In this document: positions 1 through 40,190 of the stretch, piece after piece | Layout: every line of letters starts with the position of its first letter | Numbering within the stretch: position 1 is the stretch's first letter | Source of the DNA: a virus | Taxonomy: Duplodnaviria > Caudoviricetes | DNA length: 40,190 nucleotides | Direction: 5' to 3' (one strand) | IMG/VR virus record: IMGVR_UViG_3300049209_000010 | Span: 1-40,190 of that record | Translations under genes and position numbers: made by a program | The notes under the pieces: model-generated | The model's database searches: none | The model's input: the letters and a program-made list of their open reading frames with translations, nothing else | What the model was told of the DNA's origin: nothing

Positions 1-129
1 GCCTACGCCTACGCCTCCGCCTACGCCGCCGCCGCCTCCGCCGACGCCTACGCCTCCGCCTACGCCGCCGCCGCCGCCGCCTCCGCCGACGCCTACGCCT
101 CCGCCTACGCCGCCGCCGCCGCCGCCGCC
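1..129 (+). repeat. Low-complexity coding repeat of GCC/TAC/TCC/GAC codons; units AYASAY-(A)n-SAD, n=4,6,7 (last unit lacks SAD)
   Basis: Units read directly at 7-45, 46-90, 91-129. Confidence 0.95.
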
Positions 130-207
130 GGAGCAGAGGCTAGGAAGAAGCAGGAAGCCAAGCTGCTGCAAATCCTTGAGGCTGGCCATTGGGTTGACGA
201 CAAATGA
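1..207 (+). CDS. 3' part of wrap-around Ala-rich repeat protein (continues 39667-40190)
   Basis: Frame 1 reads AYAYASAYAAAASAD...AGAEARKKQEAKLLQILEAGHWVDDK*, TGA 205-207 overlapping next ATG (204); not in ORF track. Confidence 0.85.
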   Translation, partial: AYAYASAYAAAASADAYASAYAAAAAASADAYASAYAAAAAAAGAEARKKQEAKLLQILEAGHWVDDK

Positions 208-425
208 AAACCCAGTGGAGCGTAGAGCGCCTAGACGCCGCCACAATCCTGATCTGCGAAAGCAACCTAGGCCAGTTCGCACGGATGATCACTGATGCGG
301 AGTTCAAGCATATCCACGATCCGGTTTGGCTATTTTGGTCGGCCATACTCGATTTGAAATATGCATGCCTTGGTCATTCCAAGTCGCAGGCCGAAGTCTA
401 TTCGATGTTGAGGAGTATCAAATGA
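204..425 (+). CDS. Hypothetical protein
   Basis: ATGA overlaps with both neighbours. Confidence 0.65.
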   Translation: MKTQWSVERLDAATILICESNLGQFARMITDAEFKHIHDPVWLFWSAILDLKYACLGHSKSQAEVYSMLRSIK

Positions 426-958
426 GCACAATGACTCAGGAAGAAATCGCAAAACTGTTTGATGGCGCGCCGGAAGGGGCTACGCATTTCCGTCCGGGCT
501 GTCATAAGTACGTGGCTCACTGGGTAAAGCTTGATGGCGAATCTCGCTATATGATCCGAGTAGACTGCGACAGCAATTTTATTGCTGACCCTACCCCTAG
601 GCCGCTGTCGGAATGCATCCCGCGCCCATCCTCTCCAGCCTGGAGCGGCCCGCAGGATGGGTTGCCTCCGGTTGGGATTGATCTGCAATGGTTTAGCCCG
701 GTGTACGGCTGGATCGGCGGCAAAGTGGTGGCGCATGACGGCCAAACAATTATCGTGCGCCACAATGACGGTTACGAAGGCTGCTATCTGCATAACGTGA
801 AAGCATGCCGCACACCAGAGCAGATAGCCGCAGATCAGCGGGAGGCGGCTATTAATGAAATGGTCGATGACTTGCAGCCTTCAAGCGGCGGAGCAACCAA
901 GCTAATTGCTGAGCGCTTCTATCTGGCCGGCTACCGCAAAGTTGAGCAGCCCAAATGA
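422..958 (+). CDS. Hypothetical phage protein (WSG..DGLPPVG..C/W-type)
   Basis: ATG 422 preceded by GAGGAG; ATGA coupling; start trimmed from ORF-track 326. Confidence 0.75.
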   Translation: MSTMTQEEIAKLFDGAPEGATHFRPGCHKYVAHWVKLDGESRYMIRVDCDSNFIADPTPRPLSECIPRPSSPAWSGPQDGLPPVGIDLQWFSPVYGWIGGKVVAHDGQTIIVRHNDGYEGCYLHNVKACRTPEQIAADQREAAINEMVDDLQPSSGGATKLIAERFYLAGYRKVEQPK

Positions 959-1338
959 GCGGCCTGACTGATAGGGAGTTGCTGGAAGGCGCGGCTAGGG
1001 CTGCTGGGTTTCAGCTTGATTATCTGTGCGATATGCCGCATATGATCGTCGAAGAGTGGAGCGGAGACCCAAGTCAGCATCCAGAGCAGCGGGCAATTGA
1101 ATGGAATCCGCTTAACGATGACGGCGACGCACTTCGACTGGCCGCGCAATTAAACCTTGGGCTAGTTACAGATGATCGAAGCATATGCGCAAAGACGATA
1201 ACCGGGGTTGAGCCAAGGGGATGCGCAAGCGGTGGCGGCGAGCATCGCTCATTTGGATTCGGTGAAAAAATGCAGATTATTCGCCGCTGCATAGTTCGCG
1301 CCGCCTATGAGATAGGGAGTGCCAGGCGGTATGGCTGA
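955..1338 (+). CDS. Hypothetical, NinX-like phage protein
   Basis: MTDRELLE..AARAAG and WNPLxDDGDALRLA motifs typical of nin-region proteins. Confidence 0.6.
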   Translation: MSGLTDRELLEGAARAAGFQLDYLCDMPHMIVEEWSGDPSQHPEQRAIEWNPLNDDGDALRLAAQLNLGLVTDDRSICAKTITGVEPRGCASGGGEHRSFGFGEKMQIIRRCIVRAAYEIGSARRYG

Positions 1339-1918
1339 CGTATGCCTTATCCGCACTGCTCAGGGTCTTGTTCCGGCTACAGAGGCAGACCGTGAGATTG
1401 TGCAGAAGTGGAAAGCCGGCGAGCGCGTGCATGGCAAGTTCGCCCGCATGCGCAACGGGAGATTCCATGGCAAGTTCTTCGCCATGCTTGAACTGTCGTA
1501 TGAGTACTGGGAGCCGAAAGGCGGTCTAGTGCCGCGCCAGGAAGCCAGAGGTATACATGGTCTGGCCAAGTACTTCGAAGAGTTAAACGGCAAGCCAGGG
1601 CAATTGCAGCATGCGGTAAAGGCGTACATTGAGAAGCTGGAGCTTGAGCGCGCCGAACGATTCCCGGCAGTCGATAAGAGCCGCGAAGCCTTTCGGGAGT
1701 GGGTGACGGTTGAGGCTGGGCACTTCGCTCTAGTGCAAACGCCTGACGGTGTACGCAAAGAGGCCAAGTCGATAGCTTGGGCGCAGATGGATGAGGATTC
1801 GTTCGGCCAGCTCTATCGGGATGTGTTCGCGGCGTGCTGGCGATTGGTCCTGTCTGCTCATTTCGAAACCGAGGCCGATGCTATGGCCGCTGCTGACATG
1901 ATGGGGAGTTTTGCGTGA
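1331..1918 (+). CDS. DUF1367 family protein
   Basis: RNGRFHGKFFAMLEL, KSREAFREWVTVEAGHF, KSIAWAQMDE motifs; next to ninG. Confidence 0.85.
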   Translation: MADVCLIRTAQGLVPATEADREIVQKWKAGERVHGKFARMRNGRFHGKFFAMLELSYEYWEPKGGLVPRQEARGIHGLAKYFEELNGKPGQLQHAVKAYIEKLELERAERFPAVDKSREAFREWVTVEAGHFALVQTPDGVRKEAKSIAWAQMDEDSFGQLYRDVFAACWRLVLSAHFETEADAMAAADMMGSFA

Positions 1919-2559
1919 TGCAGCAGAAACCGCCAAAGCCAAAGCGCTGCAAGTCGCCAGAGTGCCGGCAGATGTTCACGCCGCAAAACTCAATGCAGAC
2001 GGTTTGCCATTACAAGTGCGGGCTAGTGATAGCGGCCATTCAACGCAAGAAGCGTGAGGCGCAGTTGGCGCGCGAGGATAAGCGGGACACCAGAGAGCGC
2101 AAGGAAAAACTCAAGACCTATGGCGACCATGTTGCCGATGCAGAGAAGGCCGTCAGAGACTTTCGCCGGCTGGAAGAGTTAGCGCTGGGCAGCGGGTGCA
2201 TAAGCTGCGAAGCAAGTCAGGAAGAGGTCAAAGCGGCCCAAGGCTGGAAGATCGGCGGCGCATTCGATGCAGGGCATTGGATGGGCAAGGGCGCGCGTCC
2301 TGAGCTGCGCCTAGAGCCTCACAACATCTGGCTACAGTGCAAGGCATGCAATGGCGGGTCGGCAAAGTACGCGCGTAAGGGTGAGTCGGTCAAGGAAGGC
2401 TTTGAGGCCGGGGTAATTGCCAGGCTAGGCGAAGAGGCCGCGATGGCGCTCAAGCACGATCACCGGCCAAGGCATTACACCGTAGATCAGCTGAAGGCCA
2501 TAACCAAAGAGTACAGGGCGAAGGTGCGCGAACTGAAAAAGGCGCAAGATCATGTATAA
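1915..2559 (+). CDS. ninG: NinG/Rap recombination endonuclease
   Basis: KPKRCK..CxxF..QxVC..C, CISC, DAGH, ELR..PHNIWLQCKACN, YTVDQLKAI..YRAK motifs. Confidence 0.9.
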   Translation: MMQQKPPKPKRCKSPECRQMFTPQNSMQTVCHYKCGLVIAAIQRKKREAQLAREDKRDTRERKEKLKTYGDHVADAEKAVRDFRRLEELALGSGCISCEASQEEVKAAQGWKIGGAFDAGHWMGKGARPELRLEPHNIWLQCKACNGGSAKYARKGESVKEGFEAGVIARLGEEAAMALKHDHRPRHYTVDQLKAITKEYRAKVRELKKAQDHV

Positions 2560-2560
2560 T
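2533..2560 (+). promoter_or_regulatory. Candidate sigma70 promoter at the early/late boundary
   Basis: CTGAAA-16-TATAAT (perfect -10 at 2555-2560). Confidence 0.45.
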
Positions 2561-2590
2561 CAACCAACGGCAATACAGGGGAGTGACGGA

Positions 2591-2773
2591 ATGAATCAGC
2601 AAGAAGAGTTGGAAACGCTGCGAGCCAGCGAATCAATCAAGCACGCGAACCTGCAAGAGTTGGCGCGGCTGGTGTTTGAGTTTGGCGAGGTAGAAGGACT
2701 TGGCCCGAATTACGACGAATACAGCTACGCGCTTAACGCTATGACCGAATTTGCAAAAGGCGTCAAACAATGA
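2591..2773 (+). CDS. Hypothetical protein
   Basis: GGGGAG upstream of ATG 2591; ATGA coupling to next gene. Confidence 0.6.
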   Translation: MNQQEELETLRASESIKHANLQELARLVFEFGEVEGLGPNYDEYSYALNAMTEFAKGVKQ

Positions 2774-3021
2774 CCGACCTCAAGGTTGTTCCGCTGCATC
2801 AGAGCCAGTTCTCCGACCCAATCGCCGCGCTGAAAGAAATCGTAAAGCAACTAGAAAGCGGTGAGCAGTCACCATGCGTCACTGGCGTATTTGTCATGAT
2901 GGGAGCTGATGGCGGGGTGGAAACCTTCGGCTTTGGCCCGAAGTCGGAAGACTTGCACTGCATTGGCTTGATGCAGCTCGGTCAACAGGTGATCATGGAT
3001 TCTGCGCTTGGCCTCATGTGA
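2770..3021 (+). CDS. Hypothetical protein
   Basis: Coupled ORF of 83 aa. Confidence 0.7.
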   Translation: MTDLKVVPLHQSQFSDPIAALKEIVKQLESGEQSPCVTGVFVMMGADGGVETFGFGPKSEDLHCIGLMQLGQQVIMDSALGLM

Positions 3022-3052
3022 CCAAGTAATGCCAACCAAAAGGAATTACGCG

Positions 3053-3157
3053 ATGAGCAAGAAGAAACCAGCAAAACCAGCAAAGAAACCAGCGCCAAGC
3101 TTTATGCCTAAGCCTAAATCGACCAAGAAAGACGGTCTAGGAAGTTATCGGCAATGA
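3053..3157 (+). CDS. 34-aa Lys/Pro-rich basic peptide (MSKKKPAKPAKKPAPSFMPKPKSTKKDGLGSYRQ)
   Basis: AAGGA RBS, stop overlaps ATG 3154; below ORF-track cutoff. Confidence 0.6.
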   Translation: MSKKKPAKPAKKPAPSFMPKPKSTKKDGLGSYRQ

Positions 3158-3537
3158 GCATAGAAGCGTGGGTGTGCGTTGCCGGCATCCTGCTATCGGT
3201 AGTGGTGGCGCGAGATATCGCCATCCACTACTCGGCGCTGCTGATCGCTAACTTGGCGCTGACTACCGGGTACGTGTACGACAGCACGCTGATTGCTCTG
3301 GTGTTCGGCATGATCGCCCTAGTCGATTCCTTCCTTGGCCTGATCTACGGGCGCACAGTCTTCCTTGTCTCGGCCGCCATCGCCGGCATGGTCTCGTTTG
3401 AACAACTCCTAAACCTTGATACACTCCTTAACAATCTGATCTACGCCGATGCATGCATTACGGCTTGGATAATCATCATATTGGCTATGGAGTGGCGCAA
3501 TTGGGCGAACTCAAAGCGCTTATCGTCGTCGCCATAG
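3154..3537 (+). CDS. Multi-pass membrane protein (possible holin-module component)
   Basis: About 4-5 hydrophobic segments, basic C-terminal tail. Confidence 0.65.
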   Translation: MSIEAWVCVAGILLSVVVARDIAIHYSALLIANLALTTGYVYDSTLIALVFGMIALVDSFLGLIYGRTVFLVSAAIAGMVSFEQLLNLDTLLNNLIYADACITAWIIIILAMEWRNWANSKRLSSSP

Positions 3538-3600
3538 TCGTCGTATTCGCAATTGTCATCCTTCACGTAAGGGATGGACGAAAGATCAAGAGGTTTCACG

Positions 3601-3966
3601 ATGCCCGATCAAAACTCACTGGTGATGGAGGAAATGCGAGCAATCAAAGCGATGCACGTTGACAGCATGTCGAAGCTTGGCGAGCTGTGCAGCGACGTGA
3701 GGGCCTTGGTGATCGAATTGCGCCATACCCAGAAGGGGTTTGAGGACTTGACCGGTCGGGTCATTGAGGTTGAGAAGCAAACTCACGCCATGCAGATTGA
3801 GAACGCCACGAACAGGCCGATTCTTGAGATTGCGCGCAGCATGAATCGAAATGTCTGGCTAGCGATAGGCGCGGCAGTCCTGGCAGTGGCGGGGACAAAC
3901 TATGACAAGTTGTCTGGCGGCGAAAGTACTGCTAAGCCAGCGCAAGTCCAAGAAAGCAGGCAGTAA
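3601..3966 (+). CDS. Coiled-coil protein with single C-terminal TM helix (holin/antiholin-like)
   Basis: GAGGT RBS before ATG 3601; heptad-like region then VWLAIGAAVLAVAG. Confidence 0.6.
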   Translation: MPDQNSLVMEEMRAIKAMHVDSMSKLGELCSDVRALVIELRHTQKGFEDLTGRVIEVEKQTHAMQIENATNRPILEIARSMNRNVWLAIGAAVLAVAGTNYDKLSGGESTAKPAQVQESRQ

Positions 3967-4025
3967 ATGATGCGCGACGACTACGAGGGCTTTTAAGTGA
4001 GCAAATCCGATAGAGGGCAGGCCTG

Positions 4026-4130
4026 ATGATTAAAGAAAGGTTCTGGGATTACGTGATTATTTCCTTTGGCGGAATCGGCGTTGGTGCAGCGTTTGGCGTA
4101 TTGATCTGTAAGTATTGCGGGGCTTTCTGA
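4026..4130 (+). CDS. 34-aa single-TM peptide (MIKERFWDYVIISFGGIGVGAAFGVLICKYCGAF)
   Basis: GAGGG upstream, ends 1 nt before terS ATG. Confidence 0.45.
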   Translation: MIKERFWDYVIISFGGIGVGAAFGVLICKYCGAF

Positions 4131-4131
4131 C

Positions 4132-4530
4132 ATGGCAGGCGGGCGACCAAGCATCTACACACCAGAACTGCTAGAGAAGGCGCGTGATTACGTCCTGAAC
4201 TATGCGGACTACGGCGACCGTATACCGAGCATCGCTGGCCTTGCGTGTGAGCTGAGTATTAGTCGAGAAACCTGTCATACGTGGGCAAAAGAAGGGGATA
4301 AACCTGAGTTTTCTGACATTGTTAGGGATATCGCCCAGGCGCAAGAGCGAAAACTGCTGAATGGCGGCCTTTCTGGTGACTTCAACCCGACGATTGCCAA
4401 GCTGGTTATGACCAAGCACGGGTATACAGACAAGCTGGAAACCGAGCACAGCGGCTCGATCAATTTCACCGACTTGACGGAGGAAGACCTTGACCGCCGC
4501 ATTGAAGCTCTCAAGAACGCAGAAGGTTGA
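4132..4530 (+). CDS. terS: Terminase small subunit (P22 gp3-like)
   Basis: GRPSIYTPE, PSIAGLA..L.ISRET..W, GLSGDFNPTIAKL..HGY.DK; upstream of large subunit. Confidence 0.9.
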   Translation: MAGGRPSIYTPELLEKARDYVLNYADYGDRIPSIAGLACELSISRETCHTWAKEGDKPEFSDIVRDIAQAQERKLLNGGLSGDFNPTIAKLVMTKHGYTDKLETEHSGSINFTDLTEEDLDRRIEALKNAEG

Positions 4531-5944
4531 GCTGCTTCAACTTCTGGAGGAAAAGAAAAAGCGTCAGGCTAAACGGCTGGCGCTTTTGCAGTTTGAGAGC
4601 TTGTATGACTGGCAATTGAAGTTTGCCGGAGCTACCGCCACGCATTACGCGGCCATGCTCATGGCTGCGAACCAAGTCGGGAAGACGCGCACAGGGCTGA
4701 CCATCGATGCCCTGCACCTACTTGGTGATTATCCTGCTAGCTACCCTGGCCACAGATTCGATCACGCGCCACGCTGCTGGCTGCTCGGTTATTCCATGGT
4801 GAAGACGCGCGACCTGTTACAGGCTGCTCTGTTCGGTCGCCTTGAGGCTGGCAAGTGGACTGGCGGACTGATACCGGCTGATCGGATTGTCGATTGGCGC
4901 TCAGCCATTGGTACGCCGGGTGCAATGAGCGAGGTTCGCGTCAAGCACTCAAGCGGCGGCGTTGCCGTCTGTCAGTTCTGGTCTTACAGCCAAGGCCAGC
5001 ACGCCCTAATGGGTGACGTGGTTGACTGGTATCACATCGACGAAGAACCCAAAGACAAGAATATTTATCCACAGGTTATTACGCGGACGATCAACGGCGA
5101 CAAGGGGAAAGGCGGTCGCGGCATCCTGACCTTTACCCCGGAGAACGGACGCACTGAGCTTGTCGTCAAGTTTATGGACACGCCCGACCCGTCGCAGTAC
5201 ATCCAGCGCGCGACATGGGATGATGCCAAGCACTTGAACGCCGACATGAAGGCGGCACTGATTGGCTCATATCCTGAATGGCAGCGCGATATGCGCACAA
5301 AAGGTCTGCCGCTGCTGGGTGCCGGTCTGATCTTTGACTTCGGCGACGATCAGATTAAGTGCCAGCCATTCGAATGCCCGCCGCATTACTGGGTTGTTAA
5401 CGGCATGGACTTCGGCTGGGATCACCCGCAGGCGCATGTGCAGCTATGGATTGATCGTGACATGGACGTGATCTATGTGGCTCAAGCCTGGAAGAAGTCA
5501 CGCGTCACACCTTCGACTGTGTGGGGCGCTATCAAGGCGTGGTGCCTTGGTGTTCCGACGGCATGGCCGCATGACGGATTGCAGACAGAGAAAGGCAGCG
5601 GTGAGCAGCAGAAGAAAGCCTACGTCGATGCAGGCTGGCAGATGATGCCGGAGCATGCGACCTGGCAGGCTGGCGGCAACGGCGTGGAGATTGGCCTAGT
5701 CGAACTTTACGAACGCATGACCACCGGTCGGCTCAAGGTATTCAGCACTCTCTCTGACTGGTTTGAGGAAAAACTGAACTACCATAGGGACGAATCTGGC
5801 AATATAGTTAAAATCAATGACGACCTGCTTTCAGCAACAAGATATGCATACATGATGCGCAGGTATGCGAAGCAGAAGAAGGACATCACAGGTGCCGCTG
5901 TCGTCGCACACATTCCACGTCCGATCCGGCCAATGGGCAGATAA
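4490..5944 (+). CDS. terL: Terminase large subunit, P22-like headful
   Basis: Walker A MAANQVGKT, Walker B HIDEEP, TFTPENG, nuclease GMDFGWDHP, NDDLLSATRYA; TTG start with GGAGGA. Confidence 0.97.
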   Translation: MTAALKLSRTQKVELLQLLEEKKKRQAKRLALLQFESLYDWQLKFAGATATHYAAMLMAANQVGKTRTGLTIDALHLLGDYPASYPGHRFDHAPRCWLLGYSMVKTRDLLQAALFGRLEAGKWTGGLIPADRIVDWRSAIGTPGAMSEVRVKHSSGGVAVCQFWSYSQGQHALMGDVVDWYHIDEEPKDKNIYPQVITRTINGDKGKGGRGILTFTPENGRTELVVKFMDTPDPSQYIQRATWDDAKHLNADMKAALIGSYPEWQRDMRTKGLPLLGAGLIFDFGDDQIKCQPFECPPHYWVVNGMDFGWDHPQAHVQLWIDRDMDVIYVAQAWKKSRVTPSTVWGAIKAWCLGVPTAWPHDGLQTEKGSGEQQKKAYVDAGWQMMPEHATWQAGGNGVEIGLVELYERMTTGRLKVFSTLSDWFEEKLNYHRDESGNIVKINDDLLSATRYAYMMRRYAKQKKDITGAAVVAHIPRPIRPMGR

Positions 5945-5945
5945 A

Positions 5946-8132
5946 ATGCTGACACTCAAGAAGCTACAGGAATTGCAGGGCAAGGCGTATTGCCACGGCC
6001 AGGACACACGCCTTAAAGCGTCTGACGACATGCTGTTCTACCACGTCAGTCAGTGGGACTCGGCAATCCTGGGCGAGACCACGCTGCAATACCGTGGCGA
6101 GTTCAACATTCTGCGCAAGGCTGGCCGCCAGATCATGGCCGACCTTCGGGCCAACCCGGTTCAGGTCAACTTCAAGCCCAAGAGCGATTCGCGCGAGGAT
6201 GGCGCGGATATCATCGACGGCCTGTACCTCTCAGACGACCGAACCAACACATCGCTTGAGGCTTACGATAACGCCGTAGGTGAAGCCGTAGTGTGTGGGG
6301 TTGGGGCATGGGAGCTTTACACCGAGTACGCCAGCAACAGGGCCGGCGTAGACAATCAGGTGATCCGCCGTCGCCCGGTCTATGAGGCCAACAACAACTG
6401 CTTCTGGGACCCAAACGCTAAGCGCTTGGACAAGTCCGACGCAATGTACGTGTCGATCCTTGAGGCGTATTCGCCTGGCGGGTACGAACAACTCAAGCGT
6501 GACCTTGGCCGTGACACAGACGATTACGACGATGAGGGTGACGAAGAGTTAGGTGAAGACTGCGAGCGCCCTGCCGACTTCGCATTCCCTGAGCAGTCGT
6601 ATGGCTTCCCTTGGCGCAGCAGTGGCAACGATCTGATCTACATCGCCCGTTTCTACCATCGCCGCAAGGTCAAGGACAAGGTCATCACCCTGATTGACCC
6701 GCTCGGTCAGCCGCTGGTGCTGCGCGAGTCTGATCTAGTCGAGGTCATGGACGAGCTGATCGACGCTGGCTACAAGATCGAAAGCGAGCGCGAGTTTAAG
6801 CGCTGGGAGGTTCGCCTATACATCGCATCCGGTGAGGCGATCCTTAACGGCAAGGAAGGCCCTGACGGCGAGCGCGAAGGCGAAGTCATTGCCGGCGAGA
6901 ACCTGCCAGTCGTGCCGACCTATGGCGAGCGCGCGTTTGTCGAGGGAGAGGAGTGCTATGAGGGCATTACCCGCCTAGCCAAAGACCCGCAGCGCCTGCG
7001 TAACTTCCAGATGAGCTACCTGGCCGATATCGTCAGCCGCTCGCCACGCCCTAAGCCAATGTTCTATGCCGAGCAGTTGCAAGGCTTTGAGAAGATGTAT
7101 GAAGAGGCGGGCGCGGATAACAACTACCCGTATTACTTGCAGAACCGATTGGCAGCGTCTGGCGAGCCACTTCCAGGCGGCCCTGTTGGTGTAATGCCCG
7201 AGCAGACCATGCCGCAAGCACTTGGCGTGATGATCGAACTGACGCGCCAGGCCGTGGAAGACGTGGCCAACCCTGGGCTGCCGCAGGATATTGCTGACCC
7301 TGACCTGTCAGGCAAAGCCGTTATCGCCCTGACTAACCGCCTTGATCAACAGTCCATCGTCTATCAGCAGAACCTAAAGCACGCTAAGCGCCGCGACGCT
7401 GAGGTATACGCATCCATGGCGGTAGAAGTGTACGACGCCCCGCGCGACGTTACCCTGACCCTGCCAGACGGCACTACCAAGAATGCCAAGATCATGGAGG
7501 CCGTGCAGGACAAGCAGACCGGTGAATTGGTATTCCTGAACGACCTGACAAACACTGAATACGACGTCTTCGCAGAGATTGGCCCGAGCTACGCGACCAA
7601 GAAAGAGCAGACGATTGACCAACTCACTCGCATGGCTGAGGGCTTGGCCGCGTTCAATCCTCAGATGGCGCAGTCTCTCATCCTGCAATCCCTGACGCTT
7701 ATTGACGGCATCAACATGGAGCAAGTACGCAAGGCCGCCCGTAAGCAGCTGATCCAAGCCGGCTTTGTAGAGCCTGAGACTGACGAAGAGAAAGCCATGA
7801 TGGAACAGATGGCGAACGCGCCTAAACAACCGGACGCCAACATGCTGCTGGCCCAAGCCGAGCTGCTCAAAGGCCAGGCCGCCCAGATGGATACCGAGCG
7901 CAAGGCTATCAACGATCAGCAGACCGCGCAGAACAACGCAGCCAAGACGCAGATTGACGCATTCCGCGCAGAGACTGATCGCGCAGCAGTGCAAGTTGAC
8001 GCTCAGAAGATCGGGGCGGAAATCAACTACAAGCAGGTTCAAACAGCAGGCCAGGTTATCGACAACGCCACGAAGATTGGAAGCGCACTGCGTGGTCGTG
8101 TTCAGCCTCGATTGCAACAGCAGGGAATGTAG
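5946..8132 (+). CDS. Portal protein (P22 gp1-like, with C-terminal barrel)
   Basis: Follows terL; WDPNAKRLDKSDA, AKDPQRLRN, YDV..EIGPSYATKKE, Gln/Ala-rich helical tail; start trimmed to ATG 5946. Confidence 0.93.
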   Translation: MLTLKKLQELQGKAYCHGQDTRLKASDDMLFYHVSQWDSAILGETTLQYRGEFNILRKAGRQIMADLRANPVQVNFKPKSDSREDGADIIDGLYLSDDRTNTSLEAYDNAVGEAVVCGVGAWELYTEYASNRAGVDNQVIRRRPVYEANNNCFWDPNAKRLDKSDAMYVSILEAYSPGGYEQLKRDLGRDTDDYDDEGDEELGEDCERPADFAFPEQSYGFPWRSSGNDLIYIARFYHRRKVKDKVITLIDPLGQPLVLRESDLVEVMDELIDAGYKIESEREFKRWEVRLYIASGEAILNGKEGPDGEREGEVIAGENLPVVPTYGERAFVEGEECYEGITRLAKDPQRLRNFQMSYLADIVSRSPRPKPMFYAEQLQGFEKMYEEAGADNNYPYYLQNRLAASGEPLPGGPVGVMPEQTMPQALGVMIELTRQAVEDVANPGLPQDIADPDLSGKAVIALTNRLDQQSIVYQQNLKHAKRRDAEVYASMAVEVYDAPRDVTLTLPDGTTKNAKIMEAVQDKQTGELVFLNDLTNTEYDVFAEIGPSYATKKEQTIDQLTRMAEGLAAFNPQMAQSLILQSLTLIDGINMEQVRKAARKQLIQAGFVEPETDEEKAMMEQMANAPKQPDANMLLAQAELLKGQAAQMDTERKAINDQQTAQNNAAKTQIDAFRAETDRAAVQVDAQKIGAEINYKQVQTAGQVIDNATKIGSALRGRVQPRLQQQGM

Positions 8133-8139
8133 CTACACT
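8112..8139 (+). promoter_or_regulatory. Candidate sigma70 promoter for intergenic RNA
   Basis: TTGCAA(8112-8117)-16-TACACT(8134-8139). Confidence 0.5.
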
Positions 8140-8144
8140 GTAAT

Positions 8145-8243
8145 CAGCCGGATGGCCGGCAACGCATAAGGCTGCACCGTGGCGCGGCTTGATGCCATTA
8201 GGCAGACCACCACGGAACTAGACCCGCTTCGGCGGGTCTTTTT
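8145..8243 (+). ncRNA. Putative ~100-nt structured small RNA with k-turn
   Basis: Promoter upstream, terminator downstream; CCGUGG/CCACGG stem enclosing GG-CUU-GA-UGCC-auua-GGCA-GA-CC. Confidence 0.45.
8220..8243 (+). terminator. Rho-independent terminator
   Basis: GACCCGC-TTCG-GCGGGTC followed by T5. Confidence 0.9.
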
Positions 8244-8277
8244 ATGCCTGTGATATTTGCGGAATCTATCGGCTGAC

Positions 8278-8305
8278 TTGACGCGATAGTCTGGCGTGAT
8301 ACGCT
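8278..8305 (+). promoter_or_regulatory. Candidate sigma70 promoter for scaffold/coat
   Basis: TTGACG-16-TACGCT with extended -10 TG. Confidence 0.55.
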
Positions 8306-8385
8306 ACAAACCACTGAGGCGAACAGGTAAAACGCAATCCTACCAGCGGGTAATCACTGGGCCATCGTTACCAAGCGAGCAAAAT

Positions 8386-9393
8386 ATGGATCTGGATCAG
8401 TTACGAGCAGAAAACGCAGCACAAGAAGCTAGTCGGGCAGCACCTCCGCAAGATGCGCCAGATGAAGAGATTGTGAATGCGGCCGAAGGGCAAGAGGACG
8501 AGACGCAAGATGCGGATCTTGATGAATCGGACGAAGGCGCAAAGGCAGACGCCGAAGACTGGATGAAAGGCGACGAGCCAGAGTCGCAAGGTGCTGAGAA
8601 GAAATTCACCGATAGCGATGTTGCGGCGGCTAAGAAAAAGCTCCGCGCAAAGGTTGAGGCGAAGGACTCCGAGATTGACGAACTCCGCAAGCAGTTGGAG
8701 CAAATCAAGAACCAGCAGCATCAAGCACCGCAAGTTGGGGCTAAACCAATTCGGGAACAGTTCTACGACCAAGACGACCCGGACGAGGCTTACGCCGTCG
8801 CCATGGCGCGTTGGACGTATAACGCCGAGGCTGCGCAGCAGCAGACCCAACGGCAGAAGCTTGACCGCGAACGTGCAGCTCTTGAGCACGTGCAGGCAAT
8901 TGAGGCGTCAGTCGATAAGCACTATGAGCGTGCAGCACGGCTTACAGAGCAAAGCGGGATTAGCCCCGACTTGTATCGGTCAGCAGATGAGCGAGTTCGC
9001 ACCGCAATTGATCAGGTATTCCCTGGCGATGGCGAAGCGGTCACGAACATCCTGATTGATCTGGTTGGTGAAGGTTCGGAGCGAGTCATGTACCACCTGG
9101 GCGTAAACAGTGCGCGCCGGGCTGAGTTGCAAGACATTATGCGCAACGACCCCAAGGGCCTAAAGGCTGCGGCCTATCTCGGAAAGCTCGCGGCTGAGCT
9201 GACAGCGCCAGCAAAACGCAAGAGTAATGCGCCGGCACCTGCTGCGCAGATTCAGGGCGATGCAAAACCGAATGACAACGGCTCCAAGCTACTGCGCCAA
9301 TACAAGGAAGCGCACGCGAAGGGCAACGTTCAAGCGGCTTTCGACCTGAAATCCCAAGCAAAGCAGGCCGGCATAAACACTAAAACTTGGTGA
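8386..9393 (+). CDS. Scaffolding protein
   Basis: Between portal and coat; acidic N-terminus, coiled coils, basic C-terminal helix pair; start ATG 8386 inferred. Confidence 0.85.
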   Translation: MDLDQLRAENAAQEASRAAPPQDAPDEEIVNAAEGQEDETQDADLDESDEGAKADAEDWMKGDEPESQGAEKKFTDSDVAAAKKKLRAKVEAKDSEIDELRKQLEQIKNQQHQAPQVGAKPIREQFYDQDDPDEAYAVAMARWTYNAEAAQQQTQRQKLDRERAALEHVQAIEASVDKHYERAARLTEQSGISPDLYRSADERVRTAIDQVFPGDGEAVTNILIDLVGEGSERVMYHLGVNSARRAELQDIMRNDPKGLKAAAYLGKLAAELTAPAKRKSNAPAPAAQIQGDAKPNDNGSKLLRQYKEAHAKGNVQAAFDLKSQAKQAGINTKTW

Positions 9394-9404
9394 GGATTTA
9401 AACG

Positions 9405-10685
9405 ATGGCAACTTTAACCGCAGGCAAGATTGCGGAAGTTATGTTCGAGAAGGCTCTGGAAACCTACGAGCCGCAAGACATGCTTCTTCCGCTGACCAAC
9501 TTCATGGAGCCCGATGGCGGCACCATGCAAAACTCCGGCAATACCATCTGGCGTCCAGTGCAGCAGCATCGTCCTGTTCTGTCTGGTTGGGATTTGACCG
9601 GTCAAGAGCAAGGCATTATCGAGGAAACCTATGCGGCGTACCTCGGCACTCCGAACAACGACCTCGTAAGCCTGCGCGCTGATGACATGCGCGATACTCG
9701 CTTCTGGGAAAAAGCTGGTGAGGCCGCAGGGCGTCAACAGGCCACCCAGCTGAACAAAGACATTGCCTCGGCAGTCGGCGTTCAGGGCGGCATGTTCATT
9801 CGCTCCAACGTCACCAGCGGCTATGACTTCATCGCAGAAGCGCAAGCGCTGATGAACGAGCGCCAGGGCGCGAAGACAGATCGTTATTTCGTCCTGAACG
9901 ACCGCGACAATCTGAAATACGCCAAGGACTTGGCCGCTCGCCAGACCCTGCAAGGCCGGCCTGAAACCACCTGGGCTACTGGCCAAGTTGGTCAGAACGT
10001 TGCAGAGTTCGACGTGTACACCGGTTCCTTCCTGCCGAACTTGGTAGGCGGTGCCGACCCAGCCACCACTGTGACCGCTAACCAGTCGTTTGCTCCTACC
10101 GCTGGTACTGTGAACACCGTCAACAACACCGTGACCAACGTGGATTATCGCTATGCGACCATCCCGGTTACGGCGTCCGCTTCGTATAACGTGGGTGACA
10201 AGATCACTTTCGCGAACGGCGGCACCACTGTTAAGGCTGTCGGCCTGGCTGATAAGTCTGACACTGGCGTGGCGATGACCTTCACTGTGACGGCCAAGCC
10301 CTCCGGCACCTCCCTGACCATTTCGCCGAAGCCAATCGCTTTCGACGATCCGGCCCTGAGCGCTCTGGAAAAGGCATACGCCAACATCAACACTCGCATT
10401 CTGAACGCCGCGACCGTCAACCGCGTGAACACCGACGCCATCAAGAAGACTAACCTCTTCTGGGATAAGGACGCTGTTGAAGTCCTGGGCGGAACCATCC
10501 CGGCTGAGCTGTTCAAGTCGTTTGATGGCATGAAGGTCGTGAACAAGACCATGAAAAATGGTCTGAAAATGTACATGATCTATGACGCGAACATGATCAA
10601 CATGCAGTTCCGTTATCGCCTGTTCACTTGGTACGGCATCACCATCGCCGATCCAAGCCGTTGTGGTGTAGCGGTCAGCTTCTGA
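9405..10685 (+). CDS. Major capsid (P22 coat family)
   Basis: 426 aa, GAGGA RBS, strong codon bias, MQNSGNTIWRPVQQH motif, terminator downstream. Confidence 0.93.
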   Translation: MATLTAGKIAEVMFEKALETYEPQDMLLPLTNFMEPDGGTMQNSGNTIWRPVQQHRPVLSGWDLTGQEQGIIEETYAAYLGTPNNDLVSLRADDMRDTRFWEKAGEAAGRQQATQLNKDIASAVGVQGGMFIRSNVTSGYDFIAEAQALMNERQGAKTDRYFVLNDRDNLKYAKDLAARQTLQGRPETTWATGQVGQNVAEFDVYTGSFLPNLVGGADPATTVTANQSFAPTAGTVNTVNNTVTNVDYRYATIPVTASASYNVGDKITFANGGTTVKAVGLADKSDTGVAMTFTVTAKPSGTSLTISPKPIAFDDPALSALEKAYANINTRILNAATVNRVNTDAIKKTNLFWDKDAVEVLGGTIPAELFKSFDGMKVVNKTMKNGLKMYMIYDANMINMQFRYRLFTWYGITIADPSRCGVAVSF

Positions 10686-10702
10686 TCGGTTGATGTATAC
10701 TT

Positions 10703-10729
10703 AGGGGGCGTAACTGCCCCCTTTCTTTT
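10703..10729 (+). terminator. Rho-independent terminator after coat gene
   Basis: AGGGGGCG-TAAC-TGCCCCCT then TTCTTTT. Confidence 0.8.
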
Positions 10730-10743
10730 ATCTGGAGATTCCT

Positions 10744-11001
10744 ATGTCGTGCGTTGTGTACCGCGAAGGGAAAGGCCATTTTGAACATGGCATCGAATGC
10801 GAAGCCGCTCGGGTTGATATTGATCAACTTGAAGCGCACTTAAATTCCGGCTGGTCGGTTAATCCGCCTGGCTACGCTACAGAAGCGAATGAGGAAGAAC
10901 CCTCCGACGATATCCGTGCTGCTGCCAAAGCTGCCGGCATTGAAGGCTGGGACACCAAGCGCATCAAAACTCTTAAGGCCGCACTGGCTGAGCTGGAGTA
11001 A
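10744..11001 (+). CDS. Small post-capsid protein with C-terminal HeH-like motif
   Basis: GGAG RBS; HLNSGW; DDIRAAAKAAGI..KRIKTLKAAL; slot between coat and gp4. Confidence 0.7.
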   Translation: MSCVVYREGKGHFEHGIECEAARVDIDQLEAHLNSGWSVNPPGYATEANEEEPSDDIRAAAKAAGIEGWDTKRIKTLKAALAELE

Positions 11002-11004
11002 CCC

Positions 11005-11760
11005 ATGGTACAGCCTGCCTTTAAAGTAGACATAATTGAGCGGGCTTACTCAAAGCTGCGCATTTCTGGCCTTACCGTACAGCCAAACCCCGAAGATCTT
11101 GAGCTTGCGCTTGGTGAGCTTGAATCCATGATGGCTGAGTTTTCGTCACGGAATATGGCGGTTGGGTATTTGTTTAGCGACGAGCCGAACCCGAATGAAG
11201 ACCTAGGGGTTCCACGTGAGTTCTGGTCTGCGCTTGAGAATAACCTAGCGGTTCGCTTGATCGCGAACTTCAACAAGCAAGTGCCAGACACTCTCTTGGC
11301 TCAGGCGTCTCAATCCCTGTCGAACATGGCGGGCCGCTGTGCTGCTGACAAGATCCGTGGCGTTCAATACCCGACACGTCAGCCAATCGGCTCAGGCAAC
11401 TACGCTTACGGCCGCTGGACGCGCTTTTACAACAACTACAACACGCTGCCGCCTAACGCGCCTGGTGTGCAAACGATCATGCAGGGCGAAACGAACGACT
11501 TCCGAGAATCGTTTGAGGCGTATCTGCATACGGGCGAAGTCATCACTAGCTATGAAGTGGTGTGCGACACCGGGCTGACTGTCGTTTCTTCGGCTAACGC
11601 TGATCCAATCATCGACTATCGATTGACTGCGCCTATCGATCAGAGCACAACGATATGGCAGCTTGTAAAAATCACGATAACGACCGACATTGGCCGGGTA
11701 GACATTCGCGTTATCAACTTCCAAGTAGCGCCGCGCGTAATCGTAGGGAGTCAGCCATGA
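11005..11760 (+). CDS. Head-tail adaptor gp4-like with C-terminal beta-sandwich extension
   Basis: KVDIIERAYSKL, LESMMAE, NLAVRL, YPTRQPIGSGN as in P22 gp4; extra ~95 aa. Confidence 0.85.
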   Translation: MVQPAFKVDIIERAYSKLRISGLTVQPNPEDLELALGELESMMAEFSSRNMAVGYLFSDEPNPNEDLGVPREFWSALENNLAVRLIANFNKQVPDTLLAQASQSLSNMAGRCAADKIRGVQYPTRQPIGSGNYAYGRWTRFYNNYNTLPPNAPGVQTIMQGETNDFRESFEAYLHTGEVITSYEVVCDTGLTVVSSANADPIIDYRLTAPIDQSTTIWQLVKITITTDIGRVDIRVINFQVAPRVIVGSQP

Positions 11761-12506
11761 GTTTTACACAGGAAAAGATAGACCGCGCCACCATCCAGTC
11801 GCGCGGGATATTCAATAGCTACGTTTACAAGACAACCGATACCGTCGAACAAGTGCAGGCTCCTGGTTATTTCGCTGCCTGTCGCTTTGCCATCCTTGAC
11901 GGGCCGGCGACTAACAGTAATGGCTGGAACGGTGGGGTTGTAGAGTGCCACTGCTCTGACGGCTATCTCATGGGAATCATGGATGGCGCAACGGGAACCA
12001 TGTCAGGCGCATTTGTGACTCCAACAGTTATTAGTCAGGCTGACTTTCTTGATTCTGACTCAGTAGTCAATCAGATACCCGGCGTGCTTGGTACGCCTCT
12101 TCAAATCTCGTTTGGCCCAGCTCAGTCAACCCCGCAATTTGATTTGGCTGCTGATGGGACTATGACGTGCAACATTACCGGGCAGTATCGGTTCATCTTT
12201 ACCGCTCAGGCTGGGCGCGTAGGCGGTGCTGGGGTTGTAAACCTGTTCCTGCGCCTGCTGCTGAATGGCACGCGGGCCGGCAGCAGTGTGCTTGCTCGCC
12301 TGGATAACGCAGCAACCGTAATCCCGCAGCGCTTCAATCTGACTATTGACCTTGAGGCCGGGGATTTTCTTACCGCTCAAGTGCTGCAAGACACTAGCGG
12401 CGTTGCTGGGGGCGGCGGCCTGTATGCATTAACTCCAGAGGCTTCGGGGTGGGCTGTGTCCCCGTCCGCATCACTAACGATTTCCCAGCTATCACTGGTG
12501 GTCTGA
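11757..12506 (+). CDS. Putative virion appendage protein with C1q/TNF-like C-terminal domain
   Basis: GTMTCNITGQYRFIF..LLLNG..IDLEAGDFLTAQV pattern; coupled on both sides. Confidence 0.6.
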   Translation: MSFTQEKIDRATIQSRGIFNSYVYKTTDTVEQVQAPGYFAACRFAILDGPATNSNGWNGGVVECHCSDGYLMGIMDGATGTMSGAFVTPTVISQADFLDSDSVVNQIPGVLGTPLQISFGPAQSTPQFDLAADGTMTCNITGQYRFIFTAQAGRVGGAGVVNLFLRLLLNGTRAGSSVLARLDNAATVIPQRFNLTIDLEAGDFLTAQVLQDTSGVAGGGGLYALTPEASGWAVSPSASLTISQLSLVV

Positions 12507-13915
12507 TGCAACAGGAAATCCCCATTGACCTGATCAAGGGTGACAAGACAAGCGTTCAGTCTGACTATCTGGACGCGCTGCCTGAGAACATGTACGCCAT
12601 CGCTAGGCCGATGTTTGGCGCTGCTGGCTACATGCTCCAGCATCCAGGCTTGACCGAGTACGGCACTGGCGTCGGGCCTGATCGCGGCGGCGTGTGGAAT
12701 GAGCGGCTACAGAATCACTTCCGCGTCTCCTACTCACAGTTCATCATCGTGAACGCAGATGGGTCTAATGACCGGTTTGGCAACATTCCCGGCTCAACTC
12801 AGGTATCAATGCCTTACTCGTTCAACACCCAAGCCGTGATCGGTGGCGGCGGGTTCTACCTGTACGATCCTGTGAACGGGTTCCGCCAGGTGCTAGACCC
12901 TGACGTGTTAACGCCTATCGATGGCTGCTGGATTGACGGGTACTACTTCCTCACGGATGGCGAGTACCTGTACCACACAGAGATTGCGGACGAATCCTCT
13001 ATAGCCCCGCTGGCCTTCGCTACGGCCGAAATGTCGCCAGACCCTACCCTAGGCGTTGGCAAGACAGCCGACAATAAGGTGATCGTATTCAACAGGTACA
13101 CCACAGAGTTTTTTGCCAACGTGGCGTCATCGAACTTTGCCTTTACCCGTATTGCTGGCCGCGCAATCAATGCCGGGGCCGTCGCGACTCATGCCAAGTG
13201 CTCACTCAATGACAACTGGTACTTTGTCGGCGGCCGCAAAGAGGCAGCGCTAGGCGTTCATATGGTCGGGGTTGGTACGTCGCGGCCCGTATCCACGAAG
13301 TCGGTAGACCGCATCCTCGCGCAGTACAAAGAGCAAGAGCTTGCAAATGTATCGATGGAGGCAAGGGTAGAAGACGGTTCGTCATTCTTCTATGTGCACC
13401 TACCCAACGAAACCTTGATGTTCAACGAGACCATAGCCGCTACTAGTGGCATTGATCAGGCATGGACAATTGTAAAGCGCGGCACTGCTGGGCTGCCATG
13501 GCGCGGCATTAACGGGGTGTTTGAGCCTCGCCTGGGCAAGTGGGTGTACGGCGACAAGGCCGACCTGCGGTTGGGCATCCTTGACCCGCTGGTGACGACC
13601 CAGTACGGCGAAAAAGCCGAGTGGGTTCTGTATACGCCGTACATGTACCTTGAAGACATGAGCATTGATAGCTTGAACATTGAGACGGTGCCAGGCGAGT
13701 CGCCATACGATGACGCCACGGTATTCCTGTCGCTAACCTATGACGGGCGCACCTACGGCAAGGAATGGACGCAGCTTTATGGGCGGCCTGGCAATCGAAG
13801 CACGCGCTTTATCATCAATCGCCTGGGCTACGTGAGAAACTGGGTGGGCTTCAAGCTGCGCGGCGTATCGCTGGCGCGCATGGCTTTTGCTAGGGGGTAT
13901 TTAGAAATTGGCTAA
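12506..13915 (+). CDS. Tail hub / DNA stabilisation protein gp10-like
   Basis: IPIDLIKG, DYLDALPENM, FATAEMSPD, LSLTYDGRTYGKE, RLGYVRNWVGFKLR. Confidence 0.92.
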   Translation: MQQEIPIDLIKGDKTSVQSDYLDALPENMYAIARPMFGAAGYMLQHPGLTEYGTGVGPDRGGVWNERLQNHFRVSYSQFIIVNADGSNDRFGNIPGSTQVSMPYSFNTQAVIGGGGFYLYDPVNGFRQVLDPDVLTPIDGCWIDGYYFLTDGEYLYHTEIADESSIAPLAFATAEMSPDPTLGVGKTADNKVIVFNRYTTEFFANVASSNFAFTRIAGRAINAGAVATHAKCSLNDNWYFVGGRKEAALGVHMVGVGTSRPVSTKSVDRILAQYKEQELANVSMEARVEDGSSFFYVHLPNETLMFNETIAATSGIDQAWTIVKRGTAGLPWRGINGVFEPRLGKWVYGDKADLRLGILDPLVTTQYGEKAEWVLYTPYMYLEDMSIDSLNIETVPGESPYDDATVFLSLTYDGRTYGKEWTQLYGRPGNRSTRFIINRLGYVRNWVGFKLRGVSLARMAFARGYLEIG

Positions 13916-14147
13916 CGACAATCAAAGCCTGTTCCTGTCGGCTCAAGAAGTCATGAGTATGACGGGATGGCCTGACGCGATGGTGAATGACTACATATCG
14001 CGATTCCCAGACTACATGCTTACCGGGGCTGGCAGCCCTGAGGGCATAGAGGCGGCCAACCAAACTAGACAGTATCTCGACGTGGACACAAATGACCTGT
14101 ACGTAAACCCCGTTATCGGCGCGCGCACAGGCTGGGTGCCTGTCTAA
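13908..14147 (+). CDS. Short tail plug/needle (gp26 slot)
   Basis: Position after gp10; WPDAMVNDYI and GSPEG..AN...Y motifs; TTG start. Confidence 0.6.
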   Translation: MANDNQSLFLSAQEVMSMTGWPDAMVNDYISRFPDYMLTGAGSPEGIEAANQTRQYLDVDTNDLYVNPVIGARTGWVPV

Positions 14148-14479
14148 TGTTCCGCCAAGCTTACTTGTGCGAGGACATGCACGGACTGTACTGGACGCCT
14201 GATTACGAGGTGATCTGCTGGCTTGGTGGGAGGGTCTATATCTCCTATACCCGCCAAGGCGACGCGCTGTGCTGCCATTTTTCCAGCGATAGGGAATCGC
14301 TATCGAAACTGCGCGACGTGATGCATGAATTCTTTCTTTTCGCTCGCCAAACGATGCCTTGGTGTATTATGACTATAGGCTGCATCAAGCGAGAGAGTGT
14401 AGTAAGGCTGTTCAAGTCATGCGGGTTTTGGCACGTACAAGACCGCGACGATGTGAAAATATACGCGAGGTATTTGTAA
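14147..14479 (+). CDS. gp14-like / GNAT-fold assembly protein
   Basis: Position before ejection genes; VVRLFKSCGF motif. Confidence 0.6.
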   Translation: MFRQAYLCEDMHGLYWTPDYEVICWLGGRVYISYTRQGDALCCHFSSDRESLSKLRDVMHEFFLFARQTMPWCIMTIGCIKRESVVRLFKSCGFWHVQDRDDVKIYARYL

Positions 14480-15270
14480 TGGGCGGCGGAGCAGGCGAAT
14501 CGGGCGCAGAAGATGCGGCGTTTATTCAATCGCAATCCCAAAAGGAAGCGCTTGACTACTTGAAGCAAACCGAGAAGCTGCCGCAGGCGTATCGCGAAGG
14601 CTCTCTGAACAAGCTAGGCAGCGATTACGGGTTCACCCTGGACGCTAACGGCAACCCTATCTCTGACGGGACAACTATCTCGCAAAGGGCTATGGCGTCG
14701 CCGTTCTACACGGATGCCGTAAAGGTTGGCGAAGAGGCTGTATTACGTAACGCCTCCGCTACTGGCGGGCTTCGGTCTGGTAACGCCAATGAAGCACTCG
14801 CCCAGGCAAACCAGAACGCCTTTCTAGCCTCGTATCAAAACCAGCTGTCAGGCTTGCAGGGCATGGCCAACCTGCCATCGAACGCAAACAACATCGCATC
14901 CAATATCTCGGGCGTAGGCCAAACCCAAGCAGCAGGCATCATCGGCGCGGCGAACTCTGCGAATGCTCAACAGCAGCAGAACATGAATAACGTAGGAACT
15001 GCCGCAAACATCGGCTTGCAGGCGTGGGATACATTCTCGGATATCCGCTTAAAGTCTGACATTCAGTATGTAGGCGACGTGAACGGCCATCGCACCTACA
15101 CATGGCGCTGGAATGAGCTGGCCGCAGACCTTGGGTTGTCTGGTGAAGACTGGGGCGTCATTGCTGACGAGGTTGAGCGCATCAACCCCGAAGCTGTGTC
15201 GATTCGTAGCGGTTACAAGGTCGTTAACTACCCAATGATCGGAGTAGAACACCATGGCCTTCACGTATAA
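14479..15270 (+). CDS. DNA ejection protein gp7-like with C-terminal S74 auto-cleaving chaperone domain
   Basis: MGGGAG start, LRNASATGGLRSGNANEALA (gp7 motif), SDIRLKSDI...GVIADEVERINPEAV...GYKVVNY. Confidence 0.85.
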   Translation: MGGGAGESGAEDAAFIQSQSQKEALDYLKQTEKLPQAYREGSLNKLGSDYGFTLDANGNPISDGTTISQRAMASPFYTDAVKVGEEAVLRNASATGGLRSGNANEALAQANQNAFLASYQNQLSGLQGMANLPSNANNIASNISGVGQTQAAGIIGAANSANAQQQQNMNNVGTAANIGLQAWDTFSDIRLKSDIQYVGDVNGHRTYTWRWNELAADLGLSGEDWGVIADEVERINPEAVSIRSGYKVVNYPMIGVEHHGLHV

Positions 15271-15988
15271 CCCAGCGCCGCCGAAGCGGCCCATGAACGT
15301 CTATGAGCAAGCGCAGCAATACCAGGCGGCTCAGCAGCCGCAACAGCAAAGCCCGCGCATTAGCCCAATGCAGGCGTACAACGCCTACAACAAGCTTTCT
15401 GGCCTGTGGGGTGGCGGCGGCGCTACTGCGGCGGCTAATCCGGCTCTACTTAGTGCTGGCAGCGGTGCGGCTGGCCTTGGCGGATCTGGCTTGATCGGCT
15501 CTGCTGGCGGCGCAACGTCTGCCGCCGCAACTCAAGGCGCTGGCTATGGCCTTGGCGGCTCTCTGGTAGGTGGTACTGGTACTGTAGGCGGCTCTACGTT
15601 TGCAGGTAGCGCCGGGGCTGCTGGATCTGGCGCGGCGGCAGGCGGAGCAGCGGCAAGTGGTGGCGCTGCTGCTGGTAGCGGTGCAAGCTCAGCCGCATCT
15701 ACTGGTCCATGGGGCTGGCTTGCCGCCGCTATCATGCTGAACGAGAACCAGCAGGTAGCATCTGGCAACCGTTCGGAAGGCAGCAAGTATTGGACTGACT
15801 TGATCACCGGCAACAAAATCGTAGAGCGCGACGCCGACACCATTGGCGAATACATCGATCCAGGCAACGAGCTAGGTCTGAAAGGTGACTACCAGCTGGC
15901 TGGCGACATTACGTCTGGCGATTTTTCTAACGCCTTTAAAGGTCTTGAAGACACTTTCGGCGTCAAAACAATTAAGAAGCTTTTCTGA
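15254..15988 (+). CDS. Gly/Ala-rich putative ejection protein
   Basis: Long G/A/S tract ending GPWGWLAAAIML; between gp7- and gp20-like genes. Confidence 0.65.
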   Translation: MAFTYNPAPPKRPMNVYEQAQQYQAAQQPQQQSPRISPMQAYNAYNKLSGLWGGGGATAAANPALLSAGSGAAGLGGSGLIGSAGGATSAAATQGAGYGLGGSLVGGTGTVGGSTFAGSAGAAGSGAAAGGAAASGGAAAGSGASSAASTGPWGWLAAAIMLNENQQVASGNRSEGSKYWTDLITGNKIVERDADTIGEYIDPGNELGLKGDYQLAGDITSGDFSNAFKGLEDTFGVKTIKKLF

Positions 15989-15997
15989 GGATAGGCA

Positions 15998-17188
15998 ATG
16001 GCCAGCCCTAGTGATTTCTATGTACAGCCAAGCGGCGACCTGTCACAAGCATTGTCTGGCCTCAGTGGCACGCTTGGTCAGATGCGCGAGGAAAAGGCGC
16101 GCCAGGCAGAACGTCAACGGCTGATTGACGAAGAAGCTGCCAAAGAGGCGCGTATCCAAGAGCGATTCACCGCCGCCAAGACCGCAGCGCAAGCCGCCTT
16201 GCAAAGCGGCGACCCTGACAAAATGGCCGAAGTTACTCTAGAGTTTCCCGAGATTGGCCAGGGGCTTTCGCGGGCCTTCGGCATTGTCGACGCAGAGAAG
16301 AAGCAAAAGGCTTCCAGCTTCGCGCGCGAGCTTGTGACCAATCCTCAGCAGGCCGATCAGATATACCAATCCCGAATCGAGGAAATCAAGGCGCGCAACG
16401 GCGACCCGACCGATACCCTGCGATCCTATCAAGCCTTCAAGCAGAACCCAGAAGGCGAGCTGAAAAATCTGCAATTTATGTGGGCGGCGATGGACAAGGA
16501 CAGCTACGGAGCGTTTAGTGCTGAGCGCAAAGCCGAGCAAAAGGCGCTAGCCGAACAAGCCAAGATTGCCAGAGAAGATGCTCGCTTTGCTCAGTCGGAG
16601 GCCGGAAAGAACAGCCGGGCCGCAATGAGCGCCGCCGACCGTGCAATGACGCGCGATATTGCATTGCTTACCGCTAAGCAAAACGCCGAAATGAACGACC
16701 TGAAACGTCAAGAGCTTGGCGTTAAGATCGCAGAAAAGCAGAACAAGCTAGAGCAGAACAAAATTGATTATCAGAAAGGCATTGACTCCGGTGTTGCGAA
16801 TATCGACGAGAGCATAGCTGCCGCAGACAAGCTGTTAAACCATCCTGGCTTCTCAAATGCGGTAGGTCTTAGCTCTGCGCTCCCGACGCGCCCTGGTGGT
16901 GATGCGGCTGACTTTGAGGCTGAGCTTGACTCGTTCAATGCCAAAACATTCCTGTCTAACGTCGCGCAGATGAAGGGTCTTGGCGCGCTTACCGAAGCTG
17001 AGGGCGCGAAATTGACTTCGGCCGCAGGGGCTGTGCGTAAGGACATGTCCGAGAAGGCATTGCGCGCCAACCTAAAAACCATGAAAGAAGGGATGGAGAA
17101 GGCCAAGGCTAGGCTCGCAGCTCGCGGCTCAAGCGGGCCGACTCCGACACCGCCCGAATCTTCTGATGGATGGGAGATTGTCAACTAA
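15998..17188 (+). CDS. DNA ejection protein gp20-like
   Basis: Helical; FLSNVAQMKGLGALTEAEGAKL motif. Confidence 0.8.
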   Translation: MASPSDFYVQPSGDLSQALSGLSGTLGQMREEKARQAERQRLIDEEAAKEARIQERFTAAKTAAQAALQSGDPDKMAEVTLEFPEIGQGLSRAFGIVDAEKKQKASSFARELVTNPQQADQIYQSRIEEIKARNGDPTDTLRSYQAFKQNPEGELKNLQFMWAAMDKDSYGAFSAERKAEQKALAEQAKIAREDARFAQSEAGKNSRAAMSAADRAMTRDIALLTAKQNAEMNDLKRQELGVKIAEKQNKLEQNKIDYQKGIDSGVANIDESIAAADKLLNHPGFSNAVGLSSALPTRPGGDAADFEAELDSFNAKTFLSNVAQMKGLGALTEAEGAKLTSAAGAVRKDMSEKALRANLKTMKEGMEKAKARLAARGSSGPTPTPPESSDGWEIVN

Positions 17189-19365
17189 TGGCCACCCAAG
17201 AGTATAAGGTCAAAGCCCCGGACGGCCAGACGATCACCCTGCGCGGCCCTTCGGGTGCCAGCCAAGAGCAAGTCATTGCTCAGGCTAAAAGGCTCTATGC
17301 GGCGCAGCAGGCTGCGCCCGCTGAGGCCTCACCGCCTGCGCCTGATAGCATGTCAGCACAAACAGCGATAGACCCTCGCCAAGCAATTGCCGAGCAAGCC
17401 ATGCAGCGCGCAGAGCAAGGTGGCGAGCCAGCACCTGATGACATTGCGCAAGCCAGCCAGCGAGAGTCGGCCCTTCGCGAGCAAGTAAGCGATCAGCGCG
17501 GAACCTTGCAAAAGGTCGGCGACGTGTTTACCGGGGCTGATCGGCAGACGCCAGAGGCTCAGGCACTGCCAGAGCTTGAGGGTCTTCTGCAAGATCAGGG
17601 CTTTGGCGATGCGCTCAAGTTCGCCGGCCTGCAACTGGTAACGCCAAACGACGAAGAAATGGCGAAGGTTTTAAAGGCTCGCAACCCGAATCTAGAGTTC
17701 TCGCGTGATGAGGCCGGAAACCTGATTGGCAGCGATCCGACTACCGGCGCACGCGCACTGGTTAACGCGCCTGGCCTTTCCCTTCCTGATATCGGCCAAC
17801 TGGCTGCTGGTGCTCTAGCCTTTACGCCTGCTGGCCGGCTTGCAGAGATTGTCGGTGGCGGAATCGCAACCCAGGCCGCAGCGCTTGGCATTGGATCTGC
17901 TGCAACTCAGGCAGTAATCGAGGGCGCGCAAGCTGCTGGCGGTGGCGACTTCAATGCCGAGGATGTGGCTATCTCTGGCGCGCTTGGTGCTGCCGCTCCT
18001 ATCGCGGCCGGCGCTATTGGTGCTGGAGTAGATACCGCAAAGCGCGGCGTGCAGGCGCTGCGTAATGCTCCGGCGTCACAGTCTGAAATCGTACAGGCAG
18101 CAAAGCAGGCAAACATTCCGCTGATGACTACCGATGTTGCTCAGCCTGAGACTTTTATCGGCAAGTCGGCGCAGACCCTTGGCGAGCGTATCCCGTTAGC
18201 CGGTACTGGTGGCCTTAGAGCAGACCAGCAAAATGCACGACAGGCAGCCGTGCAAGCGTTAGGGGCTGACTATCCCACCCCGCAGCCCAGCCAGATCATT
18301 GACAGCCTAAAAGCTCAGGCTTCGCGCGTAAAGAAAGCAGCTGGTAAGCGATATGACGAGTTACTGCCAAAGATAGAAGCTGTTGGGGCCGTTGGGTACG
18401 GCAAAACAAGCAGTGCAATTGATGACGCAATTGCTGAGCTTAGTCAGCCAGGTGTCGTTTCTAGCGGTGAAGCAGTAGCAGAATTGCAGCGTTTCAAGCA
18501 AGCGCTGAACTCAACAGATCAGACCTACAGCACCTTAAGGAAAAACCGATCAGAACTTCGCGATGTTATAAAGTCTTACGATTCACCACTCAGAAGCCAG
18601 ATGCCTACGCGCGCAAAATCTCTTTTAAATCGCGTTTATGGGTCATTCACTGATGATATGAATGATGCCGCCAAGGCGGCTTTGTCCCCGAGAGATTTTG
18701 GCCGGCTAAAAGAAGCAGATGCAATTTATGCAAGTGAGGCTGAGCGCCTGACCAAAACTAGGCTCAAAAGCGTGCTCGACAAAGGTGATTTGACTCCCGA
18801 GGTTGCTGAGACTTTGCTTTTTAGTACGAAGCGCAGCGATGTTAAAAACTTGTATGAATCATTAACACCAAAAGGGCGAGAAGCCGTTCGGGCTACACTT
18901 GTTCAGCGAGCCATCAACAAGGCTGGCGGTCTGGATGATGTATCGCCTGATAAGTTTCTGAACGAGCTGCGCCGCCTTGAAAGTCAAACCGGCGTTGTGT
19001 TCAAAGGTGATCAGCGCAAGCAGATTGAGGGGCTTAAGCAGGTTCTTGCAGCAACTAAGCGTGCAGGTCAAGCCGGAGTGCAAACCGCATCCGGTCAGCA
19101 GCTATATGCCCCGGTCGGAGCCGCAGCAGCAGGGTCTTTGATCGGCGACTTCGGCACAACCATGGCCGCTGGCGCTACTGCTGGCGCGCTGGCTCGCATC
19201 TATGAAAGCCAGGTAATGCGCAATGCGCTAATCAGAATAGGTTCTGCGCCTAAGTCGCAGATGGCCAAACAGATGGCCTTGACAATGGCGCGCGAGCTTA
19301 ACGCCGGCGTGCAAGCAGGTCGCGCTCAAACGACTGGAGAGAAAGAACCACAAGAAATACGATAA
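17188..19365 (+). CDS. DNA ejection protein gp16-like
   Basis: VNAPGLS..D, LMTTDV, GERIPLAGTGG.R..QQ.AR, ARIYES..MRNAL motifs; start trimmed to ATG 17188. Confidence 0.85.
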   Translation: MATQEYKVKAPDGQTITLRGPSGASQEQVIAQAKRLYAAQQAAPAEASPPAPDSMSAQTAIDPRQAIAEQAMQRAEQGGEPAPDDIAQASQRESALREQVSDQRGTLQKVGDVFTGADRQTPEAQALPELEGLLQDQGFGDALKFAGLQLVTPNDEEMAKVLKARNPNLEFSRDEAGNLIGSDPTTGARALVNAPGLSLPDIGQLAAGALAFTPAGRLAEIVGGGIATQAAALGIGSAATQAVIEGAQAAGGGDFNAEDVAISGALGAAAPIAAGAIGAGVDTAKRGVQALRNAPASQSEIVQAAKQANIPLMTTDVAQPETFIGKSAQTLGERIPLAGTGGLRADQQNARQAAVQALGADYPTPQPSQIIDSLKAQASRVKKAAGKRYDELLPKIEAVGAVGYGKTSSAIDDAIAELSQPGVVSSGEAVAELQRFKQALNSTDQTYSTLRKNRSELRDVIKSYDSPLRSQMPTRAKSLLNRVYGSFTDDMNDAAKAALSPRDFGRLKEADAIYASEAERLTKTRLKSVLDKGDLTPEVAETLLFSTKRSDVKNLYESLTPKGREAVRATLVQRAINKAGGLDDVSPDKFLNELRRLESQTGVVFKGDQRKQIEGLKQVLAATKRAGQAGVQTASGQQLYAPVGAAAAGSLIGDFGTTMAAGATAGALARIYESQVMRNALIRIGSAPKSQMAKQMALTMARELNAGVQAGRAQTTGEKEPQEIR

Positions 19366-19418
19366 AGCCAACTGTAAGGCTCATAATATCACCTCAAACC
19401 AAATCAAAAGGGTGAAAC

Positions 19419-19982
19419 ATGGCAGACGAAAACGAGGTATTACTACCATACCGCTATTATCCAGACCCGGCAAAGGGGCGGCCGGTATTTAACGGGTTCA
19501 TTTACATTGGGGTTCCAGACACAGATCCAGAAATACCAAGCAATCAGCTACAGGTAAGGGCTTATCAGGAAAGCGGGGCTTCCGTTCTGATCGCGCAGCC
19601 TGTAAGGACTGGCGGCGGCGGCGTCCCCCTTCTGAACGGATCGCCCGTACAGCTACAGGTTGAGGGCGAGTACTCGATAAAGGTGCTAGACCACCTCGGT
19701 GCCCAGGTCTATTACGCGCCCAGCTTGATCGCTGGGGTAAGGCCGGCAACCATCGTGCGGGCTCAGTTCGTGCCGCTGGATTTCGACCTGCCGAACAGGT
19801 TCATAAATAGCTATTTGTTTGACTCAAACACCACGGCGATAGATTATTACAATACCTACCAGCCGCTCCTTGATTTTGGTGCGCTTGGCATTGCGCCGTT
19901 CAATATAGAAAACATCCCGGAGTTTCGCTTTGACCTTGCAGGCGAAAGCGTTGCCACGATTGACCTTGGAGGGTTGAGCTAA
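19419..19982 (+). CDS. Stand-alone tailspike head-binding domain (adaptor)
   Basis: GRPVFNGFIYIGVPDTDP..NQ..QPVRT..GG....G.P....YSIKVLD..GAQVYY = P22 gp9 head-binding domain; only 187 aa. Confidence 0.85.
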   Translation: MADENEVLLPYRYYPDPAKGRPVFNGFIYIGVPDTDPEIPSNQLQVRAYQESGASVLIAQPVRTGGGGVPLLNGSPVQLQVEGEYSIKVLDHLGAQVYYAPSLIAGVRPATIVRAQFVPLDFDLPNRFINSYLFDSNTTAIDYYNTYQPLLDFGALGIAPFNIENIPEFRFDLAGESVATIDLGGLS

Positions 19983-20131
19983 TGTCCACACAGATGCAGC
20001 TTCGGGGCGGCACGACTGCGGCCACGCTTCTTTTTACCGGCGCGCAGCGAGAGGTCACGGTAGACACCGACAAAGACACCCTAGTCGTGCATGACGGTGT
20101 TACGGCTGGCGGATTCCCCCTTGCGACAGAA
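19982..20131 (+). repeat. Copy 1 of duplicated Mtd_N anchor (copy 2 at 21824-21973)
   Basis: 41/50 aa identical by manual alignment; many synonymous differences. Confidence 0.9.
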
Positions 20132-21259
20132 GAGAAGCTTTCAGACGGGACGTATCTGTACATTGACGACGTAGGCGGCGGTTCTGTAGCGGATAGCTAC
20201 ATCCTCACCCCGCAGACAAACACCAATGTGCCGAACTCTTACCGTAACGGCGTGATTTTTAGCTTCGTCACGGAAAACCCAAACACAGGCCCTTCAAGCG
20301 CAAACTTCCAATCTCTTGGTGTGAAAAACATCAAGTACCCAGACGGCTCCGATCCGGCCCCAGGCGATATTGATGGGCGCACCACGCTTATCTATGACTC
20401 TGGCAATGACTGGCTTGAGCTGCAACGTAAGGCCGCAGAGGCAGACCCGCAAATTCGTCCGGTCGCAGCCAGTGTCAGCGGTAACGCGATGACGGTATCG
20501 CTCACGCCATGCACGGTTGATTTCAGATCGCCAACGCTTGCCAATGGCGCGGTAACGTCAGTTCCTGTCATTGCAACAGAATCTTTAATTATCCCATCTG
20601 GGGCTACTCTCGGAACTACCAACGGCGTCGCCAGCCGGATAGCCATCGTCGCGATTAACAACGCCGGGGTTCTTGAGCTTGCAGTAGCAAACACGTCAGG
20701 GATTGGCAGTCTGAGCGAAGACACCCTTATTAACACCACTGCCATCAGTGCGGCATCGAACTCTGCAAGCACCTTTTATTCTGAGTTTGCGCGCGCTGGC
20801 GTTCCTTACCGGGTTGTCGGTTACGTCGATTCTACCCAGGCAGCTGCTGGCGTGTGGGCTTCAAGCCCTAGCAAGGTTCAAGGCCAAGGCGGACAAACGA
20901 TTATTGGCTTGATCCCGCTTGATAACGCCAAGGCTCAAGCCACAGCATGGGTGAACTTCAACGGCACTGGAGTTGTGGCCATTCGCGATAGCTACAACGT
21001 GAGCAGCATCACGGACAACGCCGTTGGCGACTACGCCATTAACTTCACTGTGCCCATGACAAACGCGAATTACTCAGTATGCGACGGCGTTGGGCCTAAT
21101 AACGGCTCGTCCGCAGAGGGGTTACTGATCGGGGCCGGCCCTGCCGTAACAAACGACGTGCCTCCAACAACGGCAGGTTTCCGGGTTCTTAACACTGTTT
21201 CCGGCACCACTCCATTCGATATTACTCGCGTAATGCTACAAGTTTTTGGAGGCAAATGA
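19982..21259 (+). CDS. Tail fibre/receptor-binding protein 1 with Mtd N-terminal domain
   Basis: N-terminus resembles BPP-1 Mtd (QLRGGTTA..FTGAQREVTVDTDK.TLVVHDG.TAGGFPLA); C-terminal AWVNFNG..IRDSYNVSSITDN.GDY.INF. Confidence 0.85.
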   Translation: MSTQMQLRGGTTAATLLFTGAQREVTVDTDKDTLVVHDGVTAGGFPLATEEKLSDGTYLYIDDVGGGSVADSYILTPQTNTNVPNSYRNGVIFSFVTENPNTGPSSANFQSLGVKNIKYPDGSDPAPGDIDGRTTLIYDSGNDWLELQRKAAEADPQIRPVAASVSGNAMTVSLTPCTVDFRSPTLANGAVTSVPVIATESLIIPSGATLGTTNGVASRIAIVAINNAGVLELAVANTSGIGSLSEDTLINTTAISAASNSASTFYSEFARAGVPYRVVGYVDSTQAAAGVWASSPSKVQGQGGQTIIGLIPLDNAKAQATAWVNFNGTGVVAIRDSYNVSSITDNAVGDYAINFTVPMTNANYSVCDGVGPNNGSSAEGLLIGAGPAVTNDVPPTTAGFRVLNTVSGTTPFDITRVMLQVFGGK

Positions 21260-21486
21260 TGAGCCAAAGAATTATTTACCAGCCGCCTGGCCTTCCTGTG
21301 GCCGTCATAATCCCATGTAACTGCGGATTGACGCTTGAGCAGATCGGCACAAAAGACGTGCCGCAAGGGCTTCCGTTCTGGATCGTCCCAACAAGCTCAA
21401 TCCCATCTGACAGGGATATGCGCAACGCTTGGGCTATCGACACAAGCAGCATTGGCGAGCCATCTGGTCGCGGGGGTAGAAAGTGA
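21256..21486 (+). CDS. Tail fibre assembly/chaperone-like protein
   Basis: VAVIIP..LTLEQI..KDVP.G.PFWIV..IPSDR..RNAW, typical after this fibre type. Confidence 0.7.
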   Translation: MMSQRIIYQPPGLPVAVIIPCNCGLTLEQIGTKDVPQGLPFWIVPTSSIPSDRDMRNAWAIDTSSIGEPSGRGGRK

Positions 21487-21779
21487 TAATCATCGACCAA
21501 GAGAAAGCGGCCAAGGTCGCTCAGCACAAATACGACAGCGCCATGATGGAGCGGTTTGACTCTGTTGCAAAATCAATGGGCTACCAAGGCTGGGAAACCT
21601 GCTGCTTACGCGCTCATCGGCCAGGCCCATTTGAGAAAGAGGGAACGGCCTTCTATGACTGGATGGAGGCATGCAACGTCAAAGGGTATGAAATCCTTGA
21701 GGCTGTATCGTCTGGCCGTCGTGCGCAGCCAACTGTTGCTGAGTTTCTTGGCGAGCTACCGGAATTTAAGCGGCCCTAA
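21483..21779 (+). CDS. Tail fibre assembly-like protein
   Basis: F..EG.AF..W...C...Y.IL..V..G.R..PT..E...ELP pattern. Confidence 0.65.
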   Translation: MIIIDQEKAAKVAQHKYDSAMMERFDSVAKSMGYQGWETCCLRAHRPGPFEKEGTAFYDWMEACNVKGYEILEAVSSGRRAQPTVAEFLGELPEFKRP

Positions 21780-21823
21780 TCCAGAAGGCCGGCCCGACCG
21801 GCCTAGCGCTTCGGAGAAGCTCA

Positions 21824-23662
21824 ATGTCTACACAAATGCAATTGCGCGGCGGCACCACTGCTGAAAATGCCCTCTTCACTGGCGCTCAACGAGAGGTCAG
21901 TGTTGATACGGATGTGCACACCCTGGTTGTGCATGACGGTCTGACCGAGGGCGGCTTTCGGCTTGCGACAGAAAGCGCGCTTGTGAATGCCAGCGCATAC
22001 ATTACCGCCGCGCAGTTCGGGCTTGTCGGGGACGGAAGCGACGAAACTGTAAAGGTGCAAGAGGCTGTCACGGCTGCATCTGTTGAGGGCAAGACCCTGA
22101 TCGGCGACCGGCTGAAAACGTACAAGATCACCTCTACAATCTTCGGCGCAAGCAACTGCTACATGCAGGACTTTAACATTGACGCCAGCGCACTGACTGG
22201 CACGAAGCATGCCCTTGTATTCCAGGGCGCTCTAAGCAGCAGCTCAACCCTTAGCGCAGACGTCGCCGCAAATTCGTTTGCGATCCAAGTCACTAACGGC
22301 CTATTGTTCACTGCTGATGAATGGCTGCTTATTACGGTAGACACCAGCTATTACCCATATTCCGGCTATAACGTGGCCCGGGGTGAGTGGGTGCAAGTTC
22401 GTAGCGTGGTCGGCAACACCGTAAACATAACCACCCCTCTTGTGCAGGCGTACACCACGGCAACTGGCGCAGCGCTGCGCAAGTGCAACTTTGTGCAAGA
22501 TGTAGTCTTGGACAACGTCCGTGTTATCGGTTCTGGTGTCGCAGCAAGCAACGAGCGCGGGATTAGCTTCCGTTTTGCGCGTGACTTTGAAGTTCGCAAC
22601 TGCGACCTAGTGAACCTTGACCAATACGCCTGTGAAATCAGCATGTGTATCAAGTTTTGGGTGCATCACAACACTCTACGCGGCACGTTCTATGACGGCG
22701 TAACCGGGACTATCTTCTACGCGATTGCCCTGCTTGATGCTTGCCAGTACTTCACCGTGCATGACAATCAGGGAAGCCGCTCGCGTCACCTTGTTGTAAC
22801 GACTGCTGCAAGTGCAGGACTTGGCGTTTGGGGTCAATGCATGTTCGGCATCATCCACGACAACGTTGCAGAGGACTGCATGGCTGGCGGCGCAGGCAGA
22901 TCCTACGCTTACGAAATGCACGGCACTGGGCAACACCTGTTGTGGGCGAACAACATCGCCAACGGCTGCTATTCGTTTATGCGTATCGAAGGCGGAAGTG
23001 ACAGCCAGGTTATTGGCGGCGGCTGTAACGGGTACGCATTCCAGGGGCTTATCATCGGCGGGGCAGGGAATACCGTTCGCAACATTGATGTGATTGGAGT
23101 AACAATCAAGAATTACACGGCGGAAGTAACCAGCGGCGCAGCGATACGCATTGAAACGACAAACGTTTTGGAAGGGTTAACCCTTGAAGGCGTAAAGGTC
23201 GCTGGGGCGGCAGTAGCAAACGTAGGTAACGCTATCAGTATCGGATCGTCTGTTACGTGCAGAAATAATAGGTTCAAGGGCATCCAAGCAAGCGCTGGGC
23301 TAGTAGAATCGACCGGCGCAGCTGTTGTCACGGCATCCTCCGTGACAGGGTTTTCATTTGATGAGTGTGACTTTTTTGGTTGGAGGCAGGGCTACAATTT
23401 TGCTGCGTCAACCTCAAAATTGGTTGCTCGCGGCGGCACAGTAGAAAACTTTGCCGCTGGCGCTGGAGGCTTCGGCTTCTACTCAAATGGCGACCGCAAC
23501 ATATGCAAGGACGTCCATTTCCGCAACATCAACACGGCTGTACGGCTAGACACTGCAAGCACTAACAACCTGGCTGTCAACAATACAATGACTGACTGCA
23601 CCGTGCCCGCCCCGAGTAACCTCGGCACGGCCAACGTTGTTACTCCAAACTACACGGTGTAA
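21824..23662 (+). CDS. Tailspike / putative depolymerase (right-handed beta-helix) with Mtd N-terminal domain
   Basis: Mtd_N copy 2, QFGLVGDGSDET, Asn/Gly/Val-rich beta-helix rungs. Confidence 0.85.
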   Translation: MSTQMQLRGGTTAENALFTGAQREVSVDTDVHTLVVHDGLTEGGFRLATESALVNASAYITAAQFGLVGDGSDETVKVQEAVTAASVEGKTLIGDRLKTYKITSTIFGASNCYMQDFNIDASALTGTKHALVFQGALSSSSTLSADVAANSFAIQVTNGLLFTADEWLLITVDTSYYPYSGYNVARGEWVQVRSVVGNTVNITTPLVQAYTTATGAALRKCNFVQDVVLDNVRVIGSGVAASNERGISFRFARDFEVRNCDLVNLDQYACEISMCIKFWVHHNTLRGTFYDGVTGTIFYAIALLDACQYFTVHDNQGSRSRHLVVTTAASAGLGVWGQCMFGIIHDNVAEDCMAGGAGRSYAYEMHGTGQHLLWANNIANGCYSFMRIEGGSDSQVIGGGCNGYAFQGLIIGGAGNTVRNIDVIGVTIKNYTAEVTSGAAIRIETTNVLEGLTLEGVKVAGAAVANVGNAISIGSSVTCRNNRFKGIQASAGLVESTGAAVVTASSVTGFSFDECDFFGWRQGYNFAASTSKLVARGGTVENFAAGAGGFGFYSNGDRNICKDVHFRNINTAVRLDTASTNNLAVNNTMTDCTVPAPSNLGTANVVTPNYTV

Positions 23663-23664
23663 CC

Positions 23665-24153
23665 ATGGGCAAATACGTACTAGGCACCAAAAGCATAGAG
23701 CGTCTGTCCGGCGTTCACCCTGACCTTGTGTCTGTGGTGAGGCGCGCTATTGAACTAACCCCGCAAGACTTTATGGTTCTTGAAGGTGTTCGCACGGATA
23801 AGCGCCAGCTCGAGCTGTACGGCCAAGGGAGAACGCCGGGCGAGCTGGTCATTGCTGGCGTTAACCCAGGCCTGGCAAAGCCAGAACTGCAAAAGGTGAC
23901 ATGGACGCTCAAGTCGAACCACTTCAAGCAGCCTGATGGGTATGGGCATGCCGTAGATTTGGTGCCTTACCCGATAGACTGGAACACACTTCCCAAGTTT
24001 GACGCTATTGCTGATGCGATGGCCAAAGCTGCCAAAGAGCTTGGCATCGGAATTCGTCACGGCGCGGACTGGGATCAGGATGGCAAGCGCCGGGAGAGAG
24101 GCGAGAGCGATAACCCGCATTGGGAGGTGGTCACTTTGAATGCCTTGACTTAA
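23665..24153 (+). CDS. Endolysin, M15 family L-Ala-D-Glu peptidase
   Basis: RLSGVHPDL, EGVRT..RQ.ELY.QGR, SNH..GHAVD, D.PHWE Zn motifs. Confidence 0.92.
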   Translation: MGKYVLGTKSIERLSGVHPDLVSVVRRAIELTPQDFMVLEGVRTDKRQLELYGQGRTPGELVIAGVNPGLAKPELQKVTWTLKSNHFKQPDGYGHAVDLVPYPIDWNTLPKFDAIADAMAKAAKELGIGIRHGADWDQDGKRRERGESDNPHWEVVTLNALT

Positions 24154-24187
24154 TCCACTTTGAACCTTAGGGAAAGGATAAATAGCC

Positions 24188-24664
24188 ATGTCGAGTAGCT
24201 TTAAGAAGTTCTCCGGGCCACTGGACTACCGATACGACTACGACGCCAGCCAGCTATTGGGCGAGGACCACTGGCGCGTGCTTCGTGGCTTCCGGTACTA
24301 CATCGGCGAGCTTAGGAGCAATGAGTGGGTCGATATCGAGTGGGGCGAGTTGTCAGACCGGGCAAGCGTGCCGCGTATCCTGTGGAGCATCGTGCCGCCT
24401 GACGGCGCTCACGGCCAAGCGGCGGTACTGCATGACAAGCTATGTAGGACACTGACGATCATCAAGGATGGCGAGCCTGTTCGGATCACGCGGGCTAAGG
24501 CTGATGCGCTGTTTCTTGAGGCTATGGAAGCGCTCAACACGCCTTGGCTACGTCGCCGACTAGCCTATATGGCTGTGTCTGCCTATCGGGTAGTTTCGTT
24601 CACTAGCGAGCCGCAAGAGAACCCGCTACGCGCACGGCTTGAGCGGGAATGGCGAGGGCAATAA
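24188..24664 (+). CDS. DUF1353 family protein
   Basis: SDRASVPRILWS..PP.G....AAVLHDKL, TRAKADALFLEAM. Confidence 0.88.
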   Translation: MSSSFKKFSGPLDYRYDYDASQLLGEDHWRVLRGFRYYIGELRSNEWVDIEWGELSDRASVPRILWSIVPPDGAHGQAAVLHDKLCRTLTIIKDGEPVRITRAKADALFLEAMEALNTPWLRRRLAYMAVSAYRVVSFTSEPQENPLRARLEREWRGQ

Positions 24665-24691
24665 GGCGAGCTATAAATCTAGTTGTCGTGT

Positions 24692-24889
24692 CTATTGCTG
24701 ACAGATATCCCGAACCCTTGTGAAGGTTTTCAGGTCTGCGCCTATGCCGTGGCTGATAACCAGCATCGGGCAGATGTGCTGCTCTCTGGCTGGAACCTTG
24801 GCAGCGTCGGCGATAATTGGTGCTGCCAAGGCCCAGCAGAGCCAGGCTAAACAGTAGAACAGCAGCCAGACGGCGATTAGGTTAGGCAT
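24692..24889 (-). CDS. Hypothetical protein with N-terminal hydrophobic helix
   Basis: Last gene of leftward coupled string. Confidence 0.55.
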   Translation of the reverse strand: MPNLIAVWLLFYCLAWLCWALAAPIIADAAKVPAREQHICPMLVISHGIGADLKTFTRVRDICQQ

Positions 24890-25065
24890 GCAATCCCCTC
24901 GCGCTCAATCTGTTTAAGCCTTACATTGAGATACCAGACCGAGCAGCCTAAAGCCCTGGCTATAAGCTTGCGCCTGCATCCTTCCGCGCGAAGTTCATAC
25001 GCTAGAACAAGCTCGTTAATTCCGAGATTGCGCGGAATTATTGGCTTTTTGCCTACGCCCCTCAT
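24877..25065 (-). CDS. Small HTH-like protein
   Basis: ELRAEGC.RKLIARALGCS. Confidence 0.6.
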   Translation of the reverse strand: MRGVGKKPIIPRNLGINELVLAYELRAEGCRRKLIARALGCSVWYLNVRLKQIEREGIACLT

Positions 25066-25382
25066 GGCTTGGCGCTCAGCGCTGCGCCAATTCTAGCCTC
25101 TAAAATCTTGTCATCGAATGGGTCGAGCGCGGCTTTGGCGTCGTGAAGTAGTGACCGAAACCCCTCCGCCTGCTTTAGCGCGGCGTCTCGCTCTTTGCTT
25201 ATCTTGTCGAACTCATTACGCAGATTGAACGCATATCCTGCCAGTTCATCACCTGCCAGCTCGGCATAGTGCTCAAGTTTTCTGGTGCTGATCTGGTGCT
25301 GAGTCTCGCAAACCGTCTGGATGCCTCTAAGAGGCCGGCGCTTTGCAAGGTTTGCCATTATTTCAAAGGCTCTGTAGCTCAT
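25062..25382 (-). CDS. Hypothetical protein
   Basis: ATGA-coupled in operon. Confidence 0.65.
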   Translation of the reverse strand: MSYRAFEIMANLAKRRPLRGIQTVCETQHQISTRKLEHYAELAGDELAGYAFNLRNEFDKISKERDAALKQAEGFRSLLHDAKAALDPFDDKILEARIGAALSAKP

Positions 25383-25756
25383 GACTTCACCCCTTCTTGA
25401 TTGGCCAGCAGGGAGCGGAGTTCGTCCAATGCGTCGCGATGGTCGAACAGGTATTCAGGCGTTCCAAGCATCGGCACAGTTACACGCTCCAGCAACTCCC
25501 GCGACACAACCACATCCTCTGCCACTTGGTCGGCTGGGTGGGTGGCCGCAGCCAGAATGCGCTGGTGCTGGGCGACGGTCATTAAGGGATTCATGCGGCC
25601 AGGATGCGTTGTCCCGTTCCAGAGGCAGCCATTTGCGTCAATGTAGCCAACCACCTCAACAGCCTCGCCCGCTTGGCTGACTTGGGCGCGGCAATCGCAC
25701 GGCCCAAGCAGATCAGGAACTCCACGATTATTGGTGCTGCAATCGCTATCGTGCAT
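25379..25756 (-). CDS. Hypothetical protein
   Basis: HDSDCSTNN..CDC, PLMTVAQHQRI, VVVSRELLER mosaic motifs. Confidence 0.65.
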   Translation of the reverse strand: MHDSDCSTNNRGVPDLLGPCDCRAQVSQAGEAVEVVGYIDANGCLWNGTTHPGRMNPLMTVAQHQRILAAATHPADQVAEDVVVSRELLERVTVPMLGTPEYLFDHRDALDELRSLLANQEGVKS

Positions 25757-26162
25757 TGTTGTCTCCGAGTATTGATATGGCTTTCAAAAGATCGAGCCTT
25801 GCAATGTTTACAGCGTGCTTTGCTTCTGATTTTGCATCGGCCTTGCATCGCATCTGCGCGCGGATTGCCCGCTCAAATTTATCAACTAAACCGCGCACTT
25901 TTGGCGGGGTTCCATTGTGCAGATCAGCTCGGCACGCTTTCAGTTCTTTGTCCATGTCAGTTACTCCACTGTGGTTGGTGCTATGCCACTTCGCTTTGTA
26001 CTCAGCGATAAAATCGGCGGGGAACTGGGATCGCCAGCCGCAAGCGCACTTGAACTGCTCGCCGTCCCAGCCAGTACGCGGCATGTTGTGCCGGCAATGC
26101 TCATTGCCGCAGTACGGCGAATAGCCTGGGCGAGTCATGAGGTTTTGGCGGACGATGCTCAT
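25746..26162 (-). CDS. Hypothetical Cys-rich protein, probable fusion with internal start at 25955
   Basis: YSPYCG..C..MPRT.WDGEQFKC.CGW; internal GGAG-8-ATG. Confidence 0.65.
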   Translation of the reverse strand: MSIVRQNLMTRPGYSPYCGNEHCRHNMPRTGWDGEQFKCACGWRSQFPADFIAEYKAKWHSTNHSGVTDMDKELKACRADLHNGTPPKVRGLVDKFERAIRAQMRCKADAKSEAKHAVNIARLDLLKAISILGDNNAR

Positions 26163-26767
26163 TCGCCTTGCTCCTTATGACTGCCTGCTGATGGGGTCTC
26201 GGTTAGCGCAAAGGTTTCTCGCCCAGCAGCTAAGTCGCCCATGATTGAGTTTGATATTCTGATCAGAGCCAATTTGATTGCCTCTTCGCCAGCTATTTCT
26301 TCGTAGTTAAGGGCAATGTCCAATACCAGCTTTGCTTTATACGATTGCCAGGCTTTGTGGGCCTTTTCTGGAGAATCAAAGCAGCCAAGAAACTTGGTCT
26401 TTTCTCCATCACTGCACTGGGCCGACCAGCTTTCCCTTCTTGGATATTTGTAAGCCCCGATAGGCCACTTGCCTCTTGTTGCATTTGATGCACCAAAAAG
26501 CGTGTTAATCCTTGCCGGTACAAAAATGCATTTTTCTGGTGAGTAGACTTTGTTTCCAGGCTCAAGCAGATCCTTATCAAGGTGCCAGAACTTGCCAAGA
26601 TGATCTTTCTTGTAAAAGCATGGGTTGCTTTCAGCCCAAGACTTGAACTCATTAAAATCTGTAAACCCGTTTACGCATCCAACATAGGTTGGCGTTTCCC
26701 TCGCATAGCTGCTGTTTGGATCGCACCTGCGATTGATCCCATTCCACAACCGTATTGCCCTACTCAT
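26159..26767 (-). CDS. HNH/AP2-type homing endonuclease-like protein
   Basis: WHLDKDLL..GNKVYSPEKCIFVP..IN; AP2-like FLGCFDSPEKAHKAW; AT-richer than flanks. Confidence 0.8.
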   Translation of the reverse strand: MSRAIRLWNGINRRCDPNSSYARETPTYVGCVNGFTDFNEFKSWAESNPCFYKKDHLGKFWHLDKDLLEPGNKVYSPEKCIFVPARINTLFGASNATRGKWPIGAYKYPRRESWSAQCSDGEKTKFLGCFDSPEKAHKAWQSYKAKLVLDIALNYEEIAGEEAIKLALIRISNSIMGDLAAGRETFALTETPSAGSHKEQGE

Positions 26768-27200
26768 CTAGGGCGTCCGCCGCCCGCTCATCCACCCCGC
26801 CAACGCTGGCAGAAGAATGCAGCTTGCAGGGCCAATGCGGATTACCCTCGCCAAACCGAACGCAGTTGCAGCCGGCTAGGCTCAACTCAGCAGGGCTGCG
26901 CGGATCGTCCTGATAGCTACATTTTTCCGGGTCGCCAGCGATGACAGGGGATGAGTTGAGGAAAACTAGCCAGTTATGCACCTGCTGCGACTCTTGCAGC
27001 TTTTCGGATTTGATCACCACGCGATAGCCGGCATCACCAGATTCGCAGGTTATGAAAGCGCTACCCAGAGCGGCAGGCACCACCCCGCTAGGCTTGTCTT
27101 TCGGATTACCGTCCGCATCCTCGTACTTCGCCAGGCGAGCGCGCAGCACTTCGCAGTTGTCGGCCGCCATTTCGATTCGGTCTTGGTCTGTAAGGCTCAT
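26760..27200 (-). CDS. Hypothetical protein
   Basis: AGGAG RBS; coupled to HNH gene. Confidence 0.65.
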   Translation of the reverse strand: MSLTDQDRIEMAADNCEVLRARLAKYEDADGNPKDKPSGVVPAALGSAFITCESGDAGYRVVIKSEKLQESQQVHNWLVFLNSSPVIAGDPEKCSYQDDPRSPAELSLAGCNCVRFGEGNPHWPCKLHSSASVGGVDERAADALDE

Positions 27201-27209
27201 GTGATTCTC

Positions 27210-27365
27210 CTAGGGCATCCGCCGCCAAATTTCCGCATCACTTAACTGTTCACGGCTCCGGTACATCGTGCCGCGTTCGATGTTTTCCAGCTCGCACAGG
27301 CCGGCGACTTCCATCACGACGCGATAGATAACGCCGCTGGATAAATGCTGATAGCGCTCGTTCAT
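27210..27365 (-). CDS. Hypothetical protein (51 aa)
   Basis: ATGA overlap at 27362-27365; start trimmed. Confidence 0.55.
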   Translation of the reverse strand: MNERYQHLSSGVIYRVVMEVAGLCELENIERGTMYRSREQLSDAEIWRRMP

Positions 27366-27550
27366 AGCCCGGCACCCGCAGACACCCAAGTCGCCACGAT
27401 CAGGCCGATGGACAGCGCTAGGACTGAAACACCGATCAGCGCCGCGATGAATGGATGGTCGCTCTCCCAATCGCTTGGCAGCCCTTCCTTCTGGCGTTTT
27501 ACGTGAAGCTCAATCTGCGCCGTGTTGGCTTTGGTCGCTTGCTGTCGCAT
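27362..27550 (-). CDS. Small membrane protein
   Basis: GAGGA RBS; C-terminal TM helix. Confidence 0.65.
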   Translation of the reverse strand: MRQQATKANTAQIELHVKRQKEGLPSDWESDHPFIAALIGVSVLALSIGLIVATWVSAGAGL

Positions 27551-27564
27551 GGCCGTGTCCTCGC

Positions 27565-27963
27565 TTAGTCGTTATCAACTTGCATCGACTTGAGACCCTG
27601 AACAATGTGCAAGGCAAGAGTCATGTATTGATCGATCTGATTTTCTGTTGGTGCGTTATCTCTGTATTCTCGGATTGCCTCTAGCGTGTCGCAGCCAGAG
27701 CAAGACCCATAGCCGACCTTAACAAACCAGTAGTCATCAGGCTGGTAGCCATGCGCGGCAATTACAAAAACCAACGTGCCTTGATAGTCGCCATCATCAA
27801 TCTGGTGAATCCGATCAGCATCAGGATCTGCATAGCCATCGCCGACAATGCTCTGTATGACTGCTCTTACGATTGCTTTGTAGTCGTCAGGGTGGCCAGC
27901 GGCAAAAACGGCGCGAAGCTGCGGTTTGTTCTGCATAAAGCGGTCTACGAATTTGCTGATCAT
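27565..27963 (-). CDS. Hypothetical protein
   Basis: AGGAG RBS; IDDGDYQGTL..YGSCSGCDTL. Confidence 0.8.
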   Translation of the reverse strand: MISKFVDRFMQNKPQLRAVFAAGHPDDYKAIVRAVIQSIVGDGYADPDADRIHQIDDGDYQGTLVFVIAAHGYQPDDYWFVKVGYGSCSGCDTLEAIREYRDNAPTENQIDQYMTLALHIVQGLKSMQVDND

Positions 27964-27975
27964 CTTTTGTCTCCT

Positions 27976-28026
27976 GCGTTGTTCGTTTTGATGTAGAAAC
28001 TATACACCGTGACATTGTGGCGTGAC
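27976..28026 (-). promoter_or_regulatory. Internal promoter with GTCACG direct repeat and 18-nt leader shared with pL
   Basis: Minus strand GTCACG-ccacaat-GTCACG-gtg-TATAGT, then CATCAAAACGAACAACGC-AGGAG. Confidence 0.6.
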
Positions 28027-28037
28027 TTGGTACTTTC

Positions 28038-28286
28038 TCAAGTTAACGCCGTCAAAGATGAAAGCTGCTCAAGGTCTAGCCGGTGAGCGCCGTGGATCAA
28101 CCGAGTCAACAGGTCTTGCGCCTCCTCGATCTCAAGCACGGCCATAAGCTCTATCAGCTTGGCGTCGGTTGCCTTGTACAAATCAAGCGTGATTCGACGG
28201 CTCAGAAGGCGCGCCAGCCTTTCCTCTTCGGCCAGCTTGTCGCGCTCTCTCTGTTCCTGCTTTCTCACTGCGGCTGACTTGGCCAT
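28038..28286 (-). CDS. Small basic putative DNA-binding (RHH-like) protein
   Basis: MAKSAAVRKQEQRER..RITLDLY..helix-helix pattern; start trimmed. Confidence 0.6.
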   Translation of the reverse strand: MAKSAAVRKQEQRERDKLAEEERLARLLSRRITLDLYKATDAKLIELMAVLEIEEAQDLLTRLIHGAHRLDLEQLSSLTALT

Positions 28287-28744
28287 CACGCCGCCTCCTT
28301 CTGCTGTTGCCACGCGCCTACAGCTTCAAACAGCTTATAAGCCTGCGCCTCGTCAATCGTCACGTCGTCAGGGACTGCCAGCCAACCGCTACCAACCAAG
28401 TGCGCCGGGTTGCAACTTGATACCAGCGCCTTGTAAGTCTGCTCAATAACGTCTGTCAGGTGCGCAGCCAGGTAAACGCCTTGCGGCGCTATCTCTTCTG
28501 ACTTCGTGTAGCGGTTTCCCGCCTGATCAACGCACAGGCCGCTGAGATATATAGTCCAGCGGTGCGCGTAGTCGCACATAGCCGCAGCCACCTTTGGGCC
28601 TGGCGGAACATTCTTGCAGTTCACCCAATTGATCATGCCTTGCTTGCCGCTCGGATCAATATTGATAACCGCTACGTGATTTGTGCGCAGTACCGCAGAC
28701 AGTGAGCGCTGCATGCGGGCCTGCATGTTGTTTGGCTTTCTCAT
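28286..28744 (-). CDS. Hypothetical phage protein
   Basis: Coupled both sides; start trimmed to MRKPNNM. Confidence 0.75.
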   Translation of the reverse strand: MRKPNNMQARMQRSLSAVLRTNHVAVINIDPSGKQGMINWVNCKNVPPGPKVAAAMCDYAHRWTIYLSGLCVDQAGNRYTKSEEIAPQGVYLAAHLTDVIEQTYKALVSSCNPAHLVGSGWLAVPDDVTIDEAQAYKLFEAVGAWQQQKEAA

Positions 28745-29058
28745 TGGCCCAACTCCTCTAGAGCCATGTTCAAATATGTCTCCGTATCGGCTTGGTCTTC
28801 CGCTGCCATGGCTTTTCGGATCAATGATCCGGCTTCTTCCATGGCGCGCCACTGATTCTCATAGTCGCTTGCCTCTTCCTCTAAGCGCTCAATCTCAGAC
28901 TCACGCTCGCTCAGTTCGCGTTCAAGCCTTTCAATCTGCGCGATGTAGCCCGCTGAGTAGCGAGTATTGCGGCGCGCAAGTTCCTCAGCTGCATCCTGAT
29001 CAAAGTGCGCGTAGTGGGTTACTTCTTCGTCTGTCAGTGCAAGAAGTGGAAGCGACAT
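28741..29058 (-). CDS. Hypothetical coiled-coil protein
   Basis: Coupled ORF, Glu-rich heptads. Confidence 0.7.
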   Translation of the reverse strand: MSLPLLALTDEEVTHYAHFDQDAAEELARRNTRYSAGYIAQIERLERELSERESEIERLEEEASDYENQWRAMEEAGSLIRKAMAAEDQADTETYLNMALEELGQ

Positions 29059-29061
29059 GGT

Positions 29062-29448
29062 TCAACCCTCAAGATTGGTAGATGGGCCGCGCTTAATGCC
29101 GTAGTCATAGACCAAGCGCATGATGTATTTAACGGTCATCTTCGGCGTGAAATCGGCCTGATCTGCGATATCGGCAAAGCTCAAGCCTTTGCCGGCCAGT
29201 TCTCGGATAGCGGCAAGCTTCTGTTGCTTGATCACCATGTTCGCGCGCGGCTTCTTAGGCCCTGGCGCACGCTTTGGCTTGGCCTCCGGTCTCGGCTTGC
29301 CTGGAACATGGATGGTGAATCCAGGAATTGGCGCGCATCCAATGCGGATGGGCAGCGTCTCAACCTTGCCGAACTGCGCTTCGAACTCTGCCATCTGTGC
29401 TGCCAGCTCAGAGCGGATCGGGTCGCGCGCTTGGATTTCAGCGATCAT
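29062..29448 (-). CDS. Hypothetical protein with C-terminal HTH-like segment
   Basis: IRELAGKGLSFADIA. Confidence 0.7.
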   Translation of the reverse strand: MIAEIQARDPIRSELAAQMAEFEAQFGKVETLPIRIGCAPIPGFTIHVPGKPRPEAKPKRAPGPKKPRANMVIKQQKLAAIRELAGKGLSFADIADQADFTPKMTVKYIMRLVYDYGIKRGPSTNLEG

Positions 29449-29633
29449 TTTGCACCAGCCATTTCGAGTTCCTTGGTTATCGTTTGCACCTGGCCACGCA
29501 GGTTCAAGATTGTCTTTTCCGCGCGCCCGCGCACTTCCGGCTCCATCTGGTTTAGCCGGTTTGTTAGCAGTGCGATGCTTTTACGAATGGCATCCCGATT
29601 GACCTGATGCTGCTCAACTGTGAAGTAATCCAT
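29445..29633 (-). CDS. Hypothetical protein
   Basis: Coupled ORF with GGAGGG upstream. Confidence 0.6.
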   Translation of the reverse strand: MDYFTVEQHQVNRDAIRKSIALLTNRLNQMEPEVRGRAEKTILNLRGQVQTITKELEMAGAK

Positions 29634-29636
29634 GGT

Positions 29637-29999
29637 CTATCCCTCCGTTGTTTCGGCCTGGCGCTGACGAATGAAGCGCTTGACCGCTGATACATACTTG
29701 CGCCCACATGGGAGCGGCTCTGCATGGCCTACAAGAAACGCAACGCCTTCCATGCGATCTTTGTAGCTCTCGACTCGCAAGAGCGCATCACGCGCGACCA
29801 GGGCGGCCCTGTTGACCTGAATGAATCTATCGGCAAGCTCAACAGCCAAAGTCCGCAGGCTGTCGGTTATCAGCAGTTGTCGGCCGTCACGCTGATGGCA
29901 GACGGTGTACTTCTGCTGGCTTTCAAACCGGATAATGTCGGCGACTTGCCACACTACTGGCTTGCCTAGGTGCAGGGCTTTGACTGTTGAGCGTTTCAT
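29637..29999 (-). CDS. Stand-alone LytTR DNA-binding domain protein
   Basis: DIIRFESQQKYT, SLRTL, FIQVNRAALV, LPCGRKY. Confidence 0.85.
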   Translation of the reverse strand: MKRSTVKALHLGKPVVWQVADIIRFESQQKYTVCHQRDGRQLLITDSLRTLAVELADRFIQVNRAALVARDALLRVESYKDRMEGVAFLVGHAEPLPCGRKYVSAVKRFIRQRQAETTEG

Positions 30000-30622
30000 G
30001 TCGCCATCCGCTGCCGCATATCGGCCTCAAGCTCTGCCAGTTCAGCCAGGAACTCGGTTACACCCTTTTCCATTTCACGAATGCGCGGCTCGTCGCGTTG
30101 GTAGCGGTGGCAAACGTACTGCAATGACTCTGGCAGGCGGTCGTCGAAGCTCACAAAGTCAACCCACTCCAGTTCCGCGCACGCCATCTGCGCCAGCATT
30201 TGCCACTCATATTGGCTGTCATGCTTGCCTGCGCGCATAACCGCGATGTGCTGCGCCGTGTTAGGGCATTTGATTTCCAGGCCGCCGCGCCCTGTAGGCA
30301 ACAGAATCACGCCGTCTGGCGAGGCTGCGAAGTTGGCGATCTTCGGGTGCTGGATCAATCCGACTTCCTCAACCGCGCAATCCTGCATCAGTTCATAGGC
30401 AAGTCGTGCGACCGGCTCAAGTTCAGTGCCTCGCGCCATGGCGGCATTGGTGTAGCCTTCTTCCCATGTGCCTGTCAGTCGCTCGCACAGCAGTTGCATC
30501 ATGTAGTTGGTACGGGTGGCAGAAGGCGCACCACTGCGCCCGCTGGCCATCACGTCTTTAACCTTGCTGGCTGTCACTTGGCCAAGCCTGGCATTGCGCC
30601 AGCTTTCAGTTAGCTGTTCCAT
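29996..30622 (-). CDS. Lambda-type (YqaJ) exonuclease
   Basis: MEQ.TE.W..ARLG.VTAS, GTELEP.AR, ASPDG, LEIKCP. Confidence 0.93.
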   Translation of the reverse strand: MEQLTESWRNARLGQVTASKVKDVMASGRSGAPSATRTNYMMQLLCERLTGTWEEGYTNAAMARGTELEPVARLAYELMQDCAVEEVGLIQHPKIANFAASPDGVILLPTGRGGLEIKCPNTAQHIAVMRAGKHDSQYEWQMLAQMACAELEWVDFVSFDDRLPESLQYVCHRYQRDEPRIREMEKGVTEFLAELAELEADMRQRMAT

Positions 30623-31526
30623 TATCCACCTCGCCTTCAATCGGTTCCTGTTGTGTGGTTAATGCGGCCTTGCGCTGCTCTACGGCCTTCTTTAGCGCTG
30701 CGAATGCGTGAACATCCATGGCAGCCTGCATTTCTGCCTTGCCGGCCAGCCAGACGCTTTGCAGGGCTTCCAGTGATTCGCTGTTGACTACCTGGGTAAT
30801 CCACTTGTCTGCCAGATCGCCGCCCGGTTGCGTCCCCGCCATGGTCGCCAAGCCTTCGCCGCTGTCGGTGTTCAGGTGATGGATGGCCTTGTCTAGCCGC
30901 TCGGTCTTAGGCCAATACTTGTAGGCGCGTTTAACGACCGTCTTCTTGGCCATCTCGCCATAGTCGGTTTTCCATGGTGAAGTCTTGCCAGACTTAACCG
31001 ACTGCGAGCGATTCATGATCCCGTCAATATCCTCACGGCTCATGCAAGTAGTCAGGTAGTCGCCATCGGCTGTTTTAACGACCACATAGCAGCCGACCAC
31101 TTCGCCGCGATCCTTGGCGAACGGGTTGTAGGTGTGCGTAGGCGGACGGTCGAAGCCATTAAGCGCGAAACTGTCCAGGCCATACACAAGCTCAGCTTGC
31201 GCCCACTTGATTGAGCCTGTGGCCATGGCCAAATCCATCAGGCCCATATAGCTGATATCCAGGCAGATTCGGCCATCGCGAGGCACCAGATACGCCTGGC
31301 GCTTTGCCGGGTTCAAGCTGATGCCAATTGCCGCGATGTTGGTCACGGCATTAACGACAGACTGTCGATTGCCCATCGCAATCTTGGCGGCAAAGTCGTT
31401 GCTATGAAAAGTCTGCAAGGCAAAGCCGGCCTCGCGCTCAAAGTTCAAAGCAGGATCAGTCAGCACAGACGCAAACGAATTGCGCGCGCCGTAAATGTCC
31501 TGTTCGATGATGGCAATATTCGACAT
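30606..31526 (-). CDS. recT: RecT-family ssDNA annealing protein
   Basis: GISLNPAKRQAYLVPR, ISYMGL, PWKTDYGEMAKKTVVKRAYKYWP. Confidence 0.93.
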   Translation of the reverse strand: MSNIAIIEQDIYGARNSFASVLTDPALNFEREAGFALQTFHSNDFAAKIAMGNRQSVVNAVTNIAAIGISLNPAKRQAYLVPRDGRICLDISYMGLMDLAMATGSIKWAQAELVYGLDSFALNGFDRPPTHTYNPFAKDRGEVVGCYVVVKTADGDYLTTCMSREDIDGIMNRSQSVKSGKTSPWKTDYGEMAKKTVVKRAYKYWPKTERLDKAIHHLNTDSGEGLATMAGTQPGGDLADKWITQVVNSESLEALQSVWLAGKAEMQAAMDVHAFAALKKAVEQRKAALTTQQEPIEGEVDNGTAN

Positions 31527-31533
31527 GGTGGCC

Positions 31534-32682
31534 TCAGTATTTTATCGAAACGGCTGGAACGGTGCCGGCAGCAATCATCTTGACGATTGCTTTCGCCTGC
31601 TCTTCGGTGACGCCGGTTTTCTGAATTGCTTCCTTAGCCGCTTTCAGGATTGCGCCCTTGTGCGCGCGGTCGGCCTCGCGTGCTTTGGCTTCTGCCTCCA
31701 GGCGTGCGGCTTCGTCGGCTTGTCGCTGGCGCTCGGCTTGCTCGGCGCGCTCTACGGCTTCGGCTTGGCGGCGCACTGCTTCAATGCGGTCAAGCTCTGC
31801 CTGTTTTTCTGCTGCAATGCGGCGCTGCTCGGCAAGCTCTGCGTTTAACCGCGCCTGTTCGGCTGCTGCCTCCGCATCGCGCTTTTGCTGTTCGGCCTGA
31901 CGCTGCTGCTGGGCGGCCTGTTCAATAAGTTCAGCCTCGCGCCGCTTGGCTGCTGCCTCCGCTTCTGCTGCTTCGCGCGCCACGTTCTCGCGATACGCCT
32001 GCGCCTTGGCTTCGGCTTCGCGCTGCGCTTGCTCTGCCGCCTCGCGGGCAATGCGCTCTTCGCGTTCTTTCTGCTCACGCACAGCCTGCTCAGCCTGGAA
32101 CTTGGCAATGGCTGCCAGCTCTGCTTCGTGCTTCTCGCGGATCGCCAGGGCGTCACGCAATGCGGTAAGCGCCTTGTCCTTTACGCGCGCTGCCTCGGCT
32201 TCGTACTCTTCCCAATGCTCGCCAATGATCGTCCCTTCAAGGGTGGCGATATTCTCTTTCAGCTCGGCCGCATCAAGATCGCGGCACTCAAGACGCAATT
32301 TCATGTAATCAATGTTCGCCTGATGGCGAGCAACGCGCGCGGCCTCTTCGGCCTCCCATGCAGTCAAAGGTGCGCGCACCTCGTCTTTCCAGCTGTCTAG
32401 CAAGTCACGCATGCGCTTGCGCTCTGCATCGATCTTGGCCGGCACAGCTTTAAGCTCTGCGACAAGCTCTTTTCCTACGGTATCCAGCGCGGTTTTAGAC
32501 TGAGCCACCTTGTAAGCGATGGACGCAATCTCTTTTCGGCCCTTGGCGGTTGAGACGTCAGGCACAAAGCTTTCAATCTCTGCGCGAATTTTTGCCAGGT
32601 ACGGGTCAAGCCCTTGCTCCGCGCTGAACACTTGCAAGGCGTTCTCTTTGGCTACGGTTACGACTTCGGTTGCTGCTGTCAT
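31534..32682 (-). CDS. Long coiled-coil (TolA-like annotated) phage protein
   Basis: PDVSTAKGRKEIASIAYKVA.SKT.LD..GK; E/A/R-rich helix; GGAG RBS before ATG 32682. Confidence 0.85.
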   Translation of the reverse strand: MTAATEVVTVAKENALQVFSAEQGLDPYLAKIRAEIESFVPDVSTAKGRKEIASIAYKVAQSKTALDTVGKELVAELKAVPAKIDAERKRMRDLLDSWKDEVRAPLTAWEAEEAARVARHQANIDYMKLRLECRDLDAAELKENIATLEGTIIGEHWEEYEAEAARVKDKALTALRDALAIREKHEAELAAIAKFQAEQAVREQKEREERIAREAAEQAQREAEAKAQAYRENVAREAAEAEAAAKRREAELIEQAAQQQRQAEQQKRDAEAAAEQARLNAELAEQRRIAAEKQAELDRIEAVRRQAEAVERAEQAERQRQADEAARLEAEAKAREADRAHKGAILKAAKEAIQKTGVTEEQAKAIVKMIAAGTVPAVSIKY

Positions 32683-32685
32683 GTG

Positions 32686-32850
32686 AATCTCCAGAAAACA
32701 AAAAGCCCGCAATGGTCGAACACCTTTTTGAGACTTCCCCTGTGGCCCGACCATAGCGGGGAGGCTAAAGGTCACAGGGTAGGAAAGGTGCTCGCCGTTG
32801 CGGGCTGCCCCTCTAGGTCTCTGCTTGCGTCCGGGTCTCAAGCCTTCGGC
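32686..32850 (-). ncRNA. Structured leader / C4-like antisense switch before recombination operon
   Basis: ~103-nt interrupted hairpin 32806-32704 with U tract; internal segments complementary to upstream sites and to RBS. Confidence 0.6.
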
Positions 32851-32856
32851 ACGGTC

Positions 32857-32884
32857 ATTATGGCCGCCTGCGCCATTCCGTCAA
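32857..32884 (-). promoter_or_regulatory. Sigma70 promoter for that leader
   Basis: TTGACG-16-CATAAT on minus strand. Confidence 0.7.
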
Positions 32885-32901
32885 GCTGTACATGCAGACA
32901 G

Positions 32902-33129
32902 TCAGTCCTGTGGCGGCTCTGGCATGGCCTGCCAATGGGTTATGTGGTCTGGACGAATGTCGCCATAAGTATTCCACGACGCCCAAGGCTTTCCGCCTCC
33001 GTGGCCGCGATCAAAACGAACGGCGCGGACTCGCTCACCATCGCTCACCAGATAATCGACGGACTCAAACACAATGCTTGCGTCAGGCTTAGCCGGCAAC
33101 CGCTCACTGCACTTTATCCACTCACCCAT
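32902..33129 (-). CDS. DUF551 family protein
   Basis: WIKCSERLP ... ITHWQAMPEPP. Confidence 0.88.
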   Translation of the reverse strand: MGEWIKCSERLPAKPDASIVFESVDYLVSDGERVRAVRFDRGHGGGKPWASWNTYGDIRPDHITHWQAMPEPPQD

Positions 33130-33140
33130 AGATCACCTCG

Positions 33141-33551
33141 TTATTGACTAATCAGTTCGGACGGCACGCTCACAACGTCGCCTAGTTTGGCTGCGACGAT
33201 TGCCCGGCAGGCGGCGATGAGTGGGGTTCCGCCCATAGCATCCGGCTCTTGCATGTATGTCACAGGCCCGACAATTGCACTCCATCCTGGGAACGAGTCC
33301 TGATTCACGCCGTACTCTATGCTGACTGTGTATTTCTCAATCAGCGCGCCTCCCTGCGCCCAGTCGGTGGAAGGAGAATAAGTAAGCGTTCGCGGGCTAT
33401 CTTCCGTTTCAGGTTCGCAGAATCGAATATCAAGCGTTCCGTCAGTAAAATGCCACACCTGCAAGCCATATACCGAGTCTACGCTGCCAACAGCCCAATC
33501 CAGTGCCGGGCCAGATAAATCAGCCGTTTTCACTTCGGTCATGTCAGTCAT
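33141..33551 (-). CDS. NinX (DUF2591) family protein
   Basis: VKTADLSGPALDWAV, YSPSTDWAQGGALIEK, TPLIAACRAIV. Confidence 0.85.
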   Translation of the reverse strand: MTDMTEVKTADLSGPALDWAVGSVDSVYGLQVWHFTDGTLDIRFCEPETEDSPRTLTYSPSTDWAQGGALIEKYTVSIEYGVNQDSFPGWSAIVGPVTYMQEPDAMGGTPLIAACRAIVAAKLGDVVSVPSELISQ

Positions 33552-33879
33552 AGGTCACATCCCTTGCAGGCAAACAAGGCGTGATAGATATCGCGCACAT
33601 CGACGGGTCATTGATCAACCCATCTATGCCGACTACCGGCGCAACGAACAACGCCGCATGCTTCTTCTCGCGCAATTCCCGCCGCCTAACCTGCACAGCG
33701 TTTTCAATCGTCTTGCGCCAGTAGCCTAGGCGCACGTCATCCAGCAGATCGACCGGGTAATAAGCCTCAACCATCCCCAGCGCAAAGTCACTGCTCGGGC
33801 ACTGCGAGCGGCTGATTGCGTCTACCTGTGCGCGGAGTACCTTTTCTGCGGTGGCGCGCTGCCATTCTAGATTGCTCAT
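33544..33879 (-). CDS. Hypothetical protein
   Basis: Coupled ORF. Confidence 0.65.
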   Translation of the reverse strand: MSNLEWQRATAEKVLRAQVDAISRSQCPSSDFALGMVEAYYPVDLLDDVRLGYWRKTIENAVQVRRRELREKKHAALFVAPVVGIDGLINDPSMCAISITPCLPARDVTYD

Positions 33880-34148
33880 TATTCGTCATCCTTTGCGCAG
33901 GCATACATGCTGTATTCGTGGTAGGAAGGCGATTCGTTATCACGCCAGGTGCGGGCCTCAATATCCACAATGCCGTTCGTCCACACAGTTAAGATTGGCC
34001 CATACATCGGATCACTCTGAGTTCGCGCCAGTTGAAACTCTTTGCGCGGGCTGTTGGCCAGGCTACCGGCCATGCTGTGAACCATGACCAGCAGGCGATA
34101 GACTTCTCCGCCGTCATTGCTGTTTGCCTTGATCGTTTCAATGGTCAT
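33879..34148 (-). CDS. Hypothetical protein
   Basis: GAGGTG RBS; coupled. Confidence 0.65.
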   Translation of the reverse strand: MTIETIKANSNDGGEVYRLLVMVHSMAGSLANSPRKEFQLARTQSDPMYGPILTVWTNGIVDIEARTWRDNESPSYHEYSMYACAKDDE

Positions 34149-34429
34149 GCTTCACCTCGGGCTTTAGCAATTGCTGCGGTTGCTTTTTCGTGCCAGTCGT
34201 AGCCGAAAGTATCTTTTATCAAGCGACTGCCGAGCATGCTGATTGCCTCGTCAAGAGCCTCCAGCAACTCTGGAGCGGCTGAAATTAAGTGCGCATCGGC
34301 TTCTTCGTACACAAAGTCAACGACCTGCTCTTGATCTTCGTTGTAGTCAATGGCGTAACCTATCTGGCCTTTAAATCCAGCACCGCCAACCTTGCGAGCT
34401 TTCCACGGCTTTGGTGTGTGCATATTCAT
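34145..34429 (-). CDS. Hypothetical protein
   Basis: HTPKPW ... ADAHLISAAPELLEAL ... AAIAKARG common phage early-gene motif. Confidence 0.8.
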   Translation of the reverse strand: MNMHTPKPWKARKVGGAGFKGQIGYAIDYNEDQEQVVDFVYEEADAHLISAAPELLEALDEAISMLGSRLIKDTFGYDWHEKATAAIAKARGEA

Positions 34430-34785
34430 CAGTAACCTCCCGAATTGAGTTCCCGCTGCAAGTCAGCCAGCAGATGCCGGTCATGCTCGCTGGCATCATC
34501 CAGGCCGCTAGCCCGCGCTGCTGCGAAGGGTTTGCGCTGGGCGTCTATGTGGCGTTCGATCTTGGCCAGGGCCTCGCCTAGTTCTGGCGCTCCAGTGCGC
34601 AGGCAGGCTGCTAGAACGGCAGTCCACTGCTCGCGATCCGTTTCAATGATCGATAGGAACAAAGCCTCAGTCAGCGCTCCCGCATCAATGTGGCCAGCCG
34701 CGAACTCTGAATACTGCTCCAGCGTCGGCTCATGCCCATCATCCAGCGCCTGCAATACTGATTCTTCGATTTCACTTGGTAGCAT
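34429..34785 (-). CDS. Hypothetical protein
   Basis: GAGGA RBS; coupled. Confidence 0.7.
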   Translation of the reverse strand: MLPSEIEESVLQALDDGHEPTLEQYSEFAAGHIDAGALTEALFLSIIETDREQWTAVLAACLRTGAPELGEALAKIERHIDAQRKPFAAARASGLDDASEHDRHLLADLQRELNSGGY

Positions 34786-34827
34786 GGTTCATCCTCGGTA
34801 ATGCCCCAGTCAGCTGGGGCGGAGTTG

Positions 34828-35247
34828 TTAAGGTTTGAAAACAACCACGGCGGAAGGGAATGGCGCGTTGTTTTTGTGTCCGCCAAACTTCAAGCGACCC
34901 CGGATAAATTCGACATCTCCTTTGACGGCGTAGTCGTGCCACCAGGCTGTATCTGTTCGCGCTGGCACCAGGCAAACAACTGTTGCTCCGTTTAACGATG
35001 ATTCGTAAGCCTTCCGCATCCAGTGTTTGATGGATCGACCGTAGGGCGGATTCATCCAGCAGCAGCCCTCCCATTTTTGAGCCAATCCGTTCATCTGCTC
35101 CGTGTAATAAACAGCGCACTTTGCATTTTCTGATGATGCGCAAACGTCTGTTTTGAAATCAAAAATAGCATTGTACTTGTCGAAAAAGTCTTGAGGTGTT
35201 GCCCACATTTCCGTCGCGCTACTGAAATGCACATCCATCTTTGACAT
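34828..35247 (-). CDS. Phage DNA N6-adenine methyltransferase (Dam family)
   Basis: WATPQ, DVCAS, WMNPPY catalytic motif, LVPARTDTAWW, RGRLKF, APFPS. Confidence 0.92.
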   Translation of the reverse strand: MSKMDVHFSSATEMWATPQDFFDKYNAIFDFKTDVCASSENAKCAVYYTEQMNGLAQKWEGCCWMNPPYGRSIKHWMRKAYESSLNGATVVCLVPARTDTAWWHDYAVKGDVEFIRGRLKFGGHKNNAPFPSAVVVFKP

Positions 35248-35286
35248 CTTCTTGCCCTCCGGGGCGTTGTTCGTTTCGATGGGTGA

Positions 35287-35347
35287 ATCATGGCATCACA
35301 TTTAATATCCGTCAACTACTTGCTTAAAAATAATTTAAGGTTATGAT
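35287..35347. promoter_or_regulatory. Back-to-back early promoters (pL/pR-like)
   Basis: Left: TTGACG(35315-35310)-17-TG.CATGAT(35292-35287); right: TTGCTT(35320-35325)-16-TATGAT(35342-35347). Confidence 0.75.
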
Positions 35348-35373
35348 TGCTGAAACCTAAACCGGAGGCAGCA

Positions 35374-35583
35374 ATGAACACGAACGAAACCATTAACTAC
35401 TTTGGCGACCGCGCCACGCTTTCAAAGATGATCGGCATAAGCGTCCAAGCCATTGCCCAGTGGCCCGAAACCGTCCCATTAGGCCGTCGCGAGGCAGTCC
35501 GCAAAGCCATGAAAGAACACGCCAACCAGCTAGAAGCACAGGCCAAGAAGCTGCGCCGCGCGGCAAAGGGTGGCGAAGTATGA
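35374..35583 (+). CDS. cro: Cro-like HTH repressor
   Basis: INYFG....LSKMIGISVQAIAQW..VPLGR; GGAGG RBS; first gene of rightward operon. Confidence 0.85.
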   Translation: MNTNETINYFGDRATLSKMIGISVQAIAQWPETVPLGRREAVRKAMKEHANQLEAQAKKLRRAAKGGEV

Positions 35584-35861
35584 AAGGTAAATTACGTTGG
35601 AAACTTGGCGAAAAAGAAACCGGGCTTCGTGCAGTAGGCGCGCGCCATCGCGGCTACATTTTGCACGATGGCGAACAAGAATATGCGCGCATCTATCCGA
35701 ATGGCGGCGGATGGCGAGGGAAGCAAAACGGATGGTTTTGGACGGCAAATGTAGGAATTTACCGGATCAATACTTGCGCCAATCCTGTTGATGATATCGA
35801 TAAGGCCAAGCGCGATGCCCGCGCATACGTCGATAAGGCGCTAAAGGAGCAGCCACAATGA
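35580..35861 (+). CDS. Hypothetical protein
   Basis: ATGA-coupled; start trimmed. Confidence 0.65.
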   Translation: MKGKLRWKLGEKETGLRAVGARHRGYILHDGEQEYARIYPNGGGWRGKQNGWFWTANVGIYRINTCANPVDDIDKAKRDARAYVDKALKEQPQ

Positions 35862-35932
35862 CCAACGAAACCCAGCAATCCCGGCGCGCGGCGTTTGAGG
35901 CCATCCACGCAGCCGGAGTGAAGACACGATGA
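35858..35932 (+). pseudogene. 24-aa mini-ORF, probable internal-deletion remnant
   Basis: AAGGAG RBS, ATGA overlaps at both ends; MTNETQQSRRAAFEAIHAAGVKTR. Confidence 0.45.
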
Positions 35933-36090
35933 GCTATGTGATCATGCGCGGTGGAGCCAGTCCTATAGCAATCATTATCCCTACCCCGGTAGCCATTCGC
36001 AAAACAAGGAAAGAGTGCAACGCTTGGATTGCAAGCAGGAAATATCCAAACGAATATTACATTCGCAATGTAAAGGACTCAGAGCTATGA
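35929..36090 (+). CDS. Hypothetical protein (53 aa)
   Basis: MSYVIMRGG...KDSEL; coupled both sides; not in ORF track. Confidence 0.55.
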   Translation: MSYVIMRGGASPIAIIIPTPVAIRKTRKECNAWIASRKYPNEYYIRNVKDSEL

Positions 36091-36539
36091 CCACGACGCC
36101 AGTAACCAGCATCACCGACGAATTGCTTGCAGAGCTTGAGCAGTTGGCAGGCAAGGTAAGCGCCATGGCCTTGGATAGCGCCGAGGAAGTAGTTACGCAA
36201 AGCGGACGCATGATTGAGTGCCCGGTGTGTTGCGGCGAAGGATACGCCAGCGCCGAGAACGATTACTGCAACTTTGATAATCACGCCATTGGCGTTGAGT
36301 TCTACGGCATCGGGCCTGAGTTTGGATTAGCGGAAGCATACTTTCGCGCCGCCAGCCCCGCCACAATCCTAGCCCTACTCCAGCACGTGCGCGAGTTGAG
36401 TAAAGATCGTGATCGATTGGACTGGCTTGCTGATCCAGCAAACCAAATAGGCAACGTGCAATTGCCAACCGAAGCAGTTATGCAAAACCTGCACAGCCTG
36501 CGTGATGCTATCGACGCAGCCCGCAGTAGCACAAGCTAG
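36087..36539 (+). CDS. Ead/Ea22-like protein with CxxC insert
   Basis: LAELEQLA..AASPATILALL..DRDRLDWL. Confidence 0.7.
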   Translation: MTTTPVTSITDELLAELEQLAGKVSAMALDSAEEVVTQSGRMIECPVCCGEGYASAENDYCNFDNHAIGVEFYGIGPEFGLAEAYFRAASPATILALLQHVRELSKDRDRLDWLADPANQIGNVQLPTEAVMQNLHSLRDAIDAARSSTS

Positions 36540-36549
36540 CGGGATGAAT

Positions 36550-36710
36550 TAAAATGGTGGTGCCGGGTTAGCCTGGCACCGAGCTTGGCGGCTCGATTAA
36601 TTTAACGTAGTGGCGATTGTTCTGATCTGTGCTGGGGTTTACTACGTTTACCCAGTCCGCCAACCCTGAGAAGGGACAGATCAGAACAATCGCTTTTTTT
36701 TGGGCGGTGA
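36550..36710 (+). ncRNA. Structured leader / C4-like antisense switch before replication operon
   Basis: Perfect 18-bp stem 36613-36630/36676-36693 plus T8, enclosing two hairpins; loops complementary to upstream sites; -10 TAAAAT at 36550. Confidence 0.65.
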
Positions 36711-36713
36711 AAA

Positions 36714-37028
36714 ATGAGAACACCACGAATCAGCATGATAGCCATGGATGCGCGCGACCCTAAAAAGGCGTTTGTGCGCGTACCTGATGAGCCTGGCCGC
36801 TGGATTTACGCAGATCGATGCGTTGTCGAGGTTCCTTGTCCGCAGTGTGAGTCGGCCATAGGCGAGCCTTGCAAAGGCAGGTACAGCGGGGAGTATTGGG
36901 TTGATACCCACTACCGTCGCCGCAATGCCTGGACTGCATTACGCAAGCGCAGTGATGGCCCGCGCATACACGAAGAGGACGTAAAGCCTCGCATTCAAAT
37001 GTATGCGGATATGGGAGGCGCTCAGTGA
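36714..37028 (+). CDS. Small zinc-finger-like protein
   Basis: VPCPQCES..GEPC...H..RR. Confidence 0.65.
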   Translation: MRTPRISMIAMDARDPKKAFVRVPDEPGRWIYADRCVVEVPCPQCESAIGEPCKGRYSGEYWVDTHYRRRNAWTALRKRSDGPRIHEEDVKPRIQMYADMGGAQ

Positions 37029-37819
37029 ACTACTACGCCTTTCACTTGGGCGACTACGCAAGCGCTACAGGCCACCTCACATGGAATGAGGACATGGCCT
37101 ATCGACGCTTGCTTGACGCCTACTACCAGCGAGAGTCGCCATTCCCTGACGACATGCGGCAGGTATACAGATTGACCCGCGCGCAGGACGATGAGCAGCG
37201 CCAGGCCATTGATACTGTCTTGTCTGAGTTTTTCACGTTGACCGACGAAGGCTGGCGGCACTTCCGCTGCGATGCGGAAATTCAGGCCGTATCGGGTAAG
37301 CGAGAGAAGGCATCACAAAGCGCTAAGTCTCGCTGGAATAAAGCGAAGGCATTGCAACCGCAATGCGATGGCAATGCGAACGCATCATTTAACGGATGCG
37401 AACGCATAGAAATGCCATGCGAAGGCAATGCTCCCAACCCCAACCCCAACCCCAACCAAGAGCAAAAGAATACGCAAGCGCCGGAAAAGTCCGAGACAGT
37501 AAAAACTCTCAAGGCATCCGACCTGATTAACCTAGGTGTAAACGAGCAGCACGCTAAAGATTGGCTTGCCGTCCGCCAAAAAAAGAAAGCACCTCTGACA
37601 CCTACCGCTATGCAAGCGACGATCAGGGAAGCGGCAAAGGCAGGGATATCTGTCGGCGAGGCCGTGCGTGTGTGCGCAGAGCGTGGCTGGCAGGGGTTCA
37701 ATGCTGACTGGCTAAAAGACAGCAAATCAGGAAAGCCGAACGGCATACACCACGGCTTTGACAACATCGACTACAACGCGGGCCTAGTCGCCCGAGAGGA
37801 CGGCACCCTTGGACTCTAA
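37025..37819 (+). CDS. Replication initiator, DUF1376/YdaU family
   Basis: NYYAFHLGDY..T.HL...E..AYRRLLD.YY..E.P; C-terminal ERGWQGF.ADW; precedes DnaC-like gene. Confidence 0.88.
   Translation: MNYYAFHLGDYASATGHLTWNEDMAYRRLLDAYYQRESPFPDDMRQVYRLTRAQDDEQRQAIDTVLSEFFTLTDEGWRHFRCDAEIQAVSGKREKASQSAKSRWNKAKALQPQCDGNANASFNGCERIEMPCEGNAPNPNPNPNQEQKNTQAPEKSETVKTLKASDLINLGVNEQHAKDWLAVRQKKKAPLTPTAMQATIREAAKAGISVGEAVRVCAERGWQGFNADWLKDSKSGKPNGIHHGFDNIDYNAGLVAREDGTLGL
37342..37431 (+). repeat. Iteron array / probable replication origin inside initiator gene
   Basis: TGC-N4-GCA units starting 37353, 37364, 37375, 37397, 37418; two exact ATGCGAACGCAT copies. Confidence 0.75.
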
Positions 37820-38591
37820 TCAAGATATTCAGATTGCTACCGCTGTATGCGAGAAGCACGGCGAGTTTCAGCAAAAGTCGTTTCAGATACCCATGTTCAA
37901 AAAACGCACATTCTCGCGCTGCCCAAGCTGTGAGGCTGAGCAGAAGGCAGAAGAGGATCAGCGCAAAAAGATACAAGAAGACCTTATTCGCCAGATCCGT
38001 TTGCGCGAAAAGCTAGGATCCGCTGCCGTGCCTAAAAGGTTTGAGGCCAAGCGCTTTGATGGCTACGTCTGCGACACACCAGAGAAGACGGCGGCGCTGG
38101 AAAAGTGCAAGGCATACGCTGACGCTTTCAAAGACAATCTTGCAGTAGGTCGCAACCTGATCCTGATCGGCACGCCAGGTACGGGGAAAACTCACCTAGG
38201 AACCTCGATTGCTAACCATCTGAATTACAATACAGGCTACACAGCGGCCTATCGCACGATTGGGGGCGTTCTACAGTCTATTAAACAGACTTTCAGCTCA
38301 AACGAGGGTGAGAGTGAGGCCAGTATCATAAACGGCCTCACACGCGTTGATTTGCTTGTTCTGGATGAAATCGGGGCGACGCGAGAAGCGCCAAGCGATT
38401 TTGAGCTTTCGACCATATTCGCAATCATCAACGGGCGGTATGAAAGCGAGCTGCCTACCGTGATCATTTCCAACCTTTCAGCCGAGGCTTTGACCCAGGC
38501 GATGGGTGATCGCTGCGTTGACCGACTGCGCGAAGGCTCGCCGGTAGTTGTTCAGCTCAAGTGGGAATCAGCGCGCAGGGGTATCGCATGA
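37809..38591 (+). CDS. DnaC/IstB-like helicase loader ATPase
   Basis: CEKHG..CPSC Zn site, GTPGTGKT Walker A, LLVLDEIG Walker B, IISN, DRLRE. Confidence 0.92.
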   Translation: MDSNQDIQIATAVCEKHGEFQQKSFQIPMFKKRTFSRCPSCEAEQKAEEDQRKKIQEDLIRQIRLREKLGSAAVPKRFEAKRFDGYVCDTPEKTAALEKCKAYADAFKDNLAVGRNLILIGTPGTGKTHLGTSIANHLNYNTGYTAAYRTIGGVLQSIKQTFSSNEGESEASIINGLTRVDLLVLDEIGATREAPSDFELSTIFAIINGRYESELPTVIISNLSAEALTQAMGDRCVDRLREGSPVVVQLKWESARRGIA

Positions 38592-38713
38592 CTAAGGCTT
38601 GCTGGATCGTAACCGCCGCAGGCAAATCGTTTGCCATGGTCGGCGACAAATGCACATACACCGAAGCCCTGGCGTTTGCTCGGGGCATCTGGCCAGAATC
38701 GGAGGTAGCATGA
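38588..38713 (+). CDS. Hypothetical protein (41 aa)
   Basis: MTKACWIV...ARGIWPESEVA; ATGA overlaps both ends; not in ORF track. Confidence 0.6.
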   Translation: MTKACWIVTAAGKSFAMVGDKCTYTEALAFARGIWPESEVA

Positions 38714-39033
38714 GGTCAATTCTTGAAGACGAGCAGCGTTTCTTTGAAATCGTGCAGACAACCCCGGACTTGCTTGAGGCTGACGGGATGATTCGCGATG
38801 CCATTGCTGCCGTGAAATTGGAGATGGGCGAGGCTGCACTGATGTGTAGCGCTGTAGGCAATGCGAGATTGCAGCAACTCGGCGCGCTAAAAGTAAAGCT
38901 GAAATCCGAACTGCACAGGATCGAAACAATCAAGGACTCGGCTAAGTGGTCTTTGGCGGCCAAAGCTGTGTGCGGTCAGCAAGCTTACGAAGAGTGCGTG
39001 GCGTGGATGCGGCAGATGGGAGGGCTGATCTGA
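38710..39033 (+). CDS. Hypothetical protein
   Basis: GGAGGT RBS before ATG 38710. Confidence 0.7.
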   Translation: MRSILEDEQRFFEIVQTTPDLLEADGMIRDAIAAVKLEMGEAALMCSAVGNARLQQLGALKVKLKSELHRIETIKDSAKWSLAAKAVCGQQAYEECVAWMRQMGGLI

Positions 39034-39194
39034 TGTCGATTGAGCAACGCATTGCGGTATCCAAGCTGCGCGCCGAAGGCTTCACCCAATGCGTGGATCA
39101 ATCACAAAGCCTTGTGATCATGGTTCGCGGAAATGACAGGCGGGTCGTGTGGCTGGATGGGTCGGCTCACAGGGCGACTGGAGCAAAGCGATGA
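39033..39194 (+). CDS. Hypothetical protein (53 aa)
   Basis: GGGAGGG RBS; coupled both sides. Confidence 0.65.
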   Translation: MSIEQRIAVSKLRAEGFTQCVDQSQSLVIMVRGNDRRVVWLDGSAHRATGAKR

Positions 39195-39454
39195 AATTAA
39201 ACGTAGGAACTATTGGCCATATCGACCACGGGAAAACCACGCTAATGCAGGCGCTTGTCGCAGTGCTTGGCGAGGAAATGGCAAGTCGCTGCGTGGTTAC
39301 TGATACCAAGCATCCGATCATGGATAGCTTTGACGATATATGCGGCGCATCGCCATACCCTGGCCGACCTAAAAACCAAAAGCGCAAAGCCGCTTGGAAG
39401 GCAAAGCTAAAAGCAGCGCAGCTTAAAGCGTTTTCTGGCGATGCAAAAAGATAG
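39191..39454 (+). CDS. 87-aa protein with EF-Tu-like G1 (P-loop) N-terminus and basic tail
   Basis: LNVGTIGHIDHGKTTL; GGAG RBS; ATGA overlap. Confidence 0.75.
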   Translation: MKLNVGTIGHIDHGKTTLMQALVAVLGEEMASRCVVTDTKHPIMDSFDDICGASPYPGRPKNQKRKAAWKAKLKAAQLKAFSGDAKR

Positions 39455-39492
39455 TTGACGCCATGACAATCAGTGCCTATATTGCCATGACA
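39455..39492 (+). promoter_or_regulatory. Sigma70 promoter with duplicated GCCATGACA operator-like site
   Basis: TTGACG(39455-39460)-17-TATATT(39478-39483); GCCATGACA at 39460 and 39484. Confidence 0.7.
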
Positions 39493-39514
39493 GAAATCAA
39501 ACGGATGCACCGAA

Positions 39515-39670
39515 ATGACTAGAGCGCGCAGAACGATACGGATGGATGATTGCGAGTGGAAGGCGTTTATGCGTCTGCTAGGCCCGGAATGGCTGCGCGC
39601 AAAGATTCGCCGCGAGTTGGCCAAGGAAGCAAAGCAGGCTAAATCGAAAAATATTGGAGACGGCAAATGA
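39515..39670 (+). CDS. 51-aa RHH-like DNA-binding protein
   Basis: MTRARRTIRMDDCEWKAFMRLLGPEWLRAKIRREL; stop overlaps next ATG; not in ORF track. Confidence 0.6.
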   Translation: MTRARRTIRMDDCEWKAFMRLLGPEWLRAKIRRELAKEAKQAKSKNIGDGK

Positions 39671-40190
39671 TCAAGATCACCCTCAACCAAATCGCTGCAC
39701 AAAACCCATGCTCAAGCGGCTGGGCAAAAATCCTGCACGCTCGCGGCAAGATCAACGATTCACAGCTAACCGAATTTTTGGAAGATGGCGGCGTTCCGGA
39801 AAGCTACAGCAAGCTTGCTGATGACGAAGAATTTCCCCTGGCAATTGCCCTGAAAAGCAATGGCTTTGACGACGTTAAATGGTCGCTTCGTTGCCTGCCT
39901 GATGATTTTCGTCTGTGGCGAAAGTATGCGGTTTGGTGTGCGCGCCAAGTTCAGCACCTCATGACAGATCAGAGCAGTATCAATGCGCTGGATGTTGCGT
40001 GGCGTCACAGTGACGGCTTGGCGACAGATGAAGAGTTGGCGAGCGCTAGACGAGACGCCGACGCCGCCGCCGACGCCTACGCCTCCGCCTCCTCCTACGC
40101 CGACGCCTCCGCCGCCTCCGCCGCCTACGCCTACGCCTACGCCTCCGCCTCCGCCTACGCCTACGCCTACGCCTCCGCCTCCGCCTACGC
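39667..40190 (+). CDS. 5' part of wrap-around Ala-rich repeat protein
   Basis: Open from ATG 39667 (GGAG RBS) to window end: MIKITLNQI...PCSSGW...LWRKYAVWCARQVQHLM...ATDEELASARRD then repeat. Confidence 0.88.
   Translation, partial: MIKITLNQIAAQNPCSSGWAKILHARGKINDSQLTEFLEDGGVPESYSKLADDEEFPLAIALKSNGFDDVKWSLRCLPDDFRLWRKYAVWCARQVQHLMTDQSSINALDVAWRHSDGLATDEELASARRDADAAADAYASASSYADASAASAAYAYAYASASAYAYAYASASAY
40054..40190 (+). repeat. Low-complexity coding repeat of GCC/TAC/TCC/GAC codons
   Basis: Includes 30-bp tandem 40123-40152 / 40153-40182. Confidence 0.95.

Follow-up and report, generated by a model that had tools for sequence, protein, structure and literature searches.

A covarying leader RNA as a putative self-regulating transcription attenuator of early genes in lambda-like phages

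The locus and the parts of switch A

The window, that is, the whole stretch of 40,190 nucleotides analysed here, is a 40.2-kb virus record rated complete, with a lambda-like layout in which a small Cro gene at 35374 has replication genes to its right and early genes to its left. An RNA element termed switch A is flanked by a small DUF551-like open reading frame and by a run of genes for a coiled-coil protein, a RecT-like annealing protein and a YqaJ-type exonuclease (Table 1), which probably form one operon because they are tightly spaced. That switch A precedes these genes had been claimed in an initial annotation of the sequence and was borne out by gene calls with PF03837 and PF09588 matches. 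The coiled-coil protein (382 aa) matched no Pfam or NCBIfam family, and its look-alikes in the Atlas are hypothetical phage proteins. The same annotation had described a phage without repressor; the window indeed carries no integrase and no CI-type repressor, but the small Cro is kept. Elsewhere in the window, an 87-aa open reading frame (39191-39454, plus strand) opens with an EF-Tu-like P-loop stretch (weak PHROG match, translation elongation factor), and a low-complexity, short-period repeat at the window end (40060-40190) encodes an Ala/Ser/Tyr-rich stretch.

Table 1. Features of switch A, its gated genes and switch B in the window
Feature	Position	Strand	Remarks
Sigma-70-type promoter TTGACG-16-CATAAT	32857..32884	-	10/12 match; TTGACG 32884-32879, CATAAT 32862-32857
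5' leader hairpin from predicted transcription start, b1 in 8-nt loop	32827..32850	-	compensatory changes in both short stems
b1 site TTGAGAC	32835..32841	-	7/7 with b'; 9 codes in family
a1 site	32807..32819	-	given as 32819-32808 in the initial annotation; G-rich tail also pairs with terminator 5' arm
Predicted antiterminator helix (a1 tail : terminator 5' arm)	32814-32784	-	99% of cells paired, 2 pairs changed on both sides
Rod, 103 nt	32704..32806	-	13/46 pairs changed on both sides, 12 window-type copies
a' (C-rich loop and UGGUC bulge)	32749..32761	-	split match to a1 (GACC and GGGG)
b' bulge GTCTCAA	32728..32734	-	unpaired in rod; covaries with b1
U tract of predicted intrinsic terminator	32695..32704	-	directly 3' of rod
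SD GGAGA and first gated gene, 382-aa coiled-coil protein, PHROG 1376	31534..32692	-	ATG at 32682
RecT-like annealing protein	30606..31526	-	PF03837
YqaJ-type exonuclease	29996..30622	-	PF09588
Switch B, three-way junction, two leader hairpins, b code TTGGCGG/CCGCCAA	36548..36704	+	different codes

All sites of switch A named in the initial annotation were recovered on the minus strand at the positions it had assigned. The promoter boxes are kept in homologues with a spacer of varying length between them, and a promoter match of at least 7/12, located 13-24 nt before b1, is present in 24 of 34 elements, a count that has no chance control. Transcription would start at the 5' end of the leader hairpin. 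The rod is composed of a long basal stem P1 (the terminator stem), the b' bulge, a stem P2 and a small apical hairpin P3 with a C-rich loop and a 3' bulge. Its GC-rich stem is followed directly by a U tract, the sequence feature from which intrinsic termination is predicted, and every one of the 34 tabulated copies has a U run 3' of its rod, a feature that the scanner had demanded for part of them.

Within the window, the rod folds at -53.6 kcal/mol, compared with -32.7 ± 3.5 kcal/mol for shuffled sequences (z -5.9; 0 of 500 shuffles as stable), and the whole 203-nt span reaches a folding z of only -1.94. A leader match of at least 7 nt to unpaired rod bases arose in 466 of 5000 shuffled leaders (9%) and the exact b1 in 65 of 5000; the a1:a' match was equalled by 221 of 2000 shuffles (11%), and a promoter scan over 16 kb returned 5 sites, with 9.2 expected. 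In the window alone, the rod exceeds chance; b1, a1 and the promoter are convincing only through homologues. The apical loop a' had also been said to pair 12/13 with the 3' arm. This 13-nt match is present in the window at 92%, and the helix is 97.7% paired and almost invariant in the 12 window-type copies, but it is not family-wide, being absent by eye from codes other than the window type. It may be a fallback terminator of the subfamily or the trace of an internal duplication.

A further claim, that b' covers the Shine-Dalgarno sequence of the next gene, did not hold. The pairing is 7/8 with a mismatch, and with the downstream 40 nt it was matched by 24 of 100 shuffles; across the family, b' reaches ≤5/100 against downstream sequence in only one of 23 elements. 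These figures bear on C4-like translational control, in which b' (and a') would cover the ribosome-binding site of the next gene. Individual copies agree with such control, L002 having a 9-nt a2 directly before the ATG (0/100 shuffles) and L020 a weaker one (3/100). However, several b codes are not anti-SD-like and, in contrast to C4, downstream a2/b2 sites over the ribosome-binding site are not conserved (b2 in the one element above, a2 in 2 of 23), and we regard this explanation as highly improbable. Under the model developed below, intrinsic termination is a better reading of the output of switch A than occlusion of the ribosome-binding site.

Homologues, pairing codes and covariation

A blastn search with the window element matched the Pseudomonas phages HU1, Orimi01 and AH02, and pattern scans contributed further viral and metagenome copies. 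Upstream of coiled-coil homologues, L002, L033 and L046 were found to have other sequence in the same layout, and Orisa01-03 followed. In total, 35 distinct switch copies (34 tabulated plus AH02, with partial copies left out) were collected, bearing nine b1/b' codes and six a1/a' codes. A model built from 11 Orisa-type copies only (R1) detects five window-type copies with E values of 1.5e-8 to 1.5e-4, all of them relatives of the window copy, which it misses itself; the reverse model, built from the window type, detects Orisa-type copies. Since the two models detect each other, both types belong to one family.

Considering that the 34-copy table required a 7-nt b match, searches blind to b1:b' carry more weight. 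A pattern holding only a1/a' returned at least 121 loci, and among those listed, 16 distinct loci with a downstream T run comprised 15 switches and one non-switch; all 15 of these distinct switches pair 7/7 at b1:b', using four codes. The remaining loci were dropped as chance matches. Model R1, which does not contain the b1:b' pairing, found nine further copies, every one of which pairs 7/7, with four codes absent from its training set. In a comparison among five codes, cognate b1:b' pairs match at 7/7 and non-cognate pairs at 4-6.

In the 11 Orisa-type copies, 28 of 48 pairs changed on both sides with 94% of cells paired (0/500 shuffles), and b1:b' changed on both sides at four of its seven pairs while remaining 100% paired; the window-type rod, whose changed pairs are given in Table 1, is 97.5% paired, all of these being counts from related sequences rather than probabilities. 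Many of the pairs are G-U and therefore point to an RNA of this strand, not to DNA. The b1 site always lies in the 8-nt loop of a small 5' hairpin, and the hairpin stems covary. Five of the six a codes pair a1 with a' over 11-15 bp, whereas the window type has a split match that is invariant and without covariation; for window-type apices, the a1 of L046 is no weaker a partner than the a1 they carry themselves (-20.2 vs -16.4). Covariation of b1/b' and a1/a' had been named as a check, and it was found for b1:b' but not for the window-type a1:a'. The proposal of a C4/CI-like device, with b1-a1 upstream and a'-b' downstream, gains support from codes that covary in homologues.

Where two switches occur within one genome, they bear different codes. 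Eight genomes (L274-L281) have a second type-A copy with its own codes, 7-35 kb from the first, which precedes KilAC, NinX, DUF551 or unknown genes. In L033, two tandem copies (2393-2481 and 3679-3763) flank the coiled-coil gene, sharing the a code and differing in the b code. Gene coordinates in Orimi01 and Orisa01 agree as far as about 34.8 kb, and the promoter is shared; code and recombinase module both differ and, to judge from this comparison, were swapped together.

Switch B of the window has no cross-match of codes with switch A. Type B is also present in L065, Lbo-JY16 (L126:10574-10643) and AH02 (L134:13549-13622), and in the first two it takes the place of type A ahead of the same coiled-coil gene. 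The switch B stem and U tract (36678-36710) face a hairpin with a T-rich tail at 36580-36595, which a terminator scan lists as terminator-like and which is the switch B b1 hairpin, as in IsrK. L126 (PP438408.1) is named as a Leptolyngbya phage, a host label that may be doubtful: its early region is arranged as in these Pseudomonas-type phages, and one of its proteins shares 70% identity with the window coiled-coil protein.

Contigs of relatives were seen in four runs from soil and invertebrate-gut metagenomes. In three of the four, the contig matches the window from 32851 to 32677 and diverges on both sides, and the module would therefore extend from the predicted start site to the ATG. The metagenome pattern scan gave 15 matches, two of them without a rod. 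In GTDB genomes, a window-code pattern gave six matches and no rod, which is weak evidence of absence because the pattern held one code only. No switch match was found in plasmids, a Cro-anchored search returned two loci without a switch in either, and the type-A switch was not found in AF, PfAn1, VvAW1 or 4_D05. Blastn matches in Ralstonia, Acinetobacter and Edwardsiella were rejected as short U-tract/RBS or coding matches (two inspected), and three weak matches of model R2 in proviruses as plain short terminators.

Predicted folding and mode of action

The 5' arm of the terminator has a second partner in the window type, namely the G-rich a1 tail. Two pairs of this putative antiterminator helix changed on both sides, and the 3' arm changed too, in three related copies, so that these compensatory changes may be a single event; the Orisa-type helix has no covariation. 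Folded at increasing lengths, the window transcript forms the antiterminator helix at 66-126 nt; b1:b' is seen at 126 nt, and the rod at 144 nt and beyond. If pairing of b1 and a1 is prevented, the terminator stem already forms at 132 nt rather than 144 nt. Once 6 nt of the 3' arm have been transcribed, the probability of the inner terminator pairs is ≤0.10 in 18 of 23 elements carrying the native leader, and it is ≥0.66 in 22 of 23 once the leader is blocked; the medians over the 23 elements are 0.00 (native), 0.41 (shuffled) and 0.90 (b1 and a1 blocked), and blocking one leader site alone gives about 0.3. The native leader fails to block the stem in four of the 23 elements, all of the window type (0.41-0.78), and in some copies of this type a shuffled leader is equally effective at blocking. 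These foldings, which are equilibrium snapshots and no proof of kinetic read-through, predict that a free leader delays the terminator and that a blocked leader allows it.

At full length, the RNA folds as the rod in all 23 elements tested (window, -63.0 vs -45.2 kcal/mol), and read-through would therefore have to be kinetic. The rod as full-length minimum, together with b1 in a hairpin loop as expected of a kissing partner, would also fit a plain long terminator or stable sRNA, with b1:b' as a tertiary kissing contact and read-through set by a phage or host antitermination protein. Such an element would not account for an a1 near the rod base whose match, 11-15 bp long in five codes, lies at the far apex, a pairing that should be impossible in cis on the intact rod, nor for codes that vary freely, unlike a protein site, and we consider it very improbable.

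We favour, as reasonably probable, a self-regulating transcription attenuator with feedback in trans as the function of this covarying leader RNA. With the terminator stem blocked, as predicted, by the nascent leader, the earliest transcripts would extend into the recombination genes. In the window type, this would involve pairing of the a1 tail with the terminator 5' arm and of b1 with b', a structure that covariation demonstrates and whose timing is predicted; in other codes, a1 would pair with a' directly. A share of the transcripts would terminate and yield an RNA of ~155 nt, perhaps trimmed to the rod, whose b' bulge and a' apex would dock in trans on the b1 loop and a1 of a later nascent leader. 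Judging from the geometry and from P4 CI, docking would free the 5' arm and let the terminator form. In phages without CI control, the gated genes would thereby be expressed in a pulse shaped by negative feedback, and the codes would serve to prevent cross-talk among paralogous switches and with unrelated phages. Action in trans is suggested because a1 adjoins the rod base yet matches the far apex and because paralogues carry different codes, with P4 CI as a precedent; the initial annotation had raised such action as a possibility, directed at superinfecting relatives.

Covariation cannot separate cis from trans pairing, and all covariation and folding results are compatible with cis pairing. 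They would also suit a cis-only kinetic valve, in which the b1:b' and a1 helices set the read-through fraction, or in a variant sense polymerase speed or temperature, and the terminated RNA is inert in trans; no second b1+a1 target was found on the sense strand of the window, as such a valve would have it. We nevertheless hold it to be rather unlikely. The many codes, differing between paralogues, would matter only if the RNAs meet in trans, the window-type a1:a' match is conserved although its formation in cis is not predicted, and P4 CI and C4 act in trans according to passages of PMC4825925 and PMC5320573.

Feedback in trans could also have the opposite polarity, as in Gifsy-1 IsrK (RF01394), a phage leader RNA that acts in trans on its own read-through RNA. 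Here, a'/b' of a nascent transcript would be bound by a freed piece of the leader or by the short RNA, with more read-through and a delayed onset in place of shut-off. IsrK activates its own longer RNA in trans, as stated in part of PMC4825925, and the switch B leader is weakly like IsrK (23.4 bits vs a gathering score of 50). However, IsrK activates translation and has no match on switch A, no terminator follows the type-A leader, P1 would, from the fold, not have to open for an RNA to bind at the a' apex and b' bulge, and leader blocking favours the terminator in folding; this polarity appears quite improbable.

Relation to known RNAs and distribution among phages

Conserved pairing shows the switch family to be a genuine RNA with strong covariation, and it represents a novel form of C4/CI-type RNA. 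Comparison with the Rfam models C4, c4-2 and c4-a1b1 using Infernal, another check that had been named at the outset, placed switch A below all cut-offs. No match in the window reached a gathering score, and only chance matches were obtained for the element (E≤10) and for 18 homologous loci. C4 (RF01695, gathering score 45 bits) had no match on switch A, its best score in the window being 9.9 bits over switch B. The best c4-a1b1 score (RF03163, cut-off 46.7 bits) was 14.8 bits, with two weak matches (12 and 7.1 bits) lying over b1 hairpins that belong to second copies in G010 and G013, and c4-2 (RF02944, cut-off 41 bits) matched none of five carrier genomes at E≤10.

In temperate phages, RNAs of the C4/CI type are known to confer immunity. 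As in C4, the unpaired a' and b' of switch A are complementary to upstream a1 and b1, and switch A shares with C4 and c4-a1b1 a two-part a'/b' code and a b1 displayed in an 8-nt hairpin loop; two switch copies also precede antirepressor-type genes, Rha or KilAC. In contrast to the three stem-loops P1-P3 of C4, switch A has a single rod, interrupted by a bulge and topped by a small apical hairpin, plus one leader hairpin, and unlike C4 it is predicted to end in its own intrinsic terminator. The C4 RNA of P1/P7, as described in part of PMC5320573, is a 77-nt RNA with three stem-loops that is processed by RNase P and blocks a ribosome-binding site. In the portion of PMC2864571 considered here, loops of the published a1b1 alignment resemble those of the switch family, and some C4 b' strands resemble its GTTCCAC code. 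According to a passage of PMC5737381, c4-2 and an already known RNA are probably distant homologues.

By analogy, switch A likely works like P4 CI, in which a promoter, an upstream target and then the antisense RNA likewise lie in the same transcript. In the P4 CI system, there is a minor hairpin and termination is Rho-dependent. Pairing with seqA/seqC leads to premature termination in P4, as reported in part of PMC4825925; in contrast, switch A has no conserved downstream target (seqC), and its antisense stem itself ends in a U tract. The temperate residence and lysogeny of the CI type also set P4 apart from the carriers, which are without integrase or CI. In pT181 and pIP501, the antisense RNA comes from the opposite strand, whereas the antisense proposed here is the terminated product of the same transcript, with two short codes. 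For both of these systems, an excerpt of PMC5415839 describes transcription attenuation induced by antisense RNA.

In a literature search that covered the candidate lists of PMC10690425 in part, no description of the switch family was found, and the switch motifs were absent from seven of the nine supplement files of Fremin et al. (PMC10690425). The family could be an anonymous candidate of that study or one discussed in the c4-2 supplement.

Neither a tyrosine integrase (PF00589) nor an S24 repressor domain (PF00717) was found in any of 29 carrier records (out of 32 considered; two with type B only; 18 virus records at least 90% complete and five cultured phages included), which, as the carriers are related, are not 29 independent events. 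No serine recombinase domain was found in 23 carriers, and HTH_3 matches occur in 16 of the 23, in short frames of 65-150 aa. Among 41 controls, mostly with the same coiled-coil gene, 34 have an integrase and none has a switch; the other seven lack both, so that integrase loss does not imply a switch.

The first genes downstream of the switches encode coiled-coil, ERF, Rad52-like, PD-(D/E)XK nuclease, HNH/NUMOD4, Rha, KilAC, NinX and DUF551 proteins. HNH/NUMOD4 genes lie directly behind four switches by Pfam (L012, L014, L021 and L123), and in six further loci (L033b, L107, L193, L204, L215 and L234) the first gene is probably similar by eye, with no Pfam match. Homing endonucleases may spread switch codes. 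In AH02 (L014:5344-6076), a complete switch of a different code is followed by an HNH gene and then by the 3' half of a window-type switch, which looks like the replacement of one code by a switch-plus-HNH cassette.

In the proposed attenuator, the two-site logic of C4/CI would operate on an intrinsic terminator, gating recombination and other early genes. If its trans action holds, it would explain how early genes are shut off in repressor-less lambda-like phages, and at least 9 x 6 natural codes would be available for orthogonal transcription control in about 150 nt. The cultured carriers HU1, AH02, Orimi01 and Orisa01 include, in the last two, a natural pair with swapped codes. More tentatively, a lambda-like clade that has lost integrase and CI might time its early operons with protein-free RNA clocks, each producing its own repressor through termination and bearing a two-part code. 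The codes might diversify such that a phage silences the recombination genes of superinfecting kin with the same code and escapes others. If true, this would amount to RNA-coded kin recognition among non-integrating phages, together with a natural library of orthogonal attenuators.
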